IMG/VR virus record: IMGVR_UViG_3300049893_002799
Location: 17,273-81,272 of that record
Length of the DNA: 64,000 bases
Strand: one strand, 5' to 3'
From: a virus
The translations under genes and the position numbers were made by a program. How positions within the stretch are numbered: position 1 is the first letter of the stretch; the number at the start of each line of letters is the position of its first letter. Positions 1 to 64,000 of this stretch are shown one piece after another. The notes beneath the pieces are model-generated. The model ran no database searches. It was given only the letters and a program-made list of their open reading frames with translations, and was not told the origin of the DNA.

Positions 1-211
1 CAACCTCCAGATTGTTACCAGCGCATTATACAAATAAAAAAAAATTTTCATTTTGACTCCAAAAAACATGTTTTCGCGGGTAAAATAAATTTGTATATAC
101 CCTACCATACCATTCTATACATTTCTTATTAGAAAATACATACGCGCGCTATGCGCGCGTGTTATGCAGGCGCTTCGCGCCTGCATGTAAGGTTTAGAAG
201 AGAGTGTATTT

Positions 212-451
212 TTAAGGAAGTGGTAGTGTGAGGTCCAAATCTATTACTTCAAAGTCAACTACTGCACCAGCATATGGAAAGTAGTTATCTTTCACTATCT
301 CAAGTCTCTTTTTAAGAGGTTCTGCCCTATGAATATTAGCCATTATGAGGGGGTGGATCTTGTCTATAAATAAGTCTAACTCTTGTTCAGAGTTAAAAAT
401 CATGTAGTCTAGATATTTATTGTGCTCACCAAGCAGTATGAGAATTTTCAT
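212..451 (-). CDS. hypothetical protein
   Basis: 79-aa ORF; ATGA overlap with the sigma factor stop codon. Confidence 0.65.
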
Positions 452-1134
452 TTTATGCCATATTTTAGTCTTAAAACTTTCTCTTCTCTAAAAGAGAGAT
501 CTTGCAGGGAAGATGTTATGGTGTTATTAAGTTCGTTTTCCATTGCGGAGAATGATGGACTATTGTTGTCAGTGAGAGTATCGCTGTACCGAACATCGCT
601 ATCTTCTACAATTAGGTCATCTATACTAGCTAGAGGTGCACCAAAATTTATGACATCATTAACTTTATCTATGGATACTCCAGCTCGTTCAGCTATCTCT
701 TCGTGAGTCGGTGACCTACCGAACTCAGTAACAAATAAGCTAACAGCTTTAGAAACTTTATTATATGTTTCCACCATGTGGACAGGAAGTCGTATTAGGC
801 GGTTTTTATCAGCTATGGCACGTGTTACTGCTTGCCGTATCCACCAGGTAGCATAAGTGGAAAACTTATATCCACGCTGGTACTCGAACTTCTCAATAGC
901 CTTCATCAGCCCTATATTTCCCTCTTGAATCAAATCTTCAAGAGGCATTCCACGACTACTGTAGGCTTTAGCTACTGATATTACTAGTCGAAGATTGGCT
1001 CGAATAAGCTTATCTTTTGCTCTACTGTCACCAGCTAAAATCTGCTTTGCAAGTTCGACTTCTTGTTGATAGGTTAAAAGAGGTGTTTTTGCGGCCTCTT
1101 TCATGTAGAGTTTTAGAATATCTGTGTCGCTCAT
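448..1134 (-). CDS. sigma70/RpoD-family RNA polymerase sigma factor, truncated before region 4.2
   Basis: Region 1.2 ([13 protein letters not shown]), region 2 ([41 protein letters not shown]), region 3 ([16 protein letters not shown]); ends [16 protein letters not shown]-stop. Confidence 0.93.
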
Positions 1135-1142
1135 CTCTGTCC

Positions 1143-1580
1143 TTAGTTTTTTAGAAGTATTCGCTCCAAATCATGGGCTATTACATCGAACTCTGATGCA
1201 CCATAAGTTATCTCGATTATACAATAGTGATGACAGTGGAGCATTAGTTTTTCTAAAAGATCTAAGTTATCAATGTGGATATACTGCATAGTGTGTGAGT
1301 ATTCATCTAGTTTAAATACCTCAAAATATACAGCTTTAATAACACCGAGAAAGGAATATTTGGCGGTAAGATCTTCTTTATTGATCTTTTTATAGTGCAT
1401 CCAGACACGAATATTGACGTGGTGACCGTAACTGAGAGCATCTAGCCTAATTTTTTCGACAATGACGTGTTTTTTGGGACGATAGAAGAAGCGACTCGGT
1501 GTTAATAGAGCAGTAAGGTCTTTTTTTCGTGTAGGCGAGGCATTTGTCAACCAGCCCTGGTAAACAATAGTAATAGCCAT
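1143..1580 (-). CDS. hypothetical protein
   Basis: 145-aa ORF tightly packed in a minus-strand operon. Confidence 0.65.
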
Positions 1581-1581
1581 T

Positions 1582-2325
1582 TTACCAACCTAATAAAGAT
1601 AAGGCCTTATTACGTTCCTCTTGTTTCTTTTTGGCTTCTTCAAGAATTTTTTGCTGCTCTTCTGGCGATAGAGCTTCAAATTCTTCTACTTCACGAAACT
1701 TCTGTCGAAATACTTCTTTAGTCGGCCAATGCAGACCGCAGAGTTCACCTTTATGAGAGTTATCAATACAGATAGCAAATAGTGTATTGTTATCAATATG
1801 TTCTCTTAAAGTGCCGTTATGGCCATATACCATAAACTTACTCTGCGGAACATATGGAACATACCTATTCCAGATAAAATAATGATCTCGACTATAAGGG
1901 TCATCTGGAACATATTCTAAACTTGTTATAGGAGCATGACTTACAAAGAGGTCATCTGTTTGAAAGTATAGGGGACGTTTTTTAAGCCAACTTAAATGTG
2001 ACTCTGGAATTTTTGCGCTAGATAGATCTGTTTGGCCCTTTTTTAAATAAGACCTTAATGTAGCAGAGCCGCCATTGTACATCCAATCCTGGTAACCACT
2101 GAATCTATTACTGTCTATCATCATATCTTCATGGTTGCCGTAGATGGCTTCAGCTTTACCTAGTTTTTGATGTCTCATAAACCATTGAATAACTTGCTTA
2201 GATTGTGGACCACGATCGATCATATCACCAACAGATAGTATTAGATCGGCTTCAGGCATTTTGGCTAGAAGTTTCTGAAACTCATCAAAGCGACCCGCAA
2301 TATCGCCGATAATATTGATCTTCAT
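1582..2325 (-). CDS. metallophosphoesterase (lambda NinI/PPP-type Ser/Thr phosphatase family)
   Basis: GDIAG, GDMIDRG, GNHED, VSHA and YGH motifs. Confidence 0.88.
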   Translation of the reverse strand: MKINIIGDIAGRFDEFQKLLAKMPEADLILSVGDMIDRGPQSKQVIQWFMRHQKLGKAEAIYGNHEDMMIDSNRFSGYQDWMYNGGSATLRSYLKKGQTDLSSAKIPESHLSWLKKRPLYFQTDDLFVSHAPITSLEYVPDDPYSRDHYFIWNRYVPYVPQSKFMVYGHNGTLREHIDNNTLFAICIDNSHKGELCGLHWPTKEVFRQKFREVEEFEALSPEEQQKILEEAKKKQEERNKALSLLGW

Positions 2326-2360
2326 CTGCTTTCCTCAATATAACCCATATTTACCTCAGA

Positions 2361-2436
2361 TGGTGCTCCCGACGGGACTCGAACCCGCATCTCTGACTTT
2401 TAGAGGGTCGTGTTTTAGCCATTAAACTACGGGAGC
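2361..2436 (-). tRNA. tRNA with anticodon CUA (amber suppressor type), encoded CCA
   Basis: 76 nt: GCTCCCG TA GTTT AATGGCTA AAAC A CGACC CTCTAAA AGTCA GAGAT GCGGG TTCGAGT CCCGT CGGGAGC A CCA; perfect acceptor stem, canonical D-loop GG and TTCGA; anticodon stem has two C.A mismatches. Confidence 0.85.
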
Positions 2437-2443
2437 AATATCT

Positions 2444-2779
2444 TTATACTAAAGGAAGCGATTTCAATAAGCTTTCTAGTGTTAGACCCCAAGCTGCTAT
2501 AGCTGTCTGCTGATTGCCGATATCTGGTTCATAGAATTCATTGTAAGAATTAGTTGTTGACTTTATTTTACTCGACCATTCTTGAAGTTGTTCAAGATTT
2601 CTCACTTTTAATAAGACAATAGTTTCATTTTTCCACAGCAACTGATCTTCACATTGACCGCACCGGCAAGGTATCCTGTTATCGTATAGCATGAATTCAG
2701 CTACCGCATGAGTAGCCTGAACTGCTTGCTGGGATTTTGACAAATCTCCGCGCACCAAGACATATAGCTTGTTAACCAT
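2444..2779 (-). CDS. peptidyl-tRNA hydrolase PTH2-like protein
   Basis: KLYVLVRGDLSKSQQAVQATHAVAEF ... W.NETIVLLKV ... FYEPDIGNQQTAIA pattern of phage PTH2-like proteins; start moved to the ATG overlapping the upstream gene end. Confidence 0.75.
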   Translation of the reverse strand: MVNKLYVLVRGDLSKSQQAVQATHAVAEFMLYDNRIPCRCGQCEDQLLWKNETIVLLKVRNLEQLQEWSSKIKSTTNSYNEFYEPDIGNQQTAIAAWGLTLESLLKSLPLV

Positions 2780-3071
2780 TTGATGCCTCAACTGATATCT
2801 CACTATATTCTTTCATTATAGAGTCTATAAGTGACCAGTTGGGTTCATTTCCCTCTTTCACCTTATTCTCTATTTGCTGATACTTTTTTCCACGAAGTAA
2901 GCAATAAGCAATATGGAGATGACGGTAATCACCTGCCGGTTTATTTCTAGCGAAGATATAATAGGTGTCCCACAGGATTTTGCCGCGCTGACAATCCTTG
3001 TAAAGGTGTTTTTCTGCACGAATAGAGAGAGCCAATTCTTTAAGACGATTTTTAAGTTCTTTGATTTTCAT
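2772..3071 (-). CDS. conserved phage hypothetical protein (RHLHIAYCLLRG motif), PTH2-like neighbour
   Basis: 99-aa ORF with GGAG SD; overlaps the PTH2-like start. Confidence 0.75.
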   Translation of the reverse strand: MKIKELKNRLKELALSIRAEKHLYKDCQRGKILWDTYYIFARNKPAGDYRHLHIAYCLLRGKKYQQIENKVKEGNEPNWSLIDSIMKEYSEISVEASNG

Positions 3072-3074
3072 ATG

Positions 3075-3157
3075 TTACTCCATTTATTAAGTTAAGATAC
3101 AAACTATATAATGGAGTAATGCTAGGGAGGTTTAAATATGGGGCGTATCTACATCAC
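3075..3157 (-). promoter_or_regulatory. candidate translational attenuator: amber-containing leader ORF plus SD-sequestering hairpin
   Basis: GTG ATG TAG ATA CGC CCC ATA TTT AAA CCT CCC TAG CAT TAC TCC ATT ATA TAG TTT GTA TCT TAA (3157-3092); 10-bp perfect inverted repeat 3110-3119/3075-3084 covering the GGAG SD of the gene starting at 3071. Confidence 0.55.
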
Positions 3158-3699
3158 TTCAGGATTCCTTTTTCTATATCTTTTAAGATATCGCTTATCT
3201 CTTCTTCATTGGGACCTTCGGGGAGAAGATCTCTCTTAGATTCTACCATGGTTTCTGGTTTTAAGAATAATTCGCGTTCTGCTTTTCGTCTGCGAACTAA
3301 ACCCGGCAATTCCTGTCCTTTTGACTTAGTCCACTTTAAGAACTCATCAGCTGCACTCTTATAGTCTAATACATTCAACTTCTTAAGAAGAGTCGAGCTT
3401 TTAAGGTTGCCTGTTCCACAGTTAAAAGCAAAGGAGACGAGCGCGGAGAATTGATTGGAGTTGAGAGGTACTTTAACTAACCCCTGAACCTCTTTTTCAA
3501 ATTTTGAAAGATGGAATTTAAGGAGTTCAGTGACTTGATCTTCTGTCATGGGAGGGTCAGTCATAGCAACTTTTCTACCATCTTGGTAAAAAGTAGCTCC
3601 CACACCGATAGTTGGAATGCCTACTGGATCTTTATATGGGGCTAGTCTAACCCCTTCAAAGTTCTTAATTAACTCAATACCTTCTTCATTGATCTTCAT
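3154..3699 (-). CDS. endolysin, GH24 phage lysozyme
   Basis: FEGVRLAPYKDPVGIPTIGVG (E-D-T triad), QFSALVSFAFNCG, LPGLVRRRKAE. Confidence 0.93.
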   Translation of the reverse strand: MKINEEGIELIKNFEGVRLAPYKDPVGIPTIGVGATFYQDGRKVAMTDPPMTEDQVTELLKFHLSKFEKEVQGLVKVPLNSNQFSALVSFAFNCGTGNLKSSTLLKKLNVLDYKSAADEFLKWTKSKGQELPGLVRRRKAERELFLKPETMVESKRDLLPEGPNEEEISDILKDIEKGILK

Positions 3700-3718
3700 A
3701 ACTTACTCCCTGTAAGCT

Positions 3719-3724
3719 ATTATA
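3719..3724 (-). promoter_or_regulatory. -10 TATAAT upstream of endolysin
   Basis: One of nine leader TATAAT boxes (also 25, 18307, 31255, 43557, 50255, 54463, 57752, 60485). Confidence 0.5.
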
Positions 3725-3726
3725 AC

Positions 3727-3987
3727 CTATCTAAGACCTATATCTTTTTCAAAATCATTATTATCATACAGTTCGCTAACTAGAACCTCAACGAGTCTAT
3801 AGCCAAAATCTTTTATAGCGAGATTTATCTCCTGATTTATAGCTCTACGAACACTCATACGAACAGCAGCCCCTATTCTATCTTCTCCATCCAGCATCTC
3901 ATACTCTGAACTACCGCCGCTATGATAATAATTTCTTACAAAAGTATCTAGTTTTCTCTTAACCTCATCTTTATCTCTAAACATCAT
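3727..3987 (-). CDS. hypothetical protein
   Basis: 86-aa ORF; ATGA overlap with the helicase stop; ends in TAG. Confidence 0.7.
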   Translation of the reverse strand: MMFRDKDEVKRKLDTFVRNYYHSGGSSEYEMLDGEDRIGAAVRMSVRRAINQEINLAIKDFGYRLVEVLVSELYDNNDFEKDIGLR

Positions 3988-5357
3988 ATCTCCTTAATAT
4001 TACAGGGAATTGTTTTATACAGCTTTAAGCGCTGATCTGCATGTCTCGATAGCATCTTGGATCCGGTTGGGCGATAATCGAGAACTAATACTTGGGTTTT
4101 AGTTCCCTGTCTACGCAGACCGCGACCTAAATTTTGCCATAGTGGACCTTTACTGGCTACAAAGTTAGCCAAGATTAGTACATCGACATTTTTAGTGTCT
4201 GTTCCCTCTCCGACCATACTATCGGTACCGATTAAGCCTGGGATAATACTAGCATTTAGTTGTTTCACATACTCTTTAGACTGTTTATCGTCGCCGGTGG
4301 CAAATGGGAGACCTAGTTTCTCTGAAAGCATTCTTCCGTGCTCTTTCTCATCCACTAGACACAGGACAAACTTACCGGCATCCAAGCATTTTTGGATGTC
4401 CTGAATTAGCCTATGATTCATCTCGTCTGAGTTTAACACATGGGCTTTGTAGTTTTTAATCTTGTCTTCAGGGTATTCACGGCCAGTTGTTTCAACATTT
4501 CTCATGATTATTGTAGGAAAGGCTAACCAATTATTCTGTATTCCCCATACAATGTCTCGCTTTATCAGCACCTCACCTACGCCAGCCTGGATCATTACAT
4601 CTTTGCCATCAGACCTAAAATCTGTAGCAGTGAGTCCGAACATCCTGCCTACAGAAGATAGACTTTTAGCAATAGTGAAGAATGTATCTGCAGGAACATG
4701 GTGGACTTCGTCAATAATAACGAGTCCAAGACCGTGTTTCACAAATTTATCGACATGGTTATTAACTGATTGAGCTATTCCGACCGTAATATCTTTTATC
4801 TGTTTCTTGCCGTCGCCGAAGAAACCAACTCTAGTATCACCAAATGCGGCACAGAGTTCTTCGTAGAAGTTTTCCGCAATACTCTTATTTGGACACAGCA
4901 CTAGCGTTTTTCTGCCTATAGATCTTATAGCATACACTGCAGTGAGGGTCTTGCCTAATCCTGTTGCAAAGTTAATAAGTCCACGATAGTTATCTGTCAT
5001 TAATGACACTGCTTCGCTTTGATAATCTCTCAAATCATGGGGTTTAGTTTTCCACGGCAGAGCTATCGGTGATCCTGTGTCTTGTCTATTATCTTGAACT
5101 ACTTGGTTTTTAAATAAGTAGGAAAACCCTGATGGGATAGTTATCACCCCATCTTGTTCTTGCATCAATGAGCCTTTGGAATTAGCAACCAGTTTTTTAT
5201 AGTATGGAGAGTTGCGTTGAAATGGATTCTTACTCATCTTTCTAATCTGATATTCTTTAGATTTATCAGTATAAGAAAGAATTTCATTTAGTTTACTTGC
5301 ATATTCAGTAGTATAATCTTGTATTACTATCGTATCGTTGTTGATTTCAATATTCAC
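3984..5357 (-). CDS. SF2 DNA helicase (UvsW/DExH-like)
   Basis: LRDYQ, ATGLGKT, DEVHH, GLTAT, QNLGRGLR; start reassigned to GTG at 5357 (ORF track extends to 5423). Confidence 0.9.
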   Translation of the reverse strand: MNIEINNDTIVIQDYTTEYASKLNEILSYTDKSKEYQIRKMSKNPFQRNSPYYKKLVANSKGSLMQEQDGVITIPSGFSYLFKNQVVQDNRQDTGSPIALPWKTKPHDLRDYQSEAVSLMTDNYRGLINFATGLGKTLTAVYAIRSIGRKTLVLCPNKSIAENFYEELCAAFGDTRVGFFGDGKKQIKDITVGIAQSVNNHVDKFVKHGLGLVIIDEVHHVPADTFFTIAKSLSSVGRMFGLTATDFRSDGKDVMIQAGVGEVLIKRDIVWGIQNNWLAFPTIIMRNVETTGREYPEDKIKNYKAHVLNSDEMNHRLIQDIQKCLDAGKFVLCLVDEKEHGRMLSEKLGLPFATGDDKQSKEYVKQLNASIIPGLIGTDSMVGEGTDTKNVDVLILANFVASKGPLWQNLGRGLRRQGTKTQVLVLDYRPTGSKMLSRHADQRLKLYKTIPCNIKEI

Positions 5358-5387
5358 ATCGTGTTCCGTAATTTCGTGTAAAATAAA

Positions 5388-5398
5388 AACCGATACGA
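5388..5398 (+). promoter_or_regulatory. AACCGAnnCGA motif (candidate phage promoter/operator)
   Basis: AACCGATACGA upstream of the + strand replication operon; identical to the copy at 62181. Confidence 0.5.
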
Positions 5399-5435
5399 AT
5401 ACGTATCGTGAATATTTTACCATTTGGAGATAATA

Positions 5436-5642
5436 ATGAAAAGTCCGAATTATGCTGGCAAACTTAAGGATAGCTTGTTTTGGTGGTTAGGTAAGCGTCG
5501 ACCATTCATTATCAATGAAGAATATAAGATAGAACTTCTCCATATTGATCGAGAGCACGGTAGTGCGAAAATCAGAATCACAAATCTTAAAACATCTGAT
5601 ATCATAAGTCAGGAGATTGCTAATGGCGAAGATCTCACCTGA
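5436..5642 (+). CDS. hypothetical protein
   Basis: ATG preceded by GGAG SD; first gene of the divergent operon. Confidence 0.7.
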   Translation: MKSPNYAGKLKDSLFWWLGKRRPFIINEEYKIELLHIDREHGSAKIRITNLKTSDIISQEIANGEDLT

Positions 5643-6171
5643 TCGTAAGGGTGCTGATCGGATCTTCGAGAAGTGGAAAAGCACCTTTCGCGATAAACCT
5701 AAAGGTAAAGATTACCTTTACGAAAACTTTAGTGAGCTATTCTTCGAGATGAGTCGTAACTATATTGTTTCAGATATCGCTTATGAGTACGTGAAACAAG
5801 CAGCTACACTCCATCTTCCAGATAGCTATATCGTAGATAGAACATATAATAGCTCTATGTCTCGAAAAAGTCAGACTAAAGCTGAGTTTTTTGAGGGATG
5901 GAAAGCCCTTATCTTCGATAAAGCAACTCAAGCCTTTTATGACATCTATCCACTGGAATCTGGTGCAGATTCTGCTGCAGAAAAGATACAGCTGCCAAAA
6001 GGTATGTCTAAAAAGGAGTACGTTCTTCAGCGACAGCACGCGAGGGAATTTCCTCTTCTTGACCTGTCTGCAATTATGGAATCGTATAAAACCATTCAAG
6101 ATGAGAATTCAGTATCATTTGATGATTTACTAGGAGATTTTGATGGCAAAGATAGACCAGGACAAGATTAA
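5623..6171 (+). CDS. hypothetical protein upstream of helicase (possible loader/initiator)
   Basis: AGGAG SD; overlaps its neighbours; function inferred from position only. Confidence 0.7.
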   Translation: MAKISPDRKGADRIFEKWKSTFRDKPKGKDYLYENFSELFFEMSRNYIVSDIAYEYVKQAATLHLPDSYIVDRTYNSSMSRKSQTKAEFFEGWKALIFDKATQAFYDIYPLESGADSAAEKIQLPKGMSKKEYVLQRQHAREFPLLDLSAIMESYKTIQDENSVSFDDLLGDFDGKDRPGQD

Positions 6172-7159
6172 CAAAATCTTGCAAGGTTCTCCTAAAGAGT
6201 CTGCGCAACTAGAAGTTTCGTATGACGATATTGATGGTTTTGGGAGCAAGGATGATGTTGTAGCGATGTTTAAAAACATTGCTAAATATAACTCCATGCT
6301 TAAAGAGCGAATCACATTCATCAACGCTACAATTACAGCCGCTATACCTTTTACCAAAGAAAACCTCTATCTCATATGTGGTTACTCTGGTAATGGTAAA
6401 TCCACGATCGCTGCCAACGTATCCTATCCTCTCTGGCAAGAAGGCAAAAAGTCTCTCGTTATCACAAACGAAGAGTCGAAAGAAGACGTATACTTTCGTA
6501 TTGCTTGCTTGCATTTAGGCTATAACTTTAATGAGTACAAAAAGGGATTAATGCCGGTTACGCGACAGCGCGAGTGCCTAGCTTTAATCCCAAATATTGC
6601 AGCGTTTGTAAAAGTTGCAGATGTCAATTTTAAAGTTGGTAAAGTAGAAAATGCAACAGCGACTGTAGAAGGTGTAAAGGCCCTAATGTCCTCTATTAAA
6701 AACAGCGACTACTCATGCGTTATGCTTGACTACTATCAGCTGATAAAGAGATCTGTGGAGAGACCAGATACTGGGTCTTATGAGGTCTTGAATGATTTTC
6801 GTATCTGGCTAGGGCAGTTTATTAAAAGAGCAGAGATACCTGTTGTCGTGTTTGCGCAGCTTCACTCGTTAGGCAAGCGCAACAACAAGGATCTCGATAA
6901 CCGCATAAAGCACTGTCCAGACATTTATGAGCCATCAACAGTCGTTATCGAAGTTATTCCTAACTTTGAAGAGAAGACATCTGACTTTTTAATCCATAAA
7001 GATCGTTTCGGACTCGCTGGCACACGCATTGCCTGTGCTTTTGAAAAAGGTCGATATGTTAATATCTCTGAGGAAACTCTAGCTAAACTGAGAGATGAAA
7101 AAGTAAGCGATTTGAAGAACCTGATAGATGGTGAAGAATCGGAGAACAAAGATGAGTGA
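6143..7159 (+). CDS. replicative helicase, DnaB/SF4-like
   Basis: Walker A GYSGNGKST, TNEE, Walker B VMLDYYQLI, VVFAQL, KDRFG. Confidence 0.85.
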   Translation: MAKIDQDKINKILQGSPKESAQLEVSYDDIDGFGSKDDVVAMFKNIAKYNSMLKERITFINATITAAIPFTKENLYLICGYSGNGKSTIAANVSYPLWQEGKKSLVITNEESKEDVYFRIACLHLGYNFNEYKKGLMPVTRQRECLALIPNIAAFVKVADVNFKVGKVENATATVEGVKALMSSIKNSDYSCVMLDYYQLIKRSVERPDTGSYEVLNDFRIWLGQFIKRAEIPVVVFAQLHSLGKRNNKDLDNRIKHCPDIYEPSTVVIEVIPNFEEKTSDFLIHKDRFGLAGTRIACAFEKGRYVNISEETLAKLRDEKVSDLKNLIDGEESENKDE

Positions 7160-8039
7160 CGATCTTGCTATATCTACTAAACATTGCTTAATTTGTAAAG
7201 GTGGCCGTAAGAACGCTTGCCTTCATTGGCATGAGAATGAAGATGACGGAGGTATTTGGGTATACTGCGTTGGTAAGTGTAAGCGCGGATACTCGATACA
7301 GGAGTACTGTACGCTCGCTGGCCTATCTTTGCACGAGTTTCTTAAGAACGATTTTGAGTTTGAAGAGAAGCGACCAAATGAAGTTCAGAAGATGGCGTGG
7401 CCTAAGAACTTTATTCCACTGTACGATACTCGCGCTAAGAAGGGTGTGGAGTATATAAAATCTCGCGGACTTGATCCTGATGAGGGAATGTTCTACGACG
7501 TTGAGCGTGAGGGCATTGTCTTCCCTTTCTACTACGAAAATGTCTTTTGCGGTGCACAGGTAAGATTTATTACTCCTCGCACAACCGAGGACGGCGAAGA
7601 ATGGAAGATAACAACCCTCCCTGGGACGAGGTTAGGACTACTAGTATTCAACTATAATCAAGTACCTTTTAGAACCAACATCAAAGCAGTAGTAGTGTGT
7701 GAAGGTGCATTCAATGCACTAAGTATCCAGCAAACATTCAACGAGATCCATGGCGGTATACTTAACAACCCGTTCAAGGCTATTGCGCTGTCCGGATCAG
7801 GTGTATCAGATCATCATATTGAGCTCCTAAAAGACCTAAAAGATCAGGGGTATCGTATAATCGCGGCACCAGATACAGATGCCGCAGGTTTACATATGCT
7901 GAATAAGCTTAAAGAAGCAGAAGTGATAACGCACTATGCTCTCACTAATGATGATGAGCTGGACTGGAATGACATGCTTAAGACTCTCGGAAAGAGAGAG
8001 TTTGCCAAATTTTTTCTTGGGAGTGTAAAGAGTGTCTAA
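7152..8039 (+). CDS. DNA primase (Zn finger + TOPRIM)
   Basis: CLIC...C...C zinc-binding region, YIKSRGL, VVCEGAFNAL, APDTDAAG, DWND; adjacent to the helicase. Confidence 0.87.
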   Translation: MSDDLAISTKHCLICKGGRKNACLHWHENEDDGGIWVYCVGKCKRGYSIQEYCTLAGLSLHEFLKNDFEFEEKRPNEVQKMAWPKNFIPLYDTRAKKGVEYIKSRGLDPDEGMFYDVEREGIVFPFYYENVFCGAQVRFITPRTTEDGEEWKITTLPGTRLGLLVFNYNQVPFRTNIKAVVVCEGAFNALSIQQTFNEIHGGILNNPFKAIALSGSGVSDHHIELLKDLKDQGYRIIAAPDTDAAGLHMLNKLKEAEVITHYALTNDDELDWNDMLKTLGKREFAKFFLGSVKSV

Positions 8040-8436
8040 TGCTAAGCAAGAAGTTGAAAAACTGATACAGAAAAGACGCGACAAGATACGCAATGCCCGT
8101 CGTAGGCAGGTGCGGCAAGAAGATGTATACAAGATAATTGTGGATTTTATAAAAGATATGGATAAGGCGACATCCGGTAGTAGATCCTTCGTAGATTTCG
8201 ACAGTAGCTTAAACGAGGCTGCACGAAAACTGGATGCAGGAATCTCCAGACTAGATCCTAGAGCTAACGTTCGGATAGTATGGAACAAAGATGATGACCT
8301 TGAGCAGGGATGGAATGAGCTTCAAGTCGATAGCGTAGTGATAAACTGGAGTGAGCACTTCTACAAGAAAACTGGCAGAAATAAAGAAGAGACGGTCGAT
8401 ATCGGTCATCTCTTTCTTGAGGGATACTTTAGTTAG
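8032..8436 (+). CDS. hypothetical protein
   Basis: 134-aa ORF, last gene of the operon, ends in TAG. Confidence 0.7.
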   Translation: MSNAKQEVEKLIQKRRDKIRNARRRQVRQEDVYKIIVDFIKDMDKATSGSRSFVDFDSSLNEAARKLDAGISRLDPRANVRIVWNKDDDLEQGWNELQVDSVVINWSEHFYKKTGRNKEETVDIGHLFLEGYFS

Positions 8437-8460
8437 AGCCTGATTACTCAGGCTCTTTTT
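8435..8460 (+). terminator. intrinsic terminator between convergent operons
   Basis: AGAGCCTGA-TTAC-TCAGGCTCT followed by TTTT. Confidence 0.8.
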
Positions 8461-8464
8461 GGTA

Positions 8465-10804
8465 TTAGAGTTCTTGGACCGTCATAGATCTATTCAGGAG
8501 CCCTGATGTAGTGGTTCCAGCCGTTCTAGACCTAAAATAACAATCTATTTTATGCTGTCCAGCAGGCAATCTTACTATACAGGAAACAGAGTGCCAGTAA
8601 TATCTACCGGCAACTGCCTGCTCTGTCATAGAATCTACCGATACAGCTGCTCCATTAACAAATATCTGTAAACTTGACTGTCCATCTATAGTTCCATGAA
8701 CAAGAGCGGCCTGTGCCTGGATACTAAAAGTTTTGTCTGTTGAAGCATATACTGTAGTACTTAAATCAGCAAGTGGTACAAAAGTTGTTAAAGCAGTCGA
8801 TGGTCCCGACGAAACAGCTGCTGTTTGTGCCCACACCTTCACCGGAGTAACCTGCTGCTCACTGAACTTGCGCTTGTCCATCATCGCACAGCTACCAACA
8901 GCGAGGGTGTTCTGGAGTACACCTGGACCGTTGAAGACTGGAGCGTGGACTGGGGTGATGATGTCGATTGCTTGTGACAACATGTAAGAACTGGCCACAT
9001 TATTAGTGGCTCTTACCTTATATAGTGCCAACGGTAAATTAGATACCCTTATACCGCATCCACTAGTACTAGCTGCATCGTTAAAGTCTGCTATGCCAGT
9101 ACTTGCAGTAAAAGTTACACCAGTTCCATAGGCACTCGTGTTTCCGGATATAGTCGGAAAGTTTGTGGTATTTAAGTTTTGAAGAGAACCACCTGAAGAT
9201 AGGTTCTGAAGACTAAACTGTATACTAGACGATATATTCGATGCAGCCGAGGATCTGTACTCAAACCCAGTACCAAAAAATGTGTACTCGAAGTAGGCGT
9301 TTAACCTGTTCGTCTCTCCTCCAAATCCAGTAGGCAACGAAGGTAAAGGTGCGCCTCCAACTGACCAATCTACAGAGCCAGTACTTCCATTAACGTAAAC
9401 TAATTCTCTAGCTCCAGATTTGCGCAATGTCCCTGCTGCTATTGTATCTATGCTTGCTGTAGAATTTGGACTAAAATCCCCCATCAAGTAGTACTGTCCC
9501 AAAGATACAGCTCCAGACGGCAGAGAAGGCGCAGTTGGGGCATAGACGATAAACTGATGTACACACGGTATAAAAGTAGAGGCCGCCGTCCTAGTCATTT
9601 TGATAGTATGAGTGCCGTAAGACAAACCAGATACTATCTTCTCTACTCGTTTTGTAGTAGATCCAGTAGTGTTCAGGTTACCTGCTGATGCACCATCTAT
9701 TGTAATTGCATATGTATCTGATCCACCTGATGCACTATCTTGTCGAACGATGTCTAATCCAGTCCCTATAAATGTTATAACCCAAAAATCACCGTTGTTA
9801 GCTACAGCTAAAGCTTCTGGTGTATCTGCCCTAACGTGTACATTCTGTCCAACCAAGGTAGTTGTTCCGTCATCTAAGGTAAAGGCTCTATTACTCGTAG
9901 TACTTGTTAAACTACTAAAATCATCAGTCCGTCCAGCCCCAAACTCACGCCAGTGGTAGGTGCGAATCACCTCTTCGTTGGCATGATTGGCGCTAGTTAA
10001 AGTTAGTGCTGCACCCGTATCCGCATACCTGATATCTTTAGCGATCGTTCCGTCGGCCTTCTGGTACACCAGCACGCATCCACCCTTGGTGCCTGCTGTG
10101 CCGTAGGTGTTCGTGAAGCCTGAGCTGTACGAAGACGTGGTGAGGGACGGAGAATACAGCCTACGTCCGCCTGCATAGCTGGTGCCTGGAGTCTGCTGGA
10201 TGGTGGAGTTGGTGTTGAGGACTTCGTAGCCAAATATGAGAAAAGTACCGTTTACAATACCTACTTTAACCGTGTGTAACCCTAATGAAAGGTTTGATGC
10301 TATATTAATTACTCTGTTCATAGAATAATTGCGACCACCTAAAATACCTGAGCCAATATTTAATATATTTGACTGAGCCACTCCATCGATCGATACACTG
10401 ATGTCTCTTGCAGCTACATCGGTGTAGGTGAGTAAATTGAGACCTGTACCATAAAACGTAATTTCGGCATAAGAACCTAGAACATCTGTATAGCAACTCT
10501 GCCCAGAAGCAGAGTTGCTAGAGAACCAGCCCCCAACCATTCTTATAGCATCGTGCTGATCGTTCATCGGTTTGAATACTCTCTCACCGTTGGGTCCAGT
10601 CTCACCCTGAATCTCTTGGATGCTCTGTATCATCACTCGCTCGACACCGAAACGAGGCATAAGATCTTGGCTGAAGTCGGTGCACTGAGCGCGCTTGACT
10701 ACAGTGGTGTATGGAGCGGCTACCTTTGATAGATTAACAAAAGATCCAGCACTCGCGCTAACGGATTGATCAAGCTGCTGTATCTGTATTGGTGACTTAC
10801 TCAT
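8465..10804 (-). CDS. receptor-binding/tail fibre-associated protein, paralog 1 (three beta-sandwich repeats + C-terminal domain)
   Basis: Repeated TFxGTGL...DG...LSxGxHTV/I units; paralogous to 11246-13594 and 18325-20664; next to a fibre chaperone. Confidence 0.7.
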   Translation of the reverse strand: MSKSPIQIQQLDQSVSASAGSFVNLSKVAAPYTTVVKRAQCTDFSQDLMPRFGVERVMIQSIQEIQGETGPNGERVFKPMNDQHDAIRMVGGWFSSNSASGQSCYTDVLGSYAEITFYGTGLNLLTYTDVAARDISVSIDGVAQSNILNIGSGILGGRNYSMNRVINIASNLSLGLHTVKVGIVNGTFLIFGYEVLNTNSTIQQTPGTSYAGGRRLYSPSLTTSSYSSGFTNTYGTAGTKGGCVLVYQKADGTIAKDIRYADTGAALTLTSANHANEEVIRTYHWREFGAGRTDDFSSLTSTTSNRAFTLDDGTTTLVGQNVHVRADTPEALAVANNGDFWVITFIGTGLDIVRQDSASGGSDTYAITIDGASAGNLNTTGSTTKRVEKIVSGLSYGTHTIKMTRTAASTFIPCVHQFIVYAPTAPSLPSGAVSLGQYYLMGDFSPNSTASIDTIAAGTLRKSGARELVYVNGSTGSVDWSVGGAPLPSLPTGFGGETNRLNAYFEYTFFGTGFEYRSSAASNISSSIQFSLQNLSSGGSLQNLNTTNFPTISGNTSAYGTGVTFTASTGIADFNDAASTSGCGIRVSNLPLALYKVRATNNVASSYMLSQAIDIITPVHAPVFNGPGVLQNTLAVGSCAMMDKRKFSEQQVTPVKVWAQTAAVSSGPSTALTTFVPLADLSTTVYASTDKTFSIQAQAALVHGTIDGQSSLQIFVNGAAVSVDSMTEQAVAGRYYWHSVSCIVRLPAGQHKIDCYFRSRTAGTTTSGLLNRSMTVQEL

Positions 10805-10815
10805 CTAATCCCTCT

Positions 10816-11217
10816 TTATGGTTGTGCTGGCCAAACAATTGCTTCTACGCTTAAACTATCTTCTGGAAGATCGCGCAGTGCTTGACGATATGCTGCCCAA
10901 GCTGCCTTCTGGCTCTCTGATAGAGGAGCATCGACAAGCTGTGTCCAGTCGCATGCCGCAAGTTTGGCGTTTCTCTCTGCTCGCATTGCTTCCCAGCTTG
11001 GACTATTTCTCTCAAGGCTGTCGACTAGCTCAAGCTCTCCGTCTTCGTTCTCTACTACTTTAGCGTTAGACGGACTGATACCTTCTGGTACTTCTAGCCA
11101 GCAGTGCTCTGCCCCTAGTTCTCCAGAGGCACTTTTGCCTGCGTCGTCGACACATCTTATCATCTTTTTATAATCAGGAGACTCACTGTTCTTGTCTACC
11201 ATCCACCAAAATGCCAT
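10816..11217 (-). CDS. tail fibre assembly chaperone
   Basis: RAERNAKLAACDWTQLVDAPL...WAAYRQALRDLP...WP signature. Confidence 0.85.
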   Translation of the reverse strand: MAFWWMVDKNSESPDYKKMIRCVDDAGKSASGELGAEHCWLEVPEGISPSNAKVVENEDGELELVDSLERNSPSWEAMRAERNAKLAACDWTQLVDAPLSESQKAAWAAYRQALRDLPEDSLSVEAIVWPAQP

Positions 11218-11245
11218 ATCACATCTCTTCTAGTTGTTTGTTTAA

Positions 11246-13594
11246 TTATAGCTCGCGCACCGTCAGTGTACGGTTAGCAGATACAGCTGTTACTGTCATA
11301 CCAACGTTCTCGTTCCACCAGTAGACATCTATCTTGTGTGTTCCAGCTGGGACCTGAAATACTCGCTGCAGGTTAGACTCAAAAGTTGCTCCACCAGTCT
11401 GAAGATACTTTGAAGAACCAGGCGGCTGTATTACACCGTTTATGAATATGAGAGCAGAAGATGTATAGCTGTTTACTGAGTTACTCATGTTACCAGCAAA
11501 GGAGACAACAATTGGGTTACCGCTAGTCTTGATAGTACACGACATATCAGGAACAGGGATGTATGTGGCAGCTGGAGAACTTAAAGTTGGATTACCAGAT
11601 ATTCCAATAGCCTGTGTCCAGGGCTTGATCGTCGGGATCTGCTTAGCATCAAAGGATCTCTTGTCCATGATTGCACAGCTGCCGACAGATAGCACATTCT
11701 GAAGCACGCCTGGACCGTTGAAAGCTGGAGCATGGACTGGAGTGATTACATCCATGCTGTTTATGTTTATGCCAGCAACGCCGGTACATGTGAGTGTAAC
11801 CTTATACAGTCCAAAGCCAAGCCCGCTGATGTTGAGTCCACATCCGTCAGATGCATTTGCTGTACCTGTACCGCTTGCTGCAGTAAAGGAGTTTCCATAA
11901 ACAGATACCGTATATCCGCTGAAGTTCGTGATGGTTGTGTTGGTTAGTATATTCAAAACAGAGATGGAATAGGTGGTTGCACCGTTGAATCTCAGATCAA
12001 AGCCAGATCCTAGGAATATGGAGCTAGCAGTTCCGCCGTTGGTCGTACCTTGAACCGCCTGTCCTGTAGGTGCTGTAAGAACATTTATTGCAGACCATGT
12101 GCCTGTATATACCCATTCCCTTAAACTTGCTTTACGCAACAGACCCTGCCCAATCCTGTCATGTGCTACCGTAGTATTGGGACTATAATCCCCCATCAAG
12201 TAGTACTGCCCAAGCGCAACTGCGCCAGATGGAAGAGTAGGAGTTTTAGGAGCATAAACTACTAGCTGGTGGATGCCTACCGTAAATATGTTAGGGACAT
12301 TTCGCTGTATTCTAACTACGTGGGTGCCGTACTGCAACCCAGAGCAGATTTTTTGTACAACTTTCAGATCAGTAGTAGCTGTTTGGGTCCAGTTACCTAC
12401 AGAAACTCCGTCTATAAATACCTCGTAGGCATTGGCATTGGTCTGTGTACCGGTTCCGTCACCGCTCCATACTACGTCTAGACCAGTGCCGACAAAAGTG
12501 AACACAGCAAATCCAGTACTATTACTAACGATGTTTAGAGCATCGTTGGTGCTTCTTGCTTGTACGTCATTACAATTCAATCCAGTTACGTTGTCATCTA
12601 GTGTAAAATAGCGATCAGTTGTTGCTGTTGTTACTGTACTAAAATCATCAAAAGCCTGTCCAGCATTAGCAGTATGTCTTCCGCACCCAAACTCTCTCCA
12701 GTAATACGTTCTAACTACCTCTTCATCAGCCCTGTCTGCAGCAGATATAGAAGATAGGTAGGTTGCAGCACTGGATCTTGTGGGTGTAAGTGCTTTAGCT
12801 ATAGTTCCATCAGATTTCTGGTATACAAGTACGCATCCACCTTTTGTGCCTAGAGTACCTGACTCAAAGTTTGCACTATATGAAGATGTTGTAAGAGAAG
12901 ACGCTGTAAGTAGCTTGCCGTTGACAGTAGAGCTGCCTGGAGTATACTGTAGAGTACTGTTTGTGTTAAGGACTTCGTAGCCCAAAGTATATACTGTAGC
13001 CGTTGTCGAGACGATCCTTACAGTATGTACACCTAATGTTAGACCGCTGACTAAGTTAAATACTAAATTTGGAGAATAACTTCTCTGATTTATCGCGGGG
13101 CTTACTTGATTATTTACTGTAGACGACAATACGCCGTCGACGTAAACTTGCATCGCTCGGTTTGTTCCGTCTCCATAGCACAGTATGTTGAGGCCAGTTC
13201 CATAAAAAGTAATCTCAGAGTACGAGTTAAGTGTAACACCCACAAGTTGACCGCTGTAATCATTCTGCTGACCTATTGAGCCAACAAACCTTATGGCATC
13301 ATGCTGGTCATTAATTGGCTTGAATACTCGCTCGCCGTTCGGTCCAAACTCATTCTGTACTTCTTGCATAGCTTGTACTACTATACGGTCTATACCAAAC
13401 CTTGGAAGAAGGTCGTTTGAGAGGTCAGTCATCTTGGAGCGACCAATAATAGTAGAGTGGAACAGTCCAGCAGATGGGGCTCCAGTAGCTGTAGTAGCTG
13501 TACGATAAGTTAAGTTAACAACAGGAGTTCGGAGTGAAACTCCAAGTCCAGTAACTGCTGACTCTATAGAATCTATGCGTGGAGAACTTGCCAT
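11246..13594 (-). CDS. receptor-binding/tail fibre-associated protein, paralog 2
   Basis: Same architecture and linkers (GTKGGCVLVYQK, YxWREFG, LGQYYLM, FNGPGVLQN) as paralogs 1 and 3. Confidence 0.7.
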   Translation of the reverse strand: MASSPRIDSIESAVTGLGVSLRTPVVNLTYRTATTATGAPSAGLFHSTIIGRSKMTDLSNDLLPRFGIDRIVVQAMQEVQNEFGPNGERVFKPINDQHDAIRFVGSIGQQNDYSGQLVGVTLNSYSEITFYGTGLNILCYGDGTNRAMQVYVDGVLSSTVNNQVSPAINQRSYSPNLVFNLVSGLTLGVHTVRIVSTTATVYTLGYEVLNTNSTLQYTPGSSTVNGKLLTASSLTTSSYSANFESGTLGTKGGCVLVYQKSDGTIAKALTPTRSSAATYLSSISAADRADEEVVRTYYWREFGCGRHTANAGQAFDDFSTVTTATTDRYFTLDDNVTGLNCNDVQARSTNDALNIVSNSTGFAVFTFVGTGLDVVWSGDGTGTQTNANAYEVFIDGVSVGNWTQTATTDLKVVQKICSGLQYGTHVVRIQRNVPNIFTVGIHQLVVYAPKTPTLPSGAVALGQYYLMGDYSPNTTVAHDRIGQGLLRKASLREWVYTGTWSAINVLTAPTGQAVQGTTNGGTASSIFLGSGFDLRFNGATTYSISVLNILTNTTITNFSGYTVSVYGNSFTAASGTGTANASDGCGLNISGLGFGLYKVTLTCTGVAGININSMDVITPVHAPAFNGPGVLQNVLSVGSCAIMDKRSFDAKQIPTIKPWTQAIGISGNPTLSSPAATYIPVPDMSCTIKTSGNPIVVSFAGNMSNSVNSYTSSALIFINGVIQPPGSSKYLQTGGATFESNLQRVFQVPAGTHKIDVYWWNENVGMTVTAVSANRTLTVREL

Positions 13595-13651
13595 CTTATT
13601 TCCTCATTTTCTTAACTTATTCTACCTTATTATTTATCAGCGTAGAATGCT

Positions 13652-14839
13652 TTATAGTTCGGCGTCGGCTGCCCAATGACCGCGATATGATGTACTGCCG
13701 CCACCTACTGTTTGATAAATATTAAAACATCTATCCGCCACAACAGGAACACCTAATGTTCCAGCTACGTTTGTCGTCGATAGCCAAGCACCTGTATTAT
13801 TACCATAAAAAGTAATACCTGAAGTTCCTCTTTTTGTTACTTTAAAACTTATACAAGCTGTATCGTTGGCTGTAGCACCAGCAGTAAAAGTATTCTGTGC
13901 TCCAACTTCAGTTAATAGCGTAGATGCCGATCCACCATTAGCTGGAACTGTATTTATCTCAAAGCTCTTCTCGTAGTATCTCTGACACATGGCTAGCTCG
14001 TCACCAACCGTGCGTCCAGCTCGCTTAAAAGGTATGTCTATTGTAGAGGCAAAAGAACCTACATAAAGAGCCATTTGCGCTATTTGAAATGTAGCCGACG
14101 AGGTTCCTAACCAATTAGTTTGTCCAGATGCACCAAGCTTATTGCCGGATTCCCAGGTATCTAGTGTCGTAGCCACTGCTGTTCCTACAGAAAGAGCAAT
14201 ACCGATAGTTAGAGCACTATTATTATCAAATACCCATGTGCCACCAGTATCCATTGCAATATCTTTGGTTATTTTTGTCCATGTATTGGCCGACGATATT
14301 GTGAAAGTAGTTACTCTTGATCTAGTTTGTGCTGCATTTTGAAGATATATGCTATAAGTTCCAGTTAAACTAGTTTTAGCCCAAAACTGAACCCTAATTG
14401 TTTTTTGATGTATATAGGCAAAATCTAGACCCTCCATCTTATATTGGATATTAGCATAAATATTGCCGCTAGGTGTTGTAGTAGAGTTAGCAGTAGCTAA
14501 TAGACTATATGAACTCTGAAATCCAGACTGAGCAACTGTAGGCACATCCGTGGATCGTGTTACAGTGACTGAGTTTGCTACTGTATTTTGAAAGAAAAAT
14601 CTATCAGCAGTATATAGGTTAGTGTTGTTAACTATAGAAAACGTTGTGTTTCTCTGCCAAAAATCAAAGTTTCCGTTGATGATCAGGTTAGGCACGTCGT
14701 TTCCAAGCATAACGCCGGATATCGGCTGCTGAAACGTGTGTGTACCAGACCATGTTTTATTTCCAGCAACAGTCTGCGTTCCGGCGGTGAGTTCTCCACC
14801 GTTGCTAGCTGATGCGTCTTTCCTCACAAGTTCAGTCAT
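13652..14839 (-). CDS. tail fibre protein (NLIINGNFDFWQR domain)
   Basis: QTVAGNKTW shaft motif, NLIINGNFDFWQR, ELAMCQRYYEKS, ADAEL C-terminus typical of phage fibre domains. Confidence 0.75.
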   Translation of the reverse strand: MTELVRKDASASNGGELTAGTQTVAGNKTWSGTHTFQQPISGVMLGNDVPNLIINGNFDFWQRNTTFSIVNNTNLYTADRFFFQNTVANSVTVTRSTDVPTVAQSGFQSSYSLLATANSTTTPSGNIYANIQYKMEGLDFAYIHQKTIRVQFWAKTSLTGTYSIYLQNAAQTRSRVTTFTISSANTWTKITKDIAMDTGGTWVFDNNSALTIGIALSVGTAVATTLDTWESGNKLGASGQTNWLGTSSATFQIAQMALYVGSFASTIDIPFKRAGRTVGDELAMCQRYYEKSFEINTVPANGGSASTLLTEVGAQNTFTAGATANDTACISFKVTKRGTSGITFYGNNTGAWLSTTNVAGTLGVPVVADRCFNIYQTVGGGSTSYRGHWAADAEL

Positions 14840-14897
14840 ATGTTTAGTTCCTTATTGAATATCGCTTTATTATCTATTGAAAACATGTGCTAATTCT

Positions 14898-15464
14898 TCA
14901 TGACATAGAAGTGCCGGTAAGTTCCTCGACGATAAATATTCCTGATTCCAAAGTGCCACCACCCAAAGTACCAGCGCTATTAGGGTTATCATAATAATCT
15001 AATGCGAAATATATACGATCATTTGCGGTTAATGATCCTATAAATTCAGTACTGCACATTGCGTAAGGCCTATTAGATCCCACAGAGCCATTTTGCGATT
15101 GATTAAAGCCTCTTGTACCTATTTGTGAACCAGCAGCAAAAGTGCCTAGTGAAGCTGATTTTCTGATATGTAGTATTATTCTAATGCCGTTATTCAATGT
15201 AGTAGTACCAGTCCCCCCACATTGAACAAATATGCGATAAATACCTGTTCTTGGTATATCAATCGAAGATAAATTAGCGCTTAATGTTCCAATATCAACG
15301 GTACTAGTTTGAGCTGTTCCGGTTATATTTGACGTTTCGCTTTTGTACTTTATAAATCTAGTACCGGATTTTAGCTGTCCACTGAACGTCTTATCGCCAG
15401 CAAAAGTCTGTGCTCCGCCTGTAACATTCTGTCCAGCTTGAGTACTGTGTGAATAGTCAGCCAT
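14898..15464 (-). CDS. short tail fibre-like protein
   Basis: QTFAGDKTF shaft motif plus C-terminal beta domain. Confidence 0.6.
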   Translation of the reverse strand: MADYSHSTQAGQNVTGGAQTFAGDKTFSGQLKSGTRFIKYKSETSNITGTAQTSTVDIGTLSANLSSIDIPRTGIYRIFVQCGGTGTTTLNNGIRIILHIRKSASLGTFAAGSQIGTRGFNQSQNGSVGSNRPYAMCSTEFIGSLTANDRIYFALDYYDNPNSAGTLGGGTLESGIFIVEELTGTSMS

Positions 15465-16615
15465 TATGCCCTCACAATCCAGCCGCGAGAAGAGCTCACG
15501 AATATGAACTCAGCCCAGGCGTTATTAACGTTGATGATGTAGTTGTCTGCGGTACCTAAGATGTTGTTACCGTTTCTGCTCACTGTCAGGTTGAACGTGC
15601 CGAACGTGCTCATCGCATCCATAAGTACAACTCGGTCCCCGATGCTTGGTGAGGCAGGAAGAACGAAGGTTCCGGCGCCAGTGGTGGTGTCGAACAGCAC
15701 CTGATCTACTGGACCGACACCTGTTCTGTCTGAGAGAGAGCTGGTGCTAGATATAGACCTGTATCTCTGCAGCTTCTGCACGTTGTCGCCGAAACTCTTG
15801 AGGTCGACATTGTTAGGAGCAGCTTGGTATGTAGAAGTTGGGTTACCCGTTGCCAGCGCAAGGTCTGGAATCATCTTGTCTATCTGTCCAGCCAGACTCT
15901 CGATAGCTTGATCGCGAGAGGCGCTTGGACGGTTTACGAGAAGACCGTTACTGATGACGAGCACATTCCTGTCGTACGCCTCAGTGGAGTTCATGCGGAT
16001 GATTGTGCCTAGTCCAGAACCGTTGTCGACTTCCTGGTAGTTGCCGTCAGCAGAAGGCGATGCGGTAGCGTTGCCGCTGTTGCGGAACTGCTGTACACCG
16101 TCGACGAACACGAGCACTGCACCAGCTTGCTTAGTTGGGTACTTGTTTACCTCAAAAGCCTCTGTTGTAGTGAAGTCCTGCTGCGTAGCAAGAAGGGTTC
16201 CAGATGCTACGAGCATGGAGGCATCTACAACTTCAAGCCCGGTAGAGGGCGAGTGGTCGACGATACCTATGAAGATCTCGTCTGCGTCGGCTGTCCAACC
16301 GTTGAAGTTGATCTGGTAGCTAGAAGAGATCGTGTAGGACAAGAAGTCCTGCAAGGTACCTTTTGACGAGCTGATGAGTGTTAGGTTCTTGCGGAAGAAC
16401 AAGAGCTTGGCAGCAGTGATCTGTGCAGCAGTCGGCTGAACAAAACCAGCAGAAGACATCTCAGTGGGAGTTGTCAGAGATAGAAGGTTGATGCCGGTAG
16501 CACCAGCTGTAGCCTTATGCGCAAAAACCAACTTTTGGAACGCTATTGCAATAGGCTTAGAGCCTTCCAAATCTTGTTTTCTTATCGATGTAGCACCCGT
16601 TCCTGTTATAGCCAT
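15464..16615 (-). CDS. virion/tail fibre-associated protein
   Basis: C-terminal LPASPSIGDRVVLMD...NLTVSRNGNNI...GW module seen in fibre proteins; GC-rich coding. Confidence 0.65.
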   Translation of the reverse strand: MAITGTGATSIRKQDLEGSKPIAIAFQKLVFAHKATAGATGINLLSLTTPTEMSSAGFVQPTAAQITAAKLLFFRKNLTLISSSKGTLQDFLSYTISSSYQINFNGWTADADEIFIGIVDHSPSTGLEVVDASMLVASGTLLATQQDFTTTEAFEVNKYPTKQAGAVLVFVDGVQQFRNSGNATASPSADGNYQEVDNGSGLGTIIRMNSTEAYDRNVLVISNGLLVNRPSASRDQAIESLAGQIDKMIPDLALATGNPTSTYQAAPNNVDLKSFGDNVQKLQRYRSISSTSSLSDRTGVGPVDQVLFDTTTGAGTFVLPASPSIGDRVVLMDAMSTFGTFNLTVSRNGNNILGTADNYIINVNNAWAEFIFVSSSRGWIVRA

Positions 16616-16666
16616 ATAGTTAGTTCCCTATGGAATTTTTTTATTAAAAACATATACTAAAAGATA

Positions 16667-18280
16667 TCAACTATCCGATATCTTTGTGCCCTGAAACCAT
16701 GTATAGTGTTTTAAACCATGTATTGTAAAGGTCCCTGCAGAAGAGTTTGAATAACCGACTCCTACCTTGGTCCCTGCTGTCAAATACATTAGAACAGAAA
16801 CGTATATAGAAAAATCATCAGCCACACCTTTAGTATTCATGAAATAATGAGTGCCATATATTTCACCTGTATTATGGTTTCTAATATTTAAGGAACTATT
16901 AGAACCTGCTGCCATATTAACTAGCATATTTGTAGAAAATAACCAAGTACCAGTTGATGGTATTGTATACCCATTTGCAGAAAATCCACCCACATTATCA
17001 AAGGCAAAGCTACTTCCAAGTCCAAAGTCTACTGTTTGGGTTACACCAGCTCCCGTATAGGATCCGTTAACAGCATTTTTATCGACTCTAAAAGATGGCT
17101 TATCAACCAAAACCTGCTCACCCTGAAACATCTTACCGGATCTCTTGAACACCAAACTGGTATTAGAACTAAAACTACCGGGTACGAGCATGACTTGGGC
17201 GATATTAAAAGTAGTAGCAGATGTTGAACCCCAGTTTACTTGACTTGACGAACCAAGTGCTACAGCAGGACCGCCGGTTGTGGTCCATGCTCCAGGAGAT
17301 ATGGTGCGATTCGATCCAGCTGCTAGTATGAAAGAAATATCCAAACCTGTACCACTATCTAATAACCAGGTTCCAGAATTATCAGTAACGAAATCTATCG
17401 TTTTCTTTTCCCACGTGTTTGCTGCATTTATCGTGTAGTTGATAGCCATCGCGCGAGCATAATTGCTATTTCCTAGAGCAACTGAATACGTACCAGTAGT
17501 AGTAGATTTAACCCAAAACTGCAGTCTAACAGTCTGTGCATTGTGTATGGCCTGATATTCATATCCATCAACACGGTACGTGAGATATAGGTAGTCGTTC
17601 ACACCCGGAATAATCGCAGAGCCGGGTTTACTGATCGACATGCTGTATTGGCTGTTGAAACCAGACTGTGCAAAAGTTGGAACAGACGTGTCTCTGCTTA
17701 AAGTGAGTAAACTAGCGTATGCTCCGCTGAACCAAGTACGAAACTTGTCGGCGAGATAAACAGAACCTGTTGGGTTTACAGAAGATGTCCCGCGCTGCCA
17801 GTAGTCGAAGTTCCCGTTGATGATCAGGTTAGGGTAGTCATTGCCGAGCACGACACCCGTGATAGGCTGCGTAAAAATATTAGCGTTGATGCTGTCGATA
17901 CCTGGCTCAGTTGGGTTGATGCCTGTAGCAAAGTCTATGCTCGTGCTACCCTGAAGCGTCGTGAAAATACCGATAGGTTTGTATGATGTAAAACCAGTGG
18001 GTCCAGTAGAGATACCTGCTAAGCTTGCTACAAGCGCAAGATTTCCAGCAGATACTACCGCGTACACGTAGTAGGTTGAGTTAGCAGCGATCGAGCCGGT
18101 ATCGATGCCGTTGGCACCCGAAGCTGCGGTGCTCAGCGTGATTGTTGCGGAAGGAACGTACTGCTGGCCGCCAACGGTGACGCAGACCGGTTTCCCTGCA
18201 TTAGTTGCTGCTAGAGTAATACTAGTAGTACTAGCTTTCACTATATTTGGTATGTTGTCTGGTCTTAGTACCTGTCCCAT
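16667..18280 (-). CDS. tail fibre protein (NLIINGNFDYWQR domain + C1q-like C-terminus)
   Basis: GIDTGSIAANSTYYVYAV, NLIINGNFDYWQR; paralog of 13652-14839. Confidence 0.72.
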   Translation of the reverse strand: MGQVLRPDNIPNIVKASTTSITLAATNAGKPVCVTVGGQQYVPSATITLSTAASGANGIDTGSIAANSTYYVYAVVSAGNLALVASLAGISTGPTGFTSYKPIGIFTTLQGSTSIDFATGINPTEPGIDSINANIFTQPITGVVLGNDYPNLIINGNFDYWQRGTSSVNPTGSVYLADKFRTWFSGAYASLLTLSRDTSVPTFAQSGFNSQYSMSISKPGSAIIPGVNDYLYLTYRVDGYEYQAIHNAQTVRLQFWVKSTTTGTYSVALGNSNYARAMAINYTINAANTWEKKTIDFVTDNSGTWLLDSGTGLDISFILAAGSNRTISPGAWTTTGGPAVALGSSSQVNWGSTSATTFNIAQVMLVPGSFSSNTSLVFKRSGKMFQGEQVLVDKPSFRVDKNAVNGSYTGAGVTQTVDFGLGSSFAFDNVGGFSANGYTIPSTGTWLFSTNMLVNMAAGSNSSLNIRNHNTGEIYGTHYFMNTKGVADDFSIYVSVLMYLTAGTKVGVGYSNSSAGTFTIHGLKHYTWFQGTKISDS

Positions 18281-18306
18281 TTATTTCCTCTTATGTATTC
18301 GTCACT

Positions 18307-18315
18307 ATTATATCA
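18307..18315 (-). promoter_or_regulatory. extended -10 promoter TGATATAAT
   Basis: Intergenic, upstream of 16667-18280; no TTGACA-like -35 at 17-bp spacing. Confidence 0.55.
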
Positions 18316-18324
18316 ATAAGTGAT

Positions 18325-20664
18325 TTATAGTTCTTTAACGACTAGAGAGCCACGATTACCCCATCTATAGGTAGCATTGGCATCACTGGTACTCCAGTAT
18401 ACATCTACTTTATGCGTTCCGGCAGCAAGTTGAACAGTAAGCTGATCTGTCGTCGTGATTGGTTTTCCAGAAACACTTGTTATAAAACCAGAAACCAGTC
18501 CAGCCTGTGTACCGTTGATAAAGATAGCGAATAAATTATCTGCGTTTATCGATGTATTGTTGTAGCCAGCATGCGTATATTCGATAGAGACTGGATTGCC
18601 TGATGTCTTAATTGTACAGCTCATATCGGGTATGGGTTGCAGTGATGTTATTCCACTGTTATTTGGGCTACTCGCCACACCAGCTGCTCGTGCCCATGCT
18701 TTAATAGGCGTAATCTGTTGCTCACTGAACTTGCGCTTATCCATGATTGCACAGCTGCCTACAGAAAGCGTATTTTGTATTACGCCTGGTCCATTAAAGG
18801 CTGGAGTATGGACTGGGGTGATTATGTCAAAACCTTCAACATAAGATGCAAATGCGCCTGATGTTTTAGTAAGTCGAACAGTATGCTTTCCAAATGGTAA
18901 ACCGCTAACACAGAGCTTAAATCTACTGGCGTTTGTAGGAACACTTAGTACGCCGGTGGCAGCTGTCCAGGTAGCAGCTGTACCGCCTACTAAAATAGAA
19001 GTTGTATAAGATGACCAGTTCGTATTTCCTGGACCGTTTAAAGAAAATGTCCAGCTTGTTGCGCCGCCACCTGTTCCGCCAGAAGCATTAAAATTAAAAC
19101 CAGTGCCGACAAACGTGTATTCCATGTAGTCAGTTGTTGCAGCAGTATTGTAAACACTAATTCCGTTTCTAACAGCCGATGAAAAAGTATCAACTAACCA
19201 AGATGCACCTGAATAAATGGCCTCTCTCAGGCAAGATTTTCTAAGAACACCAGTAGAGTTTGAGTCAGTTGTCACTGGAGATGATGTGTCATTAGCATAA
19301 TCAGCCATCAAGTAGTACTGTCCCAAAGATACAGCTCCAGATGGTAGAGTAGGTGCCTTGGGAGCGTAGACGATGAACTGACTCACTGAAAACAGAGATG
19401 TACTAGATGTGTTGTGGATAAATTTTACAGTATGTGTTCCATACGGAAGGCCCGAGCATACCTTTTGGGTTCTTGTTCCAGTCAAAGAGTTGATAGTACC
19501 AGCACTCACGCCATCCACAAAAAACTCATATGTCGGTGTTCCGCTGCCAGTGTTTGTAAGAATAACATCAAGTCCAGTTCCGACAAATGTAAGAGTCCAG
19601 AAGTTAGTGGTACTGTTTGGTACTAGACCTTCTGTTGCTACAACTGTCACATTGGAACCTACTAGTGTAGTGGTTCCGTCATCTAAGGTAAATGCTCTAT
19701 TTGATGGTGTTGTCGTTAAACTACTGAAATCATCGTTGCTCTGACCCGCATTAAGTGTATTTCTTCCGCACCCGAATTCTCGCCAATGGTAGGTTCTAAC
19801 AACCTCTTCGTTAGTGTGACTGGCATTAGTTAAGTAAAGAGGTGAACCTGTATCTGTTGGTGTTAGAGCTTTAGCGATGGTACCATCAGACTTCTGATAG
19901 ATAAGTACACAGCCACCTTTGGTACCTAGAGTTCCAGACTCAAAACCTGAGTTATAAGAAGCAGTAGTGAGAGAAGAAGTTGTTCGCTTACCTTCTAAAT
20001 ACGTAGATCCAGGAGTGTACTGGAGTGTGCTGTTTGTATTAAGGACTTCGTAGCCGGTAAAAAGATGAGAAGAAGATCCATTGCCCCTTATCTTTACCGT
20101 GTGTATACCTAAACTAAGACCCGATACAACATTATGCACTATATTATTGGAATAATTGCGCTGATTTAATACGGTTGAGCCAGATGTTCCAACAAAAGGA
20201 ACTACTGTGTTGCTGCCACCATCAACAACTATATTTAGCGATTTATCACTAGTATTGTTGTGTGTTAATAAAAGGTTTAAGCCAGTGCCGTAAAATGTTA
20301 TCTCTATATAAGATGTAGAATCAGCACTTGGAGCCTGCATATATTGACCATATGCATCATCATAGCTTTGAAATGCCCCAACTATCCTCACAGCATCGTG
20401 CTGGTCATTTATTGGCTTAAACACTCTCTCGCCGTTAGGTCCAGTCTCACCCTGAACCTCTTGGATACCTTGTATCATCACTCGCTCGACACCAAACCTT
20501 GGAAGAAGGTCATTTGAGAGGTCGGTCATCTTGGAGCGACCAACTACAGTAGAGTGGAACAATCCAGCAGATGGAGTTCCAGTAGCTGTAGTAGCTGTAC
20601 GATAGGTTAAGTTAACATGTGTCAACTGTTGTTCTGAACTAGTTTTTATCAGTGCTCTTACCAT
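18325..20664 (-). CDS. receptor-binding/tail fibre-associated protein, paralog 3
   Basis: Mosaic similarity to paralogs 1 and 2, including near-identical DNA blocks. Confidence 0.7.
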   Translation of the reverse strand: MVRALIKTSSEQQLTHVNLTYRTATTATGTPSAGLFHSTVVGRSKMTDLSNDLLPRFGVERVMIQGIQEVQGETGPNGERVFKPINDQHDAVRIVGAFQSYDDAYGQYMQAPSADSTSYIEITFYGTGLNLLLTHNNTSDKSLNIVVDGGSNTVVPFVGTSGSTVLNQRNYSNNIVHNVVSGLSLGIHTVKIRGNGSSSHLFTGYEVLNTNSTLQYTPGSTYLEGKRTTSSLTTASYNSGFESGTLGTKGGCVLIYQKSDGTIAKALTPTDTGSPLYLTNASHTNEEVVRTYHWREFGCGRNTLNAGQSNDDFSSLTTTPSNRAFTLDDGTTTLVGSNVTVVATEGLVPNSTTNFWTLTFVGTGLDVILTNTGSGTPTYEFFVDGVSAGTINSLTGTRTQKVCSGLPYGTHTVKFIHNTSSTSLFSVSQFIVYAPKAPTLPSGAVSLGQYYLMADYANDTSSPVTTDSNSTGVLRKSCLREAIYSGASWLVDTFSSAVRNGISVYNTAATTDYMEYTFVGTGFNFNASGGTGGGATSWTFSLNGPGNTNWSSYTTSILVGGTAATWTAATGVLSVPTNASRFKLCVSGLPFGKHTVRLTKTSGAFASYVEGFDIITPVHTPAFNGPGVIQNTLSVGSCAIMDKRKFSEQQITPIKAWARAAGVASSPNNSGITSLQPIPDMSCTIKTSGNPVSIEYTHAGYNNTSINADNLFAIFINGTQAGLVSGFITSVSGKPITTTDQLTVQLAAGTHKVDVYWSTSDANATYRWGNRGSLVVKEL

Positions 20665-20674
20665 CTACGCCCTC

Positions 20675-22630
20675 TTACACCGAGTATATAGCGATGTTGT
20701 CGCTGTTATCTATTGTTAACTCTCTCAAGGTTCCATCTGGCCTACGCAAGAATATCCCGCGACCACTCTGTGATCTGTCGATCGTTGCATCCGTGCTTCC
20801 CAAGAAGTTGCCTGCCAGAAGAAGAGCGTTTGCATCAGAGTTATCGAATGATGTACCTGTCGTCTGGTCAAATACCAGAGTCAAATCAGCAGGAGTTCCA
20901 CCGTTGTTGAAAGAGTTTGCTGGGAACACGATAGTATTACCGCTCAAGTAGAATGACGGTGCTTTGAATACCTGTCCAGTCTCAACTAGATATACACTAA
21001 GAAGATCAGGATCTGGACGGAACTGTGTCAGCGCGAAGCTGTTGGGGTTGCTCGTCGAGTTAAACCTAAACACCTGGCGATTCTTGATACCACCGACGAT
21101 ACCGTTTGTCTGGAGATCGTAGAGGATGCCATAGCCTTCAAGTTGCTTACTACCTGCACTCGCTGTAATCTTAACGCGAAGATCAAGCTTTCTTCCTTTA
21201 ACAGTATACTTGAGAGCAGATGTTCCAGGATCACTCCAAGATGTGCCGTTGAACACTGTCAAGCCGTTAGCTGTGCCGTCTGTTTGTAAATCTAGTTTAT
21301 CAACTCCAGCAGAAGCAGTAAACTGATCTTTGTACGTCTGATCAGTTCTTACTACAACGTGATAGCTGCCTGCAATTAAAACTGTGTCTGGTAGAGTAAT
21401 CGTGTTCAGACCGTTAGATAGACCAGAGATCAGAACAGCGCTGCTGTCGCTCACCAGGTCTGCCAATGCAGTAGACGGCGATCCTGCGCTGTCTTTAACT
21501 ATAGAGATATAGATGTTACCAACAGGTGAACCGCCTTTAGTAACATACAAATCGAGTTTTCTTACTACTGAAGCATCTGCTAGTGTGAATAGCTGAGCAA
21601 TCTTCTGCTGCGCGGACACGTTGAGTGTTGCTACACCAGTAGTAGATGCCTGTGTTACTAGAGATTGGTCAGCTGCTTCTGTGGTAAACACATGTGTACC
21701 AACATAGGTATCAGTTGTTCCGACGCGATCCATGGTAACAGTCTGAAACTCATTACCGCCATCTCGTGAAACTTGATATGTGGCAGCAGTATCAATAGCG
21801 CCAGTGGCCCATTTAGCCATGAGCTGTACACTCTTAACATCGCGTCCTTCACCCAGGAATTCTGAGGAGTCGAGCATCTGTGTTGAGAGCAAGAATTGTG
21901 CACCTGCTGTATACTCATAATTCTGAGTAACAAGCGAGTATGCTCCTGTAGAGCTGCCGTCAATCAAGTCATCTTCATTTACACTGAAGATGTTTGGTGT
22001 TGCTAAAGCCCAAGCACCTTCGCGCAAGTTTGCCTTAATAGTCTCAAGGAATGAGTTTGCGTCGCCGCTTCCACCACCTGCTCCACCGCCGCCAACAAAC
22101 TGATATAGGTCTGACAGTAGAACGTTCTGGACATTGTTTGCGCCGTCAGTTCTGAGGACAAAGTAGCCAACACCGAAAGTATTGGAGATACCTGGAGGTG
22201 CGGTAGCTGCTGCTAAAGAAGCAGCGGCAGTACCGGCAGTTAGCGTTAAATTACCAACAGCATCCATGTTGATGCCGAACTTCCTATACTGACTAGCAGT
22301 CATGCCAATTGATAGGGGTGCAGCTATAGATGGAGAGTATACGATAGTTCCAGCACCAGTGGCGCCAGCTGTAATTGTCCCGCTTGTGAAGTTAGGAAGA
22401 GCATTTGAGACAGTTGGAATAGTGCGATACTTTAAAGTTTCTGGGTTCTGAACAAATATTGAACCTACACTTACAACCCTGTTTGCACCTGTGCAACTAA
22501 GTTTAAGCGGAGGCGTATCATTGTTGTTAAGTGAGCGCAGTAAATTATCAAGTTCTACTCCAGCAGCTGTAGCTACCTGATCTAGTAAATCCCTCGATAT
22601 TATCTGGCGGGCGTCCAATTTAGTCGTCAT
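20675..22630 (-). CDS. virion structural protein (baseplate/fibre-associated)
   Basis: 651-aa T/G/S-rich ORF within the fibre cluster. Confidence 0.6.
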   Translation of the reverse strand: MTTKLDARQIISRDLLDQVATAAGVELDNLLRSLNNNDTPPLKLSCTGANRVVSVGSIFVQNPETLKYRTIPTVSNALPNFTSGTITAGATGAGTIVYSPSIAAPLSIGMTASQYRKFGINMDAVGNLTLTAGTAAASLAAATAPPGISNTFGVGYFVLRTDGANNVQNVLLSDLYQFVGGGGAGGGSGDANSFLETIKANLREGAWALATPNIFSVNEDDLIDGSSTGAYSLVTQNYEYTAGAQFLLSTQMLDSSEFLGEGRDVKSVQLMAKWATGAIDTAATYQVSRDGGNEFQTVTMDRVGTTDTYVGTHVFTTEAADQSLVTQASTTGVATLNVSAQQKIAQLFTLADASVVRKLDLYVTKGGSPVGNIYISIVKDSAGSPSTALADLVSDSSAVLISGLSNGLNTITLPDTVLIAGSYHVVVRTDQTYKDQFTASAGVDKLDLQTDGTANGLTVFNGTSWSDPGTSALKYTVKGRKLDLRVKITASAGSKQLEGYGILYDLQTNGIVGGIKNRQVFRFNSTSNPNSFALTQFRPDPDLLSVYLVETGQVFKAPSFYLSGNTIVFPANSFNNGGTPADLTLVFDQTTGTSFDNSDANALLLAGNFLGSTDATIDRSQSGRGIFLRRPDGTLRELTIDNSDNIAIYSV

Positions 22631-22648
22631 ATTTTAAAATGCCCCTTC

Positions 22649-23191
22649 TTATGCTGGTCTATCAATTCTAAAGTTTATATCATCTCCACTTACCAGATCA
22701 AAAGTGAAAGCCACTTGAGCTCTAGGCGGAGATCCTACAAAGTTGTAATCGATACCTGAATCCATTCTAACACCGTTCAGCCTAACCTCCAGCTCTTCGC
22801 CGGTATAAGTCTGACCATTAGGTAAGCTAATAGGAGTACCAGTATTTATCGTAGATACAACGTTATATGTCTGATCATATATAGTGATCGAATCATCCTG
22901 ATCAATCCTAAAATGAACCTTATCATCACTGACAAGATCAAATGCAAAAGTTATCTGGGTTCTAGGAGCAACACCAACATAACTATAATCGACGCCAGAA
23001 TCCATCCTGACGCCGTTCAAGCTAACTTCAAGTTCTTCATCTGTATAAGAGCCAGCAGCCGGTAAAGTTAACGGTGTACCAGACGTTATGAGTGAAACCA
23101 CATCATAGGTCTGGTCATATATGGTAACCACTCCGCCTAATTCAGGCATCATTCGTGGTATACCATTTACAAGTGCTAGCTTCTTAGCCAT
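22649..23191 (-). CDS. virion protein made of two tandem ~80-aa domains
   Basis: TIYDQTY...ELEV.LNGVRMDSG.DY...FDLVS.D...FRID twice, 240-nt offset. Confidence 0.7.
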   Translation of the reverse strand: MAKKLALVNGIPRMMPELGGVVTIYDQTYDVVSLITSGTPLTLPAAGSYTDEELEVSLNGVRMDSGVDYSYVGVAPRTQITFAFDLVSDDKVHFRIDQDDSITIYDQTYNVVSTINTGTPISLPNGQTYTGEELEVRLNGVRMDSGIDYNFVGSPPRAQVAFTFDLVSGDDINFRIDRPA

Positions 23192-23201
23192 GTATTACCT
23201 A

Positions 23202-24902
23202 TTAGTTAACGCCCATCATCTGGATCTGAACATCAATGGTGTTGGCGTCTTTAACCATACCAACTTTAACTGCAGCTATATTTGATGCAGTTGGTGCGGT
23301 ACTTGTTAATGCACCAGATGCTCCGAGCCACAGTGGCTTACCAACAGTGAAACCATGAGAAGTAACAGTCATAAGCCCCATCTTATAGATGTTAGGCATC
23401 GAACCCGCTGCACTCAAGGCACCAACTGTCAATACAAGTCCTACAACATGGAAGTTGTCTGTACTTGTAGCATCATTATCTGCTTTATACATACGTCCGG
23501 CAGTTTCTGCATCTTGTCCGTATCGAACAGCAAACAATGTTGTTGCTGCAAACGATTCACCGGCGATTTCACCAGCTGCTCTAACAGATGGTGCATAAGT
23601 TACAGACAGCGCCGTGCCATTACCACCAGCAAGACCTGCACCAGCTACAGAAGTAGTGAGATGGGTTTCATCTATGCTGTTTGTCTTAACATCTGCAGCA
23701 ATAGTGTTTGCACCATCGTTGTAGGTTAAGTCAATTGTAGCGGTGTCGGTAAGAGCAGCGCCAACAGCATCTTGTGCACGTTCGTCAGTGAAGTAGAGGT
23801 TGGTACCTTCTGCAAGATCGGTAGTAGACTTTGTTGCTAGTCGTGTGTCGAAACTAGAGTTAAAGTCTGCTGAGTTAAATTTCTCAGTATCTAACTCGTT
23901 GATAGCAGCTTGAACAGTAGTAGCAGCAATTCCACCAGCAGGAACGTTGGTTACTTGAGAAGCAGTATAGTCACCAGATTGTGCAGTAACGATACCGGTA
24001 CGACCAAACACTGAGGCAACAGCATCAGTGGTATCCGATTTTTCCCAGATTGTGCCGTTGTAGATTACATAATCACCAACGTCGAATGTGATGCTACCAG
24101 AACCAAGGTTCTGAGTACCAGCTGTACCAACACGGTACACCATACCAGCATCACCGGAACCATCTGCGAGAGATGGGGAGTTCGTACTAGCATTCCACAC
24201 GCCTTCGTATGTCATTACAGCAGAAGGCAACTGTGCTACAGCGATCTTACCGCCGCCATCCAACTTAACAGGAGCGCCAGCAGTTGAAGTTGTTACAAAC
24301 TCTGATTTTTGGTAGTAGCGTGCGTCACCGCGTGCATCATTGTGATACTGGGTATGATCGTCATCGCCAAGACCAGTTAGTGCACCGTGATCAACTTTAC
24401 TAGCATCGAATCGTACTCGAAGTTGCTCGTTAGCGCCAGGGTTAACTACAGACTTCTCTAACGCGTTGGTGCTGTTTGTACCAATATCAACAAGAAGAGT
24501 TGAATCAAGGAAGTCAGATGTTGTGTCGTTGGTTGTTACCTTTACACGACCGCTTCCTGAAGCAAGTGCTGAATCGATGCCGCTTAAAGCACCTTTGACA
24601 GTAGCAGCAGCTGGAGTAAAGTTGGAGTAAGTATTATCGTCGCCGATAAGATCTGAACCACTAGAAGCACCAGAACTACCAAGTTCAGTTTCTGTAAAGT
24701 AGCGACCATCATGGTGGTGCAGGGATGCACTAATGTCACTACCGTTTTGAAGGGTAATGAGATTGTCTAAGATGGTCTTTGTGAGGTTAGTTCCAGCTCC
24801 ACCGCCAACTTTTAACTGATCTACGACCAGTGTGTTGGATGATAGGTCAACTTGACGCTGTACGCCGTTGACCAATCTAGAAAGTCTTGAAATATCAGTC
24901 AT
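23202..24902 (-). CDS. tail fibre-like structural protein
   Basis: HHHDGRYFTE, DDDHTQYH, YEGVWNASTNSP, VASVFGRTG, LAEGTNLYFTDERAQDAV fibre motifs. Confidence 0.75.
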   Translation of the reverse strand: MTDISRLSRLVNGVQRQVDLSSNTLVVDQLKVGGGAGTNLTKTILDNLITLQNGSDISASLHHHDGRYFTETELGSSGASSGSDLIGDDNTYSNFTPAAATVKGALSGIDSALASGSGRVKVTTNDTTSDFLDSTLLVDIGTNSTNALEKSVVNPGANEQLRVRFDASKVDHGALTGLGDDDHTQYHNDARGDARYYQKSEFVTTSTAGAPVKLDGGGKIAVAQLPSAVMTYEGVWNASTNSPSLADGSGDAGMVYRVGTAGTQNLGSGSITFDVGDYVIYNGTIWEKSDTTDAVASVFGRTGIVTAQSGDYTASQVTNVPAGGIAATTVQAAINELDTEKFNSADFNSSFDTRLATKSTTDLAEGTNLYFTDERAQDAVGAALTDTATIDLTYNDGANTIAADVKTNSIDETHLTTSVAGAGLAGGNGTALSVTYAPSVRAAGEIAGESFAATTLFAVRYGQDAETAGRMYKADNDATSTDNFHVVGLVLTVGALSAAGSMPNIYKMGLMTVTSHGFTVGKPLWLGASGALTSTAPTASNIAAVKVGMVKDANTIDVQIQMMGVN

Positions 24903-24938
24903 TTAAAATACTCCTATTTTCGCACAAGTCGTGTAGTG

Positions 24939-25160
24939 CTATACGTTGTCCTGCTCTATCTTATCACGCTCATCGGCTTTATTAGTAGCTTCAGATCGCT
25001 CAATTACTATCTGCATCTTACATGTCATACCATATCGACTTAATAACTTATTAACTTTATCACAAGTCGCATCAACTTCCTCGTTGATTTTATTAGCTAT
25101 TTTCTGAACTGCTGCTTCTAACTGCTCATCTGTAAGCTTGTCAACATTGATAGGTCTCAT
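24939..25160 (-). CDS. hypothetical protein
   Basis: 73-aa ORF with ATGA overlap; ends in TAG. Confidence 0.65.
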   Translation of the reverse strand: MRPINVDKLTDEQLEAAVQKIANKINEEVDATCDKVNKLLSRYGMTCKMQIVIERSEATNKADERDKIEQDNV

Positions 25161-25609
25161 AATTGCCCCACTATGGATATGTTTACCAGCAGGTCTTTGA
25201 GTAAAGGATTGTCAACGTTCTTGATGACGACCCCAAGTCTTATCACAAAATCATCGGCGACAAAACCATCAACCCCAATCTCTGGCTTTATATTAGTTGT
25301 ACCACCAGACTTGGAGACATATAGTACATCACCTATCGAAGCCGTCAATATATCAGCTATTCGTCCCGAGTTTGCTATCTCTCCTACAGTACCGTTCATT
25401 ACATCGGTATTAAGAAGTCCAGCGATAGCCAAGGCCTGTGCTTCTATACTGACATCTATGCTCTCCATGTTGCCACTAGAATTAAGGCGCACGGGTGTAA
25501 GCTTAGTAAGAGCACTACCGGTCATATTTGTGCTTTTTAGCTGCACAGCTTTACTAGATGTAGCCTCGGGCACAATCGAGATACCTGAAAAATTAGGGTT
25601 ATATGACAT
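25157..25609 (-). CDS. small virion structural protein
   Basis: TAATG-coupled start; resembles the domain at the C-terminus of 23202-24902 and within 25609-31221 (GDVLYVS..GG). Confidence 0.6.
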   Translation of the reverse strand: MSYNPNFSGISIVPEATSSKAVQLKSTNMTGSALTKLTPVRLNSSGNMESIDVSIEAQALAIAGLLNTDVMNGTVGEIANSGRIADILTASIGDVLYVSKSGGTTNIKPEIGVDGFVADDFVIRLGVVIKNVDNPLLKDLLVNISIVGQL

Positions 25610-28600
25610 TACACAAGCCACCAAGTTGTACCATCACACACTATAGTGAAGGCTTCATATTGTACGTTTGAGGTTTTTGTTGATGCACCATCGATAGTTT
25701 CTGCACCATTTGGATCTAGCACCATGTTGTTACTGGAAGAATCTATCTTCTTGATGTAGTACTTCTTTCCTAAAGCGCTAGCTGCTGCAGGAAGGTTTAT
25801 CGTCACGATGCCTCCGCTAGTATTGACCAGAATTAGATCATCACTTAATAAAGCTGTATCTGTTGACGATATGGAGCGAACATTGAGCTTTGCAGAGATA
25901 TCAATTGTACTAGCGTTCTGCGTAACCGATACGCCGGATGTAGATGTGAGAGATCGTAGCTCTAAATCTACACCGGTTTTCTGCTTGAAAACACCTGCTC
26001 CACCGCCAACATTAGAAGCTGTATTAGCTTCTCCACTGCCAACAGCAGCAATCTCAACATCATCGCCAATCTGGGAAACACTGATATTTGTTCCAGCCTT
26101 AATTCTGCGGAACTCTAAATCTATCCCATTTTTCTGCTTAAAGACATTCCCAGCGCCAGTTCCTACGTTAGAAGCAGTATTTGCTTCTCCACCGCCTACA
26201 CCTACAACAACAGTTTCACCGACCAAAGGAACTACAAATGTGAGGCTGTCACCGATACTTAAGTCTTGCTGAATTTGTACTTGTGTACTCTGTGTGCCAA
26301 TGGTTCCGATTTCGGTGTAGTCAACACCGGTTCTAAGCTTATCGCCGTTTAGATATAGTTGAAGTATGCCTTCGCCTACAATATATGAGCGAGGATTGCC
26401 ACCATCTCTGCTGTCATCAGGTAGGGTAAGCGTTGTTCCGGTAGTTATTGGACCAGTTAACTCATAATCATTGCTTGGAGCACCACTGACGATATCATAG
26501 GTTTCATCGTAGGCATTTTCTAGCACTCGTACAAACTGAACTTGTAGCTCTACTTCACTTGTAGCAGTAGCGACACCTAGGATAACAAGGCTATCTCCGG
26601 ATGTCGACGGCGGAGTTGTAGTTGCAGCTCCTGTACTAGTGCTAAGATATGCGATATTCCCTACAGCAAGCGTACCGTTTACAGCAATCTTGCCTTTTAC
26701 TTGTACATAGCCAGCAGCTAGATGTGCGATATTTGTAGTAGCTACACCAATCGTCCCTTTAGCTGTATTTAGTGACGATGCATTTGCAGGAGCAATCGAG
26801 CCACTAGCAGTTACATATACAATAGTTCCTGCATTTATGGTGGATCCAGACAGGTTAGTATATAGGGTTAATACCTTATCTTTACCAGCTGTATCAACAT
26901 AGTTCTTAGTAGCAGCATCCTGCGCAGCTGTCGGATCTAAGAGGTTGGTGCCTTTAAATCCGTTAAAGTTTAAGTTGGCAGCCATTGGGTTGGTGCCGTC
27001 TAACTTTAAGAAATTACTGTCTACGTAAGTTTTTCGTGTTGCGTCGTTTGGATTAGTTGGCGCACCTAGATCCACAATCTTAAAGCCATCCATATCCAGG
27101 TCGGCCTGCATTGGATTGCCACCGTTGAGCTTTAAGAAGTTTGTGTCTACGTATGACTTACGAGTGGCATCATTTCCACTTATAGGAGCCGGTAGATTTG
27201 TCAGCTGGTTGCTATCCATGTCGAGGTTGGCTTGCATGGTATTGGTGCCATCTCGACGGATAAAATCATTGTTGATTGTTGTGCTAAGACTATCAACATC
27301 TGTTTTTCTTGCTGCATCGGTACCAGCAATAGGTGCTGCAATATTGGTAATCTTAAAGTTGTTAAGATCAAGATCAGCCAACATATTGAGAGATCCGTCG
27401 CGACGGATGAAATTCGTGTCGAAATTAAATGCCGGATTTGCTCCACGCTTGAATATGAGTTGATCTGAAGCATTTCTCCAGAATCCGTAGTCACTAGCGC
27501 CAAGTGGATCAGACGCCTCTTGGCTCAAAGTAAGACCAGCTGGATCTATTACACCGGTTACTTCAATATCGCCCTGGATTGACATTAATTTTTGGCTAGC
27601 TGGTCCAGTAATAACAATAGGCTGACCGCTGCTGATATTGATGAATCGACCCGCATCATACGAGTCCTGAAGATCTCCACCACCACTGCCATCAGATGCA
27701 AAGTATACTGCACCGTGAGCATCTATGCGGAATGTAAGCTTATCGCCGATCTCAAGATCTTGAGTGAGTGTGATGCGTTTAGAGAGAGCGCCTGTGGTAC
27801 CAATCTCGCTCCAGTTATCTACGCTTCTTAAATATTGACCGTTAAGATAGATCTCGAGTTGACCAGAACCTACTATATATTCCTGGATACCGCTGATAAC
27901 ATCTCGGCTATCGTTGGGCAATATAAGTTCTACGCCCGCAAGTACGGGTCCTTGCAGCTCATATTGATTAGATGGTATACCAGCAACCACCACATATGTT
28001 TCATCATACACGTTACCGTCAGGACGCTGCGCCTTATTAGTCTCAGCAATAGTGTCCTGAATTCTTGTCCACAGTATGAACACATCTTGGTCAATAGGGG
28101 CAACATCGATATTAGTAATATAGATTGCACCAGCAAGATCTGTATCAGGTGTATCAGTGAGAGAAATTGTGTTGAACGTTTTAGCGGCAAAACGATTGAT
28201 GCGAACCCAGGCACATTGGCCGTCTGCAAGAATCAGTGTTCCTAGGGCATTGATTGCATCAACATCGACTATATTTCGATTAGCTGCTCCAGGAATTATG
28301 ATTTCGATATCTGGATCAAATCCAGACTGCTGCACTGTGAAGGTGTAAGTAGTACCTACAGCACCATCGGCTATATTGGTTGTTGAGCCAACCGCATCGT
28401 TGGTTAATAGAACGGTATCAGAGCTATACGAGCTTGCAGTAACTTCTACACTAGCAGCACCGTTAATAGCCCCAATGGTATTAGATGCTACAACTGCAGC
28501 AGAATCGCCTGTAGCAATATTAACTTCGATATATACGGTAGTTCCAGCAACTACAGGTTGAGTACCTAAAGTATCTTTGTTGTACCAGACTACATATTTC

Positions 28601-31221
28601 TCTGCATCTTTGGCAGAGTACATTACAAAGTAGCTAGATTGAGGTGTTAAGTTAGCTGTTTTTACATTAACTCGGCTGATTTCAGCAGCCTCATCCGCCA
28701 ACAAACTAAGAAGACCTGAACCAGTATTGAGTGCTACACGACCAGGGTTGAATGCATATACGTTTCTATTTTGACTATCCTCTGGCTGATGTAAGTTTAG
28801 ATGTCCAGAAGGTGCAAGAACAGCGTCGTCCCATGTATACACATTGGTGTCGGCAAAACGATAGAACAAGATGAGCTTGTTCTCAGATATCACATAGTTA
28901 CTTCCCCAGCTCTCAACTGTAGGAACAATGGATCCGCTGCCATCGCGATCGATATCTATAACTGCAATACTGTTAGCAGGAATAGCTATAGGAGAGGTCA
29001 TCGTAATTGTAAGATCTGTACTCCCAGGCTTCTTAAGAGTAAGATCTGCAAGCGCGCTCACTTCCTGGTTAGCGCCGTTGGTCACACTGCGTATATTGGT
29101 GCGACCAATAATCTGCATACCGCGGTCTTGAACCCGATCTGCCATCATTGCTGTTAAGCGAGAGACGCGGGTAGTCAAGCTATCTGTAGACAATGAGTTA
29201 TAGTTCTGATGACCGTTCAGTGCATTATAGCTATTTGGCACACTGTAGTTAGGATATGTTTGTCCCAGCGAGTCCATGCCGATAAACGACATCAAGTTCT
29301 CGCTATCCATGTCGCCTATATTTGTAGTCTCACCGGCTACAACTTTTACAGTACCAAACTCTGTTCTAACATTAAGTCTTGGAAGACTTACAATTTCACC
29401 GGCAACAGGACCAGTAGTAGCAAGAGCAGACGAGATTGGAATCTGTACCTGTGTCGCATTGCGGTAGTTTACTATATACTGTCCGTTCCATGGGGAAGCA
29501 CCGGCGATTAAGATAGTTTCGCCAGATTTGAAACCATGGTTGGCTGTTTCTAGAGAATAGCTGTAAGCAGTACTTCTAGCTGCAGTTGTTATCAAGCCGT
29601 AGTATGCTGCACGACCAAGATCATCGCCAGTAACAGTGGTGTTAATATAGAAAACATCTGCGCTCTCATACTCTACAACATAGGTACCAGCATATGGACC
29701 AGCAGGAATGTTAATTCTATCTTTGTCGACGAGACCGTGACCAACATGTGTACATTTTGCAGTGATGCCGTCAGCATCTGTAATATTTAGCGAAAGAGTG
29801 ACAGAAGATGCTAGCGATAAACCTAGCGAAGTATCTGATCGATAGGCCAGCCAGAAGAAGTTTCCGCCTGCAGCAGCAATACTCGGATCATCGCGATCCG
29901 TGATATTGATGTCTGTGAGTATGTACTCACCTTGTGTGTACTGACCAACTTCAGTACCAGTGGTACCAGCATATACATCACTTAGTCTAATTGACTGCGC
30001 AAGGGCAGGCGTTGTTGTACCGCCCGCTAAAGCAGGTAGTGCATAGAACTCTTCTACTCGTAGGAAATTAAGGTTGGAGTCAGAAGATTTTTTAGCCCAA
30101 TCACCTTTAGATAGGTTGATGAAGGATCCGGTGGCGCCGTTTACATAGTTGATACCGTTTTGCCAGTCAACTGCTGCAGCTACGCCGTTAAAATCTACCT
30201 CACGACTCAGATTAATCCAAGCCACTTTATCTGATGATGGTAGAGTGATTGTGTTTGCGCGGACAATAAGATCCCTATTGTCTATAAGCGAATAATAATG
30301 AATATCTTCAGTCCAGGTCGCCTCACCGGGTGTAGTCCCTGAGTGTTGCCATTCGCCTTTAGATTTTATTGTGCTGCCAAGTGCATCTAAAAATACGTTA
30401 TTGATATTCGGTCCCGCACCTGGAATAGCACTACCCTGATACCAGTACGTAGTACCGCCAATCTCCTTGATGCGAGTCATCACAACATCCATCCACTCTT
30501 TTAGAGTGCGGATGTTCTTGTCTCCACCTTGAAAAGGATTTGGATTCAAGGCGGAAGTCATCGTTGTTGATGGCTCTAGTCGAGCATATGTGGAACTTGG
30601 CTCATTTCTGAAATCATATGTTGAGAACGGGTTTGGCGAAATGCCGCCAGTACCAAGTCTGAAAAACTGGTCACGACAATCTTGAATAGAAGAGATGACA
30701 GAGGCGCCAACAACAACTTTACAGATCGGTATAGTGTTTTCTGGAAAAGTAGAGACAGAGACATTTATCTCAATTTTGAGAGCAGTCTCGGTGTTAACGT
30801 CCTGGCTGAATTCACCGCCTTCGCCACCATTTTGATCCGGGTCCCAGTACGCTCTACTGTCTTTTGCTGTATCAAATGTACTAAATGTTGCGTATACGAA
30901 GTTGGTGGCATTTTTTCTAAGTTCCGGGATGAGAGGCTGTGCATTGATGTTGCCCTCTTCCAAGCCATAGTAGAATGATCCTGCTTTGGAGCCAGGATAG
31001 TAGATGATGGAGTCAGATATGCGGATAGATACGTTTTCAGTACCGATCGCATCTTGTGGACTTATTACGTCTAACCCATAAAGAATATAGGGTTTATCTG
31101 CACCAATGAAACTCTGAATAAGATATTTAAAGTCAGCAGCTGTATAGGAATCTAGCGAGAGAAGATCTGCTAGATCAAGCCTTTCGCCGCTACCAACTAA
31201 TAAGCGCCCTAGTACTGCCAA
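25609..31221 (-). CDS. long tail fibre / baseplate-anchored fibre protein (1870 aa)
   Basis: Four NF(I/L)xxDG..M.A.L.....(I/L)TNL..P....DA.RK.YVD repeats, two GEANTASNVG repeats, fibre-type C-terminus; TTG start with GGAGA SD. Confidence 0.78.
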   Translation of the reverse strand: MAVLGRLLVGSGERLDLADLLSLDSYTAADFKYLIQSFIGADKPYILYGLDVISPQDAIGTENVSIRISDSIIYYPGSKAGSFYYGLEEGNINAQPLIPELRKNATNFVYATFSTFDTAKDSRAYWDPDQNGGEGGEFSQDVNTETALKIEINVSVSTFPENTIPICKVVVGASVISSIQDCRDQFFRLGTGGISPNPFSTYDFRNEPSSTYARLEPSTTMTSALNPNPFQGGDKNIRTLKEWMDVVMTRIKEIGGTTYWYQGSAIPGAGPNINNVFLDALGSTIKSKGEWQHSGTTPGEATWTEDIHYYSLIDNRDLIVRANTITLPSSDKVAWINLSREVDFNGVAAAVDWQNGINYVNGATGSFINLSKGDWAKKSSDSNLNFLRVEEFYALPALAGGTTTPALAQSIRLSDVYAGTTGTEVGQYTQGEYILTDINITDRDDPSIAAAGGNFFWLAYRSDTSLGLSLASSVTLSLNITDADGITAKCTHVGHGLVDKDRINIPAGPYAGTYVVEYESADVFYINTTVTGDDLGRAAYYGLITTAARSTAYSYSLETANHGFKSGETILIAGASPWNGQYIVNYRNATQVQIPISSALATTGPVAGEIVSLPRLNVRTEFGTVKVVAGETTNIGDMDSENLMSFIGMDSLGQTYPNYSVPNSYNALNGHQNYNSLSTDSLTTRVSRLTAMMADRVQDRGMQIIGRTNIRSVTNGANQEVSALADLTLKKPGSTDLTITMTSPIAIPANSIAVIDIDRDGSGSIVPTVESWGSNYVISENKLILFYRFADTNVYTWDDAVLAPSGHLNLHQPEDSQNRNVYAFNPGRVALNTGSGLLSLLADEAAEISRVNVKTANLTPQSSYFVMYSAKDAEKYVVWYNKDTLGTQPVVAGTTVYIEVNIATGDSAAVVASNTIGAINGAASVEVTASSYSSDTVLLTNDAVGSTTNIADGAVGTTYTFTVQQSGFDPDIEIIIPGAANRNIVDVDAINALGTLILADGQCAWVRINRFAAKTFNTISLTDTPDTDLAGAIYITNIDVAPIDQDVFILWTRIQDTIAETNKAQRPDGNVYDETYVVVAGIPSNQYELQGPVLAGVELILPNDSRDVISGIQEYIVGSGQLEIYLNGQYLRSVDNWSEIGTTGALSKRITLTQDLEIGDKLTFRIDAHGAVYFASDGSGGGDLQDSYDAGRFINISSGQPIVITGPASQKLMSIQGDIEVTGVIDPAGLTLSQEASDPLGASDYGFWRNASDQLIFKRGANPAFNFDTNFIRRDGSLNMLADLDLNNFKITNIAAPIAGTDAARKTDVDSLSTTINNDFIRRDGTNTMQANLDMDSNQLTNLPAPISGNDATRKSYVDTNFLKLNGGNPMQADLDMDGFKIVDLGAPTNPNDATRKTYVDSNFLKLDGTNPMAANLNFNGFKGTNLLDPTAAQDAATKNYVDTAGKDKVLTLYTNLSGSTINAGTIVYVTASGSIAPANASSLNTAKGTIGVATTNIAHLAAGYVQVKGKIAVNGTLAVGNIAYLSTSTGAATTTPPSTSGDSLVILGVATATSEVELQVQFVRVLENAYDETYDIVSGAPSNDYELTGPITTGTTLTLPDDSRDGGNPRSYIVGEGILQLYLNGDKLRTGVDYTEIGTIGTQSTQVQIQQDLSIGDSLTFVVPLVGETVVVGVGGGEANTASNVGTGAGNVFKQKNGIDLEFRRIKAGTNISVSQIGDDVEIAAVGSGEANTASNVGGGAGVFKQKTGVDLELRSLTSTSGVSVTQNASTIDISAKLNVRSISSTDTALLSDDLILVNTSGGIVTINLPAAASALGKKYYIKKIDSSSNNMVLDPNGAETIDGASTKTSNVQYEAFTIVCDGTTWWLV

Positions 31222-31266
31222 AGTTAGTTCTCCATATGCCTGAGTTCACTTAAAATTATACCGTAA

Positions 31267-33390
31267 CTATTGCTGACCTATCGGCCATAATGTATCACTG
31301 TCGCTACGATATACATCAAGTGTATTGTATAGCTGCTGGGGATACCTGATTAGAAATTCTATGAATATACCTACCGACTTAACTTGTCTCATCAAGTCTT
31401 GGAGTATTTCTCTAGCTACAGCTGGATCGGTCACGTACATACTGTACTCTTTTCCGAGCCCACTCATCACTATAGCCCCTCGCTTCCTGATTACCGTAAC
31501 ACTTGAACCTATCTCGTGGTTTTGTTTAAAAACATAAGCTGGATCAAGTTGAAGAGAGTTAGCTGTAGGCTTATATAATATCCTAACAGGACCCTCCTGA
31601 AACTCTGTACCGAAATCAAAAATAGCGTACGATTCCTGGTCCGCAATATTATTTGGCGAGGCAATCGGCAATGTTCTTACATTGTTACCCGCTTTTATCT
31701 CACTTTGTATAGTAGATGTAAGTGAAGATAGTACAAAAGCCGCATTTTTATCCCAAATGTATGGACCATATATACCGGTATCTAGTTGAGCACTTGTTAG
31801 ATAGGCAATACTTCCCTCATTTGCCATACCTACTCTTTCTACCCTGCAAACTCCACCAGTATTGATGCCAGCAGGCCCAACTGCAGAGTATGTGAAGGAT
31901 GTTGGGGTTGGAACCGTCTCGATTAAGAAGGTTCCGTTCATCGTAGTATCCGCTACAGTATTTTGAACTCTTACCCCTTCGCCAACAGCAAATCCATGAG
32001 GCAAAGTTGTGACCACAGTAACTGTAGTACCTGCGCGAGTAGCAGTCGATATATTTGCTTCAAATAGGCCTGCTATTTCTGGTAAATCAGGTGTAATTCC
32101 GTTAAGTACATTGCCTGTTTTAGAGGTGTATGAGTATATTTGCTTCTTGTCAAAGCGCGTATTAAAGTCCTTGGTTACAACAATGTCTTCAGAAACAGTG
32201 AGTATATGTGTCTGAATTTCTTCAAGTTCTTGAAGCACAAACTGTCCACCGTTGAGCGGCCAATCAGAGGCATCTGTAAGTTCTAGAGATGTTGCACTCA
32301 GGCGATTTTCTACTCTTTGTGAAAAATCGTTGAAGTGAGCCGAACCAATCAAACTACGCTTAACAACAGGTGGTGATGCCGGCATTTCCACTATAATTTC
32401 ACCTGGTGAAACTTCCCACACTACAGATCTAGAATCATTGCTGTATATTACTAATTTTAAAGGTGCTCTAAAGTTTAAAAACGTTGACGATGTGTGAACA
32501 TGCGAACCAGGAGTACCAAATAAGTTAACAAACGTGAACGAGTTTGTTGACAAATCTATACTCTTGACTTCAAACGAACCACTGTTTCCCGGTATTTCAA
32601 TTATTGCGATGTCCCCAACTTGGACCTGATTTAAGTTTGGTGTCGATCCACCGGTGTGCTGAAACGTCATCGTATCGCCGACTTTGGTTATTGTCCAAGT
32701 GGTTCCGACGCTTGCACCGGCTAGATTATTAAAGCCTTTAAATTTTAAAGCAATATCGGCTCTACCACCTAGAACTTGCACCGATCCTTTTGAGCCAATG
32801 GTGTTAGTGAATAATCTGATGAATTTTTTCTTCTGAATACGATCATCAAACACAATGGCGAATGAGTTAGTTGCCTGCCTGTTGATGGCTCCCACTATCT
32901 CTTCAGCAGTAGCAGCGGCGATATTGGTAAAATCTTCGCTCTTAAATATGATACGTTCGTCTATGTTCTGGTCAATTTTATACTGTAGTTCCCAGCCATT
33001 ACTAAGAGCAAATGGTTCAAATGACTCAGATTGACTGAAGGAGGTAGTTGTTTCTTTAAAGAAGAAGATGTCAAGAAGCATGTCCATCACTAACTTTACT
33101 TGCTTAGGCTGATAAGCTAGCACTGGAATATACTTACGAAAATCAGAATCTTGCATACCGACGTAGCGCGGACGCGCCACCTTAAAGTTAGATCCTAATC
33201 TGTCCAAATATGGGCGTGAGGCAGTCTTTACAAAAAATTGCTTACGAACTTCTTCTACTAGATCCGCAAGATTTTGATCAGACTCACCGAGGGCTTCAAC
33301 AAGAGCTTTCCAGTTCGGATTCTGACGAGTCTTAAAATATCTCGGCAGCTCGTCGTGTATGCGATCTATTTTGCTCTTATTAGATGCCAT
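31267..33390 (-). CDS. baseplate wedge protein (gpI/gp7-like by position)
   Basis: ASRPYLDRLG...DSDFRK N-terminal motif; directly follows baseplate J; ends in TAG. Confidence 0.7.
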   Translation of the reverse strand: MASNKSKIDRIHDELPRYFKTRQNPNWKALVEALGESDQNLADLVEEVRKQFFVKTASRPYLDRLGSNFKVARPRYVGMQDSDFRKYIPVLAYQPKQVKLVMDMLLDIFFFKETTTSFSQSESFEPFALSNGWELQYKIDQNIDERIIFKSEDFTNIAAATAEEIVGAINRQATNSFAIVFDDRIQKKKFIRLFTNTIGSKGSVQVLGGRADIALKFKGFNNLAGASVGTTWTITKVGDTMTFQHTGGSTPNLNQVQVGDIAIIEIPGNSGSFEVKSIDLSTNSFTFVNLFGTPGSHVHTSSTFLNFRAPLKLVIYSNDSRSVVWEVSPGEIIVEMPASPPVVKRSLIGSAHFNDFSQRVENRLSATSLELTDASDWPLNGGQFVLQELEEIQTHILTVSEDIVVTKDFNTRFDKKQIYSYTSKTGNVLNGITPDLPEIAGLFEANISTATRAGTTVTVVTTLPHGFAVGEGVRVQNTVADTTMNGTFLIETVPTPTSFTYSAVGPAGINTGGVCRVERVGMANEGSIAYLTSAQLDTGIYGPYIWDKNAAFVLSSLTSTIQSEIKAGNNVRTLPIASPNNIADQESYAIFDFGTEFQEGPVRILYKPTANSLQLDPAYVFKQNHEIGSSVTVIRKRGAIVMSGLGKEYSMYVTDPAVAREILQDLMRQVKSVGIFIEFLIRYPQQLYNTLDVYRSDSDTLWPIGQQ

Positions 33391-33411
33391 TCATGACCTC
33401 GAAATAATAAA

Positions 33412-36400
33412 TTACGCTACACTGATATCTGAAGGTTCTATAAATGCTCTCTCATTGTCGGAGACAGGTATTCTGCCCTCTGTAGTAGCAAGTAGTGAAC
33501 TTACAGTAACTGCTTCAACACCGGTTATACCCATCACTCTTACTATCACTTCAGCAAGAATGGCGTCGTTGCCTACACCTAAAGTATTGATGTAGTTAAT
33601 TATAGCAGACTTGATATCGTTAGTTACATCATTTAAGTTAACACCTTCATTGGTAGTTACCTGAAGAGTCATGCTTACGCGCTTAATCAGTGGCGGTAGG
33701 GTTTCAATAATGCCGCCAATAGCTCGACGACCTGGATATGTGATAGAGTCAGGCTCATACCCGTCAACAATCCTCTGCACCGTACGCATCAGTCCCGTAT
33801 AGTATGTGTAACCATCGATACCTGTCGTAACATCTGTAGAGTAGTCTAATTTACCTATAGGCTGAATCTGCGAACCGTTGGCTTGAGCAATCTTGTATGC
33901 TCTTGTTGCCGGAACCATGAATATCTGGCGCCTATTTTCATTAAATACATCAATCGCTGTGTGCTCAACGCGTCTCATCGAGCGATATGTGTTCTTCTCG
34001 CCTTCCAGCAAGAAATATCCTATTGGACTTACACTTATCTGTCGAGCTGTTTGAGACTGACCAGCAGAGTTTTCTATACGAACAAAAGGTCTACAATCCG
34101 ATGTGCTGCCAATCTGTACTATATTAAACGAGCCCGAGTTAACTGAACTAAACCAGTTTGTGTTTGCTATATTGTCCACAAACAGAGTATCATCAATGCG
34201 CGCTGAGTCTCCCTCAAATACTTGAATATCATTGATGCTACTTAAGTATACACCTTTATTGATGTCAGAATTCTGATCCAAGGATACGCCTATAGACGTG
34301 GCGGTCGTTCCTTGGTAATTGCCACCAAGATAAATTATTGTAGCAGTGTCAAAAGAGCCTGTATTTTTACCAATAACCTGACGATAAAGTGTCTCATCGT
34401 CTTCTTTTTTCTTAACCCAGTCACCAGTAGCGAGATTCTTAAACGATCCAGCTATACCGATAACTTGATCGGAGTTAGAGGTCCAATTGACAGATATGTC
34501 TAAGTTATTGAATGCAACTAATGTATCGAGCTCTTCAACAGCAATCTCATTCTGGAAAATTAATGCATCATTGCTTACGCCGAGTATTCTAAAAGTACCC
34601 GAATTAGTGCTCTTGAATGTATCGCCGGATATCACTAGTGTGTCATCGATAGCAATACCGCAGTCGATAAAACCAGGTGCATCACCGTCTATATGGCGAA
34701 TCTTATATAGATTATTGAAACCCAAAGACTCTACAGCATATCTAGTAATTGCAGCACCATTTTTAATAACATGGCCTTTTAAGTAGGTAGCTGTAGAACC
34801 AGCAGCAACATCTGTGTACGTGAACTGTGTGGGACTTATTACAGATACCACTGTCTTTGTAACCGTAGCTCCAGAATACAGTGGGTTATCCGATATATCT
34901 GTAGAATCACCCTCTTTAAGACCATGCGGTGAAGTAGTACTAACAGTATAAGTCGTACTTAAGTTGACGGTACTTATTTGTACTATGGCTGCTTTTGCAG
35001 AATGCTTAAGGTTCCATCGGATTATCGGAGAAGGAGCAATATTCACGCTTCCTGTGCCGATAGCCTGGTTTGTCATTGCAACGCCAGATGGATTCACTAC
35101 ATCAACGTACCTACTAGCGGCGTTTACGTTAATAATTGGAAGTCCAGCTACATTAGTATCACCAGTAGATTTAGCCTTATTACCGCTGCTCCAGCCGCCT
35201 GGGAATGTATTGTATGCGCAAAGTAGATCACCAGCAACAACATCATCCAGGTTTGCACCTTGCGTCTGCGATCCGGTGAAATGGGTTAAGAATGCAGGAG
35301 TTGACAGGAGCTTAATTGCCAGTGCAGACACGATTTGGTCTTCGGTATCTGTGCTTAGGATATCAACTTCTATTTTATTGGTTGCGGCTATATAAGTAGC
35401 ACCAGTAGGAGCTGTACCTGCATTGTTGACATCAAACCATACGGCAAAAGTTACGCCGCCGGCTGTCTGGAACGTGAAGTAATCTGCTTGCGTAGGAACA
35501 CCTGATACAGTTAATCTGAAATGTTGCTTAGTTCCAGGAGTAAATGGTGGAACTACCAAATCATTGATACCTAAGGTAAACAACTCGAATTGTAGGTTTG
35601 CCGCATCAGTGATACCTGCTGCAATCTCGTCATCGGGCCCTATAGAGGCAGCACCATTGACAACTGCTGTTATGTCGAAATAAGATCCACCATCATTGTG
35701 TGTCCAGCGCCAGATTGTTCCAGCAGGACGCCCGTAGGTTGTAGATTGGTCTGCTATAGTCCAGCGAACATATGGACTAAACTGAGTATCCTTGTGGTTC
35801 CAGCGATACTCGACATTGCTGCCCACGCCCTTAAATACATCAATGGTGTCAGACAACTGTAGGCGAGATAGTCGTTTTGTCGGTTGTGCGTTCACAACTT
35901 CGACGTAGTCTCCCTTTGTTAAAGTAACAGGGAAAGCTGCCGTCTTAACTTCCAAGAAGTCCTTGCTTGCTCCTGGAGAAACTTGACCATCGCCAAATAT
36001 CGATAGGTCGACGCTGTTAGCGTTTCCGCCAATAACTTCTACAGCACCATCAGATCCAAGTTGCTTAGACTTAATCTGTACTTTACGAATTGCATTAGAT
36101 ATAGAGATGTCTGACACAATAGGTAGCTGTGATAAGGCTTTTTGTGTAAAGTGATGATAAACATTGTTCAATGTGACAGGTACTAACTTAAAGAATTCGC
36201 CAAGGTCTGCTGTATCATGGTTGGGTGCAGTATCTAGCGAATAAGCTGTCGGAGCAACACCTTGGAGAATCAGTGCTTTCTTTAAGGTGAAGTTAGGTGC
36301 CGTATTCTCAAACTGCTTAACCCAGCTCAAGCCATCGTAGAGAGACACGTACCCATTGATGCTATTCAGCGGATCCGGATCATGCCCATATGATAAGGAC

Positions 36401-39400
36401 AAGCTATAGTTATTAGGACCAGCAGGAACATACTCTTCGTCGCGAGTTGCCTTTGTGATCGGGTTTGTGCCATCAACTTCAGCAGCATATAAAATATTGC
36501 TGTCGCTGTTTATCTTAGACACTATATCAGATACAGCTGTTCCTGTTAAGGAGAATATCATTATCGATGTAGCTATTGCTACGGTTTCATCAACTGGATT
36601 TACGCCAGATACAGACTGAGCAACAGTGAATCCAGACGTACCAGCACTCTGACCAGTTCTACCGCCATCTGCTCCGTCTGTAACAGTAATCACGTTGGCG
36701 AGCACCGTTGCAGATGCATACGCGGAATCACTGTTTATTACCACGGCAGTTTTTGTTGCAATCGTGTTAGCTCCATCACCTGCGGCGACAGTAGGAATAC
36801 GCACTGCTCGGCTCGCTCCATGAAGCGGTTGTGGAGTAACACCGGTAACGTCGTACCAGAATGCCACAGTTCCATCAACATCTGGCAGAATGAAATACTT
36901 ACCGTCTACGCTTGATGGGTTAGAGCCAGCAACAAGTATAGTCGCTGTTAATGTTGCACCAAGGTTGCCGACAGTTGGTGTGCCAAACAGTCCTTCATCA
37001 GCATTAGTAACAGTAACAACAAGTCCCGCAGCAATAGCGTCAAATTCAGGGTCTGCTGTAATCGCTGCGGCTGTTTTAGCAGCTACAGTGATATCGGAAT
37101 CAGTGCCCAAAGCTTTAACGACAATAATCCTATTCGCACCACCGTAAAAAGCTGGCGGATTGACAATACTGTCCGTGTCGAACACAACTGCGACTTTACC
37201 AGCAGAATCATACAGTTCAAAGTATTCATCTTCATTGATGTCAGCAGGGTTACCACTAACATGAGTAAAGCCAGAAAACTGTACTACAGTCTTAGACCCT
37301 ACGATATCTGCTATAGTTGTAACTGTACTAACTTCAGGTGAACCTACGCCGGTTACTGCACCATTTGGGTTATATACATCTACGGTTTTTGTTAGGTTGT
37401 TAACACCTTTAATTCTAAACTGCCCACGATTCTGTATACTAATCCCAGAATCCGCCAGCATGCTGATAATGTCACCCACTACCACTGTTGCTAGGTTAGT
37501 TGCAGGATTCAGGAATGTCAGACGGTAGTCATCGCCACCTAATGATGTTACGCTAATCTGATCACCTGCCGTTACACCAGTGGCCTTAATAACACCTGAA
37601 CCAAATACGTATGTGTCGGTAGTATAGTCTGGTGTAGTATCATGTGATACCAAGCTATTCTGATTAGGGAAAGTAGGATACTCAATGCGGAATCTATAGT
37701 TATCACCATGAGGCCCGTACTCTCTAGCACGAAGAAGCATAGCTCCACCGCCAGATGTGGCTCCACCAGATACATACCAGTTTCTTGAGCGGAACCAAAC
37801 TGCATAATCTTTAAACTCTGTCTTGTTAGCAGTCTTTCCCCATACCTGTAAACTTGAGAATGTAATGCCTGGCTCATTGTCTACGTCATGTGCAGAGAAT
37901 GATAGGTCAGTGGGTGGGAAACTACTACTAATACGACCAGTTCGCGACATCTTGATATCAATCGTTTTTGCGACCGAGTCTTGATCAAGGATAAGTACGA
38001 TACTATCTTCTGCATTTATGGACACAGGGCGCATTAGATTGAATCTGTCGCCCGCACTATAGTCCATAAGCGTTCTTGGGAGCGCGTGCTGAGTTCCAAC
38101 TTTATCAGTTGCAAGTTTATCGCGTACGCTTCTGTAGTGTCCTTTGTTGTTGCCGGATAGATTGTTAATAACATCATCGTAGTCAACAACCGCAGGATCT
38201 AGGTTATCTGTGGACTGGAGCTCTTCACTGTAGGTATCAATACCTTCAGTTCCTGGAACAGCACTAGATGTGAGGTTGCCGCCTATATCACTATAGGTTA
38301 CGCGATCTAGCCATACATTCTTATTGGGTACAGCATCTGCGCTCTCATTAGTAGGCTCAGTAATCTTGAAGAATGTTACTGCGTCTTTAGACGATACTCT
38401 GTTTGCTATATGAGATGGGTTGCCCTCATTTTGACCTTGTTGACTTTCAAACAGTAGAGTCGAGTTTCCGCTTGATACAGGTAGCGCTATACTGCCTTCA
38501 TCTTCTGTGGTAGAAGAGATCTTGATAGCATCTGTTTTAAATATAGATGCTCTCACGTTAACGAGGTTGCTGTTTATCGTATCCACGATATTCTGTATAG
38601 TTGCAGACGGAGGCGTCGCAGTAAACGATCCTTTCCACAGTTGAGGATATTCGTCGGAGCTAAAAATCTGTATATCTTCTGATGCAAGAACTACATGTAC
38701 ACCTGGAACAATGTTGACATTTTTAACTTCAATATATGAATCAGTACTGGCCGTCGTATGCTCACCTTTAGATATTATTCTATAGAGTCCGCAGTTAGCA
38801 GGATCAATCCAGCTGCCGATACCGCGACTAGCTATATAGATATAGTCGTGCGGTTGAGCTGCATCAAAAGCAGATAGTGAGTCAGACATGAGTCTCATGA
38901 CATCGCTACCTTGATCAGTTACGGTGATGGTATTTCCAATCGCTAAGCCAACACCAAACCTTGGCTCAACTTTCTGAGCGTCAGCTACAACTAGCAGCTC
39001 AGCAGCCCTATTATTGGAATCCAATGATACGTTGAAGTTACCAGTTATAGTTTCACTAGATGTGAAGCTACCTTTGGCATCATCAGTTCCAGCGGTTACT
39101 GTATCGCCCATTGCGATATCGCGCAGTATCCTGAGATTACCTGTCTGACGATTTAGTTCAAAATCTGAATTTTGACCTACAGCCGATATCTCTTGATTAC
39201 TAAAGAATTTATCGAAATAAGTTCCACCCTCAATAATGAGCGCAGACGATGATCCTTCTTTATTGGATATGATCTGCATGCGGCCACTTGAAGTAGCTGT
39301 TGCAGTAATACCGGCATACTTATTGTTGAAAGCTGTAACCCAGTCTTCCAGCGTCAAGGAGGCGAACGGAGAACCACCGAAATCTGTGGTACTAAAACTA

Positions 39401-40962
39401 CGGTCTTGTGGGGGCGTCCCATCGACCGACATAATTAGGTTGCCACCAACAATTATGTTCCAAGAAGAAAAAGGTGTGGTCAAGAGCGACGCTGCCTTCT
39501 CCTTCTCGTTAAGAAGAGTATTGTTGTGATATAGACGAATATAAGAGTATGCGTTTGTTGGAAACTTCAGTATATTGTTCGCAAATAGTGTCTCATCATC
39601 AGTCGAGCGCAGCGGAGATACCTGAATAACTTCAGCTGCATGATCAACAGGAAACAATAGGATTCGACTCGATGTTTCTGTAAATATTGCCTTAAAAGTT
39701 TCAGATTGGTTGTTTATAGCAACAATTACTTCTGATATGGTTGCAGCAGAGATATTAAGAAACTGTGAGGTTTCAAATGTTACAGCTTCCTCTGCACCGT
39801 CGACGATAACACGCAATTGCATGCCGTCAACAAGTTCATATGGGCCATCAGCAGTATTGACAACCTGAGGGCGCGGTAAAGGATAATTGGCTAGCTGTAG
39901 AAATTCCTCGTTACCAGCAGCTTCGCTCAGAAGAACGTCAACACTCTGTCCTGCATAAGATGGCTGAAAACCAGATCCGTCATCGATATATAGTATGGAC
40001 GGGTCGCCAATCTTTGGTGGCTCGGTGATTGTAGCAGTAGCAACCTGCTTCCCATCTTCTGAGTCAGAGACCCCAACAATTGCAGATATGATGGCCGCAG
40101 ATGTTCCGCGAGCTAAAGTGTTAGCATATGACTTGATGCGTTCGCGAAATGCATCGTCAGTTTCAACATCTCGTCCATCAGAGAGTGATGAGGTGTTATA
40201 TACTGTTGCTCCAGCAAACGGCAGCGACGTGAAATTAGTAATTGTGTTGATACCCGCATTATTGCGAGCTCCAGCTAGAAGCGATACTATGCTTATTCCC
40301 GTAGCAGTGTCTTCGCCGGATGGGATAACTGCATCACGTAGTGTACGGAATTCAATAATCGGGTTCTGGTTGTTGGCAGGAATATATACCACGGTTCCAG
40401 CCGGAACAAGTCTGTCCACTGTACCCTGTGAGTCGACAACCACATCAGATATCAAATGATCTTTCTGTAGTGCAGAACCAAGATTGATAGTGAAAAATGA
40501 GCCATTGTTAACTATGCTGGTATATGGAACTGGACCCTCAAAACTGTTTGTGCCTCTACCAATAAATAGGTTGCCAGTTGGAGACCAGGCCGACGCGTCA
40601 TTGACATATATTACAGTCGATCCAGCGATTGGTGCAGCTTTAACTTGATATAGACCAGTACTGCGCTTTGTGATACTAGTATCTTGAATAGTTACAAAAC
40701 CAGTAGATCGAGTTGCAGGGGTTCTTACTAAACCATAGTCAGCACCCCTCGCATCAAGGTCGCTGTTCCTGGTCGCATCTATGTTCAACAATTCTAATAC
40801 ATTGAGGATGGATGCGTTGTTCTCGAAGTCAACTTGGGCAGCAGCCTCAAGGACAGAGAGAAGGACTGAACCGACATTCACATCGTTAAGCGGTGTATCG
40901 GCGATGATCTTTCGCACCATTTCGCCAAGAATCTGATTATAACTCTTGATATCTATTGCCAT
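33412..40962 (-). CDS. giant baseplate J-like wedge protein (2516 aa)
   Basis: N-terminal DVNVGSVLLSVLEAAA, LDARGADYGLVR.PA, GRDVETDDAFRERI, RGT; C-terminal IKSAIINYINTLGVG...GITGV. Confidence 0.82.
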   Translation of the reverse strand: MAIDIKSYNQILGEMVRKIIADTPLNDVNVGSVLLSVLEAAAQVDFENNASILNVLELLNIDATRNSDLDARGADYGLVRTPATRSTGFVTIQDTSITKRSTGLYQVKAAPIAGSTVIYVNDASAWSPTGNLFIGRGTNSFEGPVPYTSIVNNGSFFTINLGSALQKDHLISDVVVDSQGTVDRLVPAGTVVYIPANNQNPIIEFRTLRDAVIPSGEDTATGISIVSLLAGARNNAGINTITNFTSLPFAGATVYNTSSLSDGRDVETDDAFRERIKSYANTLARGTSAAIISAIVGVSDSEDGKQVATATITEPPKIGDPSILYIDDGSGFQPSYAGQSVDVLLSEAAGNEEFLQLANYPLPRPQVVNTADGPYELVDGMQLRVIVDGAEEAVTFETSQFLNISAATISEVIVAINNQSETFKAIFTETSSRILLFPVDHAAEVIQVSPLRSTDDETLFANNILKFPTNAYSYIRLYHNNTLLNEKEKAASLLTTPFSSWNIIVGGNLIMSVDGTPPQDRSFSTTDFGGSPFASLTLEDWVTAFNNKYAGITATATSSGRMQIISNKEGSSSALIIEGGTYFDKFFSNQEISAVGQNSDFELNRQTGNLRILRDIAMGDTVTAGTDDAKGSFTSSETITGNFNVSLDSNNRAAELLVVADAQKVEPRFGVGLAIGNTITVTDQGSDVMRLMSDSLSAFDAAQPHDYIYIASRGIGSWIDPANCGLYRIISKGEHTTASTDSYIEVKNVNIVPGVHVVLASEDIQIFSSDEYPQLWKGSFTATPPSATIQNIVDTINSNLVNVRASIFKTDAIKISSTTEDEGSIALPVSSGNSTLLFESQQGQNEGNPSHIANRVSSKDAVTFFKITEPTNESADAVPNKNVWLDRVTYSDIGGNLTSSAVPGTEGIDTYSEELQSTDNLDPAVVDYDDVINNLSGNNKGHYRSVRDKLATDKVGTQHALPRTLMDYSAGDRFNLMRPVSINAEDSIVLILDQDSVAKTIDIKMSRTGRISSSFPPTDLSFSAHDVDNEPGITFSSLQVWGKTANKTEFKDYAVWFRSRNWYVSGGATSGGGAMLLRAREYGPHGDNYRFRIEYPTFPNQNSLVSHDTTPDYTTDTYVFGSGVIKATGVTAGDQISVTSLGGDDYRLTFLNPATNLATVVVGDIISMLADSGISIQNRGQFRIKGVNNLTKTVDVYNPNGAVTGVGSPEVSTVTTIADIVGSKTVVQFSGFTHVSGNPADINEDEYFELYDSAGKVAVVFDTDSIVNPPAFYGGANRIIVVKALGTDSDITVAAKTAAAITADPEFDAIAAGLVVTVTNADEGLFGTPTVGNLGATLTATILVAGSNPSSVDGKYFILPDVDGTVAFWYDVTGVTPQPLHGASRAVRIPTVAAGDGANTIATKTAVVINSDSAYASATVLANVITVTDGADGGRTGQSAGTSGFTVAQSVSGVNPVDETVAIATSIMIFSLTGTAVSDIVSKINSDSNILYAAEVDGTNPITKATRDEEYVPAGPNNYSLSLSYGHDPDPLNSINGYVSLYDGLSWVKQFENTAPNFTLKKALILQGVAPTAYSLDTAPNHDTADLGEFFKLVPVTLNNVYHHFTQKALSQLPIVSDISISNAIRKVQIKSKQLGSDGAVEVIGGNANSVDLSIFGDGQVSPGASKDFLEVKTAAFPVTLTKGDYVEVVNAQPTKRLSRLQLSDTIDVFKGVGSNVEYRWNHKDTQFSPYVRWTIADQSTTYGRPAGTIWRWTHNDGGSYFDITAVVNGAASIGPDDEIAAGITDAANLQFELFTLGINDLVVPPFTPGTKQHFRLTVSGVPTQADYFTFQTAGGVTFAVWFDVNNAGTAPTGATYIAATNKIEVDILSTDTEDQIVSALAIKLLSTPAFLTHFTGSQTQGANLDDVVAGDLLCAYNTFPGGWSSGNKAKSTGDTNVAGLPIINVNAASRYVDVVNPSGVAMTNQAIGTGSVNIAPSPIIRWNLKHSAKAAIVQISTVNLSTTYTVSTTSPHGLKEGDSTDISDNPLYSGATVTKTVVSVISPTQFTYTDVAAGSTATYLKGHVIKNGAAITRYAVESLGFNNLYKIRHIDGDAPGFIDCGIAIDDTLVISGDTFKSTNSGTFRILGVSNDALIFQNEIAVEELDTLVAFNNLDISVNWTSNSDQVIGIAGSFKNLATGDWVKKKEDDETLYRQVIGKNTGSFDTATIIYLGGNYQGTTATSIGVSLDQNSDINKGVYLSSINDIQVFEGDSARIDDTLFVDNIANTNWFSSVNSGSFNIVQIGSTSDCRPFVRIENSAGQSQTARQISVSPIGYFLLEGEKNTYRSMRRVEHTAIDVFNENRRQIFMVPATRAYKIAQANGSQIQPIGKLDYSTDVTTGIDGYTYYTGLMRTVQRIVDGYEPDSITYPGRRAIGGIIETLPPLIKRVSMTLQVTTNEGVNLNDVTNDIKSAIINYINTLGVGNDAILAEVIVRVMGITGVEAVTVSSLLATTEGRIPVSDNERAFIEPSDISVA

Positions 40963-40971
40963 TATTTTACC

Positions 40972-42555
40972 TTAACCAATATTTACAGCAAAATTAAGCG
41001 GTAAGAGAGATCCCGATCCTGCTAATCTAACTACTAGAGAAATTATAGCAGAACCTTGCCTAACTGTCACATCGATTGTCTCAACTCTGGAAAATCGACT
41101 GTCTGCGTTCACCATATCATTTATACCTGTAACTAGAGCATTCTTTATTACAGTTGGATCTGTAGCTCGTGCCCCGAGAATAGCAGGTAACCCAAAGCTA
41201 GGGTGCCTCGGGTTTTGCCCTTTCTCAGATACCATCTTAAGCTGTATAGCCTGCATTGCATTGCTTAGTCCATAACTAAGCTGCAAATCTCCTGATGCAG
41301 TAAATGATAAATCATTGTCGGCAGTAAGAAGAAGGTCTACACCTGCACGCTTCTCGTCTTCACTTTTTGAAGCTAGAAAAAACGGCACTTCTTTTGTTGA
41401 TTGGTTTGATACCGGGTTCTCAGATGGTAGCATTACCATGAAGTTGCTGTTGATAGTGTTGGGCTTAAAAACGCGAACATGCGCGTTGTCAACAGTCTGA
41501 TATAGCCCTAGATTTGCTTCGCCACTCAACTCTATAACTAGCTCGCCTGATATAGGTACTTCTTTGATACTAAGTATGGTTCGTTGATCTGGGAACTTAA
41601 CAACATTGGATTGAAGGAATACAACCTGGTTGATGTATACCTTATCCCGGTTTGGCTTCCCGTCAACATCGAGTCCAGCGATGTTTATCTGACTTCCACT
41701 TCCGTTAGATATTAGCGGAACAGCTTGACCTATCTCATCTATGTATGGAGGTCGAAGTCCGTTAGCTATAGCAATCTCTATCCATCGATCAGCGTTGCCA
41801 AGATACCTACTCGCAAGATCCTGGAGACTATCACCAAAATGCATCCGAACAAGCTGTCCAGATAAGGCAGTTCTGATCTCTATATCAGGATTGTTAGCGT
41901 TTGCTCGTGCTAGCGCAAATGGATCTACGTTTGTGGTTGATAGGCCCGCAGTGTTTGCTAGGATATAATCTACTGTTATTATTGCTTTCTGCAGAGTCTG
42001 CATGTCCGTAACATCTTTAATTCGCGCAGAACGCAGCTGGGCAACAGAGCTTCTATCAAAAGTTAAATTATAGTCAGAATCAGATAGCCCCACTGTATCT
42101 GATATCTCGTCTCGACCGTTCGCTAAATCTGCCCTAATTCTTTCAAAATCCGTTTTGATAAATCGGCGCACCTTATTTAACTTATTAGCAGTAACAGTCT
42201 CTTCTTCTTTTGTCATGGGAATACTGGCTACATTTATGGATTCCCATACAGAGTAGTAGTCAGTTAATATGGTCTTTTTAGAAAAAGGGTTTACCTTACG
42301 GTTGGCCTCGTGACGCTGAATCCGTATTAGCTGAGATAGTGAATCGATTTGAGCCGTCAACAAATCTGGGTAGCTGTATGTTGCTACTTTTTTCTTAAGA
42401 TCTTCGACAACAAACTCCCAGTTATCACGGAAATAATTCCAGCGAGTTGGAATAATCTCTGGCATATCGGCTAGCGTTAATGGTTTCCCAGAACGGTCGT
42501 TATACCATATCTTTAACTCGCTTAAGGAGCTAAATGCTTTGTCGACTTGTGACAT
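40972..42555 (-). CDS. baseplate protein, LysM-like + gp25 (GPW_gp25)-like fusion
   Basis: GDSLQDLASRYLGNADRWIEIAIANGL; C-terminal GLSNAMQAIQLKMVSEKG...HPSFGL, DSRFSRV. Confidence 0.75.
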   Translation of the reverse strand: MSQVDKAFSSLSELKIWYNDRSGKPLTLADMPEIIPTRWNYFRDNWEFVVEDLKKKVATYSYPDLLTAQIDSLSQLIRIQRHEANRKVNPFSKKTILTDYYSVWESINVASIPMTKEEETVTANKLNKVRRFIKTDFERIRADLANGRDEISDTVGLSDSDYNLTFDRSSVAQLRSARIKDVTDMQTLQKAIITVDYILANTAGLSTTNVDPFALARANANNPDIEIRTALSGQLVRMHFGDSLQDLASRYLGNADRWIEIAIANGLRPPYIDEIGQAVPLISNGSGSQINIAGLDVDGKPNRDKVYINQVVFLQSNVVKFPDQRTILSIKEVPISGELVIELSGEANLGLYQTVDNAHVRVFKPNTINSNFMVMLPSENPVSNQSTKEVPFFLASKSEDEKRAGVDLLLTADNDLSFTASGDLQLSYGLSNAMQAIQLKMVSEKGQNPRHPSFGLPAILGARATDPTVIKNALVTGINDMVNADSRFSRVETIDVTVRQGSAIISLVVRLAGSGSLLPLNFAVNIG

Positions 42556-43541
42556 TAGAATATCCCCGCAATACCGCTAACAAGCGTACTCGCATTTCCC
42601 GCTATATCCGTCATACTAGAAAACAGCGATCCGTTAAAACCTTCTAATCCAAGTTGAGCTTTCAAGTTTTCTGCAGCCACAGATGCATTAACATTTTGCA
42701 GGTTGAAGCCGCGCATACGAATACTATAGTTGTACAGCATTGGGTTTTCTGCTGATCTTGTCATCGTGAACGAGATAGGTACAACATCGTACCTAACTTG
42801 GTCTTTATAATTAAGAAACTGCAGAGGATGGGTTTCACGCTTCTGAGTATTAAAAAGCGGAAGACTACCAGGCAATAGTGGACCTACAAAACCCTGCAGC
42901 ATACTTGAATCAGATGTGCGAGCAGCATCATTTTTGTATCGTAGTAAAAATTTATAGAAGTTATGAAAAGCATAGTACCCACTTTGTTCAGGTCGTATAC
43001 CTGTTTCATTAGCATTGCCACCTACTATGTTTGATGCAAGATTGGCAGCAGCGCTAATAGTGTTACTTACTTCAGGCAAAAACCCTCCTAAAGCCCCAGA
43101 AAGTTTGCTCGCTAGTCCTGGCTCAAAGCTCGTTCTGCCCATTGACGGTGTTCCAGGGTTTAGAGGATTCGGTAGCGGAACACCTGGGATTTTAAGCGAT
43201 GCTTGACTTCCGGTGGTAGAATTTACTGCAAATGGGGTCACATATTTAGGGGCAATACCCGTATTACCAGATATTACGATGTCGTAATAACGAACTTCAG
43301 AATGTTCTTCTATAACACCATACAGCGTGGTTACTATGTTAGTAGCATAGTGGGTAGTTATATTGATATTATTTGGTGCTATAGGGAGCCAGAATGTCTG
43401 CTTAGCCAACTCTCCTGGCTTAGTTGTTGCATCAAAAAATGCAAAGCCGTATGGGTAGGATTTATACCAGCGACTAGGGTCAGTTTCGTACGGACCGTTG
43501 GTATCGTTGGTGTTTAAAATATTATTGATGCTAAAAGACAT
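42555..43541 (-). CDS. baseplate/tube initiator-like protein
   Basis: PIAPNNINIT, TTLYG, ISGNTG, FTMTRSAENPMLYNYSI; position between spike and LysM-gp25. Confidence 0.6.
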   Translation of the reverse strand: MSFSINNILNTNDTNGPYETDPSRWYKSYPYGFAFFDATTKPGELAKQTFWLPIAPNNINITTHYATNIVTTLYGVIEEHSEVRYYDIVISGNTGIAPKYVTPFAVNSTTGSQASLKIPGVPLPNPLNPGTPSMGRTSFEPGLASKLSGALGGFLPEVSNTISAAANLASNIVGGNANETGIRPEQSGYYAFHNFYKFLLRYKNDAARTSDSSMLQGFVGPLLPGSLPLFNTQKRETHPLQFLNYKDQVRYDVVPISFTMTRSAENPMLYNYSIRMRGFNLQNVNASVAAENLKAQLGLEGFNGSLFSSMTDIAGNASTLVSGIAGIF

Positions 43542-43578
43542 AAAACCTCCTACCTAATTATATAAGGTAAGTAGTAAG

Positions 43579-44664
43579 TTAATCTGCACTACTGGTTATA
43601 GTAGGATCGTCGTCGCCTGCCAACTCAAAAGAGTCAGCATCTTTCAGAGACCCCTTAACAAGACTAAGTTTTATCTTTAATGGTAGTACCTGTGCAGCCC
43701 ACGTGGGTGCCGCCATTAAAGGCGTACATGTACCTACTGGACTCGTCACAACAAGGGATCCAAGGGCATCTATCAGCTGAATAAGTCCATCGAATAGTTC
43801 AAACTGATCATTACCGATAGCCACCTGTGTACCCTTGATGCTAACTTGCAATGATTGCATAGATAAACCAACAGTTGATTTGATAGAAGCTGTTGTCGAT
43901 ACATCCATCACCGATTTGCCTGCCTTAACACTGAAGCTACCTATAGCAGGATTGCCGCCGAGCTCTATTTGGGTAGATCCGGATTTTAGGATGATTGATC
44001 CGCTTACGATATTTTTATGTATCTTTATGAACTGCGACTTATCGGACGCTATCCAGCTACCGTTATCACTGAAGCCGAAATATGAGCCACCAGTCAAGGG
44101 GTTGTAAATAGGTGGCTGTATATCTACGCCTGTTGGAGGAAGCTTTAATAAGGCTTCATCTGCCGGTGTGTAGCCTTTGAAGGTTACCTTATAGCTTCCG
44201 CTGTTAGCTATGCTTGTTTCTATACCATTAAACTCAGATAGGTATGCAATATTATCTTTCTTGAGTTTTGGCTCACGAGCATAATGAGATAAACCGCCAA
44301 GTATCACGCCTTCCTTCGATTTTCCGTTAAGAAACGCGACTACCACCACATCACCAGATCTAGCTTTATATTGGGTAAAGGCGGTTGGGAGTTGTGTATA
44401 TGCTGTAGATGCGGCCCAACCTCGTACTCCGTACTCTTCAAAATTATGGGCACCACCAAATTTAACCATCTGTGTACAGCCTGCCAGAATTATTTTTCCG
44501 TCAGCATGTACTTCGACGCTATACATTATGCCACGTTCGGTCTCCATGGCCTCACGAACTATGCCGACACGAATAGAGTTATCAAGACCGCGCACTGCAG
44601 ATAATGAGCTTTTATCAGGCAGTATAGAACTATCTCTGACAATGTAGTCATAATCGGAGTTCAT
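43579..44664 (-). CDS. baseplate central spike (gpV/gp5-like OB fold + beta helix)
   Basis: GDVVVVAFLNG...GVILGGL OB-fold motif; follows the hub gene. Confidence 0.7.
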   Translation of the reverse strand: MNSDYDYIVRDSSILPDKSSLSAVRGLDNSIRVGIVREAMETERGIMYSVEVHADGKIILAGCTQMVKFGGAHNFEEYGVRGWAASTAYTQLPTAFTQYKARSGDVVVVAFLNGKSKEGVILGGLSHYAREPKLKKDNIAYLSEFNGIETSIANSGSYKVTFKGYTPADEALLKLPPTGVDIQPPIYNPLTGGSYFGFSDNGSWIASDKSQFIKIHKNIVSGSIILKSGSTQIELGGNPAIGSFSVKAGKSVMDVSTTASIKSTVGLSMQSLQVSIKGTQVAIGNDQFELFDGLIQLIDALGSLVVTSPVGTCTPLMAAPTWAAQVLPLKIKLSLVKGSLKDADSFELAGDDDPTITSSAD

Positions 44665-46502
44665 TATACTAGTCCTTTCCCTTTATTCAGCTTTTGAACA
44701 TCTGGATCAGAGTTAACCGATGAACCAAATGTATTGCTGTTGCGCTCATCTTCAGGAGTAAGTAGTGATGCAGATTTATCAATTGCTCCGGCCTCTATAC
44801 CATGTGCTGGATACATTGATTTACCATTTGCATCAGAGATAACACCTCTAACAAACTGTATAGTTGTAGAGAATGTTCTAGCACCAGTTTCTTGATTAAC
44901 TGAGAAAGAGTGCATGATGTTTTCTACATGTGCGAGCAGGTATAGCTTTTTTCCAAATATGTTTGCTTTTTGACCAAAATTAAGCGGAGCATTACCTAGC
45001 ACTTGTGCGTCGACTATGATGTTGTCCCCAACCTGAATATATTGATTCTGGCCTATTATTGTCATAGAGCCGTTTAACATCATGTGATTATTGAAATACC
45101 ATTCTCTTAATAAGTATTTCCAGTGACCGAGCTTATCTATTGCAATTTGTGAGCCCTCGAATGGTAAAAACGAGCACTGCACAAACATCGGTTTAAAGCC
45201 ATCGCGTTGAAACCCTGGCACATCAACTGTTTGACCATCAATTTTAGCAAGTAGACTCTGAGCATCGGGTATCAATTGAGCATTTGGCCGCATCTCTATA
45301 AAATTAACCTTGTCTCTCCAGTTGGTGCCATAATTAATGTTTACAACATCTTCAAGAGGAATTTCTAATCGCCTAACATTTTCAAACTTATTCTCGAGAT
45401 CTCTTACAGTAGATTGCGCAGCAAGTGCTTTAGGTTCTAAAGATAGCGCAGCTATTTGTGCTAAATAGCCAGTTCTAGTCACAAAAGGTCTAATTCGGTG
45501 ATATAGAGTAAAGTATGGCTGATCCTGTCCATCCCACCGAATATCATTCACGAGCTCGTATAGTGCAGTGTTCGAGGCATCTGTTAAAAGCTGCCAGAAT
45601 GTATGCTTTCCAATAAACTGATCTGGGTTTAGAACTCCATACGAGTCATCGACCTCCTCGTATTTTATTCCTTTAACTTTAGGATCGTCGAACTGGGTAA
45701 GTCGCCCATGCTGTCTATGTATTATTTCGGCAAAATTAACTTTCGTTGGACCAATTGGGATACCGGCAATAGTTAAACCTTGCCTCATAAATTTTGCAAC
45801 TTCACTAGGTAGTTGAAACTGTGTACCAGAAGAGAGTAGAAGTTTATTTACAGTTGGATTGCCTGCCTCTGCTATTATATTTTCAGAATTGGATATGGCA
45901 GTCCCGCCGAGCATACCCCATAAATTGATTACAGTATCCACGGTTTCTTTCGATGTAGGCAGCTTCTTTTCTTTAGCTAGAGTTTCATATTGCTGTAGTC
46001 CCAGTATTGTATAAGCCTGTGCTATTGAATTACCGGTTAGTATATGCTGTATAGAGTAATCAATATATAGATTTGACTCAAAAACACTCCCCCAGTCTTG
46101 TCCAGTAACAACAAAAACAGTCGAGCGCGCACCAGTTTCCTGATTTACCTCAACTACAGCTCTTACTGAATCTATTCGACCAAGCATCTTAAAGCTGTGT
46201 TGCTGCGCAACACCTACATTTTCTTTTGACATTGAAGGAAGCGGGTCTCGGGACATCAAGATGGCACACCAGCTACCAGGAGTAATTCTGGATACCCAGT
46301 TGAACCTTGGTGCCAATCGAAACTCAAACGATCCGGCTGGTGAAGATTTTCTTTTTGTTGTAGAAACAGATATTAGTGATGAGGTGCCGATAATAACTTG
46401 CTCTACGGCATGAGTAAGCACAGATGTGCCATCAGCGTTACCACGATTATCGTAACTCCATATTAGTACAGCGGCATGTGGAGTAATTAACTTAGATTTC
46501 AT
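44664..46502 (-). CDS. baseplate hub protein (gp27-like)
   Basis: GRIDSVR, TGQDWG, NGSMTIIG...IQVGDN, HVENIMHSF, TTIQFVRG; directly after the tape measure gene. Confidence 0.7.
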   Translation of the reverse strand: MKSKLITPHAAVLIWSYDNRGNADGTSVLTHAVEQVIIGTSSLISVSTTKRKSSPAGSFEFRLAPRFNWVSRITPGSWCAILMSRDPLPSMSKENVGVAQQHSFKMLGRIDSVRAVVEVNQETGARSTVFVVTGQDWGSVFESNLYIDYSIQHILTGNSIAQAYTILGLQQYETLAKEKKLPTSKETVDTVINLWGMLGGTAISNSENIIAEAGNPTVNKLLLSSGTQFQLPSEVAKFMRQGLTIAGIPIGPTKVNFAEIIHRQHGRLTQFDDPKVKGIKYEEVDDSYGVLNPDQFIGKHTFWQLLTDASNTALYELVNDIRWDGQDQPYFTLYHRIRPFVTRTGYLAQIAALSLEPKALAAQSTVRDLENKFENVRRLEIPLEDVVNINYGTNWRDKVNFIEMRPNAQLIPDAQSLLAKIDGQTVDVPGFQRDGFKPMFVQCSFLPFEGSQIAIDKLGHWKYLLREWYFNNHMMLNGSMTIIGQNQYIQVGDNIIVDAQVLGNAPLNFGQKANIFGKKLYLLAHVENIMHSFSVNQETGARTFSTTIQFVRGVISDANGKSMYPAHGIEAGAIDKSASLLTPEDERNSNTFGSSVNSDPDVQKLNKGKGLV

Positions 46503-46504
46503 CT

Positions 46505-49372
46505 TTAATTACCTTGTCTACTATTCACTTGCCTCAATAAATCCTGTGCATCCCTATTCCGACCTTGTGCCTGTAGTGCTAATGCATCTACTACTTTAGC
46601 AAGATTTTGCACACTGGTATCTAGATTTGCAGATGAGTCAACTAGTGATTTAAAGTTTTCAGGCTTTAAGACCTCTGCTTGAGCCTTCATTGCTGAAGTG
46701 ATTTCATGCAGATTACCATTCACCGATTTCAATCCTTCTGCATACTCTGTAACTCCTGCCAATGCGCCAGCTTGTTGTGCTTCAAATGCAGCATCTTCCG
46801 GGGTTACAAGTTCTTTTCTACCTGTTTTCCCTGAATAATCTCTCTTTTTAGCCTCAACATCTAGGTTACCAAAAGCTGCAAATGCTTCAAAACTCTCAGG
46901 TCTTCCATATATAGCCTGTGTAATGGAACGAAACTCGGTATCAGCTCGCTTCTTGTCTTCTTCTGATAAATTTGGGTCACCTAATCTTGTAGCAACATCC
47001 ATCAATCTAGCATGCTTTTCTTTATCCCATGCAAAAGATTGTGTTTTTTCAGTAAGGGTCTTTCTTAAATTGATATTAGCTTGTTCTCTTAGAGTTTCTT
47101 CACTTACTGTCTTACCGCCAGCCTCAATTTCTCTAGCCCAATCACTTAAACCGTGTTTTTCTAAAACCTTTCGCTGCTCTTCAGGATACAATCCCTTCAT
47201 CTCTTTCATTATTTGAGCAGCTTGTTGGGGCTTTAATTTTGCACCAGCTTCTGCACCAATAGTTCCTGCGCGTAAGCCTAGCTTGCTAAACATTTCTGCG
47301 CTTTGAACTAAACTAGGAATATCAACTTGACGACGGTTTAGTACATCTTCGTACGTCTTTCCGATATCAGCCGTTATTCCGGCGCGCTGCGCCTCACTAA
47401 CTCCCATAGACTCGAGCGCACCAAAAACCGCTCCAGCTCTAGCAGCTGCACCACCAAATGTAGATATGCCGCCAGCTGATGTTCTAGCAGAAATACTAAA
47501 TATTCCACGAGTCATTTCACCTATATTTTTTGATGAATCCATTCCAGTAGCAACAGCATTTTTAAGGATAGCTTCGAGGTCTCTTGTATTACCGCCTGCT
47601 CCAGCAATTTGACCACGTAGGTTCATATATTCTTCAGGAGCAAGTAGTCCAGCTTTAGCGGTCCTTCCAGCTGCCGCCACATCCGATGTCCTAAACTGTC
47701 GACCTAATGCACCCAAACCTGCTTGAGTAAGCCCCATAACTTCTTGTTGAGACAAGCCGTACTGTAGAGCCATATTTCTCTGAAACTCGACGCCGCGCAA
47801 ATCTTGAAGAATACCTCCTCTAGCACCACCTGCTCCACTTGTTGCTGTCCACGATCCGCGGGTGTAATCCATTGCCTGCTGGCGAACATATGCAGTAATC
47901 TGTTGCTGAGCAGTTTCTTGCGCGATTTTTGCCTGATATGCATCTAGGAATGCTTCGGTTTTTGTGGCGCCGCTTTGTAGTTTTGCGACTTGTCCACTCG
48001 TTTGTTCTATACCGCCAGCTGAACTACTTATCGCACCAAGAGTTCCACCTATAGCAGCTCCTACTCCTGTCCCAATACCCGGGATAATTGATCCTACAAT
48101 TGCTCCTTTTGCAGCACCCGACAATGCTCCAGTGATTAGTGCACCAGTTGCAGATGTACCACTACCGATTGCAGAAGCAACCGATGCCTTATACTCTTTA
48201 TCGCTCATCTCTTTTGCGAATTCGGCAGCACGATTATATGTACCGCCGGAGGTCCGCATAAGTGCGGCCATATCACCACGCGCTGCAGCCGCTGAATCCA
48301 TGAATCTCTGATTAGCTGCACCAGCAATGCCAGTTTGAAGTCGTGTCTTATCCATCTCTTGAGTAATGGTCCACTGGCGATATATATTGGCGCCGCTCTG
48401 GATCACCGGTCCAAGCATTTGCATGCCTTCGCCTACAGCTCCTATTATCGCACCACCACGACCTCCCGGTCCACCGACTCCAAGTCGCTTCATCTCATCT
48501 AGCTGGGTTTCTTTAGACTTGATATTTGATTTTATGTCTTCAAATTCTTTTGATAGCTCATCAACATTAGACGCGTTATTCTTAATAGCCTTATCTAATT
48601 CCTTAAACGTCGCAATTAGTTTTTTTGATTCAACATCTAGTTCTTCGCGTAGATTTTTTGCAGTGCCAGCTCTACCTTCGCGAACTTTTTGTCGCTCGAC
48701 ATCGCTGATCATAGATTCTTCTAGCTTATGAGTATAAAGTGCAGCAGCTTGATGAACAGATTTGATATCTGTCCCCATCTTTCTTTGGTGCGCGATAGCT
48801 CCAGTGACAAGACCCTGCTCCTGCTTCATCTTATCCATTTGTATATTAAGGGCAGAAATCTTTCTAACATCTAGATTTTCAGCTTCTGTAGCTTCTATTA
48901 TGCGTTGTCGCTGCTTATCGATATTGATATCAAGATGCTGCTGTCGCTTTTCTAAGGCCGATGAGGATGATTCTGCCATTTTAACGACATCACCGTATTC
49001 TGCGGCAGAATGGGCAACACGGGAGATATCTTCTTTAGTCTGACGCACGCCCACAGCAGTACGCATACCGGTTCTTAATGTCTTTTCAGCTCCAGCACCG
49101 CGTCTCTGCTCTAAGCTTGCTTGTAGTTTAATTAACTCATTGCTTTGAGCAGCAATCTGTGATATCTGTACACGCTTTTCTTCATCGGTCTTATCCGTCG
49201 CAGTAATGATTGACGCTAAAGCCTCATCATTACGCTTGATAATGGAGGATACATCATACTCATGCATTGATGGGGTGCGGGTTTTAGCCCTATAAGTCCG
49301 TAAAACTTCTTGCCCGCGACTAGCAAATGTCTGATCTCTAGTTTTATCTTTAGTCTTATCTTTATCCGCCAT
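46505..49372 (-). CDS. tape measure protein
   Basis: ~955-aa Ala/Gly-rich helical ORF with GAIVGSIIPGIGTGVGAAIGG segment, directly after the tail chaperones. Confidence 0.8.
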   Translation of the reverse strand: MADKDKTKDKTRDQTFASRGQEVLRTYRAKTRTPSMHEYDVSSIIKRNDEALASIITATDKTDEEKRVQISQIAAQSNELIKLQASLEQRRGAGAEKTLRTGMRTAVGVRQTKEDISRVAHSAAEYGDVVKMAESSSSALEKRQQHLDINIDKQRQRIIEATEAENLDVRKISALNIQMDKMKQEQGLVTGAIAHQRKMGTDIKSVHQAAALYTHKLEESMISDVERQKVREGRAGTAKNLREELDVESKKLIATFKELDKAIKNNASNVDELSKEFEDIKSNIKSKETQLDEMKRLGVGGPGGRGGAIIGAVGEGMQMLGPVIQSGANIYRQWTITQEMDKTRLQTGIAGAANQRFMDSAAAARGDMAALMRTSGGTYNRAAEFAKEMSDKEYKASVASAIGSGTSATGALITGALSGAAKGAIVGSIIPGIGTGVGAAIGGTLGAISSSAGGIEQTSGQVAKLQSGATKTEAFLDAYQAKIAQETAQQQITAYVRQQAMDYTRGSWTATSGAGGARGGILQDLRGVEFQRNMALQYGLSQQEVMGLTQAGLGALGRQFRTSDVAAAGRTAKAGLLAPEEYMNLRGQIAGAGGNTRDLEAILKNAVATGMDSSKNIGEMTRGIFSISARTSAGGISTFGGAAARAGAVFGALESMGVSEAQRAGITADIGKTYEDVLNRRQVDIPSLVQSAEMFSKLGLRAGTIGAEAGAKLKPQQAAQIMKEMKGLYPEEQRKVLEKHGLSDWAREIEAGGKTVSEETLREQANINLRKTLTEKTQSFAWDKEKHARLMDVATRLGDPNLSEEDKKRADTEFRSITQAIYGRPESFEAFAAFGNLDVEAKKRDYSGKTGRKELVTPEDAAFEAQQAGALAGVTEYAEGLKSVNGNLHEITSAMKAQAEVLKPENFKSLVDSSANLDTSVQNLAKVVDALALQAQGRNRDAQDLLRQVNSRQGN

Positions 49373-49845
49373 CACTTATCTTCTATAAAAGTAGGTGAGT
49401 TAAAGTTTAGGTCTAGATCTTCACCAAAATCTTCGCCATATTTTTCTTTTTCTTTAGCAAGCTGCTCTTCCATCCATCGAACATTATCTGGATCCTTGCT
49501 TGGATCCATTTGGGCTTCAAGTTCTTCAGCTTCCATTTGATCGGCCCAACTCTGAGCTTCTTTCTCTTTTTCTTCTTCTATCTTATCATTTTCCTCTTCA
49601 GCTTGCTCTTTTTGAGCTTTTCTGAACTCTTTAATACTCTGGAACTCATACATTAGCTCTTCAAGGGAATAGGATTGTAGAATAGGGTCCTTCATAGGCC
49701 TATTCCACTTCTCGCACCACCAATTTACAAGGAATAAATAGTATTCGCGTTCGCTAGTTATGTTCCTAGCGTCATTTGCAGCTAACTTGTGGATATCTTC
49801 AAATATGGAGGACGCACCAAGGCGTTCTCCTTCTACCCGTTTCCC
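49372..49845 (-). CDS. tail assembly chaperone, frameshift (G-T type) C-terminal part
   Basis: Frame open from 49857 through the annotated 49695 ATG (...FLVNWWCEKWNRPMKDPILQSYSLEELMYEF); -1 relative to the upstream chaperone. Confidence 0.75.
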   Translation of the reverse strand, partial: GKRVEGERLGASSIFEDIHKLAANDARNITSEREYYLFLVNWWCEKWNRPMKDPILQSYSLEELMYEFQSIKEFRKAQKEQAEEENDKIEEEKEKEAQSWADQMEAEELEAQMDPSKDPDNVRWMEEQLAKEKEKYGEDFGEDLDLNFNSPTFIEDK

Positions 49846-50228
49846 TTTGGGGCATCCTTATCTTGAGGATTAGCCTTACTACGGATCTCATTTCGCCACT
49901 CTTGCTCAAGCTTCTGAATCTCATCGTATATAGTTACAATAACGTTTTCGTCCAGCATCTTGGAGCCATAGTCCAAGCTAGACCACCAGTCCGGCCACTT
50001 AACAAGCTTGATTCTGATAGTAGATAAAATTTCGGCTAGACCAGCTAAAGAACTAGATGGGTTAGCATAGTCTGCCATCAGGCGTGTTTTTTCTAATTCT
50101 TTAAGATGCTTATCTGAGACATTTAGAACGCACTTGGTGGTAAACTGTCCTTCAAACTTCTCACCACTTGTGTCGCCTTCTAAACTAATGTGGAAGGTTT
50201 TCTCGTTTTTGGGTAACGCGCCGTACAT
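49833..50228 (-). CDS. tail assembly chaperone (gpG-like)
   Basis: Between tube genes and tape measure; slippery site at its 3' end; AGGAGG SD. Confidence 0.78.
   Translation of the reverse strand: MYGALPKNEKTFHISLEGDTSGEKFEGQFTTKCVLNVSDKHLKELEKTRLMADYANPSSSLAGLAEILSTIRIKLVKWPDWWSSLDYGSKMLDENVIVTIYDEIQKLEQEWRNEIRSKANPQDKDAPKGNG
49839..49851 (-). other. programmed -1 ribosomal frameshift site
   Basis: mRNA GCC CCA AAG GGA AAC GGG TAG contains the X XXY YYZ heptamers C CCA AAG, A AAG GGA and G GGA AAC. Confidence 0.75.
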
Positions 50229-50262
50229 TTCGCCTCCTAGGTTAATACAAGGCGATTATACC

Positions 50263-50856
50263 TTAAAAGAATGAACTTATAGCCGCAATACCACCCTGAT
50301 CAGAACCATCTGCACCTTTTGGATAATCTGGGTTCATCATCTCATCTATCCAGCCTAATGCTTTCCAGTTTAACTGTATCGTTGATAATTCACCAGCTTG
50401 AAGACTCTGGCTCTTACTTGTGATAACAGCTTTATGAGTCTTAAAGATAGTTTGTCCAGTGGTTTGATCGCTTATTTCAATGGTTATATACTTATGCATA
50501 AGAAATGAGAGTGCATTAGCTTGTACTAGCTGTTTTGTCGGTCCCTTACTTGGAACATGAAACATCGAAAGCGTGCCACTAACAGACACCCGCGTTGGCA
50601 TAAGCTCATATGCTATATATTCGTCTATTGTGCGGTTCTCTTCGTGAGCCGTCTCGATATTAAAGTTAACACCGAATGCAAAACCAAACAGCTGATCATT
50701 CACCTTAATAATAGCTCTTGCGCCGCTCATGTAGCGGCCGAAATTATTTAAAGGAGATGCGGCGCCGATAGCGCTATTGAGGAGATTGTCGGCCAAACCA
50801 GATGTGGCACCACTTAAAGTACTTTTTTCTGTAATAGCATTTTTAATATTTGCCAT
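50263..50856 (-). CDS. tail tube-like protein, paralog 3
   Basis: YMSGARAIIKVNDQLFGFA...E...YELMP..VSVSGTLS. Confidence 0.65.
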   Translation of the reverse strand: MANIKNAITEKSTLSGATSGLADNLLNSAIGAASPLNNFGRYMSGARAIIKVNDQLFGFAFGVNFNIETAHEENRTIDEYIAYELMPTRVSVSGTLSMFHVPSKGPTKQLVQANALSFLMHKYITIEISDQTTGQTIFKTHKAVITSKSQSLQAGELSTIQLNWKALGWIDEMMNPDYPKGADGSDQGGIAAISSFF

Positions 50857-51476
50857 CAGCTGAACTCCTGTCCAACACCGGACTTGCGAGCTATAAATGT
50901 ATCATCGTCTACATATCTAGCTCTAAAAGTCATAGTAAGTGTAGCAACTCCACGCTTATTGAGCTCGAACTGCAAATCCTCAAATCGACAATCCCTAATC
51001 AAGACAGCGGGTGTATCATCATACTCGCCTGGATTAAAGTTTGACTTAGGTATTTTCTGTCTTATCTCGATATCAAACATCTTTGACTGAAATAACCTAG
51101 AAGGATTAAAATTATCGTCAGGTGAGCCATCAAACTGACCATCAGATGTCGGAAGACCGAGTGCTGAACCTATGGCTCCACCGAACGACGATAATCCATA
51201 GCTTCCAACACTATTACCTAGATTATTGACATTATCCGGGGCATGTTCTCCAAAGTAGCTAGCTAAACCTCTACCATACCTAATAACAGAGAGTGTGCCA
51301 GTAACATCGTAAGCTAGAGGCTGAACATTCTCGACCTCGAATCTACCTAAGACACGTGGGGCAGCATGCTTAACACTGATTTTATAAGAAACATTAGTAG
51401 CATACGCTACAGTCTTATTATTGACCAGTATTTTAGCGTTTCCGCCGGTGAGAAAGAATGGAGTTTTGCCTGCCAT
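50856..51476 (-). CDS. tail tube-like protein, paralog 2
   Basis: FLTGGNAKILVNNKTVAYAT, LGRFEV...PLAYDVTGTLSVIRY, FDIEI, IRDCR, LNKRGV shared with the tube gene. Confidence 0.72.
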   Translation of the reverse strand: MAGKTPFFLTGGNAKILVNNKTVAYATNVSYKISVKHAAPRVLGRFEVENVQPLAYDVTGTLSVIRYGRGLASYFGEHAPDNVNNLGNSVGSYGLSSFGGAIGSALGLPTSDGQFDGSPDDNFNPSRLFQSKMFDIEIRQKIPKSNFNPGEYDDTPAVLIRDCRFEDLQFELNKRGVATLTMTFRARYVDDDTFIARKSGVGQEFS

Positions 51477-51497
51477 CTCGTGTCCTATATACTATAA

Positions 51498-51543
51498 AAC
51501 CTCTATAGAAGACCTATGTTGCCTAAGTTCTTCTATAGAGGTT
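51498..51543 (-). terminator. stem-loop/terminator after the tail tube gene
   Basis: 15-bp perfect inverted repeat AACCTCTATAGAAGA / TCTTCTATAGAGGTT. Confidence 0.6.
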
Positions 51544-51551
51544 CTACAAAA

Positions 51552-52106
51552 TTAAGAAAGGTCAACTAACTTAGAACCACTTGTAGATACAGGTACTGCA
51601 ACAGCATCATCTGTGTCGCCAGCCAAGATACCCACGAACGTATACGAGTCAACCATAACTCCACGCTTGTTTAAAGCAGAGGAACGGCGTGTAACGCGGC
51701 AGTCATGAATTTTAAATACAGCATTTGCGGTCGATTCAGTCGTATCGCTTGCAAGAGCGGATGTTGCCTGGAAGATTTCCATATCAAACGAAGAAGACGA
51801 TAGTACGCGACCTGGATCAAGTTGTGTACCAACTTTATTGCTGTCTCCAAGTTGATCAGCTGGGTTACCGTTAGCAGCACCGCTTTCTGGTTTAATATGT
51901 TTTGTGTAACGAATTACAGAAAACGACCCGTTAACGCTATAAGCGATAGGCTCATAAGCTTTAACTTCGTAAGACCCGATAGCTTCGATAGGGATAGTAG
52001 CCATATCGACAGTGTAATTAAGGTCTGTACAGTAAGCCAATGTTTTGTTGTCGAGCTTAATTCGTGCGTTTGCACCTGAAATAAACCCTGGTTTAATACC
52101 TGCCAT
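51552..52106 (-). CDS. major tail tube protein
   Basis: 184 aa directly after the sheath; FISGANARIKLD, IGSYEV..YEPIAYSVNG. Confidence 0.8.
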   Translation of the reverse strand: MAGIKPGFISGANARIKLDNKTLAYCTDLNYTVDMATIPIEAIGSYEVKAYEPIAYSVNGSFSVIRYTKHIKPESGAANGNPADQLGDSNKVGTQLDPGRVLSSSSFDMEIFQATSALASDTTESTANAVFKIHDCRVTRRSSALNKRGVMVDSYTFVGILAGDTDDAVAVPVSTSGSKLVDLS

Positions 52107-52200
52107 TCTAATTCTCCTTTGGGCGTTGCGGTTCGCCTTACCTTGACATTTTTTTAAGTCACACCAATGGACTCAGCTTAATACTACCATATAAATTGAT

Positions 52201-52235
52201 AAAATAAAACCCCACTAGAGTTAACTAGTGGGGTT
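52201..52235 (-). terminator. intrinsic terminator after the sheath gene
   Basis: 11-bp stem AACCCCACTAG/CTAGTGGGGTT followed by TTATTTT on the minus strand. Confidence 0.75.
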
Positions 52236-52251
52236 AATAATTTGCTTAAGA

Positions 52252-54426
52252 TTAAGCAGAAGCGCGCTGGATTGTAATCTCGCTCAAGATGAAGTCAATG
52301 CCTTCAACAATCTTAATGGTTACTTCAACATAGATGGTGTTACCTTCTAGTCGAACAACCAGATTCTTAAAGCCTTGCGGAGCATCCGGTGTACTAACAG
52401 TAATACCCTGTGTTAAGAATCCGTTCAAGATGGTACTAGCAGTACCAGCGATATCAGCAACCGATACGGTGTTCTTCTTACCAACGTAGATAGCTTCTAA
52501 GCTATTGCGGAAGTTGAACGCTACGATATCTGCTGCATAGATAACATTACCGCGGTTCCATACGAAGTTACCATCGCGACCGTATGTAGTGTTATCAACC
52601 ACAACTCGGAATCCACCGTTTTGAGGAGCTTCCAGGAAGGTGATACCTGACTGGATAGCGTCATCGGTTTGCAAATCTGGATCAAAATCAACCACAATGT
52701 CTGCATCAGGAGTAGACATAGCTTGAGCAGTATGGCGCAGGCCAGAGCAGTTCAAGAACTTGAAGGTCATCGGTTCGCCGATAGGAGCACCGCCGCGAGC
52801 ACCAGCCAACAGACATGCTAATGCCCATGGTTGGAACCACTTGATCACACCTTGACCATCAGTTTGGCGGATGTCCTGGATAAGCAACTGCATACGACCG
52901 TCAGCCAGATCACCGGCCTTGATCTTACAATCAGCATAGCTATCTTTAAGCGACAAGTATCCTTGACGCTCAGAGCGCTTCTTGGTGGTCTTCATCAACG
53001 AGATGTGTGTCTTCACGGCTTGGTGAATAGCATCGATCGTGTAAGAAGAACCAGAATCAGTTAAGCTGTCAGCAATATCAGCAGTAGCATCACGGCTGAA
53101 GAGAGGAACGATTGAGTTCACATGGAACTTCTCAAATTTCTCAAGAGCTGCAACGATACTTGCAGAAGAGGTTGCACCTTTTGCTCCACCGCTGAGCAGG
53201 GTTTCAGACAATGCGTCTGGAAGACCTTTAGCAGCTTGATCTATCAATTCGGCCATAGAGCTTTCTGCGAAGAAATCTGCCACATCTTGTGCGTCTTTCT
53301 TGATACGTGCTGGCTTACCAGCAGCAGGAGAAAGAGCACCGATACTAGATACTTCATCTAATGCTTCAGGAGACAGTTGGTTATACAAGGTACTAGAGAG
53401 CGATGCGCTCCATCCGCCGTAGGAAGCAAGATTCAACTCATCAACAAGATCTTTAAGTATTGCAAAACCTGATTTCGGCAGGATAGCAGATCCTAAGTTG
53501 GTTGTAAGAGTGATATTGGTGGCATCGACAGTGACAGAGGCGCTAGTAACACCACCGGTTCCATCGTGACCAACCTGAAGTACGATATTTCCACCAAGCG
53601 TGTCGCTTTCTGAGAAACCATCGCGAAGTTGTTTAAGTGTTAAAGTTGCACTAGCTTCAGCTGCAGGAGTTTTAAGACCTACAGTCATATTCATATCTGC
53701 AAGAGTGCTACCTGTACCATCAGTTAGTTCAAAGCTTCGTCCCCAGCCATTCTGATGAGATGTTGGAGCAGCAGCCATTGCGATAGTAAGAGTCGATGCT
53801 CCGTTAGAACCACCTGCTGTGAATGTCATACCGGCTACAGACCAAGTAGCAACATCGGCAGCAAAAGCAGCCTGGTTAGCATAGGTACCAGCTACAGTTA
53901 CAGTTGTCTCAGTTGCACCGTTAACGCGAACTTTAAAGTTACCAGCACTCACTAGAGTTTCATCGAACGCAGCAGTAGATGATGCTGTTGCAGGTGTTTC
54001 GGAAACTAGTACATTCTTGACAGAAACTTTGTTTCCACCCACGCCCCATTCACGAGCACGAGCAGTTCCGTAGGTAGTTGCTAGATCAAGCTCTGCACGA
54101 ACAGAAGCGTTAGTCTTGTAGAACCAAACAGTTTGCGCTCCAGAAGGAATAGCAGCATCGGCAGCTGGGGCAAAAAGCATTCCAGCGGAATCTACGATTG
54201 GTCCGCTTCGATATTTGCTTCTAATTACAGAAATTTGATCTGCCGAGAAACGGTTGTTAGCAATATTGAGCTCTTGTGCACCAGGTGCACCAGCATCTGC
54301 TTCACCGAAAACAGCAATCAGACCAGCAGGTCCAAGTGGGAAACCACCGCCTAAGTCGATATTTGACTTAGAGTATGAACCCGGCTTATATATCGTAGCG
54401 CCGTTGAATGATACATTAATCGCCAT
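52252..54426 (-). CDS. tail sheath protein
   Basis: FNGATIYKPGSYS N-terminus, GEADAG.PG, AREWG..GN, GEPMTFK, GFRVVVDNTTY, C-terminal IDFIL; GGAGG SD. Confidence 0.88.
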   Translation of the reverse strand: MAINVSFNGATIYKPGSYSKSNIDLGGGFPLGPAGLIAVFGEADAGAPGAQELNIANNRFSADQISVIRSKYRSGPIVDSAGMLFAPAADAAIPSGAQTVWFYKTNASVRAELDLATTYGTARAREWGVGGNKVSVKNVLVSETPATASSTAAFDETLVSAGNFKVRVNGATETTVTVAGTYANQAAFAADVATWSVAGMTFTAGGSNGASTLTIAMAAAPTSHQNGWGRSFELTDGTGSTLADMNMTVGLKTPAAEASATLTLKQLRDGFSESDTLGGNIVLQVGHDGTGGVTSASVTVDATNITLTTNLGSAILPKSGFAILKDLVDELNLASYGGWSASLSSTLYNQLSPEALDEVSSIGALSPAAGKPARIKKDAQDVADFFAESSMAELIDQAAKGLPDALSETLLSGGAKGATSSASIVAALEKFEKFHVNSIVPLFSRDATADIADSLTDSGSSYTIDAIHQAVKTHISLMKTTKKRSERQGYLSLKDSYADCKIKAGDLADGRMQLLIQDIRQTDGQGVIKWFQPWALACLLAGARGGAPIGEPMTFKFLNCSGLRHTAQAMSTPDADIVVDFDPDLQTDDAIQSGITFLEAPQNGGFRVVVDNTTYGRDGNFVWNRGNVIYAADIVAFNFRNSLEAIYVGKKNTVSVADIAGTASTILNGFLTQGITVSTPDAPQGFKNLVVRLEGNTIYVEVTIKIVEGIDFILSEITIQRASA

Positions 54427-54462
54427 TTGTTGGCCTCCCAATTATTTCAAGTTAGCATTCAT

Positions 54463-54471
54463 ATTATAGCA
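54463..54471 (-). promoter_or_regulatory. extended -10 promoter TGCTATAAT (sheath gene)
   Basis: Intergenic, upstream of the sheath; no -35 at 17-bp spacing. Confidence 0.6.
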
Positions 54472-54492
54472 TACCCGCTAACCTAATATGAG

Positions 54493-54735
54493 TTAAAGTC
54501 CGAACAGTTTCAAACCTTCATCATATTTGGTAGCCAGCTCTTGTTTCTTTAGACCGCGAGCATTAAAATCAGCCCAGATTATCTCTTTCAAGTGCGGTCG
54601 TAAAGGCGTGCGCTTTTGGAGAAGAATCCACCACTCGTCAAAGCTGAGACTTTTTTCTGGCACAGGGGCCGCCTGTGCATCTCGTTTAGCTGCTTCCATT
54701 TCTCTTATCTGACGCTTAAGACTTTTTTCTGCCAT
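54493..54735 (-). CDS. small hypothetical protein preceding the sheath
   Basis: GGAG SD; position in the neck-tail module. Confidence 0.65.
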   Translation of the reverse strand: MAEKSLKRQIREMEAAKRDAQAAPVPEKSLSFDEWWILLQKRTPLRPHLKEIIWADFNARGLKKQELATKYDEGLKLFGL

Positions 54736-54776
54736 TTTTATCTCCATATCTTATGATATCTTAATACAGTACCTAA

Positions 54777-55421
54777 TCATATATCTACTTCAATATCGGT
54801 AGAATCGCTGCTCGCAAACAAGTCAACTTCAATATCGCCAATATCTAGGTACGGTGAAGCATCCCAGAAATTCTGAACAACACAGCGAAACCGTATTGTC
54901 CTAACCCACACATTGTCTGCCATTTTACTATTGTCGCGCAAGTTATCTGTTGCACTAAATGTCTGTAATTGCAGACCTAATCGCTCTGCCTGCCTCTTTC
55001 TCTTGAAGAGGATATAGTTGACTATGTAATAAAGCCACAGAGATTCATCGCTATTTTTAGGAGCCATTATGAGAACATCTAAGTTAACTACAAACGGACT
55101 TACTCCAACATCAGCCTCTTCACCCATGTCCCAGTGATCACCAATTGCAGCCTTACTCTCATCTTCCTGCTCTGAGGCTAACTTAATGGCGATCTGTGGT
55201 GCTTGCTGAGGATTCAGCGACCATGCCTGCACTACAGGAATCTCTGTCTCTAGAAACCATTTCTTTATATTATCAATATACTTAACGCCGTAGTCCCTAT
55301 TTATAGGCTCTACTGTGTAATACTGGAATATATCATTAAGTACAGCAGGGTTTTGCTTAACTATCTGCATTCCTTGCCATATCACTCTATGAAGAGCTAC
55401 TTGTGGTATTACGTGTGCCAT
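54777..55421 (-). CDS. tail completion/terminator-like protein
   Basis: PQIAIKLASEQE, LWLYYIVNYIL, WVRTIRF; position upstream of the sheath. Confidence 0.6.
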   Translation of the reverse strand: MAHVIPQVALHRVIWQGMQIVKQNPAVLNDIFQYYTVEPINRDYGVKYIDNIKKWFLETEIPVVQAWSLNPQQAPQIAIKLASEQEDESKAAIGDHWDMGEEADVGVSPFVVNLDVLIMAPKNSDESLWLYYIVNYILFKRKRQAERLGLQLQTFSATDNLRDNSKMADNVWVRTIRFRCVVQNFWDASPYLDIGDIEVDLFASSDSTDIEVDI

Positions 55422-56149
55422 TATGTTCTCACATATGATGAATAATATGAGTCTATTATATTACTTATACCCGCCAACGATGCATCGACCAGCTGGCGAT
55501 TTAAGTCTCTAATATAGTCTGTCATATCAGCTTGTTTGGCCGGAATTACCCAAGAAGTATGGGGATCCTGCTTATCCGAAGCAGTTCTGAACTCAACATC
55601 GCTACTTCTAGTACTTGTGGCTTGCTTGGATGTGTGTATCGCCCCTAGCTGTCGAGATAGATCTTCTCTAATTGCAGCAGCAACACCAAGTCGCTTATCA
55701 GCAGTATGCTTTCGCAAAGCATCTCTTGCCGCATCCTGCGCGTCTTTTCTAGCCTGCAGCATATTAAACATGCTTTGCTGGACCTGTACATCTTTTTTCT
55801 GCATAGGTATGACTTTATGACGACTACCATCTTTACTAACTTCAGCATTTTTCAACAAGTTCGGCAACATTTCCTGGGCATCTTTTGAGTAGTCTAAATT
55901 ACCAGAATGAGAGGAAATTGTATACACGCCGTTATAGTCAGGTAGTACCTGAATATCATCTACGAACTCATCTGCTCCAATCTCTAAAGCATAGTCTAAT
56001 GCAGAGCTGACATTATTAGAGACAAGCTCTACCAACATCTCATTTATATCGCCTAATAAGGCGTCACATATAGTTTGAGCTTCTTGACTGTCAGTGCCAG
56101 CGCGATAAAGGTCTGATCTAAATCTCTCTATCTCCAGCTGGATACTCAT
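55421..56149 (-). CDS. neck protein (Ne1-like)
   Basis: MLPNLLKNAEVSKDG.R.KVIP, FRTASDK...SWVIP motifs. Confidence 0.62.
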   Translation of the reverse strand: MSIQLEIERFRSDLYRAGTDSQEAQTICDALLGDINEMLVELVSNNVSSALDYALEIGADEFVDDIQVLPDYNGVYTISSHSGNLDYSKDAQEMLPNLLKNAEVSKDGSRHKVIPMQKKDVQVQQSMFNMLQARKDAQDAARDALRKHTADKRLGVAAAIREDLSRQLGAIHTSKQATSTRSSDVEFRTASDKQDPHTSWVIPAKQADMTDYIRDLNRQLVDASLAGISNIIDSYYSSYVRT

Positions 56150-56152
56150 AGA

Positions 56153-57712
56153 CTATCCTTTTTGCTTAACAACCTTGGCTCGCATGTCTTTTAAAAAGTT
56201 TTCGCGCTCCATTGCTGTCCACTCTGCACCAAAGGATATTTTGATGTGGCCGTCAGGGGAAATGTTTACTTCAGGTCGCGGCAGGTAGGAATAAAATTCC
56301 TCGTGAACTTTCTTATCATTCTTAGGTGAACCAGAATAAGCGTTTACAGAAACCGGCTGTCGCCCCATCTCGTCGATCTTCGTCTGAAGCTCTTTTAGCT
56401 TAGATTCTAATAGATCAACAGCATCACCAGCTTCCTGGCTAAGTTCATTATGCTTATCCACGATATCCATTACCGTGTCTTCTAGTTTATCGAACAGTTT
56501 CATCATCTTCTGTTCAACTTGCTGAAGATCTACCGCCATACCGTTGCGCATCTCTTCACGAATATTCTCCATCTCGGAGTATATACTAGAGATATTATGT
56601 TTTCTATAATTATCTACAAGTGAATTGAGTCCGCCGTTAATGGCGTCATCTGACAAGGAGGATTCGTCGAGTACCTCAAGCTCCTTCTCATCTTCAGGAG
56701 AATACCACTCGAATAAGCTCATCAGCTCCACCGCTACAGATGGTAGAGACTTGTTCGTGAATTGATGAACTTGTTTATGACCATCATCTACTCTGCCAGA
56801 GTACACGTCATTTGTATGCTTGCGAATATGTAGAGTGTAGTGGTCGATCTTGATATCTTTAAAATCTTCATCGCCCATGTCTTTAACAGCGTTCCGTAGC
56901 ATCCTGAAAGTGCCGTTTCCGACCATCTTCAAGGCATCACCGTGGGTAACTTCATAAACAGTGTTTGCCGGAGCGTTTCCAGAACGGATGATATTTTTCT
57001 GCAGCGACTCTACCGCCACCATCATCTGTAGTTCGCTGAATTTTGTCAGCTTCTCTTTAAATAGGGCTTGTATTGCATCACAAGTATAGTCTGTCAATTG
57101 ATCCCATGGTATGTCACTGATGTAGTGCCACTTGAGATTAGACATCTCGCTATTATTCTTAATCTTTCCTTTGAAAGACTTTACAAAGAATGTTTTGCTA
57201 TCATAGCCGCGATATGTTCGATGAAGCAGAGGGCGTGGGTCTCTGCCAACGATTCCGGCTTCTTCACGAAGTTCGCGAAGAGCACCTTCTTCAAATGACT
57301 CGCCATCTTCTACATGTCCACCAGGAGTTGCCCACAAACCATTATCTGTGCGTCGACCCAACAAGATCCTACCGTCACCGTCAACAACTAAGACTCCAGC
57401 TGCTTTACGCTGGTTTGATATTAGGAAATTCTCTAAGGCTTTATTCATCTTCTCGCGATCTTTAGCCTTCTTCTTCTTTCGCTCAGTTCGCTTCTCATCA
57501 ACGCGCTTCTTGTCGGCTTCATGGTGCTTCTCATCCCAGCGACCACCCTCGTGCGCCTTTCCTTTACTATCTGGTAGGTTGCCTGGTTTGGAGCCCGCAT
57601 ATTTTCCAGCAACAGACTTCGGAACTCGATCTCCTCGAGAAGAAGTACCCTCTTTGCCATGCAGGATGGCCATCATATAGCGGTACTGTCGTTTTGAAAC
57701 TGCAGCTGGCAT
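56153..57712 (-). CDS. Nudix hydrolase fusion protein in the head-neck module
   Basis: Nudix box GGHVEDGESFEEGALRELREEAG; basic N-terminus; coiled-coil C-terminus; ends in TAG. Confidence 0.85.
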   Translation of the reverse strand: MPAAVSKRQYRYMMAILHGKEGTSSRGDRVPKSVAGKYAGSKPGNLPDSKGKAHEGGRWDEKHHEADKKRVDEKRTERKKKKAKDREKMNKALENFLISNQRKAAGVLVVDGDGRILLGRRTDNGLWATPGGHVEDGESFEEGALRELREEAGIVGRDPRPLLHRTYRGYDSKTFFVKSFKGKIKNNSEMSNLKWHYISDIPWDQLTDYTCDAIQALFKEKLTKFSELQMMVAVESLQKNIIRSGNAPANTVYEVTHGDALKMVGNGTFRMLRNAVKDMGDEDFKDIKIDHYTLHIRKHTNDVYSGRVDDGHKQVHQFTNKSLPSVAVELMSLFEWYSPEDEKELEVLDESSLSDDAINGGLNSLVDNYRKHNISSIYSEMENIREEMRNGMAVDLQQVEQKMMKLFDKLEDTVMDIVDKHNELSQEAGDAVDLLESKLKELQTKIDEMGRQPVSVNAYSGSPKNDKKVHEEFYSYLPRPEVNISPDGHIKISFGAEWTAMERENFLKDMRAKVVKQKG

Positions 57713-57764
57713 TATTTAGTTCTCCGACTTCTAAGTCAACTTTACATAGATATTATAACTTAAC

Positions 57765-58646
57765 TCATAGCCCACGCGGCTCTTCTGTCCTGGGGCGATT
57801 TCTCAAAAAGTCTCTACGAACCATTACTTGCTGTGGTAAGCGCTTAGAGACCTTCTGTCCTTGAAGATTAAGTTCCTGTGTTATTCTAAGTTCTCTCATG
57901 TGCTGTAAGACGTTATACACAGGATTGGCGTAATACTGGATAACGTAAACATCACCTTTATTTTCACTAGCATTATAACTAGGTGTATTTCCTGGAATCC
58001 ATGAAATATTACCATCCACTATATTAAAGTGGACACCTTTCTGGTACACAACCAGAGCATCATCCACGGCAGATGCAACATACTCAACATCCAGCAGCGG
58101 ATATCTAAACTGCTGTTGATTATTGGCTGTTGGCTTATACTCTTTAAGTTCCCACATACGAACTTGAAAATCAGGTATTACCAGTTGATCATAGGTATTA
58201 AATTCAGCAGGTGTTCCGTCGGGATACTCTGTTGGAAGCGTTACTACAGCCGACCCTATCTCCCATATCCCCTGGTATTCAAAATTCTTTTCCAGCGAGT
58301 TGCTGTAGAACACACCCCATATCTCTTTACTCGAGTAGAAGAGAAGACCGTCTTCGCACAGCGGGCAGTTTGGATTATGGTTGTTATCATAGACTGTTTC
58401 AATGTTTGGGCATGGAGTGGACTTCTTGTGTAGAAAGCGAATTCCCCTATTTTGAAGGAGCTGGTCGAACGACACGCCTTTAATACTGGGGTCGGGAATA
58501 AATAAAGGAAGAGGTGATGGAGAAGATGTTGGCGATACCGGGTATGACGATCCGCTGCCAGATGCTCCGCCTCCTCCAAATCCAGATCCTGTTGGAGTTG
58601 GGCCGCTGAACGGCAAACCATTGGAATTATTATTATGGTTGGACAT
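57765..58646 (-). CDS. neck/head-closure protein with Cys cluster
   Basis: FDQLLQNRG...PCPN...CPLC.DG, Y..NPVYNV...RE.R, LPQQVMVRRD. Confidence 0.65.
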   Translation of the reverse strand: MSNHNNNSNGLPFSGPTPTGSGFGGGGASGSGSSYPVSPTSSPSPLPLFIPDPSIKGVSFDQLLQNRGIRFLHKKSTPCPNIETVYDNNHNPNCPLCEDGLLFYSSKEIWGVFYSNSLEKNFEYQGIWEIGSAVVTLPTEYPDGTPAEFNTYDQLVIPDFQVRMWELKEYKPTANNQQQFRYPLLDVEYVASAVDDALVVYQKGVHFNIVDGNISWIPGNTPSYNASENKGDVYVIQYYANPVYNVLQHMRELRITQELNLQGQKVSKRLPQQVMVRRDFLRNRPRTEEPRGL

Positions 58647-58745
58647 CTTGTTCCTATCGTAGCTCGTTACACCTATATATTGTATCCCATTGTAGAATAA
58701 AAATAACTCGTGTCCGATTCGATATATATCACAGGGATGGTGTAT

Positions 58746-59006
58746 ATGCCCATATTATACGACGGAGAATCGCCTTTGGATGAGAAACAGATGAGGATTT
58801 TAGATAAGATAGTGGAATTAGAGGGAAAGTGCCTAGACAGTAAACTCTGCACTCTGTGTCCCTTTAAGGAAATCTGTCTGCCACTGTTTGTTTTCAGCGA
58901 AACAAGGCTCACTAGACAAGAGCGCCTGGCAATGGCACTCGACACCATGGCTAGAGTGCAGCTCATGGGCGACACGGAGCTTGTAAGTGGAATACACCGA
59001 CTCTAG
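58746..59006 (+). CDS. small Cys-rich (possible Zn-binding) protein
   Basis: CLDSKLCTLCPFKEICL; CCGATTCGA motif upstream. Confidence 0.6.
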   Translation: MPILYDGESPLDEKQMRILDKIVELEGKCLDSKLCTLCPFKEICLPLFVFSETRLTRQERLAMALDTMARVQLMGDTELVSGIHRL

Positions 59007-59134
59007 TTGCTGCAAATGATAGATAGTGGATACTAAGTAGATGAAGTTACGAAACATGATATCTCTGCTGGAAAAACTCTCTGTGTACACCAAGAGATTT
59101 CCGAGAAGCACAATACATATCCTGGAGTGGCACC

Positions 59135-59359
59135 ATGAATTCGGCGAAAGCGAACAAGAAGCGAAGAAGAAGGAAGAAGCTGCAGCAAGCGCGTCGAGTA
59201 AAGGGCATAGTGAAAACTGATACGGACCGCCATGTACGCGACAACCTTGCTTATGTGGTGTGCAAGCTACTAGGTATCACTGACTCCAAGCCCTATTCCT
59301 ACAGTGTGCGGTACGAGTATGACCCCAATGCCCTTTGTTCACATCAGAGGCCCGCATGA
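59135..59359 (+). CDS. microprotein, LLxxLGV-like family
   Basis: GGAG SD; YVVCKLLGI; ATGA-coupled to the next gene. Confidence 0.55.
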   Translation: MNSAKANKKRRRRKKLQQARRVKGIVKTDTDRHVRDNLAYVVCKLLGITDSKPYSYSVRYEYDPNALCSHQRPA

Positions 59360-59520
59360 GAAATCCCCACTACTTTGCTGCAGCATTGTCTGATTTTCTC
59401 GATGTTGTGTGCAATCTATTAGATATAGACCCAATTGACGACTATGTGATTCTCAATCTAACGATAAAGCATGCGGTCAAAAAGGGGCCCCCTGATGCCC
59501 TAACTAGCGATAACTTATGA
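59356..59520 (+). CDS. microprotein, LLxxLGV-like family
   Basis: ATGA overlaps at both ends; DVVCNLLDI. Confidence 0.55.
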   Translation: MRNPHYFAAALSDFLDVVCNLLDIDPIDDYVILNLTIKHAVKKGPPDALTSDNL

Positions 59521-59663
59521 CGACTTTCAGAACTCTACCAGTGGGTGACCGAAGACGTCTCCGCGACATGGCATTTCTGCTGTATAGACTCGGCGTAATT
59601 GTTGGTGATGATGGCATCATTAACGTTTTTTCAGAAATCTACCGTATGACAGTGGAGCAGTAG
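59517..59663 (+). CDS. microprotein (48 aa, absent from ORF track), LLYRLGV family
   Basis: MTTFRTLPVGDRRRLRDMAFLLYRLGVIVGDDGIINVFSEIYRMTVEQ-TAG; ATGA coupling. Confidence 0.6.
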   Translation: MTTFRTLPVGDRRRLRDMAFLLYRLGVIVGDDGIINVFSEIYRMTVEQ

Positions 59664-59882
59664 GTGATCATCGACAAAGAGTTTGTTGCGGCCTCGCAGC
59701 ACGTCATGAGCGACATGGCTAATATCCTGTACCTAATCCACAAGCTAGGGGTGTACAACACCGTGCACGAGGTGTCCGGCAAATCCGCCTTCATAAAATA
59801 CTATGGCTTAGATCCCATTATTAGACAGGGTTTAACTGCCGCCATCGACGAGTACGTTATGTTTGTTCACTCGTCTCGCTGA
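59664..59882 (+). CDS. microprotein, LLxxLGV-like family
   Basis: GGAG SD with GTG start; ILYLIHKLGV. Confidence 0.6.
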   Translation: MIIDKEFVAASQHVMSDMANILYLIHKLGVYNTVHEVSGKSAFIKYYGLDPIIRQGLTAAIDEYVMFVHSSR

Positions 59883-60040
59883 TTCGTGTCCACATCCACT
59901 TCGCTAGCGTAACACTTGTACAGACCTATGAAGCCGTAGAGCGAGACAGTGGCACCCTTCCGCGGTGATACCCCCAACCTATACAGCAGGTCCACCACAT
60001 CTTCCACATCTATGTAGGGGCTCTTCTTTTGCTCGTTCAT
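59867..60040 (-). CDS. microprotein (57 aa, absent from ORF track), LLYRLGV family
   Basis: MNEQKKSPYIDVEDVVDLLYRLGVSPRKG...; ATGA coupling. Confidence 0.6.
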   Translation of the reverse strand: MNEQKKSPYIDVEDVVDLLYRLGVSPRKGATVSLYGFIGLYKCYASEVDVDTNQRDE

Positions 60041-60219
60041 ATCGGCACTATCTTGCGCGTGGCCTCGTCGCGCACCTGGGTGCCGATGACATCGAGCTGG
60101 CAGAGGAGCCTTATTAGTAAAGTGAGGCCAACGCGACCTTTAAGCTCGTGGAAGGCCCCGCTGATCATTGTAGTGCCGCTGGTGGTCGTTGGCGGATGAA
60201 GTGGCCAGGTGCGGTTCAT
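60037..60219 (-). CDS. microprotein, LLxxLDV family
   Basis: ATG 60219 overlaps the upstream TGA; LIRLLCQLDVI. Confidence 0.55.
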   Translation of the reverse strand: MNRTWPLHPPTTTSGTTMISGAFHELKGRVGLTLLIRLLCQLDVIGTQVRDEATRKIVPI

Positions 60220-60443
60220 GTTATGCTCGTGGGCTTGGGGTTGATGGGGACGTCTAGGCGATAGAGGAGGCGAATCATGTTTATCATGGGGACGGCGGCG
60301 TTTTCGTACTTCTGATAGAGCACGTAGTCGCATGTGTTAAGGAAGCGTGCTATGGTGGGGTCGCTGGACATCATGTAGTTGTATGAGCCGTAGTGTGGCA
60401 GCGAGAAGGTTTGTCCGTTGAAGGTGACCGTGTAATCTGACAT
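60216..60443 (-). CDS. microprotein, LLYRLDV family
   Basis: MIRLLYRLDVP; TATAAT at 60485-60490 upstream. Confidence 0.6.
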   Translation of the reverse strand: MSDYTVTFNGQTFSLPHYGSYNYMMSSDPTIARFLNTCDYVLYQKYENAAVPMINMIRLLYRLDVPINPKPTSIT

Positions 60444-60620
60444 CGTGTTAGCTCTATATGTATATGGGGTAGCTTCATATGTTTATTATACATAGGGGTT
60501 CCCTGTGAGGCTCCCTGGGTATAGGGACCCTAGATTGGTTTTAAGGCTACCGGGTGGGGTGGGCCGGGGGCCTTCTATAGAAAATGTTGCACCCAGAGAG
60601 AATGCGCGCCGCCGGAGCCC

Positions 60621-60874
60621 AACCGGATCGAGGGGTTCCCTTGACCGTTCAAGGTAGTGGGTAGTAAGGGCCCACCGAATCGAGGGAGAAAGTTGGTGAT
60701 AGATAGAGAGTGTATGTGTAAAAACCGACTCGATAGTTGATTGTTAATGAGAATGAGTGAGTGAGTGTTAACAACCGATGCGAGGTGATTATGTTAGAAG
60801 TTGTGATGATATGTGTGATCTGTTTGATTGCAGTGTTTGCTTGTTTAGGTCTTGCTTATACTTAACCGATGCGA
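60621..60874 (+). repeat. cluster of five AACCGAnnCGA-type motifs, first four ~50 bp apart
   Basis: Copies start at 60621, 60673, 60723, 60773 and 60864. Confidence 0.75.
60791..60865 (+). CDS. 24-aa single-TM microprotein
   Basis: GAGGTG SD; MLEVVMICVICLIAVFACLGLAYT. Confidence 0.5.
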   Translation: MLEVVMICVICLIAVFACLGLAYT

Positions 60875-60905
60875 TCTTAATACAACAACGTTTTAGGAGG
60901 AACTT

Positions 60906-61379
60906 ATGAAACAGAACGACGCAGTGTTTGGTGCAGTGTGTGCAGTGTTAGGTAATGACAAGTTCGAGCAAGCGGTTGAACTCACGAAAGAGCAGCGCGA
61001 CACAGTTGTGAGCATCGTGGTCGACGGCATCGTGAACGGAACGGTTGACTTCTCAGCCGAAGCGAAAGCTAAGTACGACACTCCTGCTAAGGTGAAGAGC
61101 TACACTACCGGAATGGTGAGCAACCACCTGCGCAAGGACAAGAGGCTGAACGGTGGCATCAAGTACGAGATACAGAAACCCGGATCGAGAGCTGGCCAAG
61201 GTGATGATCAGCTGAAAGCTATGCGAGCCTTGCGGTCCAAGCTCTCCGACCCTGAACAGATCGCTCTCGTCGACGCTGAGATCGCGGCACGAACCGAGGC
61301 GATACGAGCTGCGAAGGTTAAGGCTGTCGAGATCAACATCTCCTCGATACCTGAACACCTCCGCCACCTGGTTAAGTAG
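60906..61379 (+). CDS. hypothetical early protein, paralog A
   Basis: AGGAGG SD; LRKDKRLNGG, PGSRAGQGD, PEHLRHLVK shared with 62675-63172. Confidence 0.85.
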   Translation: MKQNDAVFGAVCAVLGNDKFEQAVELTKEQRDTVVSIVVDGIVNGTVDFSAEAKAKYDTPAKVKSYTTGMVSNHLRKDKRLNGGIKYEIQKPGSRAGQGDDQLKAMRALRSKLSDPEQIALVDAEIAARTEAIRAAKVKAVEINISSIPEHLRHLVK

Positions 61380-61433
61380 GACGAAACGGGACATGAAGTC
61401 CCGTCCGACCGTGATGCGGTCGCTGATGAGTCC
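61379..61433 (+). ncRNA. hammerhead ribozyme, type II
   Basis: GGAC GAAA CGGGAC ATGAA GTCCCG TC^ CGACCG TGATG CGGTCG CTGATGA GTCC: complete core (CUGAUGA, GAAA, GUC) with three fully paired stems; predicted cleavage after C61405. Confidence 0.9.
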
Positions 61434-61449
61434 AACAACGGAGGAACTT

Positions 61450-61686
61450 ATGAAGAGCATTAAGTTATTAGCTTTGTTACTCGCCGTATCGACCATGAGC
61501 ACAGCATGTACCTTCGAGAACGAGCACGGTAAGTGTATCGGGGTCATCGATGCGCAGCCAGAACCTGGGGTTCAGTATGAATACGACATGTCTAACTTAA
61601 TAGTATCCGCCATCTTCTTCGAGATGATATTTCCTCCCATCGTATGGGGACTAGCCGCAGCGAAGTGCCCTGTATCTAAGAAGTGA
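61450..61686 (+). CDS. small lipoprotein with C-terminal hydrophobic segment
   Basis: GGAGG SD; signal MKSIKLLALLLAVSTMSTA-C; hydrophobic LIVSAIFFEMIFPPIVWGL. Confidence 0.7.
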   Translation: MKSIKLLALLLAVSTMSTACTFENEHGKCIGVIDAQPEPGVQYEYDMSNLIVSAIFFEMIFPPIVWGLAAAKCPVSKK

Positions 61687-61793
61687 GAGACAAGCAAGTA
61701 GGCCGCAAGGCCTACTGACACTGCTACGCCTAGGGAGAGTATGGGCTGTGAACCGATCCGAGTGATAGTTGTTAATAACAAGGAGGAAACAGC

Positions 61794-62030
61794 ATGCCAG
61801 CAGATATACTTCATGTAAGCCTTGACTCCTATGTCATCACCAAGGCATTCGAGCTAGCCGAAGAGAAAGCCCGAGCGATATGCAGTGAGTGCGATGCTTC
61901 CGACTTCTACCTAGAAGTATCGCTCGTCACAGCTGAGCTACAGACCAAGAGCTTTGGCGAACTGAGGCGATGGATATTCACCTTCACCTACTCAACCGAA
62001 GGGACTTACGATAAGGAGGCAGACGTATGA
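61794..62030 (+). CDS. hypothetical protein
   Basis: AAGGAGG SD; AACCGATCCGA upstream. Confidence 0.7.
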   Translation: MPADILHVSLDSYVITKAFELAEEKARAICSECDASDFYLEVSLVTAELQTKSFGELRRWIFTFTYSTEGTYDKEADV

Positions 62031-62179
62031 AGATCGCATGTACTAAAGTAGTATTGATCGAGTATGTTTTGGACCTGAGTCGATATAACCTAGTCGAGCT
62101 GAAGCAGCTGTGGAAAGATGGTGTTATCACTAAGCAAGAGATGAACGATGAGCTTGACAGTCGTGAGCTCGCAAGCTGA
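62027..62179 (+). CDS. 50-aa protein with SHOCT-like motif
   Basis: AAGGAGG SD, ATGA overlap; LVELKQLWKDGVITKQE. Confidence 0.6.
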   Translation: MKIACTKVVLIEYVLDLSRYNLVELKQLWKDGVITKQEMNDELDSRELAS

Positions 62180-62190
62180 GAACCGATACG

Positions 62191-62238
62191 ATATAACGTA
62201 TACGTATCCGACTCCAGTTTTATACGTATACGTTATAT
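62191..62238. repeat. 17-bp perfect inverted repeat
   Basis: ATATAACGTATACGTAT (62191-62207) / ATACGTATACGTTATAT (62222-62238). Confidence 0.85.
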
Positions 62239-62278
62239 TATATAAAAATTGACTTACACATTATAAGGAGGATAGAGT

Positions 62279-62452
62279 ATGGATATGTTTACCGCATCAG
62301 CCAACACGATGTCCCTAGTAGGCACCGCACTCTTCTGCACCATGGTATTATCTCTAGCCTTGATGGCGTATGCTCGCTACAAGAGAGATCAGGAAGAACT
62401 TTACCTACTGCAGGATACCGAGGAGAGTGAGGCAACATGGCGAAGCGAATAG
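62279..62452 (+). CDS. 57-aa membrane microprotein
   Basis: AAGGAGG SD; TM segment LVGTALFCTMVLSLALMAY; acidic tail. Confidence 0.6.
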   Translation: MDMFTASANTMSLVGTALFCTMVLSLALMAYARYKRDQEELYLLQDTEESEATWRSE

Positions 62453-62526
62453 CAATCTTGCTCATCGATCTCTCGTTCCTCATCCTCTGCTTAGTAGTGA
62501 TGTACAAGATCCTGACCAACCCGTAA
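62437..62526 (+). CDS. 29-aa membrane microprotein
   Basis: GAGG SD; MAKRIAILLIDLSFLILCLVVMYKILTNP. Confidence 0.5.
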   Translation: MAKRIAILLIDLSFLILCLVVMYKILTNP

Positions 62527-62674
62527 GTGCTTGGGCCACCTGGCCCAACTGACACTGCTACGCCGGACCGAGTGGCTGCGCATGTGAACCGATCCGAGTT
62601 ATATATATGAATGATGATGAAGTGGTAAGTTGAAACCGACCCGAGTTTATAACAACAACGTTTTAGGAGGATTT

Positions 62675-63172
62675 ATGAGCAAGATCAGTCAGAAAGAGTG
62701 CGTGTTCGCAGCTGTTACCGCTCTACTTGAAGAGCAAGGTCGCAAGCATGAGCTCGACAGCAAGCAGCCCATCACCCTGAGCAAGACCGACCGAGCTACA
62801 GTCGTGAGCATGGTTGTTGCTGCCCGAAGCGAGATGCAGCTGAGTGCTGAAGCTGATGCTAAGTTTGATACCGAGCCCAAGTTCAAGGACTATGTAGTCG
62901 GACTTGTGAACAACTGGCTCCGCAAGGATACTCGGCTCAACGGTGGGTCTAAGTACATCACCAAGAACCCTGGTAGCCGAGCTGGCCAAGGCGACGACAT
63001 CATGAAGTCGCTGAAAGCACTGCGAACCACTGTCGCTGACAAGCCTGAGCAAGCTGCACTGGTCGATGCCGAGATCGAGAAGCGAGCTGCTGAGATCCAA
63101 GCTACTAAGGTTAAGCCGACAACCATCAACATCGATGCTCTGCCCGAGCATCTCCGCCACCTAGTCAAGTAA
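62675..63172 (+). CDS. hypothetical early protein, paralog B
   Basis: Shares a 20-nt leader and protein motifs with 60906-61379. Confidence 0.85.
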   Translation: MSKISQKECVFAAVTALLEEQGRKHELDSKQPITLSKTDRATVVSMVVAARSEMQLSAEADAKFDTEPKFKDYVVGLVNNWLRKDTRLNGGSKYITKNPGSRAGQGDDIMKSLKALRTTVADKPEQAALVDAEIEKRAAEIQATKVKPTTINIDALPEHLRHLVK

Positions 63173-63183
63173 ACCTACCTAAC

Positions 63184-63203
63184 GGAGAAGCGAAAGCTTC
63201 TCC
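63184..63203 (+). other. GNRA tetraloop hairpin after paralog B
   Basis: GGAGAAGC GAAA GCTTCTCC; no U-tract. Confidence 0.6.
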
Positions 63204-63382
63204 TCCACACCCCTTGATATCACTGACAAATCCAAACTTCCACTGTTCTTACCTAGAACTGTGTAAGCGCATAAAATCACAGAGTTTTAATTCGGTTTCT
63301 AGCAAAACGCTCGGCTGGGGCTCTAACCGGCCTACGCAGCTGACACTGCTACGCCGGTATGAGAGAAAGAGTGTGTACACGC

Positions 63383-63763
63383 TTAGCGAAGTTTTTTACT
63401 CGTGGATACTACACCCTCAGGGTGCTTCTCTGCCGTAGCATTGACGTGGCCTGGGTCTCCACCGTACGTGTGTCTCATCCCGTCATCTGATTGGTAGTCT
63501 TCGTGCGTGTGGCCTTTTGGCAGGTACGACGAAACTAGGCTGTGAGCATCGTTAACAGCTTCTTTGTGCTTGTCTGGATGATACTCATAATCCCAGTGCG
63601 GTGTTCCCGCCGAGGTAACACCGTATCCGCCTTCTTTTATTCCAGCATCTCTTAACTTTGTGTTGGCCCACTTCACTGCGCTTCTCACGTTGGTAGATGT
63701 CTTAAGCATCGGTTCTTGAACTAAGGACCACTGTCCGTGACTATTTTTAATCAGTTTTTCCAT
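63383..63763 (-). CDS. hypothetical protein (possible internal virion protein)
   Basis: Start reassigned to MEKLIKNSHGQWSL with GAGGTG SD and TGGTATCAT extended -10 at 63789-63797. Confidence 0.65.
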   Translation of the reverse strand: MEKLIKNSHGQWSLVQEPMLKTSTNVRSAVKWANTKLRDAGIKEGGYGVTSAGTPHWDYEYHPDKHKEAVNDAHSLVSSYLPKGHTHEDYQSDDGMRHTYGGDPGHVNATAEKHPEGVVSTSKKLR

Positions 63764-64000
63764 AAACCCACCTCTTCTGTATAGGTATATGATACCACAC
63801 TCCATTACCGACACTGCTACGCCGACCCAGCCGCCCCTACCGATACGATATAAGTCCAGTACAAGCGTGTAAACCCCAGCATACAAGGAATATCCTATGG
63901 AACCGAAGTATACCGACAAGTCTTACGTCTACGTTATTCTCCTAAACCGAGTATCCCGAGTATGGGTAGATCACCAGTCCATCATTGACATCCTAAAGGC

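What the first reader, a model, noticed from the sequence alone, without database searches (positions are those of the whole stretch)
2361..3157. Candidate amber-readthrough-sensing translational switch upstream of a PTH2-like + amber-suppressor-tRNA operon
Seen: the endolysin stop overlaps a start (TGATG, 3156-3152) that opens the leader frame ATG TAG ATA CGC CCC ATA TTT AAA CCT CCC TAG CAT TAC TCC ATT ATA TAG TTT GTA TCT TAA, i.e. M-amber-IRPIFKPP-amber-HYSII-amber-FVS-ochre. That is three in-frame TAGs in 21 codons. Two nt after the second TAG (3122-3124) begins TTACTCCATT (3119-3110), which pairs perfectly with AATGGAGTAA (3084-3075), the SD of the next gene. The downstream unit encodes the RHLHIAY protein, a PTH2-like hydrolase and a CUA-anticodon tRNA. 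Established: Pro-Pro and Pro-stop slow elongation/termination (as in TnaC), and ermC/cat-type leaders use a stalled ribosome to unmask an SD. Inference: termination at amber 1 leaves the SD hidden; readthrough (suppressor active or RF1 limited) parks a ribosome at PP-amber 2 over the anti-SD and switches the operon on. This would be a sensor of termination fidelity, possibly with feedback through the phage's own suppressor tRNA. I do not know a described system with this layout. Alternative: TATAGT at 3108-3103 in the loop is a promoter that bypasses the anti-SD arm, as for T4 late genes.
Basis: partly seen in the sequence, partly recalled or inferred. Interest (0 to 1): 0.9.

Follow-up and report, generated by a model that had tools for sequence, protein, structure and literature searches.

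The report
Stop-codon-gated leader sensing suppressor tRNA
A freshwater phage that uses the normal genetic code puts a tiny leader with a UAG stop codon in front of a small operon that carries its own UAG-reading tRNA, so the operon's two proteins are probably made only when that stop codon is read through; over a hundred phage loci keep this design and I found no paper describing it.

Summary
The 82-nt gap between the lysozyme gene and the next gene holds a leader, (GTG)ATG-TAG-...-Phe-Lys-Pro-Pro-TAG. A 10-nt arm starts 3 nt after that second TAG and pairs perfectly with the Shine-Dalgarno (SD) region of the next gene.

On this locus alone the evidence is modest. The comparative evidence is strong.
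- 116 of 124 non-redundant homologous loci have a start, 0-5 sense codons, an in-frame TAG, then a Pro-Pro, Gly-Pro or Ser-Pro end.
- The arm after the leader stop pairs with that locus's own SD far better than with other loci's SDs (z = -17.8).
- The gating stop matched the neighbouring suppressor tRNA's anticodon in 43 of 43 loci. These include one TGA/UCA and one TAA/UUA case.
- Relatives without the leader carry the TAG inside the Pth2-like gene itself.

I read it as a translational switch turned on by readthrough. It gates an unknown helical protein and a Pth2-fold protein. What those two proteins do is not known. Nothing here is experimental.

This scan has flagged the same design on other DNA in at least 90 genomes. 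I found no publication. I rate it a new variant of leader-peptide attenuation with a new input.

The parts
3092..3157 (-). Leader reading frame: (GTG 3157) ATG 3154-3152, TAG1, Ile-Arg-Pro-Ile-Phe-Lys-Pro-Pro, TAG2, His-Tyr-Ser-Ile-Ile, TAG3, Phe-Val-Ser, TAA
   Evidence: Sequence read. The motif occurs at one site in the 81-kb contig. The same layout is found in 116 of 124 related loci.
3149..3151 (-). TAG1, the proposed gate; followed by A
   Evidence: In related leaders 83 of 85 in-frame TAGs are followed by a purine. The stop type matched the linked tRNA anticodon in 43 of 43 loci.
3122..3130 (-). Pro-Pro (CCT CCC) followed by TAG2, the proposed pause site
   Evidence: Lys-Pro-Pro is the commonest leader end (44 of 116). 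All four Pro codons and both Lys codons are used, so conservation is at the peptide level.
3110..3119 (-). Anti-SD arm TTACTCCATT; starts 3 nt after TAG2
   Evidence: Perfect 10-bp pairing with 3084-3075. In the family the arm starts a median of 1 nt after the stop.
3075..3084 (-). SD arm AATGGAGTAA; GGAG lies 6 nt before the ATG at 3071
   Evidence: Own-locus duplexes average -10.1 kcal/mol against -5.9 for other loci's SDs, z = -17.8.
2772..3071 (-). First gated gene: 99-aa all-helical basic protein with motif YRHxHIAYCLLRG; function unknown
   Evidence: No Pfam or PHROG hit. 22 homologues. Model pLDDT 89 with no informative fold match. Fused to the Pth2-like protein in several loci.
2444..2779 (-). 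Second gated gene: 111-aa Pth2-fold protein; its start overlaps the first gene's end by 8 nt
   Evidence: PF01981 at the cut-off, 23.0 bits. The profile hits solved Pth2 structures at E = 3e-7. Model pLDDT 95.5, TM 0.70-0.75 to archaeal Pth2.
2361..2436 (-). tRNA with anticodon CUA (amber suppressor); CCA encoded; starts 7 nt after the Pth2-like stop
   Evidence: ARAGORN. Rfam tRNA 59.7 bits. It is the only tRNA in the 81-kb contig.
3154..3699 (-). Upstream lysozyme gene; its TGA overlaps the leader ATG
   Evidence: PF00959, E = 1.4e-45. TGATG overlap confirmed.

Best explanation
The leader is a translational switch that reports whether UAG is being read through.

Off state. A ribosome starts at GTG 3157 or ATG 3154, possibly by re-starting after the lysozyme stop. 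It meets TAG1 at once. If release factor wins, the ribosome leaves about 30 nt before the hairpin. The 10-bp stem 3119-3110/3084-3075 then keeps the SD of the next gene paired.

On state. If the phage's CUA tRNA decodes TAG1, the ribosome makes Ile-Arg-Pro-Ile-Phe-Lys-Pro-Pro and pauses with TAG2 in the A site. Its mRNA channel would hold roughly 10 nt past the A site. The anti-SD arm starts 3 nt after TAG2, so the stem would melt and the SD would be freed. If TAG2 is also read through, the ribosome runs through the arm to TAA 3094-3092, with the same result.

Output. The 99-aa protein is then translated. The Pth2-like gene overlaps its end by 8 nt and is probably translated by coupling.

What is shown: the sequence layout, its conservation, the compensating changes in the stem, and the match between gate codon and anticodon. 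What is inferred: readthrough, pausing and SD unmasking.

What the two proteins do is open. I see two roughly equal options. They may act back on the suppressor tRNA to limit readthrough. Or they may clear peptidyl-tRNA or stalled ribosomes that readthrough produces.
For: - Anatomy at the stated coordinates.
- The motif occurs at one site in the contig, against 0.28 expected.
- Family census: 56 of 57 Pro-Pro-stop loci have an in-frame TAG, against 13 and 6 in the other frames. In-frame TAA and TGA are depleted there.
- 116 of 124 loci have a leader-like frame.
- 65 of 84 leaders start with ATG, and one sense codon before the TAG is the mode (41 of 68).
- All four Pro codons and both Lys codons are used.
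- TAG is followed by a purine in 83 of 85 cases.
- The arm after the stop pairs with the SD at -10.5 kcal/mol, against -4.9 for shuffled arms (p about 2e-8).
- Own SD against other loci's SDs: -10.1 against -5.9 kcal/mol, z = -17.8, 0 of 2000 permutations reached it.
- The arm starts a median of 1 nt after the stop.
- Gate codon against anticodon: 43 match, 0 mismatch. L065 reads MKSHI-TGA-LVFIRGP with a tRNA-UCA; L096 reads MKKR-TAA-IAHTDRGPP with a tRNA-UUA.
- Other layouts follow the same logic. Some leaders run on to a stop that overlaps the SD. Some Pth2-like genes begin M-T-TAG-V or hold an internal TAG.
- This contig uses the standard code: 76 genes at 94% coverage, 8 ending in TAG.
Against: - No experiment and no RNA data exist for this phage.
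- The hairpin alone is not significant (z = -1.47).
- Phe-Lys-Pro-Pro is not one of the arrest motifs tested in the literature (RAPP, RGPP and the like; PMC10987492). A real pause at Pro-Pro-stop is therefore assumed.
- Here the stop after Pro-Pro is itself TAG, which is rare in the family (4 of 57). That makes the stall step less clear-cut at this locus.
- The TGA and TAA matches are single loci each.
- L052 has a TAG leader, but the only suppressor tRNA seen on its short contig is UCA.
- The loci are related, so the counts are not independent events.
- The host and the amino acid carried by the tRNA are unknown.
Confidence: 0.75

Rival explanations
1. The leader measures release-factor activity or general termination and elongation capacity (RF1 level, EF-P, proline supply), not the phage tRNA. 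The tRNA is only a neighbour.
For: Readthrough depends on the ratio of suppressor to release factor, so sequence cannot fully separate the two. Pro-Pro pauses are EF-P dependent (established knowledge). The prfB gene shows that an early in-frame stop can sense a release factor (PMC12421855).
Against: The gate codon changes with the anticodon of the linked tRNA in 43 of 43 loci, including the TGA and TAA cases. TAA is read by both release factors. The purine after TAG in 83 of 85 cases fits a context that favours suppression (the context rule is from my own knowledge).
Confidence: 0.1
2. In this phage the downstream genes are expressed from a promoter between the arms (TATAGT 3108-3103). That transcript would lack the anti-SD arm, so the leader would be irrelevant.
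For: The phage encodes a sigma factor with regions 1.2, 2 and 3 but no region 4 hit. It may therefore use promoters with only a -10 element. A TATAAT lies upstream of the lysozyme gene at 3724.
Against: No sigma-70-like site was found in the gap. TATAGT occurs 29 times on this strand, mostly inside genes. Across 77 loci, -10-like hexamers between leader stop and SD are fewer than in shuffles, 27 against 41.8 +/- 4.0.
Confidence: 0.06
3. TAG is simply a sense codon, as in a stop-codon-recoded phage. The leader would then be an ordinary proline-rich regulatory peptide.
For: Recoded phages with CUA tRNAs are common (bioRxiv 10.1101/2021.08.26.457843; PMC13037316). Some related loci may belong to such phages.
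Against: This contig is densely coding under the standard code, and 8 genes end in TAG. No gene is interrupted by TAG, apart from one in-frame neighbour pair whose homologues are separate proteins. The TAG sits at a fixed early position in the leader in nearly every locus.
Confidence: 0.04
4. Readthrough represses rather than activates: a ribosome stalled on the leader blocks initiation at the next gene.
For: Stalled ribosomes can occlude nearby start sites.
Against: GGAG lies 41 nt beyond TAG2, outside a ribosome footprint. In relatives the TAG is inside the coding sequence of the Pth2-like gene, so readthrough is required for expression.
Confidence: 0.03

Closest known systems
ermC / cat-type translational attenuation (leader peptide, stalled ribosome, SD-hiding hairpin)
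   Same: A short leader ORF. A hairpin whose 5' arm lies at the leader's end and whose 3' arm holds the SD of the regulated gene. A paused ribosome would free the SD.
   Different: Those systems stall in response to an antibiotic. Here the ribosome reaches the pause site only by decoding a stop codon near the start of the leader. The input is nonsense suppression.
RAPP-like arrest peptides (ApdA, ApdP, ApcA, SecM; PMC10951233, PMC10987492)
   Same: Many related leaders end in RGPP, RAPP, RSPP or RGP-stop, which are motifs of that class. In both cases a regulatory pause exposes a downstream start site.
   Different: This window has Phe-Lys-Pro-Pro, which is not an RAPP-like motif. The leader is about 10 residues, has no secretion signal, and is not upstream of sec or yidC genes.
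prfB autoregulation (early in-frame UGA plus +1 frameshift; PMC12421855)
   Same: An early in-frame stop codon acts as a sensor of termination efficiency.
   Different: prfB uses a frameshift inside the regulated gene and senses RF2. Here the stop is read in frame, lies in a separate leader, and matches a suppressor tRNA.
PepNL of E. coli (PMC11890864)
   Same: A tiny leader whose behaviour at a stop codon depends on readthrough by a tRNA.
   Different: In PepNL readthrough cancels an arrest at the stop codon. Here readthrough is needed to reach the pause site.
Engineered switches with a TAG in a leader peptide (reviewed in PMC6412442, section 6)
   Same: Same logic: a TAG in a leader makes downstream expression depend on an amber suppressor.
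   Different: Those are synthetic and act on transcription through the tna or trp leaders. This one is natural, acts on translation, and is linked to the suppressor gene.

Membership tests
Leader-peptide translational attenuator (ermC/cat type) | Short translated leader ORF directly upstream of the regulated gene | tested here: met
   Leader at 3157-3092. ATG starts in 65 of 84 relatives and an SD-like 4-mer before 47 of 68 starts. Synonymous Pro and Lys codons are used.
Leader-peptide translational attenuator (ermC/cat type) | Hairpin that pairs the SD of the regulated gene with a segment at the leader's stall site | tested here: met
   10-bp stem. Family duplexes average -10.5 against -4.9 kcal/mol. 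Own against foreign SD gives z = -17.8. The arm starts a median of 1 nt after the stop.
Leader-peptide translational attenuator (ermC/cat type) | Ribosome stalling shown, and induced by a small molecule | not testable with these tools
   No toeprint or profiling data exist. No RNA run was listed. The proposed input is a tRNA, not a drug.
RAPP-like arrest peptides | R-A-P-P-like motif (RAPP, RGPP, RAGP, RAPG, HAPP, QAPP ...) at the arrest site | tested here: not met
   The window has F-K-P-P. Relatives do carry RGP(P), RAPP and RSP(P). The motif list is from PMC10987492.
RAPP-like arrest peptides | Encoded upstream of sec or yidC genes, with an N-terminal localisation signal | tested here: not met
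   The leader is about 10 residues. The downstream genes are an unknown protein and a Pth2-like protein.
prfB-type programmed frameshift | +1 frameshift site with an internal SD at the early stop | tested here: not met
   The frame continues in phase through TAG to Pro-Pro-stop in 56 of 57 loci.
Pth2 peptidyl-tRNA hydrolase (PF01981), for the 111-aa protein | Sequence and fold of Pth2 | tested here: met
   PF01981 at 23.0 bits, equal to the cut-off. The profile hits solved Pth2 structures at E = 3e-7. Foldseek probability 1.0 and TM 0.70-0.75 to 2zv3, 1xty and 1rlk.
Pth2 peptidyl-tRNA hydrolase (PF01981), for the 111-aa protein | Catalytic Lys of the G-K motif and catalytic Asp (Lys18 and Asp86 of the Sulfolobus enzyme; from my own knowledge) | tested here: inconclusive
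   In the profile alignment to 1xty the second Lys of K-G-K aligns with a nearly invariant Gln. The family keeps invariant Glu84 and Asp86 in an E-P-D-I-G segment. No activity was measured.
Stop-codon-recoded phage (TAG as sense, code 15) | Many genes interrupted by in-frame TAG; poor coding density under the standard code | tested here: not met
   94% coverage by 76 standard-code genes, 8 of which end in TAG.
Amber suppressor tRNA | Cloverleaf tRNA with anticodon CUA | tested here: met
   ARAGORN and Rfam at 59.7 bits. The anticodon stem is weak, with a C-A mismatch. Charging identity was not testable.

The most novel reading that the evidence does not exclude
The cassette is a closed-loop controller of genetic-code readthrough. 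The leader measures how well the phage's suppressor tRNA reads the stop codon. The two proteins it gates, a tRNA- or ribosome-binding helical protein and an altered Pth2-fold hydrolase, act back on that tRNA, for example by stripping its amino acid. Readthrough would then be held at a set level in a phage that otherwise uses the standard code.
Probability: 0.3. Interest if true: 0.9.

Novelty: new variant of a known kind. Interest (0 to 1): 0.8.

Why it matters
Natural switches that take the decoding of a stop codon as their input are hardly known. This one would show that phages monitor their own suppressor tRNA and tie gene expression to it.

It gives a concrete handle on an open question: why do standard-code phages carry suppressor tRNAs, and how do recoding phages time the change of code?

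It also links two uncharacterised, widespread phage proteins to nonsense suppression.

Finally, it offers ready-made, compact parts for synthetic biology: a gate of about 65 nt that responds to UAG, UGA or UAA suppression.

Tried and rejected
The DNA around the closest homologues (57-79% identity) could not be fetched. The loci I used are more distant, mostly 30-50% identity.
- Megablast against phage records found nothing.
- Single-protein scans of viral contigs found nothing. Scans with alignments worked.
- A rigid ungapped test of pairs flanking CTCC/GGAG covered only 15 loci and was uninformative. I replaced it with the own-against-foreign duplex test.
- The ratio of ORF content with TAG as sense against the standard code did not separate recoded from standard loci.
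- Complex prediction for the two gated proteins gave no verdict.
- Fold and Atlas searches for the 99-aa protein gave only generic helical matches.
- No RNA holder was listed for this stretch. The laid contigs were DNA only.
- L159 (tRNA-UCA, with a TGA just before the Pth2-like start) is ambiguous, because an ATG follows the TGA directly. I did not count it.
- I considered a conserved readthrough fusion of the 519-aa and 242-aa genes. Homologues are separate proteins.
- Five literature searches found no description of this leader. The library lacks most subscription journals.

Full report
**What is in the window.** The window is part of an 81-kb viral contig, estimated about half complete. 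Identical copies occur in freshwater metagenomes from independent studies. On the minus strand the order is:
- helicase;
- an 86-aa gene;
- lysozyme (3699-3154, PF00959);
- an 82-nt gap;
- a 99-aa protein with no family hit (3071-2772);
- a 111-aa Pth2-like protein (2779-2444) that overlaps the previous gene by 8 nt;
- a tRNA with anticodon CUA (2436-2361);
- a metallophosphatase;
- a sigma factor.

An in-frame GTG at 3157, 8 nt after AGGA, may be the true start. That gives fM-M-amber.

**Is it more than chance at this locus?** Only moderately.
- The start / TAG / Pro-Pro-stop pattern occurs at one site in the contig (two nested starts), against 0.28 expected.
- All three TAGs of the gap are in the leader frame.
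- The 10-bp stem is perfect, but the region's fold energy is ordinary (z = -1.47).
- The contig uses the standard code: 76 genes cover 94% of it, with stops TAA 47, TGA 21 and TAG 8.
- The CUA tRNA is the only tRNA on the contig.

**Related loci.** Alignments of the two proteins retrieved 98 loci through the 99-aa protein and 75 through the Pth2-like protein. The order unknown protein, Pth2-like protein, suppressor tRNA holds in most of them. In several the two proteins are fused.

**The leader is conserved as a translated frame.**
- Of 57 non-redundant loci with Pro-Pro-stop upstream, 56 have an in-frame TAG within 15 codons. The other frames give 13 and 6. In-frame TAA and TGA are depleted.
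- With looser ends (Pro-Pro, Gly-Pro, Ser-Pro), 116 of 124 loci have such a frame.
- Typical peptides are ML#IFKPP*, MT#KFKPP* and MK#IKIPP*.
- Many leaders have two ambers, for example MH#VLGFT#VFKPP@. Others nest modules, for example ML#ILIFKPP#VLKPP*.
- All four Pro codons and both Lys codons are used. ATG is the usual start. One sense codon before the TAG is the mode.
- TAG is followed by A or G in 83 of 85 cases.

**The hairpin is conserved by compensating change.**
- The 25 nt from the leader stop pair with the SD region at -10.5 kcal/mol on average. Shuffled arms give -4.9 and random 25-mers give -4.7.
- Each arm prefers its own SD over the SDs of other loci: -10.1 against -5.9 kcal/mol, z = -17.8. 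The own SD ranks in the top 5% of partners in 47 of 77 loci.
- The arm begins a median of 1 nt after the stop. That is inside the mRNA channel of a ribosome holding the stop in its A site (footprint size from established knowledge).

**The gate follows the tRNA.**
- Where a suppressor tRNA lay in the fetched stretch, the internal stop matched its anticodon in 43 of 43 loci.
- The two non-amber cases are the most telling. L065 has a tRNA-UCA and reads MKSHI-TGA-LVFIRGP*. L096 has a tRNA-UUA and reads MKKR-TAA-IAHTDRGPP*.
- L052 is unclear. It has a TAG leader in frame with the gene, and only a UCA tRNA is visible on its short contig.

**Other layouts, same logic.**
- One group lets the leader run on to a stop that overlaps the SD, which suggests translational coupling.
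- Loci that lack the 99-aa gene begin the Pth2-like gene with M-T-TAG-V.
- Many Pth2-like genes hold an internal TAG.

So these genes are tied to readthrough in at least three ways.

**The promoter alternative.** No sigma-70-like site lies in the gap. TATAGT is common on this strand. -10-like hexamers between leader stop and SD are fewer than in shuffles across the family. A phage-specific promoter cannot be excluded, because the phage sigma lacks a region 4 hit.

**The gated proteins.**
- The 99-aa protein models confidently as helical (pLDDT 89) but matches no informative fold.
- The 111-aa protein has the Pth2 fold.
- A nearly invariant Gln sits where the profile alignment places the catalytic Lys of archaeal Pth2. 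Its chemistry may therefore differ.
- Iyer and colleagues noted PTH2 in jumbo phages and proposed ribosome rescue, without any link to suppressors (PMC7824862).

**Mechanism and limits.** The most likely working is given under Best explanation. The local oddity is that the stop after Pro-Pro is also TAG, which is rare in the family. A ribosome that reads through it would traverse the arm and end at TAA 3094-3092, again opening the stem. All functional steps are inferred.

**Novelty.** Five full-text searches found no description. The nearest natural relatives are ermC-type attenuators, RAPP-like arrest peptides, prfB and PepNL. Engineered TAG leaders use the same logic (PMC6412442). Earlier notes of this scan report the same design in at least 90 other genomes. 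My tests here reach the same reading.

Noticed in passing
window 55421-57712 (minus strand): A 519-aa gene with a NUDIX domain ends in TAG. It lies in frame, one codon away, with the next 242-aa gene, so amber readthrough would give a 763-aa fusion. In the library search the homologues of the two halves are separate proteins.
   Followed up: yes
window 448-1134 (minus strand): The phage sigma factor has regions 1.2, 2 and 3 but no region 4 hit in Pfam. A TATAAT lies at 3724, just upstream of the lysozyme gene, and could be the promoter of the whole unit.
   Followed up: partly
L008, L045, L047, L079, L092, L145, L149-L151, L155, L163: The 99-aa protein and the Pth2-like protein are encoded as one fused reading frame in these loci. 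This suggests the two work together.
   Followed up: partly
L104, L117, L124, L134, L135, L137, L138, L140, L144, L152, L167: The Pth2-like genes of these loci carry an internal in-frame TAG at varying positions, and the alignment to the family continues on both sides of it.
   Followed up: partly
L048, L055, L056, L070, L087, L091: In this subgroup the CUA tRNA lies upstream of the leader. The leader (MT#TGFT#..RGPPYY...) contains a near-perfect TTGACA-N17-TATAAT and ends at a stop overlapping the SD.
   Followed up: no
window 2361-2436: The CUA tRNA has a weak anticodon stem with a C-A mismatch, an A73 discriminator and an encoded CCA. The amino acid it carries cannot be told from the sequence.
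   Followed up: no
run X3, contig piece over window 3057-3109: A diverged relative in another freshwater metagenome keeps AAACCTCCCTAG followed by TTACTCCAT, although 8 of the neighbouring 53 bases differ.
   Followed up: partly

Follow-up and report, generated by a model that had tools for sequence, protein, structure and literature searches.

Predicted type II hammerhead ribozyme at the stop codon of a phage gene that is followed by plain hairpins in related lineages

The region behind a phage gene coding for a 157-amino-acid (aa) protein was found to contain a 55-nt element with the complete core and all three helices of a type II hammerhead ribozyme. The element abuts the stop codon of this gene in the window, that is, in the whole stretch of DNA analysed (64,000 nt of an 81-kb virus record). 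The best explanation, to which a probability of about 0.7 is assigned, is that a functional type II hammerhead splits a two-gene message into separate, hairpin-ended messages. The element is almost certainly a genuine hammerhead under selection, and judging from the sequence it very probably cleaves in vivo; that the separation or stabilisation of messages is the function selected for is favoured with less assurance. Knowledge of the ribozyme itself is left unchanged by this locus, which is a clean further example of phage elements of a kind known since 2011. According to reviews, the biological role of bacterial and phage hammerheads is largely unknown (PMC6765202, PMC6155905). A conserved gene behind which some lineages carry a hammerhead, and their sister lineages a terminator or plain hairpin, represents a natural experiment with matched constructs.

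Anatomy and significance of the motif

The core nucleotides and stems I, II, and III lie exactly where the first-pass annotation had placed them, every coordinate being correct (Table 1). In 5' to 3' direction, the element consists of a stem II strand, GAAA, the stem III hairpin, UC, the stem I hairpin, CUGAUGA, and the other stem II strand. Stems I and III are capped by loops and both RNA ends are located in stem II, which is the type II topology. Both invariant core strands of hammerheads (C3-U4-G5-A6-N7-G8-A9 and G12-A13-A14) are complete. The required A15.1-U16.1 pair, followed by H17 (not G), is provided by A61386-U61404 and C61405, and the G10.1-C11.1 pair by G61430-C61382, which is invariant in 55 class members and seven orthologues. 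Since hammerheads cut 3' of N-U-H, scission at the GUC triplet (61403-61405) is predicted to occur after C61405. The fit between the element and its neighbours was also described accurately in the first pass: G61379 is common to the TAG stop, as its last base, and to stem II, as the first base of the ribozyme; the intergenic gap from the TAG (61377-61379) to ATG 61450 measures 70 nt; and the ribozyme ends 6 nt ahead of GGAGG (61440-61444).

Table 1. Features of the predicted ribozyme and its surroundings (window coordinates).
Feature	Position	Strand	Remarks
Three AACCGAnnCGA-type motifs, candidate promoters	60723-60874 (~60723, 60773, 60864)	+	Upstream of 157-aa gene
Upstream gene P0001, 157 aa, phage-only family	60906-61379	+	TAG stop 61377-61379
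CCUCCG within upstream ORF	61358-61363	+	Predicted pairing with CGGAGG 61439-61444 (context folds)
Conserved A directly 5' of stem II	61378	+	With A61434, A/A flank typical of subclass
Complete type II hammerhead ribozyme (predicted)	61379-61433	+	55 nt, stem II open
Stem II, 5' strand GGAC ending in C11.1	61379-61382	+	Partner strand 61430-61433
Core G12 A13 A14	61383-61385	+	GAAA run 61383-61386; invariant across orthologues
Stem III hairpin, loop AUGAA	61386-61404	+	6 bp, CGGGAC 61387-61392 / GUCCCG 61398-61403, plus A15.1-U16.1 (A61386 pairs with U61404)
Predicted cleavage site	61405-61406	+	Scission between 61405 and 61406; C17 = C61405
Stem I hairpin, loop UGAUG	61406-61422	+	6 bp, CGACCG 61406-61411 / CGGUCG 61417-61422
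Core C3 U4 G5 A6 U7 G8 A9 = CUGAUGA	61423-61429	+	Invariant across orthologues
Stem II, 3' strand GUCC beginning with G10.1	61430-61433	+	Partner strand 61379-61382
Shine-Dalgarno region CGGAGG of downstream gene	61439-61444	+	5 nt spacer before ATG 61450
Downstream gene P0003, 78 aa, putative small lipoprotein or membrane protein	61450-61686	+	
GCAA-loop hairpin then invariant GACACTGCTACGCC element	61697-61730	+	Closes two-gene unit

The three-way junction is the minimum-energy fold of the 55 nt (-24.5 kcal/mol, z -3.3; equalled by none of 200 shuffles), and the hammerhead junction was retained when the element was folded in a 161-nt context. A descriptor covering all three hammerhead topologies matched no other site on either strand of the 81-kb record; 60 dinucleotide shuffles yielded one loose and no strict match, corresponding to about 0.02 loose matches per genome. 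With a covariance model built from 55 phage hammerheads of matching architecture (model R1), the element scored 70.2 bits (E 3e-18) and was the only match in the window.

The hammerhead models of Rfam, proposed in the first pass as a check, did not recognise the element. None matched at its gathering score, the best result being a partial Hammerhead_3 match of 14.8 bits, and RF02276 (cut-off 37 bits) had no match at E<=10 in the whole record. These sub-threshold scores were considered as counter-evidence and rejected. RF02276 expects a 2-bp stem II and a pseudoknot tail and thus describes a pseudoknotted subclass; of 33 type II sites that the descriptor defined in ten comparable viral loci, it recovers three and overlooks 30, so that its missing match here indicates a narrow model and not a flawed candidate. 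A blastn search of 60800-61800 against the GenBank phage collection gave no match.

An apparently pseudoknot-free subclass of type II hammerheads in phages

The type II model of Rfam overlooks most members of a very common phage subclass, which was defined in the present analysis from 193 phage sites. Its traits are a 4-bp GGAC/GUCC stem II with an A/A flank, a 6-bp stem I in a hairpin of 17-18 nt with a U-N-A-N-G loop, a GUC triplet, and a variable, very stable stem III. The window element shows every one of them, including those that lie outside the search pattern (an A at both -1 and +1, a hairpin of 17 nt for stem I, and the U-N-A-N-G loop). The core pattern is present in at least 120 viral contigs, and both spacers form hairpins in 122 of 135 distinct pattern matches, compared with 1 of 2700 when the spacers were shuffled. 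Stem II measures 4 bp in 159 of 208 parses, with GGAC/GUCC as the dominant form of the class and G3, G4, C54, and C55 near-invariant in the class alignment (A1); beyond these 4 bp, positions +/-2 to +/-7 pair no more often across the class than in shuffled sequences. The cleavage triplet is GUC in 192 of 193 class members, and A occurs at -1 in 161 and at +1 in 118 of the 193, both being positions outside the search pattern. In loop I the consensus nucleotides U (91/93), A (71/93), and G (60/93) prevail, to which the window loop UGAUG conforms.

Fast cleavage of the type II ribozymes tested so far needs a pseudoknot between loop I and the 3' tail. None is evident in the window element, where inspection by eye revealed no complement of at least 4 nt to UGAUG in the 3' tail (AACAACGGAGG). 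Class-wide, the potential for this pseudoknot is slightly above that of shuffled sequences, owing to members with longer loops, and a conserved loop I/3'-tail pseudoknot in the subclass was rejected because the excess is only marginal. The conservation of U, A, and G in loop I and of the A/A flank of stem II suggests a tertiary contact of a non-Watson-Crick type. A further property of the subclass is its position relative to genes: in 107 of the 177 class hammerheads that have an upstream ORF, the stop codon ends within -3 to +2 of the first ribozyme base, a frequency well above what simple spacing would lead one to expect.

The type II hammerheads of bacteria and prophages described by Perreault et al. 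(2011, PMC3088659; RF02276) have the identical catalytic core and circular permutation, and they also reside in phage intergenic regions, where cutting of long phage transcripts was proposed as their role. Their consensus and the Rfam model comprise a stem II of 1-2 bp and a longer loop I that forms a pseudoknot with the 3' tail, whereas the window element has the 4-bp GGAC/GUCC stem II, the A/A flank, and a short U-N-A-N-G loop I, shows no evident pseudoknot, and stays below the Rfam cut-off. Unlike them it is also present as a single copy in 81 kb and not clustered. Clustered prophage hammerheads, such as those of the ardA region of Agrobacterium tumefaciens, likewise lie between co-directional genes near the next ribosome-binding site, and cleavage of these examples was demonstrated in vitro and in E. 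coli (PMC3088659); the window, in contrast, has one ribozyme, which is tied to the 3' end of the genes of a conserved family and for which a terminator-type hairpin can substitute at this site in orthologues. The hammerhead of haloviruses HF1/HF2, which belongs to an early polycistronic unit and lies 13 nt ahead of the start codon of the helicase gene, is another phage hammerhead just upstream of a start codon, and a 5' end was mapped within 3 nt of its cleavage site (PMC3088659). It is, however, a core variant of an archaeal virus, and the cleavage site of the window element is a prediction from sequence.

Flanking genes and orthologous loci

The designation of the upstream gene (P0001) as an early gene found no backing. 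Its product belongs to a phage-only family with 133 homologues at E<=1e-3, has no Pfam or PHROG family match, and falls into protein-atlas clusters that are 92-100% viral and otherwise described only as 'viral hypothetical'. The downstream gene (P0003), an orthologue of which was found in L122, had been annotated as a lipoprotein gene. This designation is putative: the product has a signal peptide that ends STA ahead of C, as well as a C-terminal hydrophobic segment, but the lipobox is weak, and there was no family match in Pfam or PHROGs and nothing beyond 'viral hypothetical' in the protein atlas. Transcription of the + strand may start from the AACCGAnnCGA-type motifs ahead of the 157-aa gene, which are candidate promoters, and a scan for sigma-70 promoters and terminators gave nothing informative around the ribozyme. 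In most orthologues the hairpin-GACACTGCTACGCC element lies directly behind the 157-aa gene; the sole metatranscriptome contig at the locus (one run, from a relative) covers only 61697-61732. The predicted CCUCCG/CGGAGG pairing, which encloses the ribozyme, occurs in the window and L122 and is absent from the remaining orthologues. Masking of the ribosome-binding site was thus rejected as a conserved feature; it is perhaps incidental because it is confined to two close relatives and involves codons of a conserved peptide.

Orthologues of the 157-aa gene were recovered by profile search, a single-protein search having yielded one relative (L001/L202), which is without the ribozyme. The comparison of loci leaves out the 99%-identical homologue P0004 and several others, which were not placed on DNA. 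Six metagenome relatives (L122, L125, L128, L129, L131, and L138) carry a hammerhead that abuts the stop codon of their orthologous gene, and the ribozyme of L132 is identical to that of L128. The proteins of the ribozyme-bearing orthologues share 61-92% identity with the window protein (L122, 92%). All 13 core nucleotides are invariant across the orthologues, and compensatory changes altered 8 of the 17 base pairs on both sides; 99% of the cells assigned to pairs in the orthologue alignment are paired, as against 21-41% when the partners were slid. Five of the six pairs of stem I covary, stem III also shows compensatory changes, and stem II never varies. L131 has the triplet GUA (A17) instead of GUC. 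In near-identical strains from three DNA runs, the flanking genes vary and there are zero variants within the ribozyme. Core, helices, subclass consensus, and this conservation with covariation all support the assignment to the type II hammerheads made in the first pass.

In other orthologues, in paralogue B, and in L202, a stable hairpin, often with a U-run, occupies the equivalent spot. Paralogue B (62675-63172), reported in the first pass to have a hairpin only, is indeed followed by an 8-bp hairpin with a GAAA loop. Hairpins of the intrinsic terminator or 3' stabilising type follow the orthologous genes of L202, L126, L134, L139, and L141 and paralogue B; like the ribozyme, they lie right behind the stop codon in genes of this family, and as GC-rich tetraloop hairpins they may define or protect a 3' end, as the ribozyme's hairpin would. 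At least three changes from one state to the other, ribozyme or hairpin, are required by the tree, in which the ribozyme-bearing L128 and the hairpin-bearing L123 are sister sequences. Lineages without the ribozyme have lost the core wholly and keep no mutated version of it. The stem III hairpin of L125 and L138 has a 17-nt match to the free-standing hairpin of L146, and some plain hairpins resemble what would be left of a hammerhead, namely its stem III or stem II. A terminator halts RNA polymerase, whereas a ribozyme would make a 3' end while transcription proceeds into the next gene. The exchange of hairpin and ribozyme after one and the same gene, together with these putative remnants, suggests that what is selected for is the formation of a 3' end without termination.

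Proposed function and alternative readings

In the favoured reading, the + strand unit would be transcribed from the 157-aa gene through the 78-aa gene from one shared promoter, and the ribozyme would fold during transcription and cut between C61405 and C61406. The type II topology places a closed hairpin on either side of the cut, with only the 4 bp of stem II joining the halves, so that the upstream message would end 26 nt past the stop codon with the stem III hairpin and a 2',3'-cyclic phosphate, and the downstream message would start, 33 nt before its ribosome-binding site, with a 5'-OH right on the hairpin of stem I. Both new ends may be protected, as the ends of bacterial mRNAs are by a terminator hairpin and a 5' stem-loop; this stabilisation is argued by analogy with E. 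coli, which may not apply to the host of the phage. In the window phage and L122, parting of the halves might also unmask the downstream ribosome-binding site from its 6-bp pairing. Type II hammerheads are common in prophages, those flanking genes cleave in vitro and in vivo, and it has been proposed that long phage transcripts are processed into single-gene messages (PMC3088659; PMC6765202). Message splitting, as put forward in the first pass, is favoured by this literature and fits the anatomy of the locus, where it is a prediction.

The ribozyme could alternatively be chiefly a 5' insulator of an acquired accessory ('moron') gene, with the upstream gene as a bystander; it would travel with the downstream small gene, or have been recruited for it, and provide a context-independent 5'-OH leader. 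In synthetic ribozyme insulators of the RiboJ type, which are engineered and derived from type III hammerheads, self-cleavage strips the upstream context and leaves a 5'-OH and then a hairpin before the ribosome-binding site; a natural type II element would in addition leave the upstream fragment with a 3'-terminal hairpin. In five of the seven distinct loci with a ribozyme, a ribosome-binding site and an ORF follow 15-20 nt behind it, and most class members have the next start codon at a downstream distance of 11-31 nt. The ribozyme and the 78-aa gene of the window and L122 together look as if they had been inserted behind the 157-aa gene and ahead of the hairpin-GACACTGCTACGCC element, and hammerheads have been noted beside small non-conserved ORFs (PMC6155905). 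The sequence of the ribozyme, however, tracks the upstream gene and not the cargo. It accompanies the former where the downstream gene differs or is missing, four unrelated genes following it in L125, L129/L131, L138, and the window; the ribozyme of L128 has its stem III in common with the window and its stem I with L125, yet no ORF lies behind it; and the 5' boundary is set by the upstream stop codon in every case, whereas the downstream distance varies. A primary role as insulator is unlikely.

Coupling of cleavage to translation had also been suggested in the first-pass annotation. In an extended form of this idea, a ribosome terminating at the stop codon that touches the ribozyme, or reading through the UAG by means of the phage tRNA-CUA, would unfold stem II and the GAAA strand, and cleavage and the fate of both messages would then hinge on ribosome traffic or amber suppression. 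Stem II and the TAG have a G in common, a tRNA with the anticodon CUA is encoded by the phage (2361-2436), and the upstream frame past the TAG stays open through the entire ribozyme to TAA 61461-61463. The abutment of stop codon and ribozyme in the class, which makes contact with a terminating ribosome the rule, is much tighter than the spacing of 5-25 nt found for the plain hairpins of the orthologues, but is equally predicted by genome compaction. The TAG overlap itself is not conserved, L128 and L138 having TAA and L125 TAG followed directly by TAA, and an open frame of 27 codons is expected by chance in about 1 of 4 cases. Moreover, hammerheads usually cleave within seconds to minutes of folding, so that brief ribosome occupancy may not matter. 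Support for translational coupling is mixed, and as an explanation it is improbable. The related view that the abutment is functional and the ribozyme a translation- or suppression-sensing switch, rather than a constitutive cutter, while being evolutionarily interchangeable with intrinsic terminators at this site, appears quite doubtful as well. A ribosome parked on the stop would keep stem II and the GAAA strand open and cleavage would be licensed only after termination and release; amber read-through via tRNA-CUA would either unfold the ribozyme or drive ribosomes onto the cleaved 3' end.

It is highly improbable that the motif is a chance match or a dead relic without cleavage and that the hairpins are merely mRNA-stabilising or terminator-like: the Rfam thresholds that were not reached, the lack of an evident pseudoknot, and the plain hairpins at the same site in sister lineages would agree with this, but they are opposed by the rarity of loose matches in shuffled genomes, by the complete loss of the core wherever the ribozyme is missing, and by stems that covary around 13 of 13 invariant core nucleotides in spite of the divergence of the adjoining protein.

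Fold and phage subclass of the hammerhead ribozyme

Each element that the first-pass annotation had listed for the type II hammerhead at 61379-61433 was located in the sequence at its assigned position (see table), and the two pairs that define the junction, G10.1-C11.1 (G61430-C61382) and A15.1-U16.1, were both found. Loops close stems I and III and both ends lie in stem II, which makes the topology type II. The minimum-energy structure of the 55 nt equals the centroid structure and is exactly this three-way junction (-24.5 kcal/mol, z -3.3), which is retained in the fold of the 161-nt context. A descriptor for hammerheads of all three topologies, requiring a full core, an A-U pair, H17 and stems of at least 3 bp, matched 61379-61433 alone on both strands of the entire 81,272-base record, and 60 dinucleotide-preserving shuffles of the record yielded one loose match and none with stems this long. 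The covariance model R1, built on an alignment (A1) of 55 phage hammerheads of the same architecture, scored the ribozyme with 70.2 bits (E 3e-18) as its only match in 64 kb.

Features of the ribozyme and its surroundings in the window
Feature	Position	Strand	Details	Basis
Stem II	61379-61382 / 61430-61433	+	GGAC/GUCC	pairing read from sequence
Core GAAA	61383-61386	+		sequence
Stem III	A61386-U61404 pair and helix	+	CGGGAC/GUCCCG, loop AUGAA	sequence
Predicted cleavage-site nucleotide	C61405	+		sequence
Stem I	61406-61411 / 61417-61422	+	CGACCG/CGGUCG, loop UGAUG	sequence
Core CUGAUGA	61423-61429	+		sequence
Tandem AACCGAnnCGA-type motifs	~60673, 60723, 60773, 60864	+	within 230 nt upstream of the 157-aa gene	
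Phage tRNA, anticodon CUA (amber-reading)	2361-2436	-		
Hairpin plus invariant GACACTGCTACGC(C) element	61697-61730, 62531-62564, 63341-63355, 63809-63823	+		

The check with Infernal and Rfam hammerhead models proposed in the first-pass annotation did not recover the ribozyme: at gathering thresholds the window gave just one tRNA and no hammerhead, the Rfam type II model RF02276 had no match at E<=10 over the whole record, and the sole match of a permissive Rfam scan of the local 311 nt was a partial one of 14.8 bits to the type III model. This miss is explained by the narrow scope of RF02276, as seen from its performance on 33 descriptor-defined type II sites in ten viral loci (L002, L007, L009, L014, L016, L029, L039, L044, L065 and L073), of which three reached the gathering score, and from its layout of 66 positions, in which stem II has 2 bp and stem I is long, with a loop that pairs with a 3' tail (AGCC...). 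The short stem II and pseudoknot tail do not fit the common subclass with a GGAC/GUCC stem II flanked by A on both sides.

Members of this subclass were gathered with a core-only pattern (GACGAAAC, spacer, GTC, spacer, CTGATGAGTC), which does not require pairing, and with the descriptor. The pattern matched at least 120 viral contigs, and both spacers form hairpins in 122 of the 135 distinct matches listed, versus 1 of 2700 with shuffled spacers. This count is the unbiased version of the pairing test; the 100% pairing in A1 is not independent evidence, because its members were selected by a descriptor that demanded pairing. In the listed pattern-matched loci the descriptor found 206 sites, frequently several per contig and including pattern-negative neighbours whose core is CUGACGA or whose stem II differs; some class contigs may come from related phages, and identity was the sole criterion for de-duplicating contexts.

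The architecture of the window's ribozyme is the dominant one in the subclass. Among the matches listed, stem II has 4 bp in 159 of 208 parses, the cleavage site is GUC in 192 of 193, and an A lies directly 5' of stem II in 161 (83%) and directly 3' of it in 118 of the 193 sites (loci L002-L121). The stem I hairpin has 17 nt in 93/193, and in these matches loop I carries U at position 1 (91/93), A at position 3 (71/93) and G at position 5 (60/93). The window's loop UGAUG, A61378 and A61434 agree with these class features, and none of the three was set in the search pattern. Neither an extension of stem II past 4 bp nor a general pseudoknot between loop I and the tail was found across the class members listed, and the conserved loop and flank nucleotides likely form a tertiary contact. 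The A at -1 often doubles as the last base of UAA or UGA or as the middle base of UAG.

Orthologous loci and the region 3' of the 157-aa gene

The 157-aa protein encoded upstream of the ribozyme has 133 homologues, in a family confined to phages that matches neither Pfam nor PHROG and has no known domain. Several copies are often found in phages of ~150-177 kb, and two to three per genome in phages of ~115-177 kb. Conserved in the family are RKDxRLNGG, PGSRAGxGD and a C-terminal PEHLRHLVK (window 60906-61379, 62675-63172 and relatives). At the equivalent place after the paralogue at 62675-63172, where a mere GNRA hairpin had been noted earlier, an 8-bp hairpin with a GAAA loop was indeed present.

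A profile search of metagenome contigs for the upstream gene yielded 80 loci, and in seven of them an R1 hammerhead directly follows the orthologous gene (protein identity to the window's gene: L122, 92%; L125, 68%; L128, 66%; L138, 65%; L129 and L132, 64%; L131, 61%), the ribozymes of L128 and L132 being identical. When the seven distinct sequences were aligned, all core nucleotides, stem II and both flanking A's were unvarying; stem I occurs as CGACCG/CGGUCG, CAACCG/CGGUUG or UUGCGA/UCGCAA, stem III differs in both length and sequence, and the cleavage site of L131 is GUA, which the hammerhead rule permits. Both-sided changes were found in 8 of 17 pairs, and 99% of cells are paired versus 21-41% with partners slid. 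Near-identical strains in three DNA runs carry substitutions in both flanking genes and none within 61379-61433. These comparisons argue well for a functional ribozyme under selection. R1 also matched more distant phages (L242:1406-1477, and L167 and L211:901-957; 48 and 36 bits) upstream, not downstream, of genes of the 157-aa family, the L242 match ending 23 nt before the gene.

The remaining orthologues have a stable hairpin after the stop codon, often with a U-run next, by which the hairpins of L126, L134, L139, L141 and L202 qualify as intrinsic terminators; in most, the hairpin is followed by a GACACTGCTACGC(C/T) element and an AACCGAnnCGA-type motif. Some of these plain hairpins resemble what would be left of a ribozyme. 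L146 has a free-standing, U-flanked hairpin equal to the stem III hairpin of L125 and L138 (GACTCAYGGATTGAGTC), with a 5' flank still similar to GGACGAAAC, and the hairpin stem of L123 (AAGGACUC/GAGUCCUU) equals the outer GGAC...GAGUCC of the ribozyme in its sister sequence L128. In a maximum-likelihood tree every ribozyme-bearing gene falls within one subclade of 15, and well-supported branches require the locus to have changed from ribozyme to hairpin or back three times or more. The downstream neighbour varies as well: a 78-aa signal-peptide protein in the window and L122, a collagen-like repeat lipoprotein in L125, a Cys-rich protein of 87-91 aa in L129 and L131, another small gene in L138 and no ORF in L128. 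Since the neighbour changes and hairpins replace the ribozyme at this place, the ribozyme would be a 3'-end element of the conserved gene and, judging from these loci, a 3' hairpin or terminator can stand in for it functionally. In L125 (1944-2169), the ribozyme is followed by a gene for a lipobox (LFVGC) protein of GKDGV(T/A) repeats.

Natural type II hammerheads were discovered by Perreault et al. (2011; PMC3088659) and are common in bacteria; multiple ribozymes flank prophage genes, such arrays cleave in vitro and in E. coli, and processing of long phage transcripts was suggested as a role (PMC3088659). Later reviews consider the biological role still unresolved (PMC6765202, PMC6155905). 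In contrast to the prophage arrays, the ribozyme described here occurs as a single copy in the 81-kb record, which has a CheckV completeness of 48% and resembles related phage genomes of ~170 kb. Specific to it are its fixed position at the stop codon in one conserved family of genes, the alternation with terminator-type hairpins at the same site, and its membership in a very common, pseudoknot-free subclass largely missed by the Rfam model.

Predicted cleavage and its possible relation to translation

Three observations suggest that the + strand is transcribed: the coding strand is conserved, the small genes are co-directional, and upstream motifs recur on that strand (~60723, 60773 and 60864). 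The AACCGAnnCGA-type motifs are candidate phage promoters for + strand units; none lies between the 157-aa and 78-aa genes, and the latter must therefore be co-transcribed with the former. The motif also occurs after the GACACTGCTACGCC element, at 61751 and 62587.

Once the polymerase has moved beyond 61433, the ribozyme would be able to fold and to cleave its RNA between C61405 and C61406. With the type II topology, each product would have a closed hairpin at its new end, and the halves would be joined by the 4-bp stem II alone. The upstream product would end in the stop codon, GACGAAA, the hairpin of stem III and a terminal UC bearing a cyclic phosphate, a 3' end resembling one made by a terminator; the downstream product would have its 5'-OH directly on the stem I hairpin, with the AUG 44 nt further on. 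During mRNA decay in E. coli, a 3' hairpin that cannot be polyadenylated withstands 3' exonucleases, and RNase E enters poorly at a 5' stem-loop that lacks a monophosphate. By analogy, both new ends should be protective. In context folds of the window and L122, CCUCCG (61358-61363) in the upstream ORF pairs with downstream CGGAGG (61439-61444); this pairing encloses the ribozyme, and parting of the two halves would thus release the ribosome-binding site. The pairing was not seen in context folds of the other orthologues, and such masking may at most be a lineage-specific extra.

The first-pass annotation had further proposed that a ribosome at the abutting stop codon couples cleavage to translation. 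The TAG of the 157-aa ORF shares its last base, G61379, with the ribozyme, and GGAGG (61440-61444) follows 6 nt past the ribozyme's end, before the next ATG at 61450. Among the 177 class members in the matches listed with an upstream ORF of at least 60 codons, 107 have the stop's last base at -3 to +2 relative to the base where the 4-bp stem II begins, with peaks at -1 (32), 0 (32) and -3 (23), and the next start codon mostly lies 11-31 nt past the ribozyme. A ribosome positioned at such a stop necessarily occupies both stem II and the GAAA strand, so the physical premise of the proposal holds generally for the subclass. The spacing is also tighter than that between stop and hairpin in the plain-hairpin orthologues, and the phage encodes an amber-reading tRNA; otherwise its genes follow the standard code. 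Beyond the TAG, the frame remains open through the ribozyme until TAA 61461-61463, but 27 open codons are not unusual. The overlap with TAG itself is not conserved, L128 and L138 using TAA and L125 TAG-TAA, and genome compaction accounts for the same spacing. Translational coupling is considered improbable.

Several small ORFs with an LLYRLGV-like motif lie on both strands of 59335-60443 (e.g. 59517-59663 +, 59867-60040 - and 60216-60443 -). The hairpin-GACACTGCTACGC(C) element has four copies on the + strand of the window, a count reached in 0 of 100 shuffles. It also lies directly 3' of the orthologous 157-aa gene in more than 10 related metagenome contigs (L126-L145), where an ACCGAnnCGA motif and an AT-rich box usually come next; its conservation in these other phages is a new observation. 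One metatranscriptome contig from a relative spans 61697-61732.
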